Shown here: positions 1 through 64,000 of the stretch, piece by piece
How the letters are laid out: every line of letters begins with the position of its first letter
Numbering within the stretch: position 1 is the stretch's first letter
Origin: a virus
Virus record (IMG/VR): IMGVR_UViG_3300042544_002482
Span: 29,593 to 93,592 of that record
Strand: one strand, 5' to 3'
DNA length: 64,000 nucleotides
The notes under the pieces: model-generated
Databases searched by the model: none
What the model was told of the DNA's origin: nothing
Seen by the model: only the letters and a program-made list of their open reading frames with translations
Position numbers and translations under genes: made by a program

Positions 1-781
1 CGTTCTCTAAGTACGTCCCATCTCTTCGTTCCTGTAATATTTGAAAGAACCATTTATTAGCTAAAAAACACTCTCCAGATGTGATTGAATTTTTATATTT
101 ATCACTCAATTCCATTAAGTTTAAATGTATCATTAATTGTTCAATGTAACAAGCTCCATATCCTTTATCATATGAGTCTATCTTTTCTTTATTTTCTTCG
201 TAGTGACTTAATGATAATTGTGTTGCCTTTTTGAATAATTCGAAATCTTTTACATATATTAAATTCATATTTGGGATGTCTCCAACTTTAAAGTTTTTAA
301 TTTTTTCTTCCGAATGAAATTTTTTCATATCATTAAACGGAACCCCATATGCATTCATTGCACTAGTAAAATAATCATTAAATCCTTTTGGTGTTGTGTT
401 ACGTCCTAAATCTGGAAAATCTCTATGTGCGAACATAACGTCTTGTTCTAATGGAAACGTTATTTTTTTATTAATAATAGTGTCGGTATCAATGTGAATA
501 AAAGGTTCATTCATCGATTCGAACACCTTCATTTTCACAACACTAAACGTAGTTGGGTTTAATCCATCTAACACATCTATATCTATTTCATCATATGGAA
601 TACCAATTTTAACAATTTGTTCCATAACAAACTCATTTGTGTATAATTTTATATTCCCTTGATTTCTTTTAATCATTAACGCGCTAAGTAATTGTACATA
701 TAAAACGTCTTTCCATATGACGTGTGTATATTTTTTATCGACATTAAAGTTATTTGGAATATAGCTATGTATAAATTTCAT
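1..781 (-). CDS. DUF6734-like (GT-A fold, DxD) putative glycosyltransferase, runs off the left edge
   Basis: Not in the ORF track. ATG at 781-779 overlaps the upstream stop. Manual translation MKFIHSYIP...IKLYTNE...IPYDEID...EPFIHIDTDT...IPNMNLIY...CYIEQL; open in the segments checked, including the window edge. Paralogous to 781..1722. Confidence 0.7.
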   Translation of the reverse strand, partial: MKFIHSYIPNNFNVDKKYTHVIWKDVLYVQLLSALMIKRNQGNIKLYTNEFVMEQIVKIGIPYDEIDIDVLDGLNPTTFSVVKMKVFESMNEPFIHIDTDTIINKKITFPLEQDVMFAHRDFPDLGRNTTPKGFNDYFTSAMNAYGVPFNDMKKFHSEEKIKNFKVGDIPNMNLIYVKDFELFKKATQLSLSHYEENKEKIDSYDKGYGACYIEQLMIHLNLMELSDKYKNSITSGECFLANKWFFQILQERRDGTYLEN

Positions 782-1722
782 TAAATTAACTTTTTATTTA
801 CTTTATTAATTTCATTTTTGTATTCCTCAATTTTCATATTTCTATATTCTTCATTTAATTTTAATGCGTGTTTATTAAACCACACGTGTTCGTAATTCAA
901 ATTTTCAGTGTGATCAACTCTGTTTGGGTCCTTTAACCAAAATAAAGCCTTTCCTGGTGCGGGATTATCACCAATAGAATGTGATTCTGAATATGACATA
1001 TAAATCTTATTCTCAATACTCTCCACTTTCATATTCAATTTTCTAATCCCGTAACCAAGTATCCCTTGATCAGCAATTAACCATAACCACTCAGGTATGT
1101 ATTCATATTCTCTAGTGATTATATCTAAATGTCTTTTTAGGTAATCATCTCTTAATGTCTCATTGTTCATGAAAACAAATGATGTATTTGGTATAAACAT
1201 ATTTTGATTGAAGTCTTCAATACCACCGATACGGTTTACTTGATTTTCAAAAACAAAAAATTCTCCCCTTTGAATTTCCCATTGGGTGTGTACTAAATCG
1301 TAATTCCAAACCCAATCAGGTAATTTACTCCTTACAATAAAATCTAAATCTAAAAATAGATATGGTGTGGGTTCTTTACCAATTACAATTGATTTACCCG
1401 TTGTCCAAAATCTACCTGGTTCAATGTATGAGTATTCTTTATTGAATGTCTCTAAAACATCCGTATCCACCTCATCCCATAACCCCAACATTCCTTTTTT
1501 CTTATAAAATTCATACCCAATATTATCAGTATACAATTTTGTTACCCCAACATACTTTTTCGCGTTTCTTACTGCTAATTCCTGTATAACTAATTCATAA
1601 TCAACAATATCATATTCATCGTCGGGTAAATCAAACATCTTCATTCTATTATACCCTTGAGCATCATTCTTGTGAAAAAATGGCGCGGTCCAATTAACAA
1701 AGATTACTTTTAAATTATTCAT
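781..1722 (-). CDS. DUF6734-like putative glycosyltransferase
   Basis: KLYTD, WDEVD, PYLFLDLDF (DxD), IPNTSF, IADQ, YEHVW motifs, same pattern as the adjacent paralog. Confidence 0.6.
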   Translation of the reverse strand: MNNLKVIFVNWTAPFFHKNDAQGYNRMKMFDLPDDEYDIVDYELVIQELAVRNAKKYVGVTKLYTDNIGYEFYKKKGMLGLWDEVDTDVLETFNKEYSYIEPGRFWTTGKSIVIGKEPTPYLFLDLDFIVRSKLPDWVWNYDLVHTQWEIQRGEFFVFENQVNRIGGIEDFNQNMFIPNTSFVFMNNETLRDDYLKRHLDIITREYEYIPEWLWLIADQGILGYGIRKLNMKVESIENKIYMSYSESHSIGDNPAPGKALFWLKDPNRVDHTENLNYEHVWFNKHALKLNEEYRNMKIEEYKNEINKVNKKLI

Positions 1723-2416
1723 ATATAAAATATAAGTCTTGTTTTAAATCATTGGTTTTATATAAAGGTACCCCCGAATTTAAAATCGATATACCTATTA
1801 TTAATCCCTCACCTCTACCTAATGGTTTGTTATTAAATTTAACATCATTATTGTTTATTTCTTTTTTTAAACAATTAAAAATTTTAAAAAAGTCATTCAA
1901 CTTTTCATCTCTACTAATAACGAAAAATCTTTCACCAATTAATTTAGCATCGCTAATTTTTAAATTGTTTTTTTTACAATGATTTTCAATATGATCAAAA
2001 TAATCATCTTTAATGATGTTCTTAAATTCTTGATATGTTAAAGGGGTTTCTAACCAATCTTCAGTATAATAAATCCCGGGGTTAAATTTTGCTTCACAGA
2101 AGTTATCAATATTTAATGTGATATCAGAATCAACATATAATATCGTCTCATATTTTTTTAAAGCAATTTCACAAATCAATAATTTATCCGTATAAGATTT
2201 GTCTACTTCAGTATACGGGACAATAATAACATTTAAGTCCTTAAACTCTTCTGGACTGTCAGTTAAAACAAGAATATCTACTGGGTAAGATTTATAGGTC
2301 TTAATATTTTTAATCGCCAAATCAATATAATAATTGTCTTCTTCTTTTTCTATTATACCGTTTTTAACTAATGGAGATTTAAATACAAATAAACAAATAG
2401 CTTTATTCATAATCAA
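1715..2416 (-). CDS. putative GT-A glycosyltransferase
   Basis: VLTDSPEEF, KL, YVDSD (DxD), GEG motifs; paralog of 19538..20272. Confidence 0.55.
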   Translation of the reverse strand: MIMNKAICLFVFKSPLVKNGIIEKEEDNYYIDLAIKNIKTYKSYPVDILVLTDSPEEFKDLNVIIVPYTEVDKSYTDKLLICEIALKKYETILYVDSDITLNIDNFCEAKFNPGIYYTEDWLETPLTYQEFKNIIKDDYFDHIENHCKKNNLKISDAKLIGERFFVISRDEKLNDFFKIFNCLKKEINNNDVKFNNKPLGRGEGLIIGISILNSGVPLYKTNDLKQDLYFIYE

Positions 2417-2984
2417 TTTTATGGTTTTGTATTAATGTTAAGCTTTGCCCAACCAAAACATCTCTTCGCCCATCTGTAACTGGTTTTATAAAATGTGGGT
2501 GTGTCAATCCACCTGGAAAGATAATAATATCACCCAATTCTAAATTATAAGAAATGTCTTGTCTTGGAAAACAAAGTTCACCACCTTTAAAATTATTATT
2601 AAGTAAGCCAACAAATGTTAAACCACTAAAATCCCAATGAACATTCTTTTCTGAAAAAATTGTATTGTCTCTATAATAATGTAATAAAAACATATCCCTC
2701 CATTTTGTTTTAACAAAATCTTTTATATTTTTTATTGTTTCGTGAGACGCGTTTAATCCAATACCATTTTCAATATCATAAATTTTTAGATAGTCGTCTA
2801 AAAGCGGATATTCAATATTATTGAACCAAAAATCATTAATTTTATAAAATAAACTCATATCAATTTTATCTACATCAATCCTATCAATACCACCAATATT
2901 ATCACGAACTAATAATAATTCATCAATAATAGATTTTGGTATTATAGATTTAAAAACGAAAATATCTGAATCTATTTTTATCAT
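2403..2984 (-). CDS. 2OG-Fe(II) oxygenase (prolyl/lysyl-hydroxylase-like)
   Basis: HWD...GGEL.F...GDIIIFPG..THPH...V..G.R: HxD...H...R facial triad and 2OG-binding Arg. Confidence 0.85.
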   Translation of the reverse strand: MIKIDSDIFVFKSIIPKSIIDELLLVRDNIGGIDRIDVDKIDMSLFYKINDFWFNNIEYPLLDDYLKIYDIENGIGLNASHETIKNIKDFVKTKWRDMFLLHYYRDNTIFSEKNVHWDFSGLTFVGLLNNNFKGGELCFPRQDISYNLELGDIIIFPGGLTHPHFIKPVTDGRRDVLVGQSLTLIQNHKIDYE

Positions 2985-3695
2985 TTATATTTCAATATTA
3001 AAATTAATTACACATCTATGGGTTTTACCATAGAATGGTTTAACTGAATGTATAATATCAGCCGGCCACATCATTAACATACCTTTTTTAGGTCTTATAA
3101 AGTGAGACATTCCTCTGATATGAAACGTAAAAACACCACTGTATGGATGATCTGCGATTGGCTCACCATCTGATAAATAATATCCGCCAACAAAACTTAA
3201 AGGTGCTGATTCATAAATAGACCACCTACAATGGTTGTGTTGATTATGTCCTCTTCCAGAAGTTGGCTCATAATATTGTATCCAACTTTCTGTCACCTTT
3301 GGGTTGTTGTTATGTTTAAAATTTAATAAATTTAAAAAATCAATAAAACCATCTGTACATCGTTTCTTAATTAGTTTAACACATTCTTCTTCTCTATCTA
3401 AAAACTCATTTGTGGGCACAAGAAAACGACTACCTATTGGGTTGAATTCTGTCGGTTCAACCCATTTATCATGTTTACCATAATTTATTTCATATGTGCT
3501 TTGTCTATCCTGATCATATTGTTCAGGTAATTCTTGCCCCATTAATTTTTGTTCGGGTGTTAACTCATTAAACCCTAAATTATAAACCAAATCATGTAAA
3601 TCATGATCATCAAATTGTTTCATGTATACTGGTATGGGGGCTAAAAGATATAGATTGTCTTGACCGCTTGGCCAAAGTGGATTGTGAAAATACAT
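2985..3695 (-). CDS. putative 2OG-Fe(II) oxygenase (HxH type, phage-associated)
   Basis: ESW..Y, HNQHNH, GGYYL, PKKG.LMMWP..I.HSV.P, R..INFN. Confidence 0.75.
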   Translation of the reverse strand: MYFHNPLWPSGQDNLYLLAPIPVYMKQFDDHDLHDLVYNLGFNELTPEQKLMGQELPEQYDQDRQSTYEINYGKHDKWVEPTEFNPIGSRFLVPTNEFLDREEECVKLIKKRCTDGFIDFLNLLNFKHNNNPKVTESWIQYYEPTSGRGHNQHNHCRWSIYESAPLSFVGGYYLSDGEPIADHPYSGVFTFHIRGMSHFIRPKKGMLMMWPADIIHSVKPFYGKTHRCVINFNIEI

Positions 3696-4888
3696 TAGCT
3701 TAATTTTAAAATATTATATGTTATTGGGAATATATCTTTAAATTTTTGATCCCTAGATTCATCTAGTAAATTATTTATTTTAATAAATGAATTCCAGTCC
3801 TGTTCTGTCGATTCTTTACTATTAAGGTATTGCGTAATATTTGTAAATTGTTCTTTAATTTCCGGGCTTTTTACCGGTAAACTATTATAAGATTCATTAA
3901 CATATTTTTCAATATCTATTTTTAAGTTTTCTGGAATATTGTTTATGCAATAGTATTTTGGTTGTGATAAAAAGTTACAATGTATTCGAATATTATTCTC
4001 AATTGCAAATTCAGCGACTTCGTTAAAATCTAGGACATTCATAATTGAAACTGTGTAACAAATATGAAACTTGAAATTTTTTAAATCTTTTGTTTTATCT
4101 AACCATAATAAAATATTATTTTTTACTTCATTCCAGTTTGCACCATATCTTAAATAATTAAATTTATCACCAACACCGTCTATACTAAATGAAATATCAG
4201 AAAGCTCAAAGTTTTTTAATATTTCAAAATATTCATCTTTAAAAATAGTACCATTAGTGTTAAAATGAACATACTTATTTTTAGCAATACCAGTATATAC
4301 ACATTTTTCTAAAATGGACCATTGTTTTTTCATTAACATTGGTTCACCACCATATAGATCAAGTATTTTTACTGATGATATATTTTTTTCAATTTCATCC
4401 CAAACCATACTGTCGTCAGCAAATGGTAAAGAACAAGATTTTGTAATCTGATTTAGTTTTTCATCTGAAATATCCGGGTTTAAAACTGATTTATGTTCTT
4501 TTTTCCAGTTTGAAGATGAATATACGTTACATATTCTACAAGTTAGATTACAAATATTCCCCATGTTTAATTCTAAAAAATGTATTTCACTTTCTAGTAG
4601 GGTTAAATGTGCAACTCTATTATTATCTCTAATTCTTTTACTTTCAACTCCCGAATCTTCTAAATTCCAACAACCATTACACTCTGGTGATTTTATTCCA
4701 TTTTTAAAATCTTCTTTAAGTTTTTTTAATGTAGGTGATTGTAGTGCGTCTTGGAAGGTTGTGTTTAGAACACTCATAACATTACCATCATCATCTTTAA
4801 GATATGTTTCACTAGCAATACAACATGGTGTAAATTTTCCATCCGTTGTTACCCTCAACCCATTATTTATGTTTGCACATTTTATCAT
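3695..4888 (-). CDS. radical SAM protein with N-terminal twitch/SPASM-like domain
   Basis: N-terminal C...PCC...CxxCW; CNLTCRIC; GGEP; NTNG; SIDG; C-terminal D..R...F...FP. Confidence 0.9.
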   Translation of the reverse strand: MIKCANINNGLRVTTDGKFTPCCIASETYLKDDDGNVMSVLNTTFQDALQSPTLKKLKEDFKNGIKSPECNGCWNLEDSGVESKRIRDNNRVAHLTLLESEIHFLELNMGNICNLTCRICNVYSSSNWKKEHKSVLNPDISDEKLNQITKSCSLPFADDSMVWDEIEKNISSVKILDLYGGEPMLMKKQWSILEKCVYTGIAKNKYVHFNTNGTIFKDEYFEILKNFELSDISFSIDGVGDKFNYLRYGANWNEVKNNILLWLDKTKDLKNFKFHICYTVSIMNVLDFNEVAEFAIENNIRIHCNFLSQPKYYCINNIPENLKIDIEKYVNESYNSLPVKSPEIKEQFTNITQYLNSKESTEQDWNSFIKINNLLDESRDQKFKDIFPITYNILKLS

Positions 4889-4889
4889 C

Positions 4890-5912
4890 TTATAATGTTA
4901 AATTATGTTTTATTCTTTCTGTTTTTGGTAATCGATTATATATTTCAATCAACTTATAATACTCATCGTGATTAGAATCACCAATATCCGTTTTTTTAAA
5001 TTGTTCGGCGGTATATGTACCCCAATTAACCACTCTGTTATAAAACACGGACCAATTTTTACTTTTATTTGAGAAAATGTTTTTAACCATTTCATAAAAC
5101 AAAACCATTTCTTGATAGTTTTCATATTGGACAACGAATGATATTGTTACATCACGTAGGTAAGGTAATGTCGAAATAAAATTTAAATTATTTTGGATAT
5201 CTTCCCATTTACCTCCAATCCTTACTTTATTTTCATATGTTTCTTTTATTGCGGAATCAACCGATATTTCACAACTCTTTACGTACTTGTGAATGTTTTT
5301 CATTCTCGACCAGTTAGATTCATTCCACAGTGTTGCGTTAGTGTGTAAATGGATTTTTTTAAGGTTGGGGTATTTTGTAAAATCAAAATTCATCATCCAC
5401 TTTCTAAACGTTCTAGAAAAGAATGGATCACCTGACCCCGTACATTCGATATGTTCTAAACCACCGCTTAATTCCTGTTCAATGTGTTGTATTAATTGTT
5501 CGGTTCTTTCTCGTTCATCTCCCTCGTAATTAATAAATGTAGTTCTACATGATGGACATTTTAAATTACAACTTTGGTCAAAATTCATTTTGATTGTTGT
5601 TGGGAGTCCATTATCATATTTATTTCTATTTTTAAGGAATTCTTCTTTACTTACAAAACCATGTGTTTTACCTTCCTTAAGTCCTGTTAGTTTGGGGCAT
5701 CTTGATTCAATACAAAATTTATATGAGCCATCTAACATACTCTCCCTAACTTGTTCGGCAATATCTGACTTCCAATTAGTTTCAATAGACATTGGGTCAC
5801 CTAGATTTACGGGCAACCAATTCGGACAACACATAAAAGTCTTATGGTCAAATAACTCCAAAAAATTAAATGGTTGTGTGCAAACCCAATCCTTTTTATC
5901 TAATTGATTCAT
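4890..5912 (-). CDS. radical SAM protein with N-terminal twitch domain (GSGDPF variant)
   Basis: CTQPF...MCC...C....C; CNLKCPSC; GSGDPF replaces GGEP; HTNA; ISVD. Confidence 0.88.
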   Translation of the reverse strand: MNQLDKKDWVCTQPFNFLELFDHKTFMCCPNWLPVNLGDPMSIETNWKSDIAEQVRESMLDGSYKFCIESRCPKLTGLKEGKTHGFVSKEEFLKNRNKYDNGLPTTIKMNFDQSCNLKCPSCRTTFINYEGDERERTEQLIQHIEQELSGGLEHIECTGSGDPFFSRTFRKWMMNFDFTKYPNLKKIHLHTNATLWNESNWSRMKNIHKYVKSCEISVDSAIKETYENKVRIGGKWEDIQNNLNFISTLPYLRDVTISFVVQYENYQEMVLFYEMVKNIFSNKSKNWSVFYNRVVNWGTYTAEQFKKTDIGDSNHDEYYKLIEIYNRLPKTERIKHNLTL

Positions 5913-7219
5913 ATTAATGTATCGTCGTTTTTTATTTCGTTTAAAAAGGATTTATCAACTATTGAGTTTTCAATTTCAGTAAACCAATCAACATATTGTG
6001 GATTAACATCTAAAAACTTTTCATTTCTTCTTTTATCTAATATGAGAGTTGACCTAAGTAAATGTCTTTCGGAATCTTTAATGTCACCTTCAAATGGTGT
6101 GTTCATGTGTTTTTCCCATGCATTAATGGCATTATCAACTATTCTCCTAACATGTGGATTTTCGATGGTCTTTGTATAATCATGTAATTTATTTATTAAA
6201 TCAACCTTAAGATTTGATGGTAATATTCTGATGTCGTACCAATGTGGTGTTGTTAGTAAATTATTTAATGATACCGTATTTGGATTAACTCCGACAGTTA
6301 TTGCCATATCAATTAATTCATTAATGTGGAATATGTTTAGTATACTGATTGTTGGTGAAATATGTACCTCCATTCCTTTATCAACACATGATTTAATGTT
6401 TTCATAAACACTATTCCATTTTGTCCCATTACGAATTACTTCCGCTAATTTACCAACAGCATCTAAAGATGCAAATAACATGATTCTACCATTTGGATCA
6501 TTCAAAAAGTGACTCCACAAACCATGTAAATCCCATTTTTTAAATTTAATGTGACTAAAATTTGTGTTGTATCTAATTCTCACATTTGTTCTACCCGCAG
6601 CAATTAGTTTTTCTAATATGATATAATGTTCATCCATGATTAATGGTTCACCACCCGCAAAATAAATTTCTTCAACATCGTTGATGAATCTGTCCACGTA
6701 TTTAAAAATATCTTCCTTACTATCTGAGTTATAATTCAGTAATCCGTTGTTATCCATTTTTGTTCCGTATAGTGCAGTCTCATCTTCGTACCATTTACTA
6801 CTTGAAAACGCTCCACACATTCTACATTTAAAATTACAAATGTTAGACCACCTAAAATCCCAATACTTTAATACAAATTTATCATTATGTCCAGTTTCAG
6901 GATTTGTTTCTTTAATTAAATCAGGAATCTCGTTATTAAAAAAATGGTTGTGGGTGTTTCGTGGACTTAACAGACCACTATCTTCAATTAGAAAACATCT
7001 TTCACAAAGATTTGGTCTTTCTCCTTCTAACATTTCTTTTCTGATTGTTTTCATGTCATCACCATTCCATATTTCTTCTAAGGTGTCTTTACTAGTGTTA
7101 CCTATTGATTTACCATAAGGAGCCATACAACAAGGGTAAATGTCACCATTAGGTTGTACGTTTAAATGTGCCCATGGTAGAACACAAAATGTTTTTGATA
7201 TATTGTTACCGTTACTCAT
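5909..7219 (-). CDS. radical SAM protein with N-terminal twitch domain
   Basis: CVLPW...PCC...CERC; CNFKCRMC; AGGEP; YNTN; D.RR..F. Confidence 0.92.
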   Translation of the reverse strand: MSNGNNISKTFCVLPWAHLNVQPNGDIYPCCMAPYGKSIGNTSKDTLEEIWNGDDMKTIRKEMLEGERPNLCERCFLIEDSGLLSPRNTHNHFFNNEIPDLIKETNPETGHNDKFVLKYWDFRWSNICNFKCRMCGAFSSSKWYEDETALYGTKMDNNGLLNYNSDSKEDIFKYVDRFINDVEEIYFAGGEPLIMDEHYIILEKLIAAGRTNVRIRYNTNFSHIKFKKWDLHGLWSHFLNDPNGRIMLFASLDAVGKLAEVIRNGTKWNSVYENIKSCVDKGMEVHISPTISILNIFHINELIDMAITVGVNPNTVSLNNLLTTPHWYDIRILPSNLKVDLINKLHDYTKTIENPHVRRIVDNAINAWEKHMNTPFEGDIKDSERHLLRSTLILDKRRNEKFLDVNPQYVDWFTEIENSIVDKSFLNEIKNDDTLI

Positions 7220-8455
7220 CTATAATAATTTTTTTTGTAAAACTTCTTTTATTTTTGGGAATGTGTTCAAAAAACTTTCACTCCTTATTTCATCAACCTT
7301 ATTTGTTACATTAACAAATAAATCTTTTTCTCCATTTTCAGGTGTATTGTAATAAACACCATACAAGTCATTAAAGAACTCATCACTTACCAAACCTTTT
7401 ATTTCATCAATTTTTTTTCTCCTCACATCAATAGGAAAAACATTTGGACTTTGGTATGATGGTGAAAAAACATGATTAGGTGTTAGTCGATAAATTTTAC
7501 CTGAACCATCTAACTTATATAAACCTTCTTTTATAAGGAATTGAGCCAACTCCTCAATATATAAAAAATTAAACGCGTTGATAGTTTGTGTGATACTAAT
7601 ATGGAAATTATATTCATTAATGTACCTTTTAAGGTTATTAATTGTTAAATCCCAATTACTTAAACTCCTAATAAATGTATTTCTATCTTTGACATCGTCA
7701 ATACTAATAGATAATGCCACATTTTTAAATGACTTTAATTTTTCTAATGTTGGTTTTATTTTGTCAAAATCATAATTAGCGTTGGTGATATATGAAATTG
7801 TTGTATTTTTAGCGTGACCCTCCTCAACCATTCTTTTAATTAAGTAATCGTGTTTTGAGACAAGAAACGGTTCACCTCCACTTACTTGTAATAAATTAAG
7901 GTTAGGTGTGAACTTAATTAAGTCATCATAAAATTCAACTTTGTCAGGCCATTCATAGTCTGAATCCTCACTATTTTTTATAGATTGATAATCAGATGGT
8001 AAAGGTACAACGTCTTTTAATTTATAATAATCGGTTATCCAAGATGTACTCGATTCGGCATTACATGAACGACATTTAAAATTACAAAAATTACCAAGTC
8101 TTAATTCTACGTTTGTTAAATTAGGTACTATACTACCATCCTCATTAATTGAGGTGTTAATAATTTCTCTATTTTCTTTAATTCTTTTAGATACGTTACC
8201 ATTCTTTTCAACATTATAACAAGTTAAACAGGCGTTAGGTACTTCACCATTAACCATTTGTTTTCTAACTTTTTTAAAACTATCAGAGTTAATTACTTTT
8301 TCAACACCTTGATTTATGTTAACAACCTTTCCATCGGTTTTGGCAAAGGTTTCTTCCGCTTCCCAATTAGCTTCACAACAAACAGAACAATGTCCATGTG
8401 GATGAACACTGATATGGTTCCACAATAAATTACATATGAATTTTTTATTTTCCAT
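7220..8455 (-). CDS. radical SAM protein with N-terminal twitch domain
   Basis: C..LW...VCC...CLTC; CNFKCRSC; SGGEP; ITN; SIDD. Confidence 0.9.
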   Translation of the reverse strand: MENKKFICNLLWNHISVHPHGHCSVCCEANWEAEETFAKTDGKVVNINQGVEKVINSDSFKKVRKQMVNGEVPNACLTCYNVEKNGNVSKRIKENREIINTSINEDGSIVPNLTNVELRLGNFCNFKCRSCNAESSTSWITDYYKLKDVVPLPSDYQSIKNSEDSDYEWPDKVEFYDDLIKFTPNLNLLQVSGGEPFLVSKHDYLIKRMVEEGHAKNTTISYITNANYDFDKIKPTLEKLKSFKNVALSISIDDVKDRNTFIRSLSNWDLTINNLKRYINEYNFHISITQTINAFNFLYIEELAQFLIKEGLYKLDGSGKIYRLTPNHVFSPSYQSPNVFPIDVRRKKIDEIKGLVSDEFFNDLYGVYYNTPENGEKDLFVNVTNKVDEIRSESFLNTFPKIKEVLQKKLL

Positions 8456-8458
8456 TTT

Positions 8459-9799
8459 CTATAATGTTTTAAACCAATTTATAAATTCAATTGGCATATA
8501 TTCTTCTATTGGTTTATTTCTTCTTATTGAATATTGATTAACGAATTTTTTAAGGTCGTTTATTTTATTTTCAGTACTATCACTATCCTCATAGGATATG
8601 TCAACTTGTCTCAAGTATAAAACCAATCTGTCAAAATGATTTACTTCCCATTCTTCCATCCATGGTTTATTACTAATAACCGATGATTCAATATTATCTG
8701 CCAATAAGTTTTTTATGTTTTGGTCAATCATATTAATACTTTGAAACGAAGGGAACCTTAAAATATTTACACTCATTGAGAATGTATGGATATTATTTAA
8801 TTCTTTTCTCCATTTAACAATTTCATCTAAAAACAAGTCTACAGTCCAAATACTTAAGACACTAATTGTCATCATAATATTAAGTCTTCTAACCTTTTTG
8901 GATTTTTCGACTTTGAACATATTGTCTTTCCATAAATCCCACTTAAATCCATCTCTAACGAATTCCTGGTGTTTACCGAAACATTCGGCTGAGGTATAGA
9001 TGTCCAACGACTTAAACTTATCAGAAGAATTTAGTAACCTATAAAGTCTCTCATCGTCCATAATGAGATTACTATTAACCGCAAAGTCAAACTTATCATT
9101 ATTACAAACATCCAACAGTTTCCAAAATGAAGGACTTCTTGATGGTTCACCACCAGATACTCTTAGTTCCATTAACTCTCCCCTTATTTCTTCGAACCAA
9201 TTGAAAAAGTTATTTACGTAGATGTTGTCTTCATTTTTATTACCGAACGGCATGGCAATTGAACCGTCACTTTTATATGTTAGTCCACCATTAGTTTTCA
9301 TTCCCTCATATTCACCATTGTTCAAAATATCTTTGGACCAGGTTGAACTGAACTCTGAATTACAGTAGCTACAAGCCAAATTACAAAGATTATCGAAACA
9401 GATTTCAATCGTTTTAGGTATCACATTCGCGTCCCACGGCATTGTTTTAATTTTTTCAATGTCTTCCTTGGTATACCTAGATGTTTGGTACATTCTATCA
9501 CTAAAAATATTTGGGTTGTCTTTTGCCGCATCCTCCACTCTCCAACAATATGAACATTCTTTTGGTCTAACACCTTCTAACATCTCCTTTCTTCTTTCTT
9601 TCTTGAAGTTGGTATTATGTAGGGCGGATGGATTACTATTTAACTCATCTAATGGAATTGGATGTGCTAGTGGGTGGTGACAAGATGCGGTTTTACCGTT
9701 ACCTAACCATATAGATACGTTATACCATTTCGCAGCACAAAAAGAGGACGAAAAATCGTCCATCAATTTTTTAATTTCGGTATAGGGTATATTAGACAT
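8459..9799 (-). CDS. radical SAM protein, CHHP-twitch subfamily
   Basis: FCAAKW...SCHHP...CSYCW; CNLACSYC; SGGEP. Confidence 0.9.
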   Translation of the reverse strand: MSNIPYTEIKKLMDDFSSSFCAAKWYNVSIWLGNGKTASCHHPLAHPIPLDELNSNPSALHNTNFKKERRKEMLEGVRPKECSYCWRVEDAAKDNPNIFSDRMYQTSRYTKEDIEKIKTMPWDANVIPKTIEICFDNLCNLACSYCNSEFSSTWSKDILNNGEYEGMKTNGGLTYKSDGSIAMPFGNKNEDNIYVNNFFNWFEEIRGELMELRVSGGEPSRSPSFWKLLDVCNNDKFDFAVNSNLIMDDERLYRLLNSSDKFKSLDIYTSAECFGKHQEFVRDGFKWDLWKDNMFKVEKSKKVRRLNIMMTISVLSIWTVDLFLDEIVKWRKELNNIHTFSMSVNILRFPSFQSINMIDQNIKNLLADNIESSVISNKPWMEEWEVNHFDRLVLYLRQVDISYEDSDSTENKINDLKKFVNQYSIRRNKPIEEYMPIEFINWFKTL

Positions 9800-10440
9800 T
9801 AAATGATTTTTTGTTTTGGTGCGACATTATTAAACATATCGATTGATTTATTAACATATTCTGGGTCTTCGATTAGAATTCCGTGATTTCCATTCCCACT
9901 ATTGTCGAATGTTTTAAACTTAGAATTTTCTTCGAAATTCATATTAATATACATATTTTTATCCGTATAATCAACTAACGTGTTATATATAATTATGTTA
10001 TTAATGTCACCATTAAACCATTTATCGTTTTCACCGTTAAATGGATATAGGGACCCAATTAAGAGTCTTTTTTCTGAATAATCAATAATATCACCTTTAA
10101 CTTTAGAATCCATTAAAACGTCATTAAAATACAAACCAATCGATTCTGATACCGTTACCTTTATATTCATTCTTTGTTTAATGTCATCAATTATAAATCT
10201 AACATCATTATATCTATTTCCGGTTGTGTACCAAACAAATTTCACTATGTTAGGTAGTTCTAAAAATAAACCCATTGGGTGACCATCTTTAGAAATGATT
10301 GTTGCTTCGTTATCTACAAAATCAAATAACCTAAAATCAGCTATAATTGTAAAGTTATTTTCAATTGAAGAATAATCTTTAACGTTAGTGTTGTTCTTAG
10401 TTTTATTTGGTATGTAGTATGATGTTTTATTGAATATCAT
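9799..10440 (-). CDS. stand-alone LamG/concanavalin-A-like domain protein
   Basis: beta-rich; FTI..F, LYFND, LLIG, FNGDINNIIIYN, FDNSGNGNHG are typical LamG-jellyroll signatures. Confidence 0.7.
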   Translation of the reverse strand: MIFNKTSYYIPNKTKNNTNVKDYSSIENNFTIIADFRLFDFVDNEATIISKDGHPMGLFLELPNIVKFVWYTTGNRYNDVRFIIDDIKQRMNIKVTVSESIGLYFNDVLMDSKVKGDIIDYSEKRLLIGSLYPFNGENDKWFNGDINNIIIYNTLVDYTDKNMYINMNFEENSKFKTFDNSGNGNHGILIEDPEYVNKSIDMFNNVAPKQKII

Positions 10441-11809
10441 GGTAAAATTTTTCTAATTCAGGGAATGTTTTAACAAAATTGGTTCCTCTTCTTCTATCGT
10501 GTTCGTCAACAAAGATTTTAAAATCTTTTTTGTTTGTTTTTAACCAATCGTCCTCTTCTTTTACTAGCATCCAATCGTGAATTCTATTTAACTTATTAAT
10601 TTCTATATCCGTAAAACCGTACCCATCCATTCCAACTCTTATCTGTTCATAAAAATCCATTAGTTGTGCTTGTTCTTTAACTTCTTTTACCCAATCATCA
10701 CCTAAAATCTTTACGGTTTGATATTCTGGGTGTCTCAAATATGATGAGTCTAAAATGATAGATGATCCGTAATATCTATATGGGTTATGGTATTCTTCTT
10801 TTAGTTTATAAACATTTTTAATTAAGTCCTTATATCTTGGTACCGATAGTGCGTTATATGTGGACATTATAATGATTGTCAATGTTGGTATTTCTTTTAA
10901 TAGAATATTGATTCGATCCCATACTAAATTAAAAGTCATCCCGTTTCTGATATATTCTGCTTGATTACCCCACGTATCGACACTAGTGAATACGATTACC
11001 TCGTTAACTCTATCTTCATCTATTATTCTTTTTATTTTGTTTAAAAATTCATTGAATAACTTATCAGGTGCACCTAAATTGGTGTTTATTGAAAAATTCA
11101 AATTTTTGTTTGGGTTGGGGTTATCGATAATGTAATCCAACACTTTAAACGTATCTTTTGAAAGTAGCGGTTCTCCTCCAGTAATTCTAAACGTGTGTAA
11201 ATCTCGATATAAATCCGGCCACCATTTCCAAAATGATTCAACATAAGGGTTAAATTCATTATGTGGGATTGGCATCTTATTCTCACTTTTTAACCATTCA
11301 AGATTACCGAACTCATTCGATGTTGGGTACTTCCCGTGTTGTAATATCTCCTGCATCCACTGAGATGAGTAAGATGGACCACAATAAGAACATTTGTAGT
11401 TACAATGATTACTAAATGCCACCTCAACATATTTTGGGTTATAATTGTTATTCCAATTAAGGTTTTTTATTTCATCTATAAATGGTTTAGACCATGGTTC
11501 AGACGATTTGTATGTCCTATCTGAAAAGGCGTTTGATGAATCCTCAATGTTCCAACAATATGAACATTCTTTGGGTTTACCACCTTCTAACATTTCTTTC
11601 CTCTGTTCTTTTTTAAATTGTGTATTGTGTAAAGCCGAGGGATTATTTTTTAATTCTTCTAAGGGTATGAAATGTGGTGACGGGTGGTGACACGAATGTG
11701 TTTGACCCATTTGTAGGTGTAAAGTTACTTGTGTCCATTTTGCTAAACAAAATCCACACCCCACAGAATTTAATTCTTTTCTTGTCTTCTCAAAAATTTC
11801 GTTTAACAT
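10427..11809 (-). CDS. radical SAM protein, CHHP-twitch subfamily
   Basis: CGFCLAKW...SCHHP...CSYCW; CNYKCSYC; TGGEP; D.RRGTNF..TFPE. Confidence 0.92.
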   Translation of the reverse strand: MLNEIFEKTRKELNSVGCGFCLAKWTQVTLHLQMGQTHSCHHPSPHFIPLEELKNNPSALHNTQFKKEQRKEMLEGGKPKECSYCWNIEDSSNAFSDRTYKSSEPWSKPFIDEIKNLNWNNNYNPKYVEVAFSNHCNYKCSYCGPSYSSQWMQEILQHGKYPTSNEFGNLEWLKSENKMPIPHNEFNPYVESFWKWWPDLYRDLHTFRITGGEPLLSKDTFKVLDYIIDNPNPNKNLNFSINTNLGAPDKLFNEFLNKIKRIIDEDRVNEVIVFTSVDTWGNQAEYIRNGMTFNLVWDRINILLKEIPTLTIIIMSTYNALSVPRYKDLIKNVYKLKEEYHNPYRYYGSSIILDSSYLRHPEYQTVKILGDDWVKEVKEQAQLMDFYEQIRVGMDGYGFTDIEINKLNRIHDWMLVKEEDDWLKTNKKDFKIFVDEHDRRRGTNFVKTFPELEKFYHDIQ

Positions 11810-11812
11810 TTT

Positions 11813-12394
11813 TTATATTTTATGTATGAAGTTACAGTTATTTGTTAAGTCATAACTTTTATTATGAATGAATTTTTCAAATGTGTGTTCAGATATGAGT
11901 GCCCCATCTTTTTTAATTGATAGGTATGAAATGGTACCATCAAAATAATTTAAATTGTAATCATTCTTTGGGAAATTACCAGAACCAAAGATTATGTGAG
12001 GTTTATTATCCTCAATTAAATTAGTTTTTAAAGTAATATCAAATATCAATTCATTGTTGATGGTTACTTTAATATCGTTACCATCTTTTGTTATTTCTAA
12101 TCTATATTTTTTATTTGGTTCCCATCCATAATTCTTAGTTAGGTATTTTGTTTCATCTCCCTCTTCATTGAAAATTACTAACAATCCACTTATTTCAATA
12201 TCAATACCGAAGTACGTTGGTAACTTGGCAAATAACGTCATTTTATTTGTTACCACATCTGATAATTGAAATTCAATTAAGAAATTAAAGTTTCCCCTAT
12301 AGTCAAAGATTTTATTACTTGGGTAATCAATAAAATTATCAGCAAGAAAATCTGGCCACATTACCCATATGTTTTCTTTATTTATTTTTAACAT
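11813..12394 (-). CDS. stand-alone LamG-like domain protein
   Basis: beta-rich; F.F.IEF, IIFG, YFDGTI, KSYDLTNN; positional and sequence paralog of 9799..10440. Confidence 0.6.
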   Translation of the reverse strand: MLKINKENIWVMWPDFLADNFIDYPSNKIFDYRGNFNFLIEFQLSDVVTNKMTLFAKLPTYFGIDIEISGLLVIFNEEGDETKYLTKNYGWEPNKKYRLEITKDGNDIKVTINNELIFDITLKTNLIEDNKPHIIFGSGNFPKNDYNLNYFDGTISYLSIKKDGALISEHTFEKFIHNKSYDLTNNCNFIHKI

Positions 12395-13760
12395 CGTAAT
12401 AAAAGTTTTTTAGTTCTGGAAAAGTTAGAATGAAATTTGTACCTCTTCTTTCATCATATTCATCAACAAACGATACAAAGTCTTTTCTATTTTGTTCCAC
12501 ATCAAATGTTTCATCTTCAGCAATTGAGTAATCGTAGATTCTTTTTATTTTTTGAACTTCAACATCGGAAAACCCTACGTTATCGTGATTAAATTCTGGT
12601 GTTGCATAATAGAATGCTTTTTTGGCTGATTCTAAAATAAGTTCTTTGTGTTCTCTTTCTAATATTTTTACCGATAGATGTTTTGGCCATCTTAAATACG
12701 ATGTGTCTAATTGTATTGCCGATATCCAATATCTAACATTGTTTGCATGTTTTTTCTTCATATCGAATATTTGTTCAATAACATCCCCATATGTGAAAAC
12801 TGATAAGGCGTTAAATGTTGCCATTACGTTAATTGTTACTTTAGGTAATTTTGTTAGTATCTTATCTATGTTATTCCAAAATTTTTCATAATCTAAACCA
12901 AACCTAACATATTCCGCTTGTTTATCTTTAGCCTCTACCGATGTGAAAATGATTAATTCTTTTATCTTATTATTATTACACAAATCCTCGGCAATCTCAA
13001 TAAACTTATCTATTAAATTATCGGGTACTCCTAAATTACTATTAATGGCTAAAGATAGGTTGGGGTTTTGTTCCCAATTTGTTTGTATGTACTCTAAAAC
13101 TTTAAATGTATCTTTCGCCAATAGAGGTTCACCACCTGTGATTCTAAACGTATGTAAGTCTTTATAAAGATTTGGCCACCATTCCCAAAAGGCTTCCAAA
13201 TATGGATTATGTTCGGAATGTTTATATGGCATTTCTTTTTTTAACTCCAATTCCTCTATGTTGTTGTAGTTGGTTGAAGTTTTATATCCGCCATACTTTT
13301 CAATTTCTTCCACCCATTTTGAAGAGTACTGTGGTCCACAATATGCACATTTAAAGTTACATGTGTTAGAAAAAGAAACCTCAACATATCTTGGATTAAA
13401 ATTTTCTCTCCAGTTTAATTCTTTTATTTCGTTGAAGTGTGGCATAGACCATTGTTCAGACGATTTAAAAACACGATCCGAAAAATTACTACTATTATCC
13501 TCGATATTCCAACAGTACCCACATTCTTTGGGTTTATTACCCTCCAACATTTCTTTTCTCTGTCTTTTTTTATACAGAGTATTGTGTAGTGCAGATGGGT
13601 CCCTTTTTATCTCAGATATCGGTATCTTATGTTGAGCGGGGTGGTGACATGAGTGTGTTAAACCAATACCTAAATGCATAGTTACTTGTGTCCATTTTGC
13701 TAAACAAAATCCACAACCAACCCCATCTAATAAATCCTTCGTATCTTTAAAATTATTCAT
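12378..13760 (-). CDS. radical SAM protein, CHHP-twitch subfamily
   Basis: CGFCLAKW...SCHHP...CGYCW; CNFKCAYC; TGGEP; close paralog of 10427..11809. Confidence 0.92.
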   Translation of the reverse strand: MNNFKDTKDLLDGVGCGFCLAKWTQVTMHLGIGLTHSCHHPAQHKIPISEIKRDPSALHNTLYKKRQRKEMLEGNKPKECGYCWNIEDNSSNFSDRVFKSSEQWSMPHFNEIKELNWRENFNPRYVEVSFSNTCNFKCAYCGPQYSSKWVEEIEKYGGYKTSTNYNNIEELELKKEMPYKHSEHNPYLEAFWEWWPNLYKDLHTFRITGGEPLLAKDTFKVLEYIQTNWEQNPNLSLAINSNLGVPDNLIDKFIEIAEDLCNNNKIKELIIFTSVEAKDKQAEYVRFGLDYEKFWNNIDKILTKLPKVTINVMATFNALSVFTYGDVIEQIFDMKKKHANNVRYWISAIQLDTSYLRWPKHLSVKILEREHKELILESAKKAFYYATPEFNHDNVGFSDVEVQKIKRIYDYSIAEDETFDVEQNRKDFVSFVDEYDERRGTNFILTFPELKNFYYDVKNK

Positions 13761-14954
13761 TTAAAACATTATTTCAATCCAAGGACAAATTTCTTTATAG
13801 TCTGTGTTTCTCATACTATCTAATTTTTCCAAGTATTCTTTTAGGTCGTCTTTATTTTGGTTACCTCTTATTAATGAGGAGTCTATTTTTAAATGATTAA
13901 TAAAATCATTCATAATTGTCACAATTTTACTATAGTATTCTTTTTTACTTAGATTTTCATTAATGTAATCAATGACTTTGTTTTTAAATTCAATCGGCGC
14001 AGCACCTACCGCAAACCAATAAGGTGTCGTTGCCCAGTGAATATGAATCAAATCTTTTTTTGTATAATTGTTTTCTAAAACATAATCAATAAAATCAAAG
14101 GTATGAAATATATTCATCATTGTTATGGTATATTCAATCTCAGCATTTACATTTGGATTTGTTAAGTTAAAATCTGAGATTTTTTTCATGTTATCAAAAA
14201 ACTTATCAGATATGAATCCAGTTCTTTGAAACTCACCAACCTTTCCATAACCATCACAAGAACAACCCACAATAACATTCTTAAATTTTTTTAATGATTC
14301 AAGAATGTCTATATTTTTATATTTTAAATTGGATAAGTTTGTGTTTATATAAACATTTATATTTTTTGATTGGTCTTCACTAAACCTATCAATTAATTTG
14401 AACACATCTTCATTAATGAAAGGTTCTCCACCTGCAAAGTAAAGGTGTTCGATATGGTTTAAATCTTCGTCTGAGAATTTATTAACTGGGTCGTCACCTA
14501 TTTTATATGATTTACTAAAAAGTTTACTCACACCTTCACCATATATTTCAACTAAATCATCATACCAAGAAGATGAAAGTGTTGGTCCACACATTCTACA
14601 TTTGAAATTACATAAATTAGAAAACCTAACATCTAAGTATTGTAATTTATTTACCGAATAATCCTCATTGAATAGTGTTGGGTCTTCGAATTTATCTTTC
14701 CAGTTATTATTCCACACATCTTTCAGTGTGTTACCCTTTTTAAAACAAATATCACATGGTTTAGGTGTTATACCATTATCCATGTCTTCTCTTAACTTTT
14801 TGAATTGTTTACTGTTCAATATGCCCATTACATTATCATGGTCGGACCATTTTAATTCCTCTTCAAAATTATCAGCAATACAACAGGGTCTTACCAGTCC
14901 ATCTGGGTTAACATATAATGAGGTATATGCTAATATACATTGGGTGTCTTTCAT
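13761..14954 (-). CDS. radical SAM protein with N-terminal twitch domain
   Basis: C...PDG.VRPCC...CDIC; CNFKCRMC; AGGEP; NTN; SCDG. Confidence 0.9.
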   Translation of the reverse strand: MKDTQCILAYTSLYVNPDGLVRPCCIADNFEEELKWSDHDNVMGILNSKQFKKLREDMDNGITPKPCDICFKKGNTLKDVWNNNWKDKFEDPTLFNEDYSVNKLQYLDVRFSNLCNFKCRMCGPTLSSSWYDDLVEIYGEGVSKLFSKSYKIGDDPVNKFSDEDLNHIEHLYFAGGEPFINEDVFKLIDRFSEDQSKNINVYINTNLSNLKYKNIDILESLKKFKNVIVGCSCDGYGKVGEFQRTGFISDKFFDNMKKISDFNLTNPNVNAEIEYTITMMNIFHTFDFIDYVLENNYTKKDLIHIHWATTPYWFAVGAAPIEFKNKVIDYINENLSKKEYYSKIVTIMNDFINHLKIDSSLIRGNQNKDDLKEYLEKLDSMRNTDYKEICPWIEIMF

Positions 14955-16348
14955 TTCATTTTACAATTTATAATTTTAGTGTTAGGGTATGTTGAGTTGT
15001 CAACATTATCCACGTCTAACACATTTAATATTTGTGATAAACCATCATTTTTATAATCAATCTTTCTTTGTTGCATTTCAGTCACAAATCGTTTTTCATT
15101 TCTTGCTGTCGTTTCACCTTTAGCCCATCTTCCATGTATAAACCCCTCATCTACGTGTGGTAAACAATAAAAAGAACCTTCACGTCTGAATGGGATTACG
15201 TTTTCGATAATTTCAATATCCTCATTTGTGATTTGAATGTTTTGTTTAATAATATTTTCATTATTTAAATCAAGACTTAAAACTACGTTATCAACATTTG
15301 TTGGTATGTCGTTAATGTCTTTAAAAAATCTATCATAAATCTTAAAATCGGATATCTTACCTTTATATCTTGTGTTTACTTGTGGACAAAATCCCAATAT
15401 AAATGGTTTTATTGCATCATGTGTTTTTAAATCGTTTTTTACTAGGAACGGTATATTTTGTTTTATTCCGTTAATGTGACAAATTAACTCGTCATTAATA
15501 TAAAGATATACATTTTTTTCTTCACTATTATAACTAAATGTAACTTGTGTCCACATACCCTCAAATCTCTTAGCCCAATTATAGTGGTTTCGATTGTCTC
15601 TATCGAAAACCTGAGCGGTAACGGCTCTAGAGTTGTTGAAGGATAAACCCCAGGTCCAACTACCGTCCTTTCTTAATAAAGGGTATTCAATAAAACGTTT
15701 GTTTTCGTCACCAACTAACCAAATCGGAACCTTTTCGTCCTGTTGTTCTGCGTTAAATGTTAATGTTATTGTATGATCATTATGTAAACAAGAACTGATT
15801 TCACGATTTGTTGGTATGAAAATTGCCGATGAGTCACCATCAAAATTAGCAACAATTTTGTTTTTTTCAGTTTTAACTGTTCTTCCAGTTGTCATTTCTT
15901 CAAAATAACATCTCCAGAATAAGTCGTCATCTTCTTGACCCCAATCCCAATACTCATTAGAATAACCATTTATGGTTTTCGCTTGTTCTTTAGTGAATAA
16001 TACAACACCACCGAAGTATTGGTCATAACCTAAACCGTATTGATACTTGGATAACTTAGTTGCTATGTGTATCGGATTATTTTCTGGATATGAATAGTCA
16101 CATTCTTCATGTGGTAACATATCAACATCGTGCCAAGCGATGTAATCACAACCATCATTAAACGCATATTCAGCTGCAATATTTTTCATTGCACCTCTAT
16201 TGAATAATTTATCATCAACCTGATGTCCAACATAAAATTCATGTTCAATACCTTGTTGAGTTAAGTGTTTACTTAGGTGTGGAACCAATCTTTCTAAATG
16301 TTCCTTTCTATTTCTGTATGGTATACATATACCTAATTTATGTCTCAT
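14951..16348 (-). CDS. GT7 (beta-1,4-galactosyltransferase-like) with internal LamG insertion
   Basis: IPYRNR, FNRG, HDVD, YFGGV, NGYSN.YWDWGQEDDD; ~210-aa LamG-like insert; then GT7 C-terminal H...RF...DGLS. Confidence 0.85.
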   Translation of the reverse strand: MRHKLGICIPYRNRKEHLERLVPHLSKHLTQQGIEHEFYVGHQVDDKLFNRGAMKNIAAEYAFNDGCDYIAWHDVDMLPHEECDYSYPENNPIHIATKLSKYQYGLGYDQYFGGVVLFTKEQAKTINGYSNEYWDWGQEDDDLFWRCYFEEMTTGRTVKTEKNKIVANFDGDSSAIFIPTNREISSCLHNDHTITLTFNAEQQDEKVPIWLVGDENKRFIEYPLLRKDGSWTWGLSFNNSRAVTAQVFDRDNRNHYNWAKRFEGMWTQVTFSYNSEEKNVYLYINDELICHINGIKQNIPFLVKNDLKTHDAIKPFILGFCPQVNTRYKGKISDFKIYDRFFKDINDIPTNVDNVVLSLDLNNENIIKQNIQITNEDIEIIENVIPFRREGSFYCLPHVDEGFIHGRWAKGETTARNEKRFVTEMQQRKIDYKNDGLSQILNVLDVDNVDNSTYPNTKIINCKMK

Positions 16349-17769
16349 AATCCCACATTAATTTGCGTTATTTTATTTCTTTTTTCTTTTCCGTGTATGT
16401 GATAGGTTAACGTTGATAAACCATCACCATTTAATAGGTCATCATTAATTGAAACCTCGTTGTGGAATCTTAATTGATTCCATCTAGTTGCCTGATCTTT
16501 CCATTTGTTACCTAAAAACCCATTCTCTTCGTGTGTTAAGGATTTAAATGTAGATTTTCTTCTATGTGGTATTTTTATATTGGTATACTCATCAAAATTA
16601 ACATCCACAATTTCACATTTTTTTATCACACCATCGTTAGTACCTTTTAAATCCACCAATTTATAATTTTCAATAAAATTCGCATCATAATATGTTACCA
16701 ATGACGATGAAGATTTATAACTTCCAAAATTTTTAGTTAATAACTCCGTTTCGTTATGTGATATGTCCTTTATTTCATCATCATTAAGAATGTCATCGTA
16801 ATATGCAAAACTATCTATAGTACCTCTAAAAAAATTAGGTATACCCACTCTATCTGGTTTACCTACACCTAAGTAGAACTTCTTTTCTTTGTTGTAGAAT
16901 AATAATTTTTTAAATGTTGGGGTTTCTCCTATGAAATAACCATCTTGGTATACTTTTATTTTATTATCAATTTTATCTAAAACAACTACTATATTTGTTT
17001 TATAGTTTGGTTTAATAATTGAGTTTATGTATAAAGCGTTATGTTCGGAGTCGAATGTGCAAAAGTTATATCTAGAAAATGAATTATAACATATTGCAAA
17101 GTCCCAACCAGGAATACTAAATGTGGTAAATTCATCGGATTCTTTTTCGTGATTTAAAGATAACTTATCAGGTCTAAATGATATAAAAAAAGTTGCATTA
17201 TTATTTACATCAATAATATTATTACACTCCACATACGCATCTATTCCATTAAACTTTAATGTCTTTCCTTTCCTACCATAATTCTTTAGACGTAAAGTAT
17301 CTAATTCAATTCCTTTTCGTTCACACCTTAATAATAAATCATCATCCTCATAACCCCAACCCCAATATTTGTTAGAATATCCATCAATCTTAATAAAATC
17401 CTGCACCGTAAACATAGTAACCCCACCAAAATATTGGTCGAACACTTCTCTATTTTTTTCATCTTTTTGTAAGATGAAGTCTGTTGCTAAATGTAATGGA
17501 ATATCTGAATATGAATAATCAACATCTACTGGTAACATATCCACATCATGAAACACAACATAATCACATTTTAATTTTTTCGCCTCTACGAACCCAATGT
17601 TTAGGGTCATACCTCGATTAAATTGTTTTGCGTTATCTTGATTAACCACAATTATTTCGTAGTTAATCTTACGTAGTTTCAAATAAATTTTAATACACGT
17701 TAAAAACCTATTTAAATGTTCTAGTCTATTTCGATATGGAACAATTATCCCTAATTTATGGTTATCCAT
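16345..17769 (-). CDS. GT7 (beta-1,4-galactosyltransferase-like) with internal LamG insertion
   Basis: VPYRNR, FNRG..LN.G, FHDVD, YFGGV, GYSN.YWGWGYEDDD; LamG insert (LKFNG...FRGTID); C-terminal H...RF...DGLSTLTY. Confidence 0.88.
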   Translation of the reverse strand: MDNHKLGIIVPYRNRLEHLNRFLTCIKIYLKLRKINYEIIVVNQDNAKQFNRGMTLNIGFVEAKKLKCDYVVFHDVDMLPVDVDYSYSDIPLHLATDFILQKDEKNREVFDQYFGGVTMFTVQDFIKIDGYSNKYWGWGYEDDDLLLRCERKGIELDTLRLKNYGRKGKTLKFNGIDAYVECNNIIDVNNNATFFISFRPDKLSLNHEKESDEFTTFSIPGWDFAICYNSFSRYNFCTFDSEHNALYINSIIKPNYKTNIVVVLDKIDNKIKVYQDGYFIGETPTFKKLLFYNKEKKFYLGVGKPDRVGIPNFFRGTIDSFAYYDDILNDDEIKDISHNETELLTKNFGSYKSSSSLVTYYDANFIENYKLVDLKGTNDGVIKKCEIVDVNFDEYTNIKIPHRRKSTFKSLTHEENGFLGNKWKDQATRWNQLRFHNEVSINDDLLNGDGLSTLTYHIHGKEKRNKITQINVGL

Positions 17770-17968
17770 TTATAGTTGGGTCTTTTGGTTTGGTTGTATT
17801 GTGCCATTCCGATAGATAATATTGAATTCTATCACTCCATTCCTGTTTATCAACCTCTTCAAACCAAATGGTTAAAGCATCTAACGAATTAGCAATTTTT
17901 TCTAATGCCTTTACTTTTCTTGTTTCTAAGATTTGTTGTTCTTGTTCTTTTTCTACTTTTGTACTCAT
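17762..17968 (-). CDS. small hypothetical protein within the modification operon
   Basis: 68 aa, overlaps both neighbours (translational coupling). Confidence 0.6.
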   Translation of the reverse strand: MSTKVEKEQEQQILETRKVKALEKIANSLDALTIWFEEVDKQEWSDRIQYYLSEWHNTTKPKDPTING

Positions 17969-18816
17969 ATTGATATTATTTTATTGTATAGTTTATTCCA
18001 TTGTTTGTATTGATTAAATTTTGGTTCTGTTAAATCTAAACCAAACATAAAATCTGGATTTGTTAAATCAATTTTAAATCTACATCTTCTTAGTTTATCA
18101 TACATTAACCTATATTCATCCGAATAAGCGTAAGGTTGTTTTATATTTGCAACATCTTTAATCCTATCGATTGATGTTCTATCCCATTTAAAATGGTGCA
18201 CTTGTACGCTATTATGTTTTGATATTAGTGGGTGATTCCACCCTTGCCATCTCCATGTTGTATGTCCATCTAATTTGGCGTAATGTTGCCCTGACGTTAA
18301 TTCAACGTGACCCTTTTTAATGCATATTTTATTTGGGTTGGCACCACTTAAAGGGTAACGGAAAAATCCCGCATTTGGGAATTGTTCCCATATTAGTTTG
18401 TCTTTTTTAATATCGACGAATTCACCGTCAATCCCAATTCTATCTATAAATCCACCTCTAACTAATACGTAACCATATTCATTACAACTTTTAATTATTG
18501 ATGGTAAATGGTCGTTTTCATATAAATGAAATTCATCAATATCCGCCACTACCCACCAATCGTTGGGGGATTTGTTTGTTACGAAGTTGTATAATTTTGT
18601 AACCTGTTCCCAATCAAAAATTCTATCCTTATGAACTTTAACAATTTTAACATTATCAAAATCACTAATAACCTCTTTTACCTCATTAACTAATAATGGG
18701 AATTCTTGGGTTTCATAAACAACAATATTAATTTCATCAACGTGAGATTGGTAATGATTAATAAAGTGTGGGAGTAATTCTATTCCGTGACCTATAACTG
18801 TAACTAATCTAATCAT
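17965..18816 (-). CDS. GT2/GT92-like glycosyltransferase
   Basis: LLPHFINHY, WWVVADIDEF, K..., G.H, VHHFKW pattern of GT2_4/GT92-like proteins. Confidence 0.7.
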   Translation of the reverse strand: MIRLVTVIGHGIELLPHFINHYQSHVDEINIVVYETQEFPLLVNEVKEVISDFDNVKIVKVHKDRIFDWEQVTKLYNFVTNKSPNDWWVVADIDEFHLYENDHLPSIIKSCNEYGYVLVRGGFIDRIGIDGEFVDIKKDKLIWEQFPNAGFFRYPLSGANPNKICIKKGHVELTSGQHYAKLDGHTTWRWQGWNHPLISKHNSVQVHHFKWDRTSIDRIKDVANIKQPYAYSDEYRLMYDKLRRCRFKIDLTNPDFMFGLDLTEPKFNQYKQWNKLYNKIISI

Positions 18817-19559
18817 TTTTTCCTGTTAATAATGGTAATACCGCTTGATGACGGCTTGTCCACTAATATACGGAAATTATGTAAATTAATCAAGTTCCAG
18901 GTAGGATTTTCTTGTAATTCTTTAATTAATTTGGATGGTCCATCAAATCTATGAAAGTCCTTTCGTTGGTCCTCAGATACGATTAAAGTTCTTTCATATT
19001 CAGAATCGGTATCGTGTATAATGATTATACCATTTTCAGATAATATCTGTGAATATAAATCAAAATCTTGTTTTACGCCTTCATATGAGTGGTCTCCATC
19101 AATAAACAACAAATCTATTTTTATATCCTGTAAAACAAAGAAATTATAATATGCTTCTTCAGATGTGGATTTAATAAAACGAGGATAGAAATTTTTACGG
19201 TAGAATGAGTCTTCGTTTTCTAGGTCATTAGGACCCCCTACACCGTTACAAGCATCCACGACATATGTTGACCCTATGTCACCCCAATTAAGGTCAGAAT
19301 CACCCTCAAATATCCCTTGTTTATGGAGATCTAATCTAGCCTGTGTTAATATCCTCGGTATGAAACCTCCACCCGACCCAATACAAACACAAGTCTTAAA
19401 TCTCATATGTTGTATAATAGAATACACAACAAGACCGTCTCCCATATGTAAATCTGTTGCACCATGTGTCCACCTATATGGTACAGGTTGGTCATTATTG
19501 TTAGTAATGTTTTTTCTAATATATTCTTCATTTGTTATCATTTCATCCAATTTGGCCAT
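18813..19559 (-). CDS. class I SAM-dependent methyltransferase (Methyltransf_24-like, possibly sugar O-methyltransferase)
   Basis: IGSGGG, IDLLFIDGDHSYEG, GIIIIHDT. Confidence 0.85.
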   Translation of the reverse strand: MAKLDEMITNEEYIRKNITNNNDQPVPYRWTHGATDLHMGDGLVVYSIIQHMRFKTCVCIGSGGGFIPRILTQARLDLHKQGIFEGDSDLNWGDIGSTYVVDACNGVGGPNDLENEDSFYRKNFYPRFIKSTSEEAYYNFFVLQDIKIDLLFIDGDHSYEGVKQDFDLYSQILSENGIIIIHDTDSEYERTLIVSEDQRKDFHRFDGPSKLIKELQENPTWNLINLHNFRILVDKPSSSGITIINRKK

Positions 19560-29740: not shown

Positions 29741-29746
29741 ATGTTA

Positions 29747-29754
29747 TATAAATA
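29747..29754 (-). promoter_or_regulatory. TATTTATA putative late promoter
   Basis: 6 nt upstream of the 29740 ATG. Confidence 0.55.
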
Positions 29755-29768
29755 GTTCATTGATTGGA

Positions 29769-29975
29769 TTAGATCTCAACAATTCTGTAAACTCTTTCAG
29801 ACGGATCTGCGGTTTCTAACTCAGTCTTTTTGGTTTCAGCTTCTTCTAGGGTGTCGAACTCATCCACAGTATCTTCTGCGTTTAATTTTGCTACCCATAT
29901 TTGTCTTTTTGCCCAATCTGGATCACCATTATTGGTGTCTACTGGTACGAATTGTTTTTGTATTCTATATGCCAT
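29769..29975 (-). CDS. small hypothetical tail-associated protein
   Basis: 68 aa, preceded by the TATTTATT variant (29979-29986). Confidence 0.55.
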   Translation of the reverse strand: MAYRIQKQFVPVDTNNGDPDWAKRQIWVAKLNAEDTVDEFDTLEEAETKKTELETADPSERVYRIVEI

Positions 29976-29989
29976 ATTAATAAATAGTT

Positions 29990-30358
29990 TTATTCTTCAG
30001 TATATTCTACCCAAGATTGTCCATCTTCATTCCACGTATAAACTTTACCATCAGATGGTCTTTCTATTGGTGCTTCCCATAAACAAGTTTCTTCATTTAA
30101 CACCCAAGAAGAGAATGGTTTTGATGGTAAAAATGCATCTCTAATTTCATCATACGTATCATCTAAACCAGCATATCTTTTTCTAAAATTTGAATTATAT
30201 GATGTTTGTTTCCACGTTCCAGTTAACCCAATTGAACTTATAAAATTTTGTCCAACGATTTCACTTTCAGGAAATTCTAAATTTCCGCAATCCTCGTTTG
30301 TAATTACAATAACTTGTTTAACTATATTGTTTTCATCTATTTGTGCAAAATGTGCCAT
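29990..30358 (-). CDS. 'MAHFA' family tail-fibre chaperone-like protein
   Basis: MAHFAQID.N.V.QVIV...WKQTSYN..FR..YAG...D.F..P.P..SW...W.AP...Y.W.E; a family I recall typically following Gly-rich fibre genes. Confidence 0.65.
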   Translation of the reverse strand: MAHFAQIDENNIVKQVIVITNEDCGNLEFPESEIVGQNFISSIGLTGTWKQTSYNSNFRKRYAGLDDTYDEIRDAFLPSKPFSSWVLNEETCLWEAPIERPSDGKVYTWNEDGQSWVEYTEE

Positions 30359-30371
30359 ATTTTTTTAATAT

Positions 30372-32861
30372 TTAAATTCCGTATTTATTTTTATATGAGT
30401 TATAATTTTGTAAAACTTCAGTAGAAGTTAAAACTCGATTATATAATTTAAAAACACCCATATTACCTTTGAAAAAATCTAAATTCCAGTTCTGCCCTGA
30501 ATTTGTGTTAAAACTTTTTCCAATATCAATAATATTAGATCCAATGTATATACCTGGTGATGACCATTGTGCATATGTTGCTACATCAAAATTTGCGGTG
30601 GCTGATAATACACCATTTAAATATATTTCCATCAAACCTGTTATTGTGTTTTTATTGAAAATAACATGATGATATTGATTTAAAGTAATTGTTGACGTTG
30701 TCTGTGCAACAACATAAACTTGTGATGCGGCGATAACCGACGCCCATATTTGATTGTTTTCACGAATATATAACCAACCAATAGTACCGTTGCTATAACC
30801 ACCGTTATGTCTATAACCACCCAAACTCATTCTTGTATTGTTTGTTGTTGGTTTAAAAATAACCTCAATTGCACTACTACTTAAATGACTATGACTTGTT
30901 GGTATATCTAAAATTTGATCATTAACTCCATCAAATAACATTGTACCACCATTTTCAGGACTATAAGCAATATCACCCGTTAATACCGCATGACTTCCGT
31001 ATCCGCTTATATCATTCCAACCAGCTCTTGTTGTGTCTGTTGGTGTAAATGTTCCGCTTGATGTAAATGTATGAACTGTATACCCATTAACTGTTGATAT
31101 TGTTCCTCCAGTTGCTTTTGGAGCTCCGAAGTATCTTACACATACAATACCCGAACCACCATTTCCTGAACCTCCACCGGCACCTCCTGTTGTTCCTCCA
31201 CCTATTCCACCAGGCGAACTTGATCCACCACCTCCACCGCCAGAAAACCAACCACTCGCGTTAAAGTTTGTACCAAATTTATCACCATAATATAATCCAT
31301 TACCACCTCTACCACTATTATTTCCATTTTGACTATCTTGTCCCATGTTACCGGCTCCTCCACCACCACCTCCAGGATAATTTGGTCCTGTATAATTTCT
31401 TGCTCTTCCTCCAGCATATCCTTGACCTGTTGTTCCTGAACCGGCGAAACCATCTGGTCCATCTGGACCATCACCACCTCCACCTGAACCACCACTTAAT
31501 CTATTAGTACCACTAACATTACCACCATCACCGGTATAACTAGCACCTCCGCCACCACCTGATGCTGTAACACCAAACGCTGAACTATCCGAACCTTTAT
31601 TACCACTTGCATTTGTTACTGATGTACCACCAGCACCAACCACTATTGATGAAGCGCTTTGTGTTTGATTTATGTTTAAAGTTGTTGTACCAAATACTAA
31701 TCCACCGGCACCTCCACCTCCACCAGAACCACCAGGTCCATGATTTCCACAACCACCAGCACCTCCGCCAGTATTTGCAGTTCCATCTGGTGATTTTGTA
31801 CTACCTCCACCACCAGCACCGCCACCAGCAACTATGAGATACTCAACAGTTAATGTTTGTGTAAATCTAGTTGGGTAACTTACATCATTTGACGCGTCTA
31901 AGTTTAATACAACACCATCTGTTACGTTTATATTTTCATTGATTGATGATTGATTTTTGGTATAACGTATAATAACAATACCCGATCCTCCAGCACCACT
32001 ACTTCTAATTGTTGATCCTCCATTGGCTTCAGTACCTCCACCTCCACCACCTCTATTTGCAGTTCCACTAGTTGCTGTTGCTCCGCCGTGTATGCCACCC
32101 TTTCCACCACCACCTAATCCACCATTACCACTATCTCCTCCATATGATACTGAGTTTCCTCCACCACCACCGCCACCATAATATGTGGCAGTTCCTGATA
32201 TAATACTTTGCATTCCATTTCCGCCAGAACCGGACCCACCACTTTGTGGCCCAATACCGGCAAGACCAATACCACTTGCACCTCCACCGCCTGAAACAAA
32301 ATCACCACTTCCACCATTACTACCTTGTCCTCTTGTTCCTAATGCCACTGTTGGTCTTTGGTTGCTACCTCCACCACCGGATCCTCCCGCATTACCTCGT
32401 CTTCTATCTGGTATAGTACCACCGTAAGGTGAACTTAAATCATCACCTCCACCTCCACCACCACCTATTGCAGTTAATCCTAATGCAGTTGTATTTGAAC
32501 CATTATTACCAGCAGGTCCTGTTGTACCTTGAGCGGTTCCACCACCTCCAATTGTAATATTGTATGATTGTTTGGCTAGTGTCATCATTCCGGTTAATAC
32601 ACCTCCCGCACCTCCTCCGGCGCCGGGTGTACCACTATTACCATAACAGTTTCCACCACTACCCCCACCAGCAACAATTAGATATTCAACCATTAAAGTT
32701 GGGTCAATAACTGTGAATTGTCCACTACCTGTAAATGTATGTATTCTGTAATTACCTGATTCTGTTATTGTTCCACCAACAGCTCTAATACCTTGAGCCC
32801 TCAATAAAGATTCAGAATCGAATCCATTTAACCCTCTTTGTTGTGATGATTTTATTGCCAT
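30372..32861 (-). CDS. glycine-rich virion protein (two Gly-rich domains plus C-terminal LamG)
   Basis: two VEYLIVAGGG..G...GGSGIV.RY / HTFT.SG units; C-terminal LamG (FDG.ND...YLNG...FKG...YNRVL..EV.QNY). Confidence 0.8.
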   Translation of the reverse strand: MAIKSSQQRGLNGFDSESLLRAQGIRAVGGTITESGNYRIHTFTGSGQFTVIDPTLMVEYLIVAGGGSGGNCYGNSGTPGAGGGAGGVLTGMMTLAKQSYNITIGGGGTAQGTTGPAGNNGSNTTALGLTAIGGGGGGGDDLSSPYGGTIPDRRRGNAGGSGGGGSNQRPTVALGTRGQGSNGGSGDFVSGGGGASGIGLAGIGPQSGGSGSGGNGMQSIISGTATYYGGGGGGGNSVSYGGDSGNGGLGGGGKGGIHGGATATSGTANRGGGGGGTEANGGSTIRSSGAGGSGIVIIRYTKNQSSINENINVTDGVVLNLDASNDVSYPTRFTQTLTVEYLIVAGGGAGGGGSTKSPDGTANTGGGAGGCGNHGPGGSGGGGGAGGLVFGTTTLNINQTQSASSIVVGAGGTSVTNASGNKGSDSSAFGVTASGGGGGASYTGDGGNVSGTNRLSGGSGGGGDGPDGPDGFAGSGTTGQGYAGGRARNYTGPNYPGGGGGGAGNMGQDSQNGNNSGRGGNGLYYGDKFGTNFNASGWFSGGGGGGSSSPGGIGGGTTGGAGGGSGNGGSGIVCVRYFGAPKATGGTISTVNGYTVHTFTSSGTFTPTDTTRAGWNDISGYGSHAVLTGDIAYSPENGGTMLFDGVNDQILDIPTSHSHLSSSAIEVIFKPTTNNTRMSLGGYRHNGGYSNGTIGWLYIRENNQIWASVIAASQVYVVAQTTSTITLNQYHHVIFNKNTITGLMEIYLNGVLSATANFDVATYAQWSSPGIYIGSNIIDIGKSFNTNSGQNWNLDFFKGNMGVFKLYNRVLTSTEVLQNYNSYKNKYGI

Positions 32862-32864
32862 ATA

Positions 32865-33194
32865 TTATGTTAATTCTGAACCAAATGCGTTAAAACTCAT
32901 ATTTGCAGAACTTGCATATATTGTTATTACATCTGTTGTTGCTAAAGTTATTCCTAATGTGAATGTTACGGTATCGTTTGCTGCAATTGCCGAATCGAAC
33001 ACAATATAGTGTTGATTTGCAAGTGATGCACCTGATGGCCGAACTGCAATTCTAAATGTTCCCGCAGAACTATCTCTATTACATACTGTTAATGTTGACA
33101 CTATAGTTGAAGTACTTGAAGGTACTGTGTATAGTGTTGTTGCTGTTGTTGCTGAAGGTGCTGATTGACCTAATACTTTATAAGTTGCTGGCAT
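32865..33194 (-). CDS. small virion connector protein (YKVLGQSAP family)
   Basis: MPATYKVLGQSAPSATT.T.LYTVP...FNAFGSE; follows a fibre ending in FLLMG. Confidence 0.6.
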   Translation of the reverse strand: MPATYKVLGQSAPSATTATTLYTVPSSTSTIVSTLTVCNRDSSAGTFRIAVRPSGASLANQHYIVFDSAIAANDTVTFTLGITLATTDVITIYASSANMSFNAFGSELT

Positions 33195-33206
33195 ATTTTA
33201 AATTTT

Positions 33207-34781
33207 TTATGATCCCATTAATAAAAATTGTTGAGCGAATAAATCATTTGGTAATGATAATCCGTTTATTGTTCCTGTTGTTGTTAAGTTACCATTAATT
33301 GTTGCGGAACCAGATGTTAGTGTTAATGTTAAATTTGAATCTCCAACAAAAAATCTTAAACCGGATGTATTATCCGCACCATATATTGATCCTCTATTAA
33401 CACCATCTTTTCTAAAAAATAAATAGGGTTCTCCAGATGTACTTCTATTAATTAGAACTCCACTTGAATTAACGTTAATGTCTCCGGTGGTTGTTAAACT
33501 ACCGCTAACAATTGCATTACCATTAACATCTAATGTTGCATTTGTTCCATTCTTATTAATGCCTACTTGACCACTACCGCTTGCAAATATGATAACATTA
33601 CCATTAGCCGCAGTGGCATCATCTTCTCTGAAAATTCTTAACGCATTTCCACTCCAGTTATCTACATTATATCTATTAACTGGTCCTCTTAAAATTAATT
33701 GTCCACCTTCTGTTCCTAAATTATCAAAAGATGATTCTATTGACCCACTTACCCTAAAACTACCACTAACAATTTGATTACCTACAAATGTATTTGAACC
33801 CGTTGTTGCTAATCTTGCGATGTTTGTTGTTGACATGACATCAACTTGTGCACTTCCCGACACAACACCTGATGGTAATTGAGCACTACCGCTCCATACA
33901 CCACTTCCATTTAATATTTGTGATGATCCTGAAACTAAATTAGAACCTGGAACACTAATCGTTCCACTAACCAATAAACTTCCTGTGAATGAGTGAGCAT
34001 CGCTTAACTCATCTCCGAATTTTGTGCTACCACTTCTATAAAGTATAGACGATGAAATATAAGTTGTTCTTAACTCTTGTGTTTCGATAAATCCTGTAAC
34101 AATTAAACTACCTGTTATAGTTGCACTATTACCAATTTGAATTGCGTTTCCGTCTGATGATAATATCTTATTTCCAGCATATAATGTAGTTGTACCTTTA
34201 AGTGCAATAACTCCTGTTGTTGGGTCTAATATGACATCTCCTCCACCACTTGATTTCAATTCAATATTTCCATCGGCAGATTGAAGTGTGATGTTATCAC
34301 TTCCGGCCTCTAATATCTTAAATGACTGACCTGTATCAGTTGTAATTTGTAATTCTTGAGTAGTACTACCTAATACTTTTGTTCCATCAATGTATAACGA
34401 TGCTGATGAAAGATATAAGTGTCTAAATTGATGGGTTTCTGAACCTAAATCATACACATCTGTAACTGCAGGTATTACTGAACCTGAAATTGTTTGGTTA
34501 CCTTTGAATAGATTCGAACCTGTTGTTGCTAAGGTTCCAATAAGTGTATTTGTTGTTCCACTATATGTGTTAAACGAAGATGTTAATAGATAACTCGCAG
34601 CATGTGAAGTCGATATTGCGTTTTGTGTGGTACCACTTAAGATTAGATTACCTAATGTTAATCCTGTCATTCCTGATAGGTCGAGTGTACCTCCAGAAAA
34701 TGATATATTTGAACCACTACCTGAGATAAATGATACTACATTACCCGAATTGTCTTTAAATTTAAATGCTCCGTTTGCCAT
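33207..34781 (-). CDS. tail fibre (524 aa) with shared module, C-terminal FLLMG motif
   Basis: shared module, SGSxQ repeats, VGIN...LDV.G beta repeats, ends QQFLLMGS. Confidence 0.75.
   Translation of the reverse strand: MANGAFKFKDNSGNVVSFISGSGSNISFSGGTLDLSGMTGLTLGNLILSGTTQNAISTSHAASYLLTSSFNTYSGTTNTLIGTLATTGSNLFKGNQTISGSVIPAVTDVYDLGSETHQFRHLYLSSASLYIDGTKVLGSTTQELQITTDTGQSFKILEAGSDNITLQSADGNIELKSSGGGDVILDPTTGVIALKGTTTLYAGNKILSSDGNAIQIGNSATITGSLIVTGFIETQELRTTYISSSILYRSGSTKFGDELSDAHSFTGSLLVSGTISVPGSNLVSGSSQILNGSGVWSGSAQLPSGVVSGSAQVDVMSTTNIARLATTGSNTFVGNQIVSGSFRVSGSIESSFDNLGTEGGQLILRGPVNRYNVDNWSGNALRIFREDDATAANGNVIIFASGSGQVGINKNGTNATLDVNGNAIVSGSLTTTGDINVNSSGVLINRSTSGEPYLFFRKDGVNRGSIYGADNTSGLRFFVGDSNLTLTLTSGSATINGNLTTTGTINGLSLPNDLFAQQFLLMGS
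33918..34530. repeat. copy of the ~600-bp dispersed repeat (shared fibre module)
   Basis: ATTGSN...LQITTDTGQSFKILEAGSD...ETQELRTTYISSSILYRSGSTKFGDE...VSGSSQ. Confidence 0.8.
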
Positions 34782-34785
34782 TAGT

Positions 34786-34793
34786 TATAAATA
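34786..34793 (-). promoter_or_regulatory. TATTTATA putative late promoter
   Basis: 4 nt upstream of the 34781 ATG. Confidence 0.55.
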
Positions 34794-34796
34794 GTT

Positions 34797-34919
34797 TTAA
34801 TTTGTTTCCTCTACCCAAGTTCCGTTGGTATATACATACCAAACTTCATAATGTAACACTTTATCCCCTTCTTTAGCTTCGGGGAAAATTAAATCGTTTA
34901 TGTTTGTTATTTCTTCCAT
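34797..34919 (-). CDS. 40-aa small protein (not in ORF track)
   Basis: MEEITNINDLIFPEAKEGDKVLHYEVWYVYTNGTWVEETN; A-rich leader; fills the gap after the 877-aa fibre. Confidence 0.65.
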   Translation of the reverse strand: MEEITNINDLIFPEAKEGDKVLHYEVWYVYTNGTWVEETN

Positions 34920-34928
34920 ATATTTTTT

Positions 34929-37562
34929 TTAATAAAGACTACTAGCTGTATTTGTATAGGCGGTAGCTGAAACATACCTATCTTGGAACCCATATCCAAA
35001 TGATTGATGCCAATCTATATGTACCCCATGATATGAACCACCGCCCAATGCTAATATTAATGTTACATACCCATCAGATGAAACATACGCACCATACCAA
35101 ATTGTTCCAGTAGTTACTTGGTTATATATCGACCCACTCCAATTATGAAATGCTAAATTTCCTTCTCTGATGTATGCCGAACTATATGAATATAATTTAG
35201 CGGAAAACATAGACATTGTTGGTTGTGAATTATTACCTCCACCACCACCCCATAGAGTTGTTTTTAAATGTAGATATTGATAACCATCCCAACTATTGGT
35301 ACCTGATTGATACCAATTATAAATTGATCTATTTGATCTTACTGGTCCCTCAACACTTAATGTTGCCGAACTATAATTTCCAGTACCACCAACCGTTAAT
35401 TTATTAGTAAAATAAGCAGGTCCTGTTGGGGTTAATCTAAACCGTTCAGTTGGGGTTGTTCCACCCGCTTGTGTAAACCACCTAAAATTACCTCCTGTTG
35501 CAAAAGTTGCACCACCCACAATTTTAAAATCTATATTATCACTTGTCTCTCCTGGTCCAAGATTGTAAGTTGTACCTAAATAATTCATATAGGCATAAAA
35601 CTGTGTATTTGTACCTGCGTGAGTTGTAATTTCTCCAGCAACTTGTAGTTTATTTGTAACCGTGGTAAATCCAACTCCTAAATTACCATTTGATTTAATC
35701 ATTACAATACCTGAACCAGTTGAAGAATCAAATCTGATATCATTTGCAACTCCGGTGGAACCCATATGTATAACATTGGTACCCGAATCTTGACCTAAAA
35801 TCCAGTTTTGTGATGCTCCAGCCCTTATTGCAACATCTTGATTCATTAATATTGAACCTCCAGTTAAAACTGTTAATTTAGTTGATGTTTCGTTATCGCT
35901 CCAAAATTGTAATCCTGTTGCGGTTGCACCGATTTGCCAACTAGTACCTGTACTTGTTAATTGTAACCATCCAGTTACAGCACCACTTTGTAATTTTGCC
36001 AAAATACCATTAGACGGTGAGGCGTCATATAAATGTAATCTTTGTGTTGGTGATGATTGGTTTATACCAACAAATCCATTACCACTATCAATAACAATAT
36101 CACCACCTCTTGCTGAGTTATTTGCAATAATATATGTTTTACCATCTTGACCTTGTCCAAAATATGAACTATATGAACCACCAGCATTTACCCAGTTTCG
36201 TACCCTAATAAATGAACGTGTTCCTGAAGTGTAATCTCTATTTTCAAATTGTGCTATTGTGTAAAAGCTATTTGCAACATTTGATTGTACATCCAAATAA
36301 AAAGATGGATCTACATTGACACCTAAATAACCACTTGAATTTAGTGTTAATACTGTTGTACCAAATTTTCTAACAACTAATGAATTTGTACCACTATTTG
36401 CCACATCATACGTTATATACCCAGTACCATTATATCTAATATCACCAGATATTACACTGTTAAATGTTGGGTTTGATGTTGTTAATAACGCTTGATTTAT
36501 ATACGTTGAATATCCTGTTGTTCCTGTAAATGATATTTGCGCACTACCACTTACAGTACCCGATGGTAATTGTGCTGAACCAGATATTAAACCTGAAGGA
36601 AGTTGAGCAGAACCTGAAACAACACCTGACGGTAATTGAGCACTACCGCTCCATACACCACTCGCATTTAATACTTGTGAAGATCCCGAAACAATTCCAG
36701 AAGGGACATTTGATAAACCTGTATAAGATACTTGTGAACTACCCGAAACTAATCCTGAACCAGGGACACTAATACTACCACTTACCAATAAACTACCCGT
36801 AAATGCATGTGTATCACCTAACTCGTCTCCGAATTTTGTTGATCCTGAACGATATAAAATAGAACTACTAATAAAAGTTGTTCTTAACTCTTGTGTTTCG
36901 ATAAATCCTGTAACTGTTATACTACCTGAAACTGTTAACCCATCACCAAAAACAATATTGTTTCCGTCTGATGAACGAACTTTATTACCAGCATATATTT
37001 GTGTTGTGCCTTTTAAAGCAATAATACCTGTTGTTGGGTCCATTATCACATCACCACCTCCTGAAGTTGCTAATGTTATATTACCATCAGCACTTTGTAA
37101 TGTGATTGTGTCAGATCCAGCTTCTAATATTTTAAATGATTGTCCAGCATCTGTTGTGATTTGTAATTCTTGTGATGTAGAACCTAATACTTTAGTACCA
37201 TCAATATATAATGACCCAGAAGAAATGTAAATGTGTCTAAATTGATGTGTTGATGACCCTAAATCATAAGCATTTGTTACCGAAGGAATAATGGATCCAC
37301 TAATTGTTTGATTTCCAACAAAAATGTTACTGCCAGTTGTGGCATATGAACCAGTTACACCTTCAATTATATTTAATCTTGTTGTTACACTACTTGTAAA
37401 TGTATTTAACGAATGTGTCGCTGTCATAACATGACCCATCGTTGTATTCACTGATGAAGTATATGTATTCAGCGAAGATGTTGTTACTAACACATCTAAA
37501 TCAGCAACTGTATCACCATTTAAATTAAAACTACCTGTAATTTGAGGTCCGTCTATTCTCAT
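34929..37562 (-). CDS. tail fibre (877 aa) with shared module and integral C-terminal tip domain
   Basis: shared module, SGSAQLP repeats, G.(L/V)G(I/V)...P...L.V beta repeats, aromatic-rich C-terminus. Confidence 0.8.
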   Translation of the reverse strand: MRIDGPQITGSFNLNGDTVADLDVLVTTSSLNTYTSSVNTTMGHVMTATHSLNTFTSSVTTRLNIIEGVTGSYATTGSNIFVGNQTISGSIIPSVTNAYDLGSSTHQFRHIYISSGSLYIDGTKVLGSTSQELQITTDAGQSFKILEAGSDTITLQSADGNITLATSGGGDVIMDPTTGIIALKGTTQIYAGNKVRSSDGNNIVFGDGLTVSGSITVTGFIETQELRTTFISSSILYRSGSTKFGDELGDTHAFTGSLLVSGSISVPGSGLVSGSSQVSYTGLSNVPSGIVSGSSQVLNASGVWSGSAQLPSGVVSGSAQLPSGLISGSAQLPSGTVSGSAQISFTGTTGYSTYINQALLTTSNPTFNSVISGDIRYNGTGYITYDVANSGTNSLVVRKFGTTVLTLNSSGYLGVNVDPSFYLDVQSNVANSFYTIAQFENRDYTSGTRSFIRVRNWVNAGGSYSSYFGQGQDGKTYIIANNSARGGDIVIDSGNGFVGINQSSPTQRLHLYDASPSNGILAKLQSGAVTGWLQLTSTGTSWQIGATATGLQFWSDNETSTKLTVLTGGSILMNQDVAIRAGASQNWILGQDSGTNVIHMGSTGVANDIRFDSSTGSGIVMIKSNGNLGVGFTTVTNKLQVAGEITTHAGTNTQFYAYMNYLGTTYNLGPGETSDNIDFKIVGGATFATGGNFRWFTQAGGTTPTERFRLTPTGPAYFTNKLTVGGTGNYSSATLSVEGPVRSNRSIYNWYQSGTNSWDGYQYLHLKTTLWGGGGGNNSQPTMSMFSAKLYSYSSAYIREGNLAFHNWSGSIYNQVTTGTIWYGAYVSSDGYVTLILALGGGSYHGVHIDWHQSFGYGFQDRYVSATAYTNTASSLY
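36732..37345. repeat. copy of the ~600-bp dispersed repeat (shared fibre module)
   Basis: see the other copies. Confidence 0.8.
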
Positions 37563-40500
37563 TTCTTCTTATTTTTATTTTCTAATTTAGTAACTCTCTT
37601 AGTTAATTCTTTAATCCCCTCAACTAATAATGCGTTTACTTTAGCGTAGTCTAATAATTTAATTTCCTCTTCTTTACCACCTAATAACATTGTTCTTTTA
37701 GAAATTAATTCGGGTTGTACTTCATAAACTTCATCAGCTAACATACCGATTTGTTTTGTTCTATCATCACTATACTCCTCTAACCAATTGAATGTATAAC
37801 CATTTAATTTTTCAATCTTATCTAACGCACCTTCAATTCTAATTAAATCTGTTTTTAATTTCTTATCAGACGTTGTGTTGAAAGTATCCGCATCAACATC
37901 ACCCGTAACAACCAATGAACCTGTGATTCCAATGTTATATTGTGTGTTATAGAATGAACCTGTTTGATTGAATATGGATGTACTTCTTGGTCCACCTAAT
38001 GTGATAATTGCATTACCACTTGTTGGTGTTGCAAAATCAATTTGAACTCTATTGTTTGAAACTGCCTTTACTTTTTGTGGAATTAATTGTTCATCATTTG
38101 AATCATAAACATCAATATTTGGATATTTGTAATTTAAATTGTGATCAATAACCCACGAACCTGTTGCAGATGTTGCGGTGAATAAAAATCTATCCGCAGT
38201 TGCTGTTGTTATACCACCAACAGATACCAATGCATATCCATATTCAGGTGTTGCAAATGTTACTTGTGTTGTATTGACATCAATTGATGTGACATCAGCA
38301 GGTAACATTACTTTATTTGTTGAACCATCATAAACTGTTACGTTCGGATAGTTGTAATTTAAATTGTGTGTAATATTCCATGTTGTGGAACCAGTTGTTT
38401 GTGTAAACAAAAATCTTGAACTACCAACATTTGCACTTGATATATCTAATGAACCTGATATTACAACACTACCCGTTACAGATAAATTACCGTTTATATT
38501 TTCATTACCAACAAATGCATTACTACCTGTTGTTGCGTAACTTCCTGTTTTATTTATTAATAATGACAGTTTAGTGTCTTGCGCATAATCGTTAAGTTCT
38601 AACGCACCAACCCTTGTATTAAAAGATGATGAAATTGTTGTGAATGAACCTGTATCTAAAAATCCTAATCCACTAATTTGTGAACTTCCACTAACAATAC
38701 CATCTGGTTTGTTTGCAATATTATCCCAAGTTGTTTGTGTGATACTTCCACTAAGAACATATCTTGTGTCATATGAACCTGTTAATTGTTCTGAACCAGA
38801 AACAATACCATTCGGTATTCCTGTTAATCCCGAATATGTTATTTGTGAAGAACTAGAAACGATACCTGATGGAATTCCTGTTAATCCCGAATATGTTATT
38901 TGTGAACTACCCGAAATTAGAGTTGGTTTATTAATTAACCCAGAGAAATCAAAAGCCCCAGTTATTGAATTGGCAACCAAATCACCCGCAACTGTTATCG
39001 TTGTTCCAGTTTCAGATATGATAGATACGTCAATATGGTCTCCACCAACTGACTTAACAATTCTACCATTTATCAAGTTTGGTTCATCACCTAAAGACCC
39101 AGAATTTCTTGGTCCTGAAAGTAACATACCACCAGAATAAGAACTACCACTAGCGTTTTGATAAACCCAATGGTTATGTAAACTATCCCATGCTAATGAT
39201 GCTGTGGCATTTGAACTACCACTATCATAAACTTTTATTCCACCAAATCTTTCGGCGGGTTCAAATACATTTACACTTATGAATGAAGCACTTACAGCTA
39301 AATTTGATGATGTTACATATACAAGTGATGATGAACCTAATACTGTTAAATTTTGTGTAATTGTTAAACTACCTGTAACCGCGTAATCACCATTTAAATT
39401 TTTACTATTAACCCATACACTACCACTCTTAACCAATAAGTCACCGTATGATAAATTGGTTGTGGTATCATATACATCGTGTGATTCACCCAATTCTGAT
39501 CCGTTATCTACACGAACATATATTGAACCCTGATTTTGTTGAACTCTTAATACTTCACCAAGCCTAACACCGTGATTTGGCGCCACGGGATATGATGTAG
39601 TAAATGTTCCATTAGCACCTAAAAATAGTAACTGTCCTGCGGTCATTCCACTAGTATTAACACCAAGTAAAACACCTTCAGTAATTACCGAACCAAAACT
39701 ATCATTTGGAATGTCTTCAACCGCAACACCTAAAGTATTTGCGGATTGTCCTTCAGTTAAAAATGATGCAACACCAATTAATGGATTATCACCAACCGAA
39801 CCTACAATTCTAACAACGGTTCCCTTATTAATTTGGGTACCTGACATATTTTTACAATATACATCCGTCCGTTGTGCTCTAAAAGCAAAAGACGCTGTTG
39901 GTACTTGTTGTGAACCACTATATGTTTCAAGAACATCAAGTCTTGAATCTAATGAGCTAGATACTGTTGTATACGATGAGGTAAAAGAATTAAAATCACT
40001 TCTAATACTACCGCTTGCGGTTTCAAGTGAATCTAATCTACCATTTTGTGTATTGTTAATTGAAGCAACACTAGAACTTAAATTATCAATTGAACTTGAT
40101 AATGAAGAACTTAAACTTGTTATTGTACTTGTTAATCCGCTAGTTATTGTTGCAACAGATGAACTAAACGTTGAGTAACCTGTTGTACCCGTTAAGTCTA
40201 CCTGAATTGATCCAGATATTAATCCACTCGGTTTGTTTGCAATATTATCCCAAGTTGTTTGTGTGATTGATCCACTTAACACATAACGAGTGTCATAAGA
40301 CCCCGTTAATTGTTCACTGCCAGAAACAATACCATTCGGTATTCCTGTTAAACCACTATAAATAATTTGTGAACTACCACTAACTAATCCTTCTATTGTA
40401 TTTACCGAACCACTTAACAGGTGTCCACCTCTCGATACACTAACGTGACCACTAACGGGAACACTAAAATAAACTTTAATTTGATTTGTGTTTACGGATT

Positions 40501-41347
40501 CAATTCTATTTGGAAATATTATATTTCTATTTGAGTCCCATATTGTTACATCGGGATAATCTGTACCTAAATTATGATTAACAGTCCACAAATTTGAATT
40601 TATAAATTCTTGTGTTGTTCCATTACCACCACCAAGAGAAGCAATAACTCTACCTGTTTGTGGACTTGGGAAAATAATTTCAGCAAGGTCTTCATCAATT
40701 GCCCTTATTTGACTTGGAATAACAACAAGACCGTTACTATCAAAAACTTGAAATATTGGATATTGTTGTCCGGAATTATGAGCAAAACTCCATGTTGAGG
40801 CAGCACTTGTAACTTCTAAAGAACTATATGAACCTATTGCTGAACCACCTCCTCCACCAGCATTAAGTGCAAATGCCGCAGTTGCCGCAAATGAAGCACT
40901 TAAAACGGTCATTGATCCTGTTTGTGATGTTAAAACAACACTAGAAGAAAAGTTATTAATAGAATCTAATGAACTTGTAATATTATTTATTCTATTATCA
41001 AAAGACCCACTAATAGTCACTAAATTAGTAACACCGCTTAATGGAATATTAATTAAATTACTACCATCTCCCCATATTTGACTACCACTAATATAATTGG
41101 TGGAATATAAAGACCCTGTAATTGTTTGATTTCCATCTAAATTGAAACTACCACTAATATTAACTGAACCTGTATTAACCGTGTTTGTTGAGATTAATTC
41201 CTCAACTGATGGTCCGAGAGAACCGGATTTAGACATATAAACCTTACCGTCAGTAGTGTTTAATGCTAATTCCCCTAATTGTAAATTTGAGTTAGTGGGT
41301 TTTTGACCGGATACACTACTCCTACGCAGTTTTACTATTTGTGACAT
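37559..41347 (-). CDS. tail fibre (1262 aa) with Mtd_N-like N-terminus and C-terminal peptidase S74 intramolecular chaperone
   Basis: KLRRS...P....L..GELALNT.DG; four W...HN(L/S)...YP...D repeats; C-terminal TSD..LK..I..ALDKI..LNG..F.W...IG..A.EV..V.PE...DY......L.E.IKEL. Confidence 0.85.
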   Translation of the reverse strand: MSQIVKLRRSSVSGQKPTNSNLQLGELALNTTDGKVYMSKSGSLGPSVEELISTNTVNTGSVNISGSFNLDGNQTITGSLYSTNYISGSQIWGDGSNLINIPLSGVTNLVTISGSFDNRINNITSSLDSINNFSSSVVLTSQTGSMTVLSASFAATAAFALNAGGGGGSAIGSYSSLEVTSAASTWSFAHNSGQQYPIFQVFDSNGLVVIPSQIRAIDEDLAEIIFPSPQTGRVIASLGGGNGTTQEFINSNLWTVNHNLGTDYPDVTIWDSNRNIIFPNRIESVNTNQIKVYFSVPVSGHVSVSRGGHLLSGSVNTIEGLVSGSSQIIYSGLTGIPNGIVSGSEQLTGSYDTRYVLSGSITQTTWDNIANKPSGLISGSIQVDLTGTTGYSTFSSSVATITSGLTSTITSLSSSLSSSIDNLSSSVASINNTQNGRLDSLETASGSIRSDFNSFTSSYTTVSSSLDSRLDVLETYSGSQQVPTASFAFRAQRTDVYCKNMSGTQINKGTVVRIVGSVGDNPLIGVASFLTEGQSANTLGVAVEDIPNDSFGSVITEGVLLGVNTSGMTAGQLLFLGANGTFTTSYPVAPNHGVRLGEVLRVQQNQGSIYVRVDNGSELGESHDVYDTTTNLSYGDLLVKSGSVWVNSKNLNGDYAVTGSLTITQNLTVLGSSSLVYVTSSNLAVSASFISVNVFEPAERFGGIKVYDSGSSNATASLAWDSLHNHWVYQNASGSSYSGGMLLSGPRNSGSLGDEPNLINGRIVKSVGGDHIDVSIISETGTTITVAGDLVANSITGAFDFSGLINKPTLISGSSQITYSGLTGIPSGIVSSSSQITYSGLTGIPNGIVSGSEQLTGSYDTRYVLSGSITQTTWDNIANKPDGIVSGSSQISGLGFLDTGSFTTISSSFNTRVGALELNDYAQDTKLSLLINKTGSYATTGSNAFVGNENINGNLSVTGSVVISGSLDISSANVGSSRFLFTQTTGSTTWNITHNLNYNYPNVTVYDGSTNKVMLPADVTSIDVNTTQVTFATPEYGYALVSVGGITTATADRFLFTATSATGSWVIDHNLNYKYPNIDVYDSNDEQLIPQKVKAVSNNRVQIDFATPTSGNAIITLGGPRSTSIFNQTGSFYNTQYNIGITGSLVVTGDVDADTFNTTSDKKLKTDLIRIEGALDKIEKLNGYTFNWLEEYSDDRTKQIGMLADEVYEVQPELISKRTMLLGGKEEEIKLLDYAKVNALLVEGIKELTKRVTKLENKNKKK
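38690..38850. repeat. internal ~150-bp direct repeat (second copy ~40220-40385)
   Basis: both encode YSGLTGIPNGIVSGSEQLTGSYDTRYVLSGSITQTTWDNIANKP; share tttgcaatattatcccaagttgtttgtgtgat exactly. Confidence 0.85.
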
Positions 41348-41407
41348 ATATATGTTCTCTCCTATGTTTTGTGGTATATACCACGGTTAATTTTAATCTA
41401 TGTAGAT
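41344..41407 (-). promoter_or_regulatory. 5' leader with three short palindromes and an AGGAG element
   Basis: mRNA sense ATCT-ACAT-AGAT, GTGGT-ATAT-ACCAC, ACAT-ATAT-ATGT (the last covers the ATG). Confidence 0.5.
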
Positions 41408-41412
41408 CTTAT

Positions 41413-41420
41413 TATAAATA
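41413..41420 (-). promoter_or_regulatory. TATTTATA putative late promoter
   Basis: just downstream of a terminator and upstream of the 1262-aa fibre leader. Confidence 0.55.
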
Positions 41421-41444
41421 CACAAAACTTTTAATTAAATAAAC

Positions 41445-41474
41445 AAAAAAAGGGAACTTTTTGAGTTCCCCTTA
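41445..41474 (-). terminator. intrinsic terminator
   Basis: GGGAACT-loop-AGTTCCC stem followed by T7 on the minus strand, right after the 41493 stop. Confidence 0.8.
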
Positions 41475-41492
41475 TTTTTATTTGTAATTTAT

Positions 41493-43838
41493 TTAGTATG
41501 TCCCACCATCAATTACCGTTGAGAAAACCAATCCTCCACCTGTGTGTTTATATCCTAAAATACCGTCCATAACATCTTCTGTTTCTGTTGTTGTAACAAA
41601 ACCAACCACGTTACTTGAGTTTCTGAATAAAATTGCTGAGGTTTTAGTTCCATTGTCTGTTCCACCTGAATAACTTAATGTAAAGTTACCAGATACCATT
41701 GTATCACCATTACCAGAATCAACTGTAAATTTGTTTGTGTTGAATGATAAGGTCGTTCCAGAATATCTCAATAAACTATCACCCATTGTATTTGGACCAG
41801 TCGCTATTGGAAAATATGTGTCAGTTAAACTTGTTTCTGAACCATATGCTGCGGCCGTTGTTCCAATAAATTTACTTGACAACCCGCTAGATGAAACAAA
41901 CATCCAATAGTCATTTTGTGAATCCCAAACCATTGAAGCCGAAACACCTGAAGACCCCGAATCAATAACTTCAAAACCAGCGTAACGTTGGAATGGAGAA
42001 TATGCATTCAATCTAATGATGTTATCGTCTAATTCAATTGTTTGTGATTGAATGATTACATTTGTTGATGAACCTAAAACTTCTAGATTACCAGAAATAT
42101 ATAGATTTGATTGTAATTGTGTATTTCCTGTTACGGTTAGAACACCATTTACAGTTAAATCACCGTTGTTTGTTAAACCATTTGTTGTTAATGAACCTGA
42201 TGTTCTAACATCCCCATCGGAGTTGTCCACTTCAAATAATCCACCACCAACTTTTAAAGTTGTACCATTATATGTTAATCCACTATAGTCAATTAAAGCT
42301 CCACCTAAACCAACACCCACAATTCTATCCTGTGTCAAATCTTCAACAACCGAAGATGAAACTGTTGCAATTCCATCAACGTTAATAGTTGATTTGAATT
42401 GTGCAGAACCTGTAACATCTAACGTTGAGTTCATTCCAACAGCACCTTTTAATTCTGATGTGGAGTTTACTTGTAATGTTGATTTTAATGTTGCCGAACC
42501 TGTAACATCTAATGTTGAGTTAATCCCTGTTGCCCCTTGAACCTCTAATGTTGAACTTAATGTAGATGAACCAGTAACATTTAATGAAGAACTAATAAGT
42601 ACACCGTTCACACCAACAATTGTTGCTGTCTGTAACGAATCGTCTATTTTTAAGTAATTGGTGTCGTCACCAAAGAAACTTAATCCACCATTAGATTTAA
42701 TGTGTGTGTCGACTGTTGATGTATTATAAATTTCAAAATGTCTTGAATCATTCTTATCTGCCTTTAGATATAATGACCCCGTACCTTGAATGTTAGTTAC
42801 TTCAATCGCTCCCGAAACATTTAAATTACCGTTATCAAAAGTTATACCACTGTAATCAGTTAATAAACCTTGAGCTCCTACAACAACCAATCTTTTTTCT
42901 GTTAATTGATCGTTATATATTGAACCACTAATAACCGTAATATCTCCACCATTACCTAAGTATGTACTACCACTTACAGATAAATCTTCTAAAACCCCTA
43001 AGTCTGTAAAGTTTACTTGTCTTGCTTCTAACGTATCCACATATGCAGTTCCACTAACATGAAGATTTCTCCAATTCTTTGATGAAGAACCTAAGTCAAA
43101 TGAATTATGTACGTCAGGAACAATTGATGAACTTACCTCACCACCGAATTGGATAATGTCAGTATTCGCATCTCCAATTGTAATGTTACCACCTAAAACA
43201 ATGTTACCTGTGATGTCGGCGTTACCACTTAATCGTAAGTTTGAACCTGTAATATCACCTGATACATTTAATGCTCCAGTGATTTCGGTATTAACGTTAA
43301 TTCTTAAACCATTTGCTTGTGAAATAGACGCAGTTGCACTACCGTCAGAAATTCTATTTAATTCCAAACCAGTGATTCCACTTGCTGGGATATCATAAAG
43401 TCCAATACCACTACCAGTAAACGAACCTGAAATGTTTTTAATATTTGCGGTTGTACCTGTGATATTATTTATTGTTACACCTGAAATAAGGTTACCCTCA
43501 ATGTTACCTGTCAGATCAAGTCTAGTGTTACCACCCGCACCGTCATTATTCAATATGTATAACGATTCGTTACCACTTGCGTAGAATGGTGTACCATCTA
43601 AAATGGAACCATATGAACCTGCGGTTATTGTTGGGGCAGTAGCACCTTGATAAACCTTCGATACCGATTTAAATGCTCCCGCAACGCCTTCATCTGTACC
43701 ATTTGGTGAACCGATGAAAACGAATGGTCCGTTTAGGTCTGAAATTGATCCTGAGGCGATAATGAATTCGGCGTTTCTAGCTGTTAAAGACTTAACTCCC
43801 GATAATTGACCTCTTCTGTGTTTAATTATTTGTGCCAT
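41493..43838 (-). CDS. virion fibre/structural protein (781 aa)
   Basis: MAQIIKHRRG start, STL.VTGS repeats, ends IDGGTY. Confidence 0.7.
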   Translation of the reverse strand: MAQIIKHRRGQLSGVKSLTARNAEFIIASGSISDLNGPFVFIGSPNGTDEGVAGAFKSVSKVYQGATAPTITAGSYGSILDGTPFYASGNESLYILNNDGAGGNTRLDLTGNIEGNLISGVTINNITGTTANIKNISGSFTGSGIGLYDIPASGITGLELNRISDGSATASISQANGLRINVNTEITGALNVSGDITGSNLRLSGNADITGNIVLGGNITIGDANTDIIQFGGEVSSSIVPDVHNSFDLGSSSKNWRNLHVSGTAYVDTLEARQVNFTDLGVLEDLSVSGSTYLGNGGDITVISGSIYNDQLTEKRLVVVGAQGLLTDYSGITFDNGNLNVSGAIEVTNIQGTGSLYLKADKNDSRHFEIYNTSTVDTHIKSNGGLSFFGDDTNYLKIDDSLQTATIVGVNGVLISSSLNVTGSSTLSSTLEVQGATGINSTLDVTGSATLKSTLQVNSTSELKGAVGMNSTLDVTGSAQFKSTINVDGIATVSSSVVEDLTQDRIVGVGLGGALIDYSGLTYNGTTLKVGGGLFEVDNSDGDVRTSGSLTTNGLTNNGDLTVNGVLTVTGNTQLQSNLYISGNLEVLGSSTNVIIQSQTIELDDNIIRLNAYSPFQRYAGFEVIDSGSSGVSASMVWDSQNDYWMFVSSSGLSSKFIGTTAAAYGSETSLTDTYFPIATGPNTMGDSLLRYSGTTLSFNTNKFTVDSGNGDTMVSGNFTLSYSGGTDNGTKTSAILFRNSSNVVGFVTTTETEDVMDGILGYKHTGGGLVFSTVIDGGTY

Positions 43839-43863
43839 CTTGTGTTATTATCTGTTTTATTTA

Positions 43864-43871
43864 TATAAATA
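43864..43871 (-). promoter_or_regulatory. TATTTATA putative late promoter
   Basis: intergenic, 25 nt upstream of the 43838 ATG. Confidence 0.55.
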
Positions 43872-43883
43872 CTTTATTTTTAA

Positions 43884-44615
43884 TTAGAAAAACCCACCCA
43901 AATCAATTACCGCATTACTACTAACGTCAGATAGTGTCCCAAGTCCCTGAATTGCTAAGGATGCCGACACTATATGACTATTTATTTGATTTTTAACGAT
44001 ACTCATAGCACCAGAAACGACTAACGATTCTGCATTGTGGTCTGAAGTTTGAACTAAAGTGGTTTTACCTTCAACAATTAAGTCACCTTTAATTCTCATT
44101 GAACCAGTAACTTGTAAATCTTGACTAGCGGCGTAGAATGACCCCGTTTGTCTCCATATACCGATTTCATTTACGGCTGTGGATACTGAACTTGAAAAAT
44201 TACTGAATTGTGTATCTTGGATGAATCCTTCTTCATTACCTAAAGGTCCACCAATCCATCTATCGTTTAAGGTGTCCCAAAGTAATGAACCTGATATTTG
44301 ATTGGGTGCGGTTGGGTCTTTAATTAATAAACCTCCGAATGCTCCCATAGTACCATTCAACTCAACAATGTTATCACCTATGGTAACAACATTTGAATCG
44401 ATAGCCGTTGTACTACCTTTAACCGTTAAGTTACCACCAATAACAACGTCACCTGTGGTGTCTAAACTACCTGTTAATATTAATGAACCAGATATCCCAA
44501 AATTTTTGGTATATACCGCCTCAAAGGGATATTCAGCACTTGCAAGAGTAACTAACGAACCCGAAGGAACGTTTGAAGTGTCAATCTGTAACCAATTTAT
44601 CTGTTGTAATGCCAT
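43884..44615 (-). CDS. virion structural protein (243 aa)
   Basis: GNLTV.G.TT.I.S..V.I.DN.V.LN and LLWD motifs shared with the other fibres; ends IDLGGFF; TATTTATG variant at 44636-44643. Confidence 0.65.
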   Translation of the reverse strand: MALQQINWLQIDTSNVPSGSLVTLASAEYPFEAVYTKNFGISGSLILTGSLDTTGDVVIGGNLTVKGSTTAIDSNVVTIGDNIVELNGTMGAFGGLLIKDPTAPNQISGSLLWDTLNDRWIGGPLGNEEGFIQDTQFSNFSSSVSTAVNEIGIWRQTGSFYAASQDLQVTGSMRIKGDLIVEGKTTLVQTSDHNAESLVVSGAMSIVKNQINSHIVSASLAIQGLGTLSDVSSNAVIDLGGFF

Positions 44616-44666
44616 TTAGAAAGTAAAGTCTTTTACATAAATACTTTTTATTTCAGTTGTCAGCAT

Positions 44667-44695
44667 AAAAAAAGGGAATTTTAGTTCCCTTTTTT
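44667..44695. terminator. intrinsic (potentially bidirectional) terminator
   Basis: A7-GGGAA-loop-TTCCC-T6, right after the glutaredoxin stop. Confidence 0.8.
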
Positions 44696-44698
44696 AAA

Positions 44699-44971
44699 TT
44701 ACAGATAAATTTTTATTTTTTCGAGTAGTTCTTCTTGACTTTTAAAGTCTCTACTCGGCACAAAAACAGGTCCGTCATCGGTTTCACCTTTCTTAATGAA
44801 AACCGTTGGTAACACATTAAGTCCTGTTTGTTTCACAACTTGGTCCCAAATTTCTCTATTTGAATTAATTTCTAAATCGGTAAATGGAATTCCCAACTCG
44901 TTAAGTTTTTCTTTTAACGTTCTGCAATGTCCACAACCTAAGAGACTAAATATAAAAATTTGATTGTCCAT
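44699..44971 (-). CDS. glutaredoxin
   Basis: CGHC active site, LPTVFI. Confidence 0.85.
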   Translation of the reverse strand: MDNQIFIFSLLGCGHCRTLKEKLNELGIPFTDLEINSNREIWDQVVKQTGLNVLPTVFIKKGETDDGPVFVPSRDFKSQEELLEKIKIYL

Positions 44972-44975
44972 AAAA

Positions 44976-45281
44976 TTACAAATTATTTAAAATGTCCTTA
45001 TAAAAAGATTCAGCACTCGCCCCTTGAGATCTGCTTATTAATTTTTCCCCGTCATATATAATCACGGTAGGAACGCTTCTTATCCCTAAATCTAACGCCG
45101 AATCCATATTTTCATCAACATCCACTTTAACGAAAGCCACATCAGGATATTGTGCTTCGATAGACTCAAGTCTTGGTATTAATGCTTTGCAGGGTCCACA
45201 CCATTTAGCCCAATAATCGACTAAAACTTTTTTCCCTTCTGATTGTAATTGTTTTACTTTTTCTGATGTTACGTTTTCCAT
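44976..45281 (-). CDS. trxA: thioredoxin
   Basis: WCGPC, KVDVD, IRSVPT. Confidence 0.92.
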   Translation of the reverse strand: MENVTSEKVKQLQSEGKKVLVDYWAKWCGPCKALIPRLESIEAQYPDVAFVKVDVDENMDSALDLGIRSVPTVIIYDGEKLISRSQGASAESFYKDILNNL

Positions 45282-45288
45282 ATTTTTT

Positions 45289-46365
45289 TTAACTGTTAAA
45301 TCCTATTTTACTTTTATTTGATGTTCTGAATATCTCCACATCTATATTATATATATCCGCCAAACACATTGATTCTGAAGATTCAAAATCTTTTTCTATA
45401 TGTTTTAATAATTTGTTAGTGTCAGTTACTGATAAATTTTCAAATTTATGTTCAGCGATTAACCTACCCTTACGAAGTAATGCTTGGTCAATTTTTTCTC
45501 TTTTCATATTGAAGGTGGCAATGATTTGAATAGATAAACAATCCCCTAAAATACCATCTGTTAAATTAAGAATATTGGACACTCCAGCGGGTGAACCATT
45601 CCCCTCCCTATCAGCAATTACTCGTTCCGCATCTTCAATAATTAAAATGGAGTTTTTGTGATCCATTAAGAAAGGAATAATTGATGGTTCCGATAACATC
45701 TCAGCCATTGATGGTGGAATAAATAAAATGTCCTTATCCGTGACCAATGTTGTTAAATGTTTGATGTATGAAGTTTTACCAGTTCCAGGGTCTCCATGTA
45801 AAAGAATGATTCCTTTATCGTTAGGTTTATTTAAACGAGTAACGATTGCATCGTGTATTTTTAAAAAGGGTGAACCGTAATTTAATTCAAGGTCCATAGG
45901 TGCCACATATAAATCATACTCCTCAGTATCTAAATGACCCATATCACTTTTAACAAGTTGAATATTTGCTTTCTTCTTTGTTCTTTCGAATTTAACAAAT
46001 TCTTCTAAATTGATTTGTTGTTCTAACTCACCATTTTTGAGGTTGTAAAAAATATCAACTTGAGCTAAGTTATTTTTTGTGGTATCTATACTATATTGAA
46101 CTTCGATGAACATTTGTTTGTCATCGTTGATTAATAAAATTTGCGAACTTAAATCGTATCTACGATTATTTGAGAATATTTTTGATTCTTCTTTAAAACC
46201 ATTTTCCTTTAAATAATCTAAAATAGATGGGTCGTAGCTTTTACGCATATTGGTGTATTTCGATGGTAATTCACCAAAGAGATATACAAACAATTGTGGT
46301 GAAGGATGTTCTGTACCATACACATTATCATAAAGTGCAAACGGTATAACTAAGTTTCTTTTCAT
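45289..46365 (-). CDS. AAA+ ATPase (BCS1-like)
   Basis: GDPGTGKT Walker A, IIEDAE Walker B, LN..DG, D.ALLR.GR. Confidence 0.88.
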   Translation of the reverse strand: MKRNLVIPFALYDNVYGTEHPSPQLFVYLFGELPSKYTNMRKSYDPSILDYLKENGFKEESKIFSNNRRYDLSSQILLINDDKQMFIEVQYSIDTTKNNLAQVDIFYNLKNGELEQQINLEEFVKFERTKKKANIQLVKSDMGHLDTEEYDLYVAPMDLELNYGSPFLKIHDAIVTRLNKPNDKGIILLHGDPGTGKTSYIKHLTTLVTDKDILFIPPSMAEMLSEPSIIPFLMDHKNSILIIEDAERVIADREGNGSPAGVSNILNLTDGILGDCLSIQIIATFNMKREKIDQALLRKGRLIAEHKFENLSVTDTNKLLKHIEKDFESSESMCLADIYNIDVEIFRTSNKSKIGFNS

Positions 46366-46403
46366 TAATAAAAAATATAAAGGATTAACTTAACTTAATA
46401 AAG

Positions 46404-46715
46404 TTAGTTTAGACATATTTTTCCAAAACCTTTCATTTCGAAAAACATATTATCATTTTCTTTTGGTTCTTCTGGAATATCTTTTTTGGTTATGGATATT
46501 GCAATCACAGTTTTTCTTAATAACTCAAACTGTTCTTTATTTAACATTACTTCACCATTTGTCTCAAAATTTTTTTGTGAAATTTCCGAAAGGTGTTCAA
46601 AAAATAATTCTTCATCGGATTCCCCAATGAAATATTCTCTAGCTTCTATATTATTCTTCAAATAAGTTTTAACTGTTTGGATATAAATTAAAACTTCAGG
46701 GGGTATTTTAGTCAT
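46404..46715 (-). CDS. hypothetical protein
   Basis: clean ORF overlapping the nusG stop. Confidence 0.6.
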   Translation of the reverse strand: MTKIPPEVLIYIQTVKTYLKNNIEAREYFIGESDEELFFEHLSEISQKNFETNGEVMLNKEQFELLRKTVIAISITKKDIPEEPKENDNMFFEMKGFGKICLN

Positions 46716-47238
46716 TTGATTTTTCTATCTGAGACAAAGTTAACTCAACATTACTGTTTCTTCCAAAAATTTTAATCTCAATTGTAACTTTTTCACCGTT
46801 CATTTCACTAATAACACCATTAAACCCACCAAATGGTCCTTCGATTACCTTCACCTTTGTACCAATGTTATAAACTAATCTTTTAGATTCAATATGTTCT
46901 TCCAAGGTGTCATCCTTCAATATTCTTCTAATGTCGGATTGATTTAAAAGGACAGGAGTTCTATCTCCACCCATAGCCATAATGTTTTGAATTGACGCTA
47001 TAACTTTTAAATCGTCGTTCTCAAGTTTTCTATGTGATTCAAAATAAAGATACCCACTATAAAGTACCTTCTCTCTCGTTACTCTTTTATTTCTCACAAC
47101 AACCGATTCTCTCTCTAAAGGACAAACAAATCGTGTTATATTTTTAATTCTACTATGTTCAATATCTTTATTAAATTGTTCACATAGTTTTCTTTCTTTA
47201 CCGGGTAAAACTTTTACCACGTACCAATATGATTCCAT
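46708..47238 (-). CDS. nusG: NusG-family transcription (anti)termination factor
   Basis: NGN domain (WYVV...G.E.K...LY.GY.Y) plus KOW domain (G..V.V.EGPF.GF.G.I...IFGR...VEL...QIEK). Confidence 0.92.
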   Translation of the reverse strand: MESYWYVVKVLPGKERKLCEQFNKDIEHSRIKNITRFVCPLERESVVVRNKRVTREKVLYSGYLYFESHRKLENDDLKVIASIQNIMAMGGDRTPVLLNQSDIRRILKDDTLEEHIESKRLVYNIGTKVKVIEGPFGGFNGVISEMNGEKVTIEIKIFGRNSNVELTLSQIEKSND

Positions 47239-47264
47239 AAAATTTTTTTAATAAATATGAACCT

Positions 47265-48107
47265 TTAATAGTTCATTATCAAGAGTTCGGTACCTAAATT
47301 CTGTTTACCGTCCTTTCTCGCGGCTGCCGCCTTGGCGAAGTCTTTTTGTTCCCATCTGTATTCATCTTTTGGAAACCATTCAGATAATTTAGGGAAATCA
47401 TAATATGATAAACTAAATTTACCCTGGATATTTTTAATACAATCGGCCAATCTTGTATGGTCATTTACATCAAAATCATGATTAGAATAGTAATTCTCAG
47501 TTTTCCAATATGGTGGGTCCATATAGAAGTAAGTTGTTGGTGAGTCGTATTTTTCAACCACACTTTGAAAATCCATATTCTCAACAAATGTCAATTTGTC
47601 AAAATGTTCCCTATATTTTGGATTCTTTAATTTATCCATAAAGATAAGAACCTTACAACGATATTTTCCTTTGTAATCGGTATACGTAGCGGTTTCAGGT
47701 TTAGATCCTGAGAACACCTGTGTTAATACGTAAACATACTTACCCGCAATGTCTAAACTATTCTCTTCAGTAATAACCAATTCAGAATTAAAGACCTCTC
47801 TTTGGTATGTTTTAAACATTTCAGCGTACTCTGGAGGTGTATCAACCACCCCTAATTGTTGACAAGGGTATTTCGCTAACTCTTCCCAAAGAACATCGTA
47901 TTGTTTCGCCCATTTCATAAGGTTCGCGTTTAGTCTATTAAAGTCATTGTAGACCACCGTTTTAAGATTTGGGTACTTTGTTAGGTCCATGTTAAAAAAG
48001 ACCCAGAACATACCCGAAAATCCTTCTACGTATGTTTCGATGTCTGTTGGGATGAATGGGGTTATCCATTTACCAATTCTTGCTTTACCTCCGATGTATG
48101 ATATCAT
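47265..48107 (-). CDS. DNA adenine methyltransferase (D12/Dam class)
   Basis: YIGGK, YVE.F.G, YND, DPPY, ELLI.NY. Confidence 0.9.
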   Translation of the reverse strand: MISYIGGKARIGKWITPFIPTDIETYVEGFSGMFWVFFNMDLTKYPNLKTVVYNDFNRLNANLMKWAKQYDVLWEELAKYPCQQLGVVDTPPEYAEMFKTYQREVFNSELVITEENSLDIAGKYVYVLTQVFSGSKPETATYTDYKGKYRCKVLIFMDKLKNPKYREHFDKLTFVENMDFQSVVEKYDSPTTYFYMDPPYWKTENYYSNHDFDVNDHTRLADCIKNIQGKFSLSYYDFPKLSEWFPKDEYRWEQKDFAKAAAARKDGKQNLGTELLIMNY

Positions 48108-48181
48108 TTCTATTAAATTAAGTTATTAAAAAATATAACTAATAAAATTGAAAAAAAGAAATTAATAGTATATATTTTATT

Positions 48182-48331
48182 ATGGCATGTAGTAAATGTA
48201 AAAAACAGGAAATGAGAGAACTGATGGAGAAGGAAGCCCTAAAAATGGAAAAGTGGGCTTTGTTAACCGTAATAGTGGTAATAGGTGCTGCGGTATATGG
48301 TTTGTTTTCTCTTATAAGTAAATTCATATGA
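48182..48331 (+). CDS. 49-aa CxxC plus transmembrane protein (not in ORF track)
   Basis: MACSKCKK...WALLTVIVVIGAAVYGLFSLISKFI; TGA overlaps the next ATG (ATGA). Confidence 0.65.
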   Translation: MACSKCKKQEMRELMEKEALKMEKWALLTVIVVIGAAVYGLFSLISKFI

Positions 48332-48966
48332 AAAATGGAAAATACTTTATAGTACTTTTCTGTAATAAGAAGAGAGTTAAGATTTTGTATAGGTGTATGA
48401 AAAGAACCACCGTTACTGAATATTGGCACGAATTCAAAACAGAAAGGAAACCACCATTTGTTAAACTTCAAGGAGGTAAACGAAAACAAGAACAGATTTT
48501 TGAGTTAGGTTTGGTATTTCCAAATAATAGATGGGCAACCAAAACCTATGTTAAAGATAGTTTAGGACGTAATATTGAAGCTAAGATTGAAGGTGACACA
48601 TATCGTATTAAAGAAATGATACCTTACTGGAAAGAGGAATTAATCTACGATTTTCAAACTAAAAAAAGAATCAGGTATCACGAAATGATTAAACAGTTAG
48701 ATGTGATAACTGAAATTGCTCACATATTCACACTAAACAAAAATATATTTGTTCAAATTGAAAATGACATTAAGTTATTTGGTAACAAGAATATTGCCGA
48801 TTCGGAAAGATTGTTTGAATTAATAAAGTCTGACCTCCTTAAACGAAAAAGAGGTAATTTCCTATTTGTTAAGGACATTACCACTCACCAACGAAAGTTA
48901 CTTTATGAAATGTTAGAGTCTAAAGGTTACAAAAGAACCGAATTGTTTAGACATTACTCGTATTAA
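48328..48966 (+). CDS. basic hypothetical protein
   Basis: 212 aa; the only substantial plus-strand gene, in a gap between minus-strand genes. Confidence 0.75.
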   Translation: MKNGKYFIVLFCNKKRVKILYRCMKRTTVTEYWHEFKTERKPPFVKLQGGKRKQEQIFELGLVFPNNRWATKTYVKDSLGRNIEAKIEGDTYRIKEMIPYWKEELIYDFQTKKRIRYHEMIKQLDVITEIAHIFTLNKNIFVQIENDIKLFGNKNIADSERLFELIKSDLLKRKRGNFLFVKDITTHQRKLLYEMLESKGYKRTELFRHYSY

Positions 48967-49180
48967 AGACCACATCAACTCCACCAATTGTGATGTTGAA
49001 TGAATTTTTAGGTTTTTCAGTTCTCCTATCATATTTCTTTTCCATATATTCAAACACTCTATCAAATTCCATCTTCGATAATTCGAATATGATGGTACTA
49101 GATTTTGTATCTGCGTTTATGTTTTCAATTAAATCAACAATAATTGCCAATTGATTAAGCAATTCACCCTTTTTTTCCAT
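48947..49180 (-). CDS. hypothetical protein
   Basis: overlap-coupled ORF. Confidence 0.55.
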   Translation of the reverse strand: MEKKGELLNQLAIIVDLIENINADTKSSTIIFELSKMEFDRVFEYMEKKYDRRTEKPKNSFNITIGGVDVVFNTSNV

Positions 49181-49367
49181 AGCCTAAGATTATAAGTAGT
49201 TTACTTATAATAGATACTTTCTTTTTCGGTTTAGGTTTAAATAACTCTTCCTTATTCAGATTCTTTATCTCCTGAATCGCTTTTATCTTGTGGTTCTGAA
49301 TCTCCAATTGATCCTTCCCCATCTCCTTCTCCAACCAATCCGATGCTTGTTTCATCCTCTTGTCCAT
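49164..49367 (-). CDS. hypothetical protein
   Basis: basic 67 aa, overlaps the 3' end of the upstream gene. Confidence 0.5.
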   Translation of the reverse strand: MDKRMKQASDWLEKEMGKDQLEIQNHKIKAIQEIKNLNKEELFKPKPKKKVSIISKLLIILGYGKKG

Positions 49368-49728
49368 ATACTTCGAGAAAATTTAAGTCTTTTAATTTAT
49401 TCAATGATTCTTTTTGGAAAAGATTTTCCAGTTCTTTCACTTTAGCTTGGAATAATTTTCTTTTCTCTTCCTCTTCTTTGTTAACATTAACAATTTCAGA
49501 TGCACAGGCAAAAACAACATCGTACCCATCTTGGGTTGCGTTAGATATTAATGAGATAAGTGTAAATTTTTCACTCTTATCTTGTACTTTAGTTTTTATT
49601 GACCTGTAAGGTGCAACAATTGTTTCGTATTTCCAATTTAATGGAAGTTTAATATCTAAACTTACATTGCCTTCAATTTCTCTTAATGAGAAGAAAAAAG
49701 GTCTTAATGATTTAATATTTTCAAACAC
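49252..49728 (-). CDS. hypothetical protein
   Basis: GTG start, coiled-coil and acidic tail. Confidence 0.6.
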   Translation of the reverse strand: MFENIKSLRPFFFSLREIEGNVSLDIKLPLNWKYETIVAPYRSIKTKVQDKSEKFTLISLISNATQDGYDVVFACASEIVNVNKEEEEKRKLFQAKVKELENLFQKESLNKLKDLNFLEVYGQEDETSIGLVGEGDGEGSIGDSEPQDKSDSGDKESE

Positions 49729-49732
49729 AGCG

Positions 49733-49909
49733 TTAAATTAAGAAATAGGTTATTATATATGAAGTGGCAAAATAGAGGAAGATACCTTCAATTTTTGTTA
49801 ACTTCATGGGTTGTGAATCTTCTTGTGTTAATTTAAACACAAATTCAAAAATGTATCGTAATGTGTATATAATACTCAATACAAATAAAAATAATTTAAT
49901 TTCCAGCAT
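49733..49909 (-). CDS. 58-aa two-TM membrane protein (not in ORF track)
   Basis: MLEIKLFLFVLSIIYTLRYIFEFVFKL...IEGIFLYFATSYIITYFLI fills the gap exactly. Confidence 0.6.
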   Translation of the reverse strand: MLEIKLFLFVLSIIYTLRYIFEFVFKLTQEDSQPMKLTKIEGIFLYFATSYIITYFLI

Positions 49910-50087
49910 CGTCGTGTCTTTTAATTTCGTCTAATATTTCTTTTCTATATGACGCGATTAGGAGTTTGATCTCTTGAGCGTATTTTCTGGCTCTTATTGA
50001 TGCACTTCTGTTTCCTTTCTCAAAAACTTTTTGCGTATCAACCGACATCTTCTCAACCAATCCTTTAATTTTGGTTAATGTTTCCAT
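49896..50087 (-). CDS. histone H1-like (Hc1 family) small protein
   Basis: D..K..EKGN.SA..RARK..QE.K.....R matches the Hc1 N-terminal family seen in Bacteroidota. Confidence 0.7.
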   Translation of the reverse strand: METLTKIKGLVEKMSVDTQKVFEKGNRSASIRARKYAQEIKLLIASYRKEILDEIKRHDDAGN

Positions 50088-50130
50088 AATAATTTATTTC
50101 GGTTTTTAATACGAATATACGGAAAAAATT

Positions 50131-50586
50131 TTACTTTTTCAAGTTTTGGTCTAATATTTTATAGATTTCGGTTAAAATGTCTAATTCAGATCTTGACTTC
50201 CTATGTTCAAAATCGAATAGTTTTAGAAAATATTCAGGTATTTTTGTTATATTATTATCCATTTGTACATAGTAATATGCCTCCAAATAAAAATTCCAAA
50301 AATATTCGTAGTGAGCTCCTCTGTCTTTAATGTAAATTTTTTCCTTAGAGAAGTTTTCAATGACTTTATCCCAAGCCCAGGTGAAGTGATTTCTTTGATT
50401 TTCCTCGTCATCCAATACATCTGGACCTAGAAATGTTTCATCAATCATATCGTGTACAGATGCAACAAAGTCGTAAAAAAGGTTTAATTTTTCACGACTT
50501 ATGTTATATGCTTTGTACCAAATGTCAATTTGTTGTCTGTAATTTTCAGACGATATAAACTCTAAGTAACTTTCTTTATTTTCCAT
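50131..50586 (-). CDS. hypothetical protein
   Basis: 151 aa aromatic-rich helical ORF. Confidence 0.65.
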   Translation of the reverse strand: MENKESYLEFISSENYRQQIDIWYKAYNISREKLNLFYDFVASVHDMIDETFLGPDVLDDEENQRNHFTWAWDKVIENFSKEKIYIKDRGAHYEYFWNFYLEAYYYVQMDNNITKIPEYFLKLFDFEHRKSRSELDILTEIYKILDQNLKK

Positions 50587-50633
50587 AATCCTTCTGTTAT
50601 AATATAAGGATAAAAGAAGTTAAAAAAAAGATA

Positions 50634-51827
50634 TTATTGAGTTTTCTTATCGTATGATGCCATATTTTTCATCTTTTTAATTTCTTCTTCAAGAATAGAT
50701 GATAAACTGTTCTTAGATTCGTTAACTTCTTTTGTTGGGGAAATGTCCTTATTGTACATTACCATATCTTTTCTTTGTTTGTGTTTTCTTTCTACCTTCT
50801 TACCGATGTTTTTTCCTAAATCACTTTTAATTACATTACCAGCATCTTGTGAATTACCAGTTGAAGAATGTCCTTCTAAAGATTTTTTCAATCTATCTTT
50901 AAATTGTTGAGATGGTTCCATATCATAATGTAAATCTTCCAATCCACCACCTCTGTTATCCGCAATTTCTTCTTCTTGTTCTGGAGTATTCTTTCTCGCT
51001 ACTTTTTCACCTTTACCAATTGGTTTAGGGAATTCAGGGTTATCGTTACCGTCAAATGTAGTTGCTCCTTTTATTTTCTTAGATACTTCAGTTGCATTTG
51101 ACTCATTATCCTTTTTAGATTGAGTCTGAGCCTTTTTGGTAACTGTGATACCTGGAACTGATTCTTTAACTATTCTTTGAATCATAGTCAACATTTCAGA
51201 TTCTTTTAAACGTAATGTCTTCTTTTTAGATTCCATCATTTTACCAGAACACTCTGAACACATACCTTCTTCATTCATCATACCACCACACTCAGAACAC
51301 ATTTTAGGTTCTTCGTTTACTTCATCTTCAGGTGCGTCACCATCAGATAAGTTTTCGTAGTCGTCACCGAATGAATCCATACCTTCCATATCGTCTTCGT
51401 TCATTTCACCACATTCGTTACACTCTTCTTCTTTATTTAAAATCTTAAAGTCTTCACCATCGATTTTACCGTTATCGTTTTTATCGATGTTTTTTTGGTT
51501 ACCGACTAATTTTTCGTCGATTGGTTTTTGATTTTCCATATTTGTATTTTCTTTTTCTTCTAATTCTTGTCCCATTTCATCTAATTTATCTAACATATCT
51601 TCATATGATTCGTACATTCCCTTCTCAATAATAAGGTCTCCCGTGGTTTTAGCCTTATAATCGGGTAAAGCCTCTTGAGCTTCTTTTTCTGAATCAAACG
51701 TTGCAATCGGTTCACCATCACATTTAATGTGGTAAACTTCCTTATTTGTTGATTCCATAATGATTGTATTTCTGATTTCTTCAGATATTACATCATTGAT
51801 TATATTGTTTATTTCAGATAGGTTCAT
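50634..51827 (-). CDS. acidic head/internal virion protein with EF-hand-like and CxxC motifs
   Basis: DKNDNGKIDGEDF, CNEC, CSEC..CSEC, many (I/L/V)xE motifs; preceded by TATTTATA. Confidence 0.55.
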   Translation of the reverse strand: MNLSEINNIINDVISEEIRNTIIMESTNKEVYHIKCDGEPIATFDSEKEAQEALPDYKAKTTGDLIIEKGMYESYEDMLDKLDEMGQELEEKENTNMENQKPIDEKLVGNQKNIDKNDNGKIDGEDFKILNKEEECNECGEMNEDDMEGMDSFGDDYENLSDGDAPEDEVNEEPKMCSECGGMMNEEGMCSECSGKMMESKKKTLRLKESEMLTMIQRIVKESVPGITVTKKAQTQSKKDNESNATEVSKKIKGATTFDGNDNPEFPKPIGKGEKVARKNTPEQEEEIADNRGGGLEDLHYDMEPSQQFKDRLKKSLEGHSSTGNSQDAGNVIKSDLGKNIGKKVERKHKQRKDMVMYNKDISPTKEVNESKNSLSSILEEEIKKMKNMASYDKKTQ

Positions 51828-51828
51828 A

Positions 51829-52746
51829 CTATATAAATATCAGTTTTATTTCATTTAACACAATTTTCTCGATTTCTTTGAATGGAACCTTCATTTCCTT
51901 TGCAATTTCAGTAATTGCTTGGGTTAGTTCCTCCATTTCGAGCATTTCGATTGCGTTTATGTCTCCTTGGTTACAATATGGAAACTTCATACATTTATCT
52001 TTAACCTTAATAAAGACAGCATCGGGACCTCCCCATTTAGGGAACTTCTTATCCTTTACCGCTCTACTTTGTTTAATACTTTTTACACCATCAATCTTTA
52101 AAGGGTCTCTACGACCTTTAGGTCCTTTACCAAATAATGGAACATCAAAAGAACCCGAAGAAGATGCGTCAGTCGCCTCCTTAAATTCCTCCTCCTCGTT
52201 TACGTTATATTTTTTTGTATTTTTTGGTTTGTATAAATCTTTTTTAAGAATTGTTGGTCCAAACGCAGGTCCTGAAAAAGATCCAGAAGCATCTGCACCT
52301 ATTGATTCGGTTGTTTCCGTTTCCTTCATATCTTCAATTTTTGCGATAAAAACATTAGGTTTAATCCCCAATGCCGCCGCAGTACATAATCTTGTGTTTC
52401 CCGCAACTAAATGATATCTATCACCAAACTGAACAATTAATGGTCTTTTATAATCACCGTCAGCGAAAGATTGTGCCAATACCTTTGGATTTGTTTTCTT
52501 ATATGTTTTAGCAATCTTATATACCGCCTTCATATCACCCTTCTCTATTTCATTTGATTCGGTGTTCTCTAATTTACCCCAAACTTCGTCAGATATAGGT
52601 TCTTCAGTACTGTTGTTAAACGCATCAACGAGTTCTTCCACAGTTGTGTCGATATTCTCGTCACGACTTAGATCTTGAACAACTCTTTGAAGTTCGTCCA
52701 TCTCACCTTTAAGGTCTGGTCTAACAATTTTCTTCTTATCTAACAT
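51829..52746 (-). CDS. ParB/Srx-like N-terminal domain protein
   Basis: RPLIV....Y.LV.GNTRL.AA..LG. Confidence 0.55.
   Translation of the reverse strand: MLDKKKIVRPDLKGEMDELQRVVQDLSRDENIDTTVEELVDAFNNSTEEPISDEVWGKLENTESNEIEKGDMKAVYKIAKTYKKTNPKVLAQSFADGDYKRPLIVQFGDRYHLVAGNTRLCTAAALGIKPNVFIAKIEDMKETETTESIGADASGSFSGPAFGPTILKKDLYKPKNTKKYNVNEEEEFKEATDASSSGSFDVPLFGKGPKGRRDPLKIDGVKSIKQSRAVKDKKFPKWGGPDAVFIKVKDKCMKFPYCNQGDINAIEMLEMEELTQAITEIAKEMKVPFKEIEKIVLNEIKLIFI
51832..51839 (-). promoter_or_regulatory. TATTTATA putative late promoter
   Basis: within the last codons of the upstream gene, 4 nt before the 51827 ATG. Confidence 0.45.
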
Positions 52747-52975
52747 TTTTTAATGCAGTTTCCCAAAATGACTTTCTTTGCCATAATGTTTTGAATAACT
52801 CAACAACAACTTTAGTTGATAAGTCAATTATTTTATCGTCCACCTTCTTTGTTCCCAATTCGGCTTGAATCATTTTAACAACAATAGAATGAGCGTTAGT
52901 AGAACTCATAAAATCTTTGATTTCTTTTCTACTAATTCTTTCTATTTCTTTTTTATCTGAATCGTTTAGTGCCAT
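52736..52975 (-). CDS. hypothetical protein
   Basis: 79-aa ORF coupled to its neighbours. Confidence 0.6.
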   Translation of the reverse strand: MALNDSDKKEIERISRKEIKDFMSSTNAHSIVVKMIQAELGTKKVDDKIIDLSTKVVVELFKTLWQRKSFWETALKNVR

Positions 52976-52980
52976 TTTAA

Positions 52981-53508
52981 TTAATTAGTTTTTCTTTGTC
53001 TCAATAATGGTTCCATGGTTGTCTTAAACGTGGACTCAAATTTTAACAACTTTGTTAATTCAGTTAATGCGTCGTTGTCAATCATTAACATATCCGCATT
53101 AATGTATAAACCTGGTTCATCACCAACAATAAAGACAAAGTTAATGTCGTTATCAGTTATTGACCCATCTAATCTAATTTGTGTTTCATTCATAGTTACA
53201 CCAGGTTTAAGGTCCGCTATTTGTGAAACTTCATTTCTAAATGAATCAATTAGTCCAGATATTGTGGTTTTTTGATCATCCATTAATTTTAAATCGGCGT
53301 TGTCAGTTGATACTAACTTAACGTCAACGTCATTAATCACGTCAACCGAATCACCGTCTGTTTGGGTTGATTCTGGGTTTATCTGTGATTGTTGGGGTTC
53401 TGATTGCTCTCTAAGGGTATTAAATGACGTTCTTGATTCGTTAAGTTTCCTTAACGTATTCAACATTTTCTTTGTATCGTCATATCCTGATATCTGTCTC
53501 TTTTCCAT
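52981..53508 (-). CDS. hypothetical (probable head-associated) protein
   Basis: LNES/LREQ motifs; TATTTATA at 53551-53558 upstream. Confidence 0.55.
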   Translation of the reverse strand: MEKRQISGYDDTKKMLNTLRKLNESRTSFNTLREQSEPQQSQINPESTQTDGDSVDVINDVDVKLVSTDNADLKLMDDQKTTISGLIDSFRNEVSQIADLKPGVTMNETQIRLDGSITDNDINFVFIVGDEPGLYINADMLMIDNDALTELTKLLKFESTFKTTMEPLLRQRKTN

Positions 53509-54103
53509 AGTTAAATAATAATCTAAAATTAAATGAAGGGTTTATATCTGTATAAATATTAGAAAAGTTTGATTTACATACAATTCCTTTGAAATTAGAT
53601 ATGTTTTCTAAATATCCTTGTGATGGTACTACTTGTTTGAAAATATCATGTTTATCACACAATAGGTCACACAGTTCGGATAACGCCCCTATTTGGGTGT
53701 CATTGTACTTATCCCAAAAGAAATGACCTCTCCAATTTCTAATGTGAGGTTCGGACCTATATGGGTCACCAATCCAATTGTTAAGAAATCCTGTGATTGT
53801 ATTTTTGTTAAGCCATCCTAGATTTTCGACGGCTATTTTAATCATTTTCTTATCATTTTTAGGGTCATCAAACGTATTCGAACTATGGTTGGTGTCGAAT
53901 AATTGATAAACCATTCCTAATTTAGTGACAAGAAAATGTGGGACATCATTGTATTTCCCATTTCTTCTGTAACGGATTTTATTAATAAAATCGTCTGACC
54001 TTCTTTGTGTATCGTAAAGGAATATTTGAGTCTTTTTTGACTTTCGTTTAACTATGTTAAGTTTATCCTTATCTAAAACGTCTACGTTGTGAATTACTAA
54101 CAT
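53480..54103 (-). CDS. N-acetylmuramoyl-L-alanine amidase-like protein, apparently lacking Zn ligands
   Basis: PHF.V...G.VYQL, I.I..EN.G, Y...Q..AL..L...LC; ATG at 54103 preferred over 54154. Confidence 0.65.
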   Translation of the reverse strand: MLVIHNVDVLDKDKLNIVKRKSKKTQIFLYDTQRRSDDFINKIRYRRNGKYNDVPHFLVTKLGMVYQLFDTNHSSNTFDDPKNDKKMIKIAVENLGWLNKNTITGFLNNWIGDPYRSEPHIRNWRGHFFWDKYNDTQIGALSELCDLLCDKHDIFKQVVPSQGYLENISNFKGIVCKSNFSNIYTDINPSFNFRLLFNYGKETDIRI

Positions 54104-54320
54104 TCCTTGATATAACTTTTTTAGATGGTGTGGTCGTTGTTTGTGGACCTTCATCTATTGGACTTGAGTTTTCTTCTTCAATACTCAAATCAGAAATGAC
54201 CTGAGTTGGGATTACAATGTTATCGTTTTCCCAATACAGGTCATCATTATTATTCTGTAATTCCTGGAGATCCAAAGGTAACAATTGACCATCTCTTATG
54301 TTTAAGAGGGGGTTTTCCAC
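54069..54320 (-). CDS. acidic ORF, probable -1 frameshift extension of 54338..55648
   Basis: weak GTG start; frame is open back to the A10 run at 54345-54354. Confidence 0.5.
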   Translation of the reverse strand: MENPLLNIRDGQLLPLDLQELQNNNDDLYWENDNIVIPTQVISDLSIEEENSSPIDEGPQTTTTPSKKVISRNVSNSQRRRFR

Positions 54321-54337
54321 CGAATCCGATAGGTTTT

Positions 54338-55648
54338 CTATAGATTTTTTTTTTCAGCCGTCACTTCGAATGAGGGCTTGTCTTCTTCTATTGGTGTTTG
54401 TTCAATCTGTAAGTCTACTTCAAATGGTTTAAATTTATCCTCATCCAAAACAACCGTTATTGTTTGGGTTGGTTGTGGCTGACTGTCAATTTCTTCATTA
54501 ACCTGATTTAATGTATCGTTAATTGTTTGAACATCTATTTGTGTTCTTTCGATTTCCTCTACTGTTGTAAATGGTTCAATGGGTTGTTCTAATTCTTCGG
54601 TCCAACCTTCTTGTTCTGGTATTTCAAACTCATCTTCTATTGATTGTTGGTTGAACTCATCAATCGCCTCACCAATAAATTCATCACTATACTGGAAATT
54701 ATTCTCCGTTTCAGGTTCTATAGTGGAAAAATTTCGTTGAATTTCTTCTTCTGTCGGTTCTTCCTGGAAAATTGGTTCTTTTTGTGGAGGATTAACATAA
54801 TCTTCTAATTTCTGTAATTGAGTTTTTTCTTGTTCAACTATTGGGGTTTCCTCGATACTTTCAGGTGTAACTGACGGTTCTTTCACTAACGGATTATCAA
54901 ATGGTTCATCATATAAACCCAACTCTTGGTCATTCTTCATCATCTCCGCCAATAACTCTCCACGTCTTTTATATTCTTCCGCTGCCTTCTTTAATTCATC
55001 ATTTGGTTCTTGTGGGTTTAATAAAGCCTTCTCCAATATCTTTAAATCTTCATCACTTAATCTAATTCGAGTTGATTCGTCAACGAATTGTTTTAAATCT
55101 TCTGGGTTCGATAGTTCTTGTTCTTTTGTAATTGTCTCTTGGGTTGGTACATTTTCACTTACTAATTTTTCTCCGTTCTTTCTATCTTCTTCAGTGAACT
55201 TAACTAACATATGTAAGAACGATAATGAAATAATTGGTAACATACCTCCAGCGAAGAACGCTAAGAATCTTTTATGTCCAACGAAATCACCAGGTTCCAC
55301 ACCCATAAACTCAACAAAGGGTGAAACTAAATCAACCCAATCTTTAAATTGTTTAGAATCAACGTTAATATATGAATAGGCAAAGAAGATGTTACCAATG
55401 AATTGTACGATAGTTACAATTGCAAATGGAAAATAAACTTTAGACCCCATATTTGCTGAGATAGCAGCCAACGCAGATAACGCAGCAATTTCAATACCAA
55501 TTGATAGGTATACCGCCCAAGTTACTGGATTAGATAAACCGTACCATTCGGTAACGTGTGAAATAGAAACCACAGCCACGGTCAAGATAGGTATCAAGAA
55601 CGCAGCAATGATTAATGTTTTATAATTTTTATTAAACCAATTTTTCAT
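54338..55648 (-). CDS. 4-TM membrane protein with long acidic Glu/Pro-rich tail
   Basis: four hydrophobic segments in the first ~150 aa, then an E/P/Q-rich region; ends in GAA AAA AAA AAT CTA TAG. Confidence 0.75.
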   Translation of the reverse strand: MKNWFNKNYKTLIIAAFLIPILTVAVVSISHVTEWYGLSNPVTWAVYLSIGIEIAALSALAAISANMGSKVYFPFAIVTIVQFIGNIFFAYSYINVDSKQFKDWVDLVSPFVEFMGVEPGDFVGHKRFLAFFAGGMLPIISLSFLHMLVKFTEEDRKNGEKLVSENVPTQETITKEQELSNPEDLKQFVDESTRIRLSDEDLKILEKALLNPQEPNDELKKAAEEYKRRGELLAEMMKNDQELGLYDEPFDNPLVKEPSVTPESIEETPIVEQEKTQLQKLEDYVNPPQKEPIFQEEPTEEEIQRNFSTIEPETENNFQYSDEFIGEAIDEFNQQSIEDEFEIPEQEGWTEELEQPIEPFTTVEEIERTQIDVQTINDTLNQVNEEIDSQPQPTQTITVVLDEDKFKPFEVDLQIEQTPIEEDKPSFEVTAEKKNL

Positions 55649-55938
55649 TTAGATTCTTGTTCTTTTTTTAGGTTTTCTTTAACAATAAAATGAAGTTCCA
55701 TTAATTGTGGTCCTCTATCTTTTTGTGTGATCCAATTATCATAAAAACTATGAATACCTATTTTTTCATTTTTATGTGCAACTTTAAGACTATCAATCGT
55801 TGCAACGTTTTTCTTTTCATTTTTTTCTAACTTATCCACTTTACTTGAATTACTGCAAGAGCGAAAAAAGAAAATGACTGTTAAAAAAATCAGTATTTGA
55901 AGTTTATATGTTTTAATTAATTCGATTAGCTTTTTCAT
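55645..55938 (-). CDS. small membrane-anchored or lipoprotein-like protein
   Basis: hydrophobic stretch ending FFRSC, then coiled coil. Confidence 0.55.
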   Translation of the reverse strand: MKKLIELIKTYKLQILIFLTVIFFFRSCSNSSKVDKLEKNEKKNVATIDSLKVAHKNEKIGIHSFYDNWITQKDRGPQLMELHFIVKENLKKEQESK

Positions 55939-55966
55939 ATTATAATAATAGGAATAATTTTTATTT

Positions 55967-56794
55967 TTATAAATAGTTTAGTAGACCAAAACTCTCGTTA
56001 CGTAACTTTTTGATGGCCTTATCACGTAATTGTCTAATACGTTCTTTAGTACAACCGAATTCCTCACCCAAATCATCTAAATTAGACTCAATTCCGGTTA
56101 ATCCATAATATTTTGTAATGATGATTTTTTCTCTATCATCTAAAACGTTTAACATTAAGGCAACTTTTTTCTTTATCTCTTCAGGTGAATTTAAAAATTG
56201 TTCTGGGTCGTCGGCGTTCTTATTTGGAATTAAGTCAATAAGAGTGTCACCATCCTCATTAATTTCATTATATAAACCAATACAATAAGGTAGATTTTGT
56301 CCAACGGGTTGTTCAATGTCCTTATCTAAATAAAATTGATCTTCAACACCAATCTCTTCTTTCTTTCTTTGTTTCTGAGCCTCTTGAACTAAGTTAGATG
56401 GAATTCTAATTGTACGAGCGTTCTCATTAAGAGATGCCATAATTGATTGTTTAACCCACCATACTGCATATGAAATAAATTTGAGACCGCTAGTTGGGTC
56501 AAATCTTTCTGCCGCTTTTATCAATCCGATATTTCCTTCTGAAATTAAATCCATAATGTCCATACCTTGACTCTGATACATCTTCGCGACAGATATAACA
56601 AATCTTAAATTACCGACAACCAACTCATTGAGTAAATCCGTCTTCTCTTTTTTGGGTGTTTGTTTGGAAATTAGAAGTTTAAAAATTTCCTCTTGTCTTT
56701 CGTGTGAAATTACTGGAATTTTACGGATATCCTTGATATACTGCTGGATCTCCTCTGTGTTGATGATGATGGATTTTTTCATAATTGTTGGCAA
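55967..56794 (-). CDS. RNA polymerase sigma70 factor, RpoD/SigA-like, lacking region 1.1
   Basis: NLRFVISVAK.YQ.QG...DLI.EGN.GLIKAAERFD...G.KFISYAVWW..QSI, region 4 T.ERIRQ...A..KLR. Confidence 0.95.
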   Translation of the reverse strand: MPTIMKKSIIINTEEIQQYIKDIRKIPVISHERQEEIFKLLISKQTPKKEKTDLLNELVVGNLRFVISVAKMYQSQGMDIMDLISEGNIGLIKAAERFDPTSGLKFISYAVWWVKQSIMASLNENARTIRIPSNLVQEAQKQRKKEEIGVEDQFYLDKDIEQPVGQNLPYCIGLYNEINEDGDTLIDLIPNKNADDPEQFLNSPEEIKKKVALMLNVLDDREKIIITKYYGLTGIESNLDDLGEEFGCTKERIRQLRDKAIKKLRNESFGLLNYL

Positions 56795-56838
56795 GAGCAG
56801 TTTTATTGTTTATATGGTATAAAGATAAACAATAAAAA

Positions 56839-57282
56839 TCAATTATCAAAATTATCAAGGAAATTTTTTTCTTCGTCTGTTAAACTGCTCATCCCCATCT
56901 TTTCTATTTTGTCTAGAACCTCATCCAAGTCCAATTCTTCGGGGGTATTTTTTATGTAATTAATTTCAATCGCAGATGAGTCTGGTAAAGGTTTAAATAT
57001 AAAATCCTTAACCTGTTCAGGTAAGTGTGCACAAACTAATGACGACCTTTCAAACATAAAATAAAATTTTACTACGTCACTTACTAGTGTTTCATAAAGT
57101 TCTTGAGATAGTTCTTTATGTTCCAATTCAGAATCAAATATAACAATTATATTTTGTGAACTTTCAATAACATACTTTAATGATTTTACGGCGGTTGAAC
57201 TACCTAAAATTTCCGTACAAAAAAATGCAATATCTTCGTGGTCTTCGAAAGTCCCAAAGATAAAAAGTATGAATGTCTTCAT
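56839..57282 (-). CDS. hypothetical protein with C-terminal DUF6576-like motif
   Basis: LDEVLDKI...G..SLT.EEK.FL. Confidence 0.55.
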   Translation of the reverse strand: MKTFILFIFGTFEDHEDIAFFCTEILGSSTAVKSLKYVIESSQNIIVIFDSELEHKELSQELYETLVSDVVKFYFMFERSSLVCAHLPEQVKDFIFKPLPDSSAIEINYIKNTPEELDLDEVLDKIEKMGMSSLTDEEKNFLDNFDN

Positions 57283-57286
57283 AGTA

Positions 57287-57928
57287 TTATCGTCTTACTT
57301 TAATCTTCCAATAGATTCCGGCGTCAACATATGGGGTAAACGTACCATTCACACCATCTTTCACCCAATTGTTTACACCAACTCCAACTTTAAAAATTTT
57401 ATCCTCTTTGGTTTGATATAATAAACCCATACCCATACCATTAATGAAGTTTGGTCTGTCTACTTGTGTGGTAACACCAAAGTAAACTTTATTTTTCTTC
57501 TCTTCAGGTAAACGAAGGGTGTCTCTTACAATTTGTTTTTTGATTTTAGAATCAAATGATGTCCCAACTATTTTGTTTTGAACAATAGTGTCGGTCAACG
57601 TAATTGTCCCAACACCATTAGGTAAATTTAATACATTTTTTTGAATATTCTTAGTGTAGAACACTTTCAATATTTCCATAGTATCAACGGATTGTATAAC
57701 AGGTATTTCCACCCTTTTCTCAACCTCATATGGTACTTCAACCTCAACCTCAACTTCCACTAATGAGTCCACAGAAATAGTGTCGTGGACCGCATATGGT
57801 ATGGAGTCAATTTTTGGTACATACTTTGTTCTCATAGGAACGTATCCACCTGGGTTAAGGAATACCAAGAACAAAAGAATTATTAATATAACAATTATAA
57901 TGTTCTTGGTGTTAATGTATTTCTTCAT
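57287..57928 (-). CDS. membrane-anchored exported protein, spanin candidate
   Basis: N-terminal TM, V/E repeat, C-terminal amphipathic beta strands ending GIYWKI. Confidence 0.5.
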   Translation of the reverse strand: MKKYINTKNIIIVILIILLFLVFLNPGGYVPMRTKYVPKIDSIPYAVHDTISVDSLVEVEVEVEVPYEVEKRVEIPVIQSVDTMEILKVFYTKNIQKNVLNLPNGVGTITLTDTIVQNKIVGTSFDSKIKKQIVRDTLRLPEEKKNKVYFGVTTQVDRPNFINGMGMGLLYQTKEDKIFKVGVGVNNWVKDGVNGTFTPYVDAGIYWKIKVRR

Positions 57929-57929
57929 T

Positions 57930-58349
57930 TTATTTTAATAAAAGTATAGACGTTGCAATTATTCCAACAAATGAACCTACTTTATAGAAGAATGTCTTTG
58001 TTCTCTGAGCTTTTAATTCTTTTAAAAGACTTTCTGATTTCAGTCTTTCAAGTGAAAATTGTTCATCTTTCTTTGTAATAATTAATTCCAAGTTACCAAT
58101 TTTCTGATTTTTAAGTTCATCCTTTTCTTTAAAAGAAAATATTTGTTGGTCTTTTAAACCAACCATTTTGTTTAATTCAACAATTTCTAACTTAGCACCG
58201 TCATAACGAATTAAGTCTTGATAAACCAATCTTGCCACTCTTGTTGATAAAATGACTTTTGTGGTGTCTCGATTAATTGTTGTATCTGTCTGCGAATAAC
58301 TGCTCAAGCTCACTGTTACCAATAGTAGTAATAATATTAACTTTTTCAT
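57930..58349 (-). CDS. signal peptide, coiled coil and C-terminal TM protein (lysis/spanin candidate)
   Basis: MKKLILLLLL..SYS/Q signal; C-terminal hydrophobic segment; overlaps the upstream gene by 77 nt. Confidence 0.5.
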   Translation of the reverse strand: MKKLILLLLLVTVSLSSYSQTDTTINRDTTKVILSTRVARLVYQDLIRYDGAKLEIVELNKMVGLKDQQIFSFKEKDELKNQKIGNLELIITKKDEQFSLERLKSESLLKELKAQRTKTFFYKVGSFVGIIATSILLLK

Positions 58350-58611
58350 CTGTTTCGTTTTTAATTATAGTTATGTTCTTAACCACACTTTGAACGTCTT
58401 TTTCGACGTTAACTATGTGATTGTCAACTTTTTCAATTTGGTTATCGATTTCTTTATTAACGGCATAAACCGAATCCACTTCTTTTTGAATGGAGTCGAT
58501 TTTAGCATTATACCCCTTCACATCGGTCTTTATCCCCTGATTCTGAAAAATGGTATATGCCGCTAAACAAGCAATCAAAATTAATAGGATTGTAGTCTTG
58601 TTTGATTTCAT
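58273..58611 (-). CDS. N-terminal TM plus coiled-coil protein (i-spanin-like)
   Basis: single TM followed by heptad-rich region. Confidence 0.5.
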   Translation of the reverse strand: MKSNKTTILLILIACLAAYTIFQNQGIKTDVKGYNAKIDSIQKEVDSVYAVNKEIDNQIEKVDNHIVNVEKDVQSVVKNITIIKNETDEKVNIITTIGNSELEQLFADRYNN

Positions 58612-58624
58612 ATTTAGTTTTTAT

Positions 58625-58632
58625 TATAAATA
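58625..58632 (-). promoter_or_regulatory. TATTTATA putative late promoter
   Basis: between the clpP terminator and the 58611 ATG. Confidence 0.55.
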
Positions 58633-58638
58633 TGGGAA

Positions 58639-58667
58639 AATAAAGAAGGGGACTTTCGTCCCCTTTC
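58639..58667 (-). terminator. intrinsic terminator after clpP
   Basis: minus strand AAGGGGAC-GAAA-GTCCCCTT followed by CTTTATTTT. Confidence 0.8.
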
Positions 58668-58670
58668 ATA

Positions 58671-59345
58671 TTAACTTTTTTTCTTAACTATCTCATCGAT
58701 AATCCCGTAATCCAGAGCCTCTTGGGCTCCCAACCATAAATCTCGACTTGCATCATTTTTTACGGTTTCAGCGTCTTTACCACAATATCCACCCAATAAC
58801 TCAAATAATGTATCATTGATTTTCTCCCACTCTATCATAGTGATACGAGCATCTTGGATATTTCCACCTGCACCCCCTGAAGATTGGTGTAACATAGTAC
58901 GTGAGAACCTCAAGGAACCACGTTTACCTTTAGTTCCTGCCCCAAGTAGGACTGAACCCATAGAAGCCGCCATACCCGTGTTAATGGTACGGATATCGGA
59001 ATTAATATATTCCATAACATCTACCATGGATAATCCCGATTTAACCGAACCTCCTGGACTGTCAATGTGCATTGTAATGTCATTTCTATCAATACTATCC
59101 AAGAACATCAATTGAGCCTGTACAATGGTTGACATGTGATCATTAACCTCCCCAGCTACCCAAATGATACGTTCCATCATCAAACGTGAAAATACGTCCA
59201 TTGCGGTAACATTCATTTGTCTTTCCTCCAAAATATATGGGGTTAAACTGTTTTCCACTCTTTTGTTGTAGTTGTGTAAGTTCATTGAACTAACTCCGTG
59301 GTCTTTAGCGAATAGACCGAAACCTTTGTAATCGTTTGGTGTCAT
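58671..59345 (-). CDS. clpP: ATP-dependent Clp protease proteolytic subunit
   Basis: MDVFSRLMM.RII, I.SPGGSV, GMAASMG (Ser), MLHQ (His), RD.W (Asp). Confidence 0.95.
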   Translation of the reverse strand: MTPNDYKGFGLFAKDHGVSSMNLHNYNKRVENSLTPYILEERQMNVTAMDVFSRLMMERIIWVAGEVNDHMSTIVQAQLMFLDSIDRNDITMHIDSPGGSVKSGLSMVDVMEYINSDIRTINTGMAASMGSVLLGAGTKGKRGSLRFSRTMLHQSSGGAGGNIQDARITMIEWEKINDTLFELLGGYCGKDAETVKNDASRDLWLGAQEALDYGIIDEIVKKKS

Positions 59346-59367
59346 ATTATAAGTTTTTATTGTTGTA

Positions 59368-59375
59368 CAAATGTA
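59368..59375 (-). promoter_or_regulatory. Bacteroidota-type -7 promoter element TACATTTG
   Basis: exact TAnnTTTG match 22 nt upstream of the clpP ATG. Confidence 0.6.
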
Positions 59376-59391
59376 ATAATTTTATTTTAAA

Positions 59392-61734
59392 CTATGAAAT
59401 TTTTGTGGTGATATAATCAATAGACGATATATTATCATCTTTTTTAATCATAATAATATTATCTGACCAGTTACGTATCAAAGGGTTATGAGAAATAACT
59501 ATAATATGTTCAAAGTAATCCTTAATCTTTTTAAAGAACTCTCCGACCATTTCAAGATTCTCATCCGCAACTTTACCGAACACCTCATCCATAACAACAA
59601 TATTTGGTTTTGGTAACGATGAAATTTTAGTTAATACAGATCTAAGTGCTAAAGATGAAATTGTTTTTTCATACCCCGAACCCGCGTTTAATGGTTTAAC
59701 AACTCTTGTCTCGGTATCAATCATTAAGAATTCAACCTCGTTCTTATCGTTTACATTTAATTCTAATATAAAATGACAACTATCAACCAATAGACGATAC
59801 AACTCCTGATTTAATAATGGAATCATATTCTTCATAATCAGTTTTGATATACCATTCTTACCGTAAATCGTTAAGTAAGTTTTAAATACTCCCCCAAGTT
59901 CCTCCTCACCTTTAATTTTAGTAATCAAATCATTATTAACTGCAATTTTTTCACCCATCGACGTAATATTCGATTTGTGTTTTTCAACCGTACTATTTGC
60001 AATTCTAATATCAGCGGTGGTGGTATCAATTTTAGTTCTTAACGCAATAACTTCAGCATCAATTTTTTGATTCTCCTCTAATTTCTTTTTATTGTCATCA
60101 TAACGGTCTAACTTCAATTGTTTAGAATCAATTTCTAATTGTTTTTGTTCTACTTCCAATTCATAACGAGCCTTACGAAGTTTGTTTCTCTCGTAGGTGT
60201 CGAATTCAGCTCTTAACGCTTCTAAACTATTGGACTGTTCTTTTAATAGGTCAAATTGAATTTTATTTAATTCAATATCTTTAGTAATCTCCTCAATTTC
60301 TTTTTTAATCTTTTCAATTTCTTCGGTATGGTCAACTTCGTCTAATGCTCGATTACAAGTTGGACAAACGGTTCCCTCCTCAAATTTTTTGATTAACTTT
60401 TCTTTCTCCCCTTTCTCATATTTTGCCGCAACATCGATTCCTTGCAAATCTGCCATTTGACCTCTTAACTCTTTATGTTGGTCTTCGTCATAATATTTTG
60501 AAGGTTCAATAACACTTACGGTATCAGCATTTACTTGACTACTATTTTTTAGTGATTTTAAATCGTTAATCTCTCTTTCCAATAGTGTTGGGTTGGTGTT
60601 GATTAACTCTCTGTCAATATCGTTGTTACGAGAACCTAATACCGTGTCTCTTCTACCTTCTAATTCTTTTAGATGTTTATCTAATCTAGTTAGTTCACCA
60701 TTTAATCTTTCATTCTCATTCTCTGAATTGGTAATACTGTCTTGATAGTTGGTATTATCAATCTCCAATTGAGTAATGTTGTATGTATTAGATACCAGCT
60801 TTCTGCTCCAATCATTGTATATTCCCTTTGCGATATCCTCTTTTACCTTTAAACTTTCTAACCCCATAAACTTAGTTAGAATTTGTCCACGTGCGGTTGG
60901 TTTGGATTCAATTAATTGTTCCAAATTATTACCTGTGGTCATAATGGTTGCTAAGAAATCTTCTTCACTACCAATTGCAGACGCAATAAATGCTTCAGTT
61001 TCTCTTCTTTGTTCACCGGTTAAGTTTTCAACTGTACCGTCTTCTTTCTTCTTATAGAATTCAAGTTTGTTGGTTACGTTGTATTCACCTACTTTAGTTT
61101 TCTTTCTTGATAACTTTCTCTCAATAAAATAATCGTCACCATCAATTGTGATTTCACCTCTAACACTCAATTCATCTTTATCACTAAACTTATTGAATAT
61201 CTCAATTGCCGTTTTAGTCTTAGTTGTTGAATTGAAAAATAGGAACATTAATAAATCAACTGAAGATGTGGACTTACCTCCGAAGTTCTTTGGTGTTGAT
61301 TCGATAACGGTGATACCATCTAATGCGGTATAATCGATTACATTGTCTTCACCAAAAGATAAAAAATTAGAAAATTCAATCTTCTTAATGTACCATTTAT
61401 TGTAACGGACTTTATTCTGATTTAATTTATCAATCTCACCGTTAACTCTATTATCTAATCTATCAATTAAGTCCCATTTAGTAGTGATTTTATTTTCTTT
61501 AATAAAATCCTTCATTAGACTTTTTTGATACTGATTATCTAAGATACTGTCGGACGCTTCTAACGATTGTAATTGCACATCGGAAGTGTTAACCAAACTC
61601 TTAGTTATAACCTGAATGTTCTTTCCTTTGTATTTGTCTTGAAAATAAGATTTAACTCTTCTGATTTTTTCAGGGGTGAAGTTCTCCGGGGTATCTTCCC
61701 AGGTTACTTTAATAAATGGGTTATTGTAAACCAT
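59392..61734 (-). CDS. Rad50/SbcC/gp46-like ATPase with extra N-terminal domain
   Basis: NFLSFG, NFGGKST Walker A, CPTC zinc hook, GSGYEK signature, VMDEVFG Walker B, ISH. Confidence 0.93.
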   Translation of the reverse strand: MVYNNPFIKVTWEDTPENFTPEKIRRVKSYFQDKYKGKNIQVITKSLVNTSDVQLQSLEASDSILDNQYQKSLMKDFIKENKITTKWDLIDRLDNRVNGEIDKLNQNKVRYNKWYIKKIEFSNFLSFGEDNVIDYTALDGITVIESTPKNFGGKSTSSVDLLMFLFFNSTTKTKTAIEIFNKFSDKDELSVRGEITIDGDDYFIERKLSRKKTKVGEYNVTNKLEFYKKKEDGTVENLTGEQRRETEAFIASAIGSEEDFLATIMTTGNNLEQLIESKPTARGQILTKFMGLESLKVKEDIAKGIYNDWSRKLVSNTYNITQLEIDNTNYQDSITNSENENERLNGELTRLDKHLKELEGRRDTVLGSRNNDIDRELINTNPTLLEREINDLKSLKNSSQVNADTVSVIEPSKYYDEDQHKELRGQMADLQGIDVAAKYEKGEKEKLIKKFEEGTVCPTCNRALDEVDHTEEIEKIKKEIEEITKDIELNKIQFDLLKEQSNSLEALRAEFDTYERNKLRKARYELEVEQKQLEIDSKQLKLDRYDDNKKKLEENQKIDAEVIALRTKIDTTTADIRIANSTVEKHKSNITSMGEKIAVNNDLITKIKGEEELGGVFKTYLTIYGKNGISKLIMKNMIPLLNQELYRLLVDSCHFILELNVNDKNEVEFLMIDTETRVVKPLNAGSGYEKTISSLALRSVLTKISSLPKPNIVVMDEVFGKVADENLEMVGEFFKKIKDYFEHIIVISHNPLIRNWSDNIIMIKKDDNISSIDYITTKIS

Positions 61735-62279
61735 ATTTTTTTTATTAAATTTTTGTTTTCATCTTGTTCTAATATAAACTTACCATCAATCAAATTATAA
61801 GTTTCGACATCTTCTCTTCTAAACGATAACCAATTCTCAACCTCGTTACTATTTTTTGGTTGGAATTTTGTCCTTATACACTTTTTAGAATTTTTAACCG
61901 TTTCAGGTCTAATAACTATGACTTGAGTAAAGTCCTTATTAGTTCTCATAAAAATATTCTTATTGTGACTTGGATTGTCAATAAGTTTTTTTCTACTTTC
62001 AAAACTTTCCAACCAGTATTTTTCTTTTCTAGCTGGAATGTTAACTGTTCTAAAATTCTGCTCCGAAATTAATGAATAATTGTCATCTTCCCAAAAGTTA
62101 TTTTTCCATTTTCCATGTTCGACTTCTACACCCAATAACGAATCGTCAACACCTAATAAATCAATTTTATATAATTCATCATTTGTTTTTAATTTCATAC
62201 CCCATTGTTCTAAACAAAAGTTAATTATAAAATTTCTAACCCTCGTATCATCATAAGAAGTTCCTGTTAAAATTGCCAT
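61704..62279 (-). CDS. putative PD-(D/E)xK-like endonuclease
   Basis: IDL......GVEVE motif; basic protein. Confidence 0.35.
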   Translation of the reverse strand: MAILTGTSYDDTRVRNFIINFCLEQWGMKLKTNDELYKIDLLGVDDSLLGVEVEHGKWKNNFWEDDNYSLISEQNFRTVNIPARKEKYWLESFESRKKLIDNPSHNKNIFMRTNKDFTQVIVIRPETVKNSKKCIRTKFQPKNSNEVENWLSFRREDVETYNLIDGKFILEQDENKNLIKKIWFTITHLLK

Positions 62280-62288
62280 TAATTCTTT

Positions 62289-62594
62289 TTATCTTTTTTC
62301 CTCGAAGTATTCAACTATCGAGTTTATTGCCCATACTGAGCCAGCGGTAAACATACCATCAAAGAAAATACTTGGTAACCAATGTATGTCTAAAATTCTT
62401 GAGGATATTCCACCAAGACATATTGACATAAAAAATCCAACCCAAGTTGAGGTACATAATGTACAAGAGATTAAATCACCAAAAAATTTTGATTTACTTT
62501 TAATGAATAATCTAGTACTTTCAAAAATAGATCCCCATACAAGTATAGATGTGAATCCGTAAGCAATAAATGCCCATAACGTTAATAAAACCAT
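62289..62594 (-). CDS. DUF1360-like membrane protein
   Basis: three hydrophobic segments, L.SC..C.S.W.G. Confidence 0.6.
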   Translation of the reverse strand: MVLLTLWAFIAYGFTSILVWGSIFESTRLFIKSKSKFFGDLISCTLCTSTWVGFFMSICLGGISSRILDIHWLPSIFFDGMFTAGSVWAINSIVEYFEEKR

Positions 62595-62641
62595 AGTATT
62601 GTTTTTATTAAATTATAAACTATTTTTTTGAGAAAAAGAAA

Positions 62642-63166
62642 TTATTCGCTATATAAACTACCCAAGTCACTATTTTTCATATAGGTGGCTTTATTGAATT
62701 TCTCTAATGATGTTTTAATATTTCCCAATTCTGTTTCCAATTCGGAATTCTTTTTGAGGAGTCTTTCTATTTCATCGTTGTTTGTAATTTCAACAATCTT
62801 CTCCACTGGGACTTCTTTGATGATTTCTTTGGTTATAACTTGTGTATCCCCTTTAATTTGTATTGGTACTTCTTTTATTATCTCCACAATCTTTTCAATG
62901 GGGACCTCTCTAATAACTTCCCTATCTATGTATTTTATTTCAGGAGGTAATTGCTTCTCAACGATAACTTCTTTGACAACCTCAACAATTTTTTCTTTTA
63001 TAGTACTATTACCTGTTGGGGTTTCACCATACTTTAATAAAGAAAACCCTCTCTCGAAGGTTTCCTTTGCAAGTTTCTCAATATTTTCAACTCCATTTAT
63101 CTCACAATAAAGAAGAAATTCATTATCCAAGGTTAACGAGTTCTTCTTTTTCATTTTCAATGTCAT
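62642..63166 (-). CDS. hypothetical protein with KEV/EKIV repeats
   Basis: repeated (K/R)EV(P/I)/EKIVE, C-terminal coiled coil. Confidence 0.65.
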   Translation of the reverse strand: MTLKMKKKNSLTLDNEFLLYCEINGVENIEKLAKETFERGFSLLKYGETPTGNSTIKEKIVEVVKEVIVEKQLPPEIKYIDREVIREVPIEKIVEIIKEVPIQIKGDTQVITKEIIKEVPVEKIVEITNNDEIERLLKKNSELETELGNIKTSLEKFNKATYMKNSDLGSLYSE

Positions 63167-63941
63167 TTATGTCGTTTATTTTAAAGTGTAGAAACGGTTG
63201 TTCATTATCCATATCGTGGAAACTGTAGTTGTCCGTTTCAATATCATAAATACCATATCCGTGATGTTTAACTGTCTCACCAAAGTTCTGTTGTATTAAT
63301 GAACCAATCATAACACCCTTACCACCTTCAGGTAATGTAAAGGTTTGTCTTTTGTGAATGTCACCACAAAGCAGTAAATCCAACCCAACAAAATTTAGTT
63401 GGTCATATGAATCTTCAAATTGAAATCCCATATCGGTTGACATACCTTGAATTGGACTATGGAATAATCCAATGTGAAACTTACCTTCTTCCTTTGTGAA
63501 TTCAGGTCGTGCATTATGTTGATATAACGAGTACACCACCCAATTAACATTTTCATCTGAATAAACACCGCTGTCTTTATGGTAAACGATATTTTCATTG
63601 TTTAACAATTCAACAACTGGAGTAATACTATCTAATCGTTGAGTGTTGTTTTCTAAAAAATCGTGATTACCAGGAATGATAACAACTTTACCGTATGACG
63701 CCAATTCTCTCAAGAACCAACTAGTTAAAAGGAGTTGTTCATTTGAGATATTAATTTTTTGATGTGCGATATCACCCGCAATAACAATTCTAATTTCGTT
63801 GTGCGATATACCCTCATCTGTCCATTTAACTGAATGTTCTTTAATTTCTTCAATAAGTGCATCAAACTGTCTTTTATACAATTCGTGCATTTGAATCGTT
63901 CTGATGTGTATATCAGCGATATGTATAACCTTTTTTACCAT
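63123..63941 (-). CDS. Mre11/SbcD/gp47-like metallophosphoesterase nuclease
   Basis: ADIH, AGD, GNHD, FH, GDIH motifs; GSLIQQ.FGE. Confidence 0.92.
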   Translation of the reverse strand: MVKKVIHIADIHIRTIQMHELYKRQFDALIEEIKEHSVKWTDEGISHNEIRIVIAGDIAHQKINISNEQLLLTSWFLRELASYGKVVIIPGNHDFLENNTQRLDSITPVVELLNNENIVYHKDSGVYSDENVNWVVYSLYQHNARPEFTKEEGKFHIGLFHSPIQGMSTDMGFQFEDSYDQLNFVGLDLLLCGDIHKRQTFTLPEGGKGVMIGSLIQQNFGETVKHHGYGIYDIETDNYSFHDMDNEQPFLHFKINDINDIENEKEELVNLG

Positions 63942-64000
63942 AATCGATATATTTCGTTAAGTCTAAATTTAAAACCGTATTGTTTACCTGCGAAGGTACT
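63913..64000 (-). CDS. 3' end of an upstream gene entering from the right edge
   Basis: open frame ...VPSQVNNTVLNLDLTKYIDYGKKGYTYR* overlapping the Mre11 start. Confidence 0.4.
   Translation of the reverse strand, partial: VPSQVNNTVLNLDLTKYIDYGKKGYTYR

What the first reader, a model, noticed from the sequence alone, without database searches (positions are those of the whole stretch)
8459..13760. Alternating rSAM-LamG-rSAM-LamG-rSAM: a duplicated enzyme plus lectin-adaptor unit
Seen: only the three CHHP-type radical SAM genes are interleaved with stand-alone LamG genes, and each LamG start overlaps the 3' end of the preceding radical SAM gene. 12378..13760 and 10427..11809 share a 36-nt identical stretch (13680-13715 = 11723-11758) and long identical peptides, while their LamG partners are strongly diverged. 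Inference: a two-gene unit was duplicated, and the LamG acts as an exchangeable substrate-recognition subunit, comparable to the RRE/PqqD partner of RiPP radical SAM enzymes but possibly for glycans.
Basis: partly seen in the sequence, partly recalled or inferred. Interest (0 to 1): 0.8.

Follow-up and report, generated by a model that had tools for sequence, protein, structure and literature searches.

The report
Phage radical-SAM enzyme with lectin-fold partner
In an uncultured large phage, one class of iron-sulfur "radical SAM" enzyme is almost always followed by a small, fast-evolving lectin-fold (LamG) gene; this window has two such pairs, and the LamG most likely helps the enzyme find its sugar-bearing target, although nobody has tested that.

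Summary
Genes, 14- and 17-nt overlaps, the 36-nt identity and the divergence figures (F-G 53%, L1-L2 23.5% identity) are all as described. The small proteins are LamG folds (AF2 pLDDT 89.7; Foldseek prob 1.0 to neurexin, perlecan and agrin LG domains).

The enzyme-plus-LamG unit is real and common. All 45 informative IMG/VR loci found through the LamG have a G/F-class N-twitch radical SAM gene directly upstream. Conversely, 71 of 78 loci found through the enzyme have the LamG directly downstream. The two gene trees agree, and the F-L1 unit changes position between phages.

The stand-alone LamG is homologous to the LamG domain inside the operon's two GT7 glycosyltransferases. It evolves about twice as fast as its enzyme but is under purifying selection.

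- The two units are old paralogues, not a fresh duplication.
- The 36-mer encodes an invariant cluster motif and is near-identical in unrelated contigs.
- Gene overlap is not special in this operon.
- No rSAM-LamG fusion was found.
- Bdellovibrionota homologues pair with glycosyltransferases, not LamG.

The adaptor role is therefore plausible but inferred. This scan has already found the surrounding operon type in other genomes.

The parts
12378..13760 (-). Radical SAM enzyme G. G/F class of the N-terminal-twitch family, SCHHP motif, CX3CX2C at C134/C138/C141.
   Evidence: NF033640 330.5 bits against a cutoff of 170. AF2 pLDDT 96.0. Invariant C19, C38, C80, C83 plus the CX3CX2C motif in 57 homologues.
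11813..12394 (-). Stand-alone LamG protein L2 (193 aa), partner of enzyme G. Its start overlaps the end of G by 17 nt.
   Evidence: AF2 pLDDT 89.7. Foldseek PDB hits to neurexin, perlecan, agrin and PAPP-A LG domains at E about 1e-7, prob 1.0. 71 homologue clusters, nearly all full-length members about 193 aa.
10427..11809 (-). Radical SAM enzyme F. An old paralogue of G (53% identity) in the same G/F class.
   Evidence: NF033640 340.4 bits. The F clade is distinct and shared with L002, L031, L036 and L037, and is sister to the sole units of L027/L028.
9799..10440 (-). Stand-alone LamG protein L1 (213 aa), partner of enzyme F. Its start overlaps the end of F by 14 nt.
   Evidence: BLASTP to L2 gives 23.5% identity, E 8e-9. 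It aligns in family A2 with the shared terminal F..K..D.SGNGN motif. The L1 clade mirrors the F clade.
8459..9799 (-). Radical SAM enzyme E. A different class of the same family. It has SCHHP but no LamG partner of its own.
   Evidence: NF033640 268.2 bits. It forms a separate clade with 100 support. In more distant phages the gene after the LamG is not E-class.
13680..13715 (-). 36-nt stretch identical to 11723-11758. Encodes CGFCLAKWTQVT, the first auxiliary-cluster Cys motif.
   Evidence: Exact identity. The homologous 36-mers in other contigs differ by only 1-8 nt.
11723..11758 (-). Second copy of the 36-nt stretch, in enzyme F.
14951..16348 (-). GT7-type glycosyltransferase carrying a LamG domain in the same chain (T1). 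Part of the invariant four-gene core.
   Evidence: Pfam Glyco_transf_7N/7C plus Laminin_G_3. Precedes the G/F enzyme in nearly all related loci.
16345..17769 (-). Second GT7-type glycosyltransferase with a LamG domain (T2). The LamG region is residues 189-378.
   Evidence: Pfam. hhalign of the stand-alone LamG family against the GT7-LamG family gives 96.4% probability, E 1.3e-9.
13761..14954 (-). Radical SAM enzyme H. Another class of the family, lying between T1 and G. Among the first 46 loci it is found at this position only in the window and L002; two loci of the later scan show the same GT7L-H-G order.
   Evidence: NF033640 291.3 bits. Locus architectures.

Best explanation
The window belongs to an uncultured large tailed phage. 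Next to its fibre genes it carries a tightly packed sugar-building and sugar-tailoring operon.

Within this operon the conserved core is two GT7 glycosyltransferases that each contain a LamG domain. They are followed by a G/F-class N-terminal-twitch radical SAM enzyme, and then by a small soluble stand-alone LamG protein.

I read the enzyme and the LamG gene behind it as one functional two-gene module, co-translated through their overlapping stop and start. In this reading the LamG is a non-catalytic binding subunit. It gives the radical SAM enzyme in trans what the GT7 enzymes carry in cis: a module that holds the shared, phage-specific acceptor, which could be a glycan or a glycosylated virion protein.

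This window carries two such modules of old, separate lineages (G-L2 and F-L1). Two different radical steps would therefore each have their own LamG.

Shown: the fold, the homology to the GT7-embedded LamG, the conserved pairing, the co-inheritance, the faster but constrained evolution of the LamG, and the carbohydrate context.

Inferred: physical contact, substrate binding, the nature of the target, and the reaction.
For: - Fold: L2 is a LamG/LNS-type sandwich.
- Family: the profile of the stand-alone LamGs finds only 123 representatives in 1.84 billion proteins. Its remote hits are Laminin_G_3 proteins.
- Homology to the cis LamG of the GT7 enzymes: hhalign 96.4%, E 1.3e-9, including the unusual terminal motif.
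- Pairing, LamG to enzyme: every informative locus of the 46 found through the LamG has a G/F enzyme directly upstream.
- Pairing, enzyme to LamG: 71 of 78 loci found through the enzyme have the LamG directly downstream. The gene after the LamG varies.
- Co-inheritance: the F clade plus L027/L028 in the enzyme tree (99) mirrors the L1 clade plus L027/L028 in the LamG tree (95). The F-L1 unit lies after G-L2 here and in L002, but before it in L031 and L036-L038.
- Mantel correlation of LamG distances with the upstream enzyme is r 0.82-0.85, against 0.49-0.61 with E and 0.44-0.55 with T1. The partial r is 0.67 against 0.31.
- Junction: median 17-nt overlap at enzyme-to-LamG junctions.
- Selection: pN 0.11-0.13 against pS about 0.7 for L1 and L2 between the window and L002. 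Mean p-distance is LamG 0.64 against enzyme 0.34.
- Carbohydrate context. Bdellovibrionota homologues overlap GT2/GT1 genes.
Against: - No binding or contact was tested. A complex prediction could not be run with these tools.
- No enzyme-LamG fusion exists in the searched collections. Only tandem LamG-LamG forms were found.
- Homologues of the enzyme at 40-47% identity in Bdellovibrionota, and at 40% in Ralstonia phage RsoM2USA, work without this LamG. The LamG is therefore not intrinsic to the enzyme class.
- Linkage alone raises distance correlations between neighbouring genes.
- The ConA-like fold also hosts enzymes.
- The target molecule is unknown.
- The radical SAM model matches only generic cores in the PDB.
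Confidence: 0.5

Rival explanations
1. The LamG protein is itself the acceptor or carrier. The GT7 and radical SAM enzymes modify it, as maturases act on a neighbouring precursor, and it later decorates the virion.
For: It is adjacent to modifying enzymes. It has a conserved C-terminal tail with a Cys in most members (NCNF). LamG domains are common in phage structural proteins. It evolves fast.
Against: The tail Cys is Gly in the L1 clade and Leu in L022. The same domain type is built into the GT7 enzymes, which points to an enzyme accessory. There is no leader/core pattern. The conserved parts are the termini and one loop, not a variable core next to a conserved leader.
Confidence: 0.13
2. 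The LamG-fold protein is an enzyme in its own right, a ConA-like fold hydrolase, lyase or isomerase, that processes the product of the preceding radical SAM enzyme.
For: Invariant polar residues occur in the closer family (H133, H170, K179, D182 and several Asn). Some remote profile hits overlap the 3-keto-disaccharide hydrolase family of the same clan. There is strict one-to-one pairing with one enzyme class.
Against: Across the wider family only M1, P14, K179, D182, N186 and N188 stay invariant. Both His are lost. The best structural matches are binding domains. The homologous domain inside the GT7 enzymes is unlikely to be a second catalytic site.
Confidence: 0.15
3. The LamG is a stabilising or assembly partner of the radical SAM enzyme (solubility, cluster loading, or docking into a multi-enzyme complex) and has no part in substrate choice.
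For: It has overlapping stop and start codons, which are compatible with translational coupling to the enzyme. It is co-inherited with the enzyme.
Against: A pure chaperone of a well-conserved enzyme (mean p-distance 0.34) would not be expected to diverge to 0.64. Bdellovibrionota homologues do without it.
Confidence: 0.12
4. The pairing is only gene-order inheritance. The LamG is a fibre-associated or host-binding lectin that happens to sit inside the operon.
For: The operon lies beside the fibre genes. LamG domains occur in many phage fibres.
Against: The position is fixed directly behind one enzyme class in 71 of 78 and 45 of 45 loci, while genes on its other side vary. The unit moves as a pair. 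The correlation with the upstream enzyme exceeds that with the equally adjacent downstream gene.
Confidence: 0.08

Closest known systems
NCBIfam NF033640, N_Twi_rSAM (twitch domain-containing radical SAM protein)
   Same: All eight radical SAM genes of the operon score far above the family cutoff. They have four N-terminal Cys for an auxiliary cluster and then the CX3CX2C motif.
   Different: The family is catalogued without a known reaction. No PDB sequence relative was found, and no paper on its function. The G/F class described here is a sub-lineage with a dedicated LamG partner, which the family definition does not mention.
RRE/PqqD recognition elements of RiPP radical SAM maturases (for example PqqD with PqqE)
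   Same: A small non-catalytic protein, encoded next to a SPASM/twitch radical SAM enzyme and thought to present the substrate. It can be separate or fused elsewhere in the pathway.
   Different: The fold is a LamG beta-sandwich, not a winged helix. No precursor peptide was identified. The context is glycosyltransferases rather than peptide maturation. No fused enzyme-LamG form was found.
Radical SAM and glycosyltransferase cassettes in the host recognition cluster of pelagimyophages (Zaragoza-Solas et al. 2020, PMC7029224), and the T4-like environmental genome with 12 radical SAM genes (Nishimura et al. 2017, PMC5332604)
   Same: Large aquatic myophages with glycosyltransferases and radical SAM gene cassettes beside the tail-fibre genes.
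   Different: Those papers only list the genes. The first reads the glycosyltransferases as host O-chain modification. Neither describes the enzyme-LamG pair or the shared LamG module.
Laminin_G_3 / LNS-type LamG domains (neurexin, perlecan, agrin) and LamG domains of phage structural proteins
   Same: The same jelly-roll fold: Foldseek prob 1.0, TM 0.53-0.74. Remote profile hits are Laminin_G_3 proteins.
   Different: L1 and L2 do not reach the Pfam threshold. They are cytoplasmic-type stand-alone proteins of 190-265 aa with the D.(S/T)GN(C/G)N motif at the C-terminal end, and they are encoded inside an enzyme operon.
Beta-1,4-galactosyltransferase with its specifier protein alpha-lactalbumin (GT7). 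Own knowledge; an analogy only.
   Same: A separate protein changes which acceptor an enzyme takes. The same operon here holds GT7-type enzymes.
   Different: Unrelated folds and unrelated enzymes. Not tested here.

Membership tests
NF033640 N_Twi_rSAM | Whole-protein HMM score above the curated cutoff (170 bits) | tested here: met
   E 268.2, F 340.4, G 330.5 bits. H, D and C also score 291-381 bits.
NF033640 N_Twi_rSAM | Radical SAM CX3CX2C cluster motif preceded by an N-terminal Cys-rich twitch-like region | tested here: met
   Invariant C134, C138, C141 and C19, C38, C80, C83 in 57 aligned homologues. The SPASM Pfam model hits the N-terminus of the paralogues C, D and H. Cluster binding itself was not tested.
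LamG / ConA-like lectin fold (Pfam Laminin_G_3, PF13385) | Pfam HMM above the gathering score | tested here: not met
   No Laminin_G_3 hit for L1 or L2. L2 has only a sub-threshold DUF6250 hit.
LamG / ConA-like lectin fold (Pfam Laminin_G_3, PF13385) | Two-sheet jelly-roll fold matching solved LG/LNS domains | tested here: met
   L2 model pLDDT 89.7. Foldseek prob 1.0, E 1e-7 to 1e-6 to neurexin 1c4r, perlecan 3sh4, agrin 1pz8 and PAPP-A. L1 joins by sequence. The family profile reaches Laminin_G_3 proteins.
LamG / ConA-like lectin fold (Pfam Laminin_G_3, PF13385) | Binds a carbohydrate or protein ligand, often through a rim Ca2+ site | not testable with these tools
RRE / PqqD-type recognition element | Winged-helix PqqD-like fold | tested here: not met
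   L2 is an all-beta sandwich. No PqqD Pfam hit on any gene of the block.
RRE / PqqD-type recognition element | Binds the leader of a ribosomal precursor peptide encoded in the cluster | tested here: inconclusive
   No evident precursor was found in 8459-17769. A conserved 68-aa helical ORF lies at 17762-17968, and a Cys-rich peptide fusion was reported by another note outside the window. Neither was linked to these enzymes.
Conserved two-gene module (operational definition: G/F-class enzyme plus LamG) | Adjacent in the same order in independent genomes, found from either partner | tested here: met
   45 of 45 informative loci from the LamG side. 71 of 78 from the enzyme side.
Conserved two-gene module (operational definition: G/F-class enzyme plus LamG) | The two proteins contact each other | not testable with these tools
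   Only single chains taken unchanged from the DNA can be folded here, so no complex prediction or experiment was possible.

The most novel reading that the evidence does not exclude
The LamG proteins are trans-acting specificity subunits that dock on G/F-class twitch radical SAM enzymes and present a glycan or glycoprotein acceptor. This would be the first lectin-fold counterpart of the RRE for radical SAM chemistry on carbohydrates. The same module would be used in cis by the operon's GT7 enzymes, so that swapping LamGs retargets a whole phage glycan-tailoring pathway.
Probability: 0.35. Interest if true: 0.75.

Novelty: new variant of a known kind. Interest (0 to 1): 0.55.

Why it matters
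The N-terminal-twitch radical SAM family is abundant in aquatic phages: at least 595 matching stretches for this one class in IMG/VR. It has no known reaction.

A dedicated, co-inherited LamG partner gives a concrete handle:
- The pair can be co-expressed.
- The LamG can be used as bait to fish for the unknown acceptor.
- Cognate and swapped pairs give a built-in specificity test.

If the LamG is a recognition subunit, the idea of separate substrate-presenting proteins would extend from peptide-modifying radical SAM enzymes to glycan-modifying ones. It would also help explain how phages diversify a surface sugar coat beside their host-recognition genes.

If the LamG is not a recognition subunit, the result is still a well-defined conserved gene pair of unknown role.

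Tried and rejected
- Recent tandem duplication or gene conversion as the source of the 36-nt identity: rejected. The 36-mer codes for the invariant CGFCLAKWTQVT motif. Genes coding for this motif in unrelated contigs differ by as little as 1 nt. F and G are only 53% identical overall.
- Overlap of start and stop as a specific sign of pairing: weakened. Most junctions of the operon overlap.
- Natural enzyme-LamG fusions: searched twice. The 'longer' search of the 5.8-billion set gave only two tandem LamG-LamG proteins. In the full profile search of 1.84 billion representatives, none of the ten longer hits that I scanned with Pfam carries a radical SAM domain.
- LamG next to the enzyme in cellular genomes: found only on four MAG contigs with LamG directly behind the enzyme (L049, L050, L051, L107); those with enough flank carry the phage-type cassette. 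It was not found on Bdellovibrionota chromosomes. The iterated HMM used had absorbed GT7-LamG sequences, so I confirmed the ~250-aa class separately by hhalign.
- Cultured model phage: Ralstonia phage RsoM2USA has a 40%-identical enzyme. Its neighbours are neither LamG nor GT7-LamG.
- Function from structure: the G model matches only generic radical SAM cores. Top matches are SkfB Z 14.4, BlsE 13.2, PFL-AE 12.6, MoaA 12.4, viperin 12.4, anSME 11.9 and DesII 11.8. There are no PDB sequence relatives.
- Megablast and tblastn against isolate phages gave nothing for the block or for the LamG and GT7-LamG proteins.
Contexts were taken from the search for related loci instead.
- Literature searches for this family, or for a radical SAM plus LamG pairing, found no description.


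Full report
**Setting**

The window is the right-hand 64 kb of a 93.6-kb contig. It has about 30% G+C, and every long ORF is on the minus strand. PHROG matches to tail-fibre and baseplate proteins at 27-41 kb, and to an SbcC-like nuclease, mark it as a large tailed phage. No isolate phage is close.

Read in the direction of transcription, the block is:
- a methyltransferase (18813-19559)
- a GT2-like protein (17965-18816)
- a 68-aa ORF (17762-17968)
- two GT7-type glycosyltransferases with a LamG domain (16345-17769 and 14951-16348)
- radical SAM H, then G, L2, F, L1, E
- radical SAM D, C, B, A
- two 2OG-Fe(II) oxygenase-like genes

Just beyond the window start lie an APS kinase, a DUF2061 protein and a GNAT. 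All the radical SAM genes tested (C, D, E, F, G, H) score far above the cutoff of NCBIfam NF033640, the N-terminal-twitch radical SAM family.

**The observation**

- L2 starts 17 nt before the stop of G.
- L1 starts 14 nt before the stop of F.
- E starts on the last base of the L1 stop.
- The 36-nt identity is exact.
- F and G are 53% identical, E is 31-33% identical to either, and L1 and L2 are 23.5% identical at E 8e-9.
- Only E, F and G contain SCHHP.

Two points need tempering.

First, nearly all junctions in this operon overlap or abut, and across related loci the median of other junctions is -4. The enzyme-to-LamG overlap is longer (median 17 nt, 45 of 49 overlapping) but not unique in kind.

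Second, the 36-mer encodes CGFCLAKWTQVT. This contains eight of the invariant residues of the class, including the first auxiliary-cluster cysteine. In 30 genes of other contigs that code for this motif (or conservative variants allowed by the search pattern), the homologous 36-mer differs by 1 to 8 nt, and by only 1 nt in four of them. An invariant peptide plus strong AT codon bias explains it.

**Are the small proteins LamG folds?**

Pfam does not call them. With an alignment of 34 homologues, AlphaFold2 gives a confident all-beta model of L2 (pLDDT 89.7, pTM 0.88).

Foldseek matches LG/LNS domains of neurexin, perlecan, agrin and pikachurin, plus pentraxins and the LG module of PAPP-A. Probability is 1.0, E is 1e-7 to 1e-6, and TM is 0.53-0.72. 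The viral library gives ConA-like/LamG domains of phage proteins.

A profile of L1, L2 and relatives finds only 123 representatives among 1.84 billion proteins. The distant ones are Laminin_G_3 proteins. The fold assignment is therefore right, for a narrow and divergent subfamily.

**Is the enzyme-LamG pair a unit?**

Starting from the LamG, 46 IMG/VR loci were recovered at 22-76% identity. In every locus where upstream DNA is present, the gene directly upstream is a G/F-class enzyme. The order methyltransferase, GT2, GT7-LamG, GT7-LamG, enzyme, LamG is kept.

Starting from the enzyme, at least 595 IMG/VR stretches match, and the best 79 loci were inspected. The immediately downstream gene breaks down as follows:
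- 54 are recognised by the LamG HMM.
- 3 are recognised by BLAST to L1.
- 13 are recognised by an iterated profile. As a family, these ~250-aa proteins match the L1/L2 family at 98.1% by hhalign.
- 1 further case was missed only through an over-long ORF call.

That gives 71 of 78. What follows the LamG is E-class only in the closer phages and varies elsewhere. The invariant core is therefore GT7-LamG, GT7-LamG, G/F enzyme, LamG.

**Trees and distances**

In the enzyme tree the F genes of the window, L002, L031, L036 and L037 form a clade. That clade joins the sole enzymes of L027 and L028 (support 99).

In the LamG tree the L1 proteins of the same five contigs form a clade that joins the LamGs of L027 and L028 (support 95).

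The F-L1 unit lies behind G-L2 in the window and L002, but in front of it in L031 and L036-L038. It therefore moves as a pair.

Over 31 orthologous units, the LamG distance matrix correlates with other genes as follows:

| Compared with | r |
|---|---|
| Upstream enzyme | 0.82 |
| Equally adjacent E gene | 0.61 |
| T1 | 0.55 |

The partial correlation is 0.67 with the upstream enzyme, against 0.31 with E. With the paralogous units included, r is 0.85. Shared history inflates all such values, so the contrast between the two flanking genes is the informative part.

**Rate and constraint**

Mean pairwise p-distance is 0.64 for the LamG, 0.34 for its enzyme, 0.46 for E and 0.47 for T1.

Between the window and its nearest relative L002, L1 and L2 have pN 0.11-0.13 against pS about 0.7. 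Synonymous sites are saturated, so the ratio is only rough. They are nonetheless expressed genes under purifying selection that change about 2.5 times faster than their enzymes.

Conservation is concentrated in the first 30 residues, an Asn-rich loop (137-150) and the last 25 residues. The middle of the sandwich varies.

**Link to the glycosyltransferases**

The stand-alone LamG family aligns to residues 189-378 of the GT7 proteins at 96.4% probability, E 1.3e-9. The alignment includes the terminal F..K..D.(S/T)GN motif.

The operon thus uses one LamG type four times in this window: twice inside GT7 enzymes and twice as a free protein behind a radical SAM enzyme. Two metagenomic proteins are tandem LamG-LamG fusions.

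**What argues against an obligatory partnership**

- No enzyme-LamG fusion was found.
- Homologues of the enzyme at 40-47% identity are common on Bdellovibrionota chromosomes. There the LamG is absent, and the overlapping downstream gene is a GT2 or GT1 glycosyltransferase in the three cases checked (L066, L067, L123).
- Ralstonia phage RsoM2USA has a 40%-identical enzyme without LamG or GT7-LamG neighbours.

The LamG therefore belongs to the phage cassette, not to the enzyme class as such. These same data do strengthen the carbohydrate reading of the enzyme.

**Chemistry**

The G model is very confident (pLDDT 96.0). It resembles only generic radical SAM cores:

| PDB match | Z |
|---|---|
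| SkfB | 14.4 |
| BlsE | 13.2 |
| PFL-AE | 12.6 |
| MoaA | 12.4 |
| Viperin | 12.4 |
| anSME | 11.9 |
| DesII | 11.8 |

. There is no sequence relative in the PDB. I cannot assign a reaction.

By analogy with twitch/SPASM enzymes that act on sugars or oxidise substrates (BtrN, anSME; own knowledge), an oxidation or other radical edit of a sugar is the most economical guess.

**Verdict on the interpretation**

Well supported:
- The unit of inheritance is the enzyme plus the LamG behind it.
- The window holds two such units.
- The LamG is the fast-evolving member.

The duplication is old. F-type units with 213-265-aa LamGs and G-type units with about 193-aa LamGs are separate lineages. Each occurs alone in many phages, so the second unit may have come by recombination.

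The adaptor role fits the data best, in particular cis use of the same domain in the GT7 enzymes, the conserved termini and variable body, and the overlapping stop and start codons, which are compatible with translational coupling. It is nonetheless an inference. A substrate, catalytic or purely stabilising role remains open.

**Literature and earlier notes**

- Zaragoza-Solas et al. 2020 (PMC7029224) describe glycosyltransferases and radical SAM cassettes in the host recognition cluster of pelagimyophages.
- Nishimura et al. 2017 (PMC5332604) mention a T4-like genome with 12 radical SAM genes.
- No paper on a radical SAM plus LamG pair or on NF033640 function was found.

This scan has reported the surrounding operon type in several other genomes, including the statement that its enzymes share one lectin-like module. 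My hhalign result agrees with that independently.

Noticed in passing
window 17762-17968 (-): A 68-aa ORF fills the only apparent gap of the operon. Its ATG overlaps the GT2 stop by 4 nt and its stop overlaps the GT7 start by 8 nt. A homologue with a near-invariant helical core (ERKVKALEKIA..LD.LT.WFEEIDK.EW..R.Q.YL.EF) and a variable acidic tail is present at the same place in about 34 related loci.
   Followed up: partly
window 2403-4888 compared with L002:11076-13561: The window and its nearest relative L002 are mosaic. Radical SAM A has pS 0.19, and the two oxygenase-like genes are 100% identical in protein. The enzyme-LamG part has saturated synonymous divergence (pS about 0.7). This implies a recombination junction inside the operon, between B and A.
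   Followed up: partly
L066, L067, L123 and about 70 further loci L052-L126 (genome contigs): The SCHHP-class N-twitch radical SAM enzyme is widespread on chromosomes of Bdellovibrionota (Bdellovibrio, Bacteriovorax, Halobacteriovorax) at 40-47% identity. Its overlapping downstream gene is often a GT2 or GT1 glycosyltransferase. This would be a culturable setting for studying the enzyme class.
   Followed up: partly
P0072 (386 aa), P0073 (399 aa): Two metagenomic proteins are tandem fusions of two L2-type LamG domains. The C-terminal copy is 49% identical to L2 and the N-terminal copy 26%.
   Followed up: partly
L048:16752-17186 and 16160-16375 (contig just before the window start): An APS kinase (adenylyl-sulfate kinase) and a DUF2061 membrane-type protein follow the DUF6734 gene, and a GNAT acetyltransferase lies further on. 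This suggests that the product of the operon may also be sulfated and acetylated.
   Followed up: no
L049 (Flavobacteriaceae MAG, 248-kb contig), L050 and L107 (Pelagibacter-type MAGs), L052 (Anaeromicropila MAG): Contigs binned into bacterial MAGs carry the full phage-type cassette (methyltransferase, GT2, GT7-LamG x2, enzyme, LamG). They are more likely phage contigs that were binned with bacteria than bacterial loci.
   Followed up: no
window 13761-14954 (-): Radical SAM H sits between the second GT7 gene and enzyme G. Among the first 46 loci this is seen only in the window and L002; elsewhere G usually follows the GT7 gene directly, though two loci of the later scan also show GT7L-H-G. It looks like a lineage-restricted insertion into the core.
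   Followed up: no
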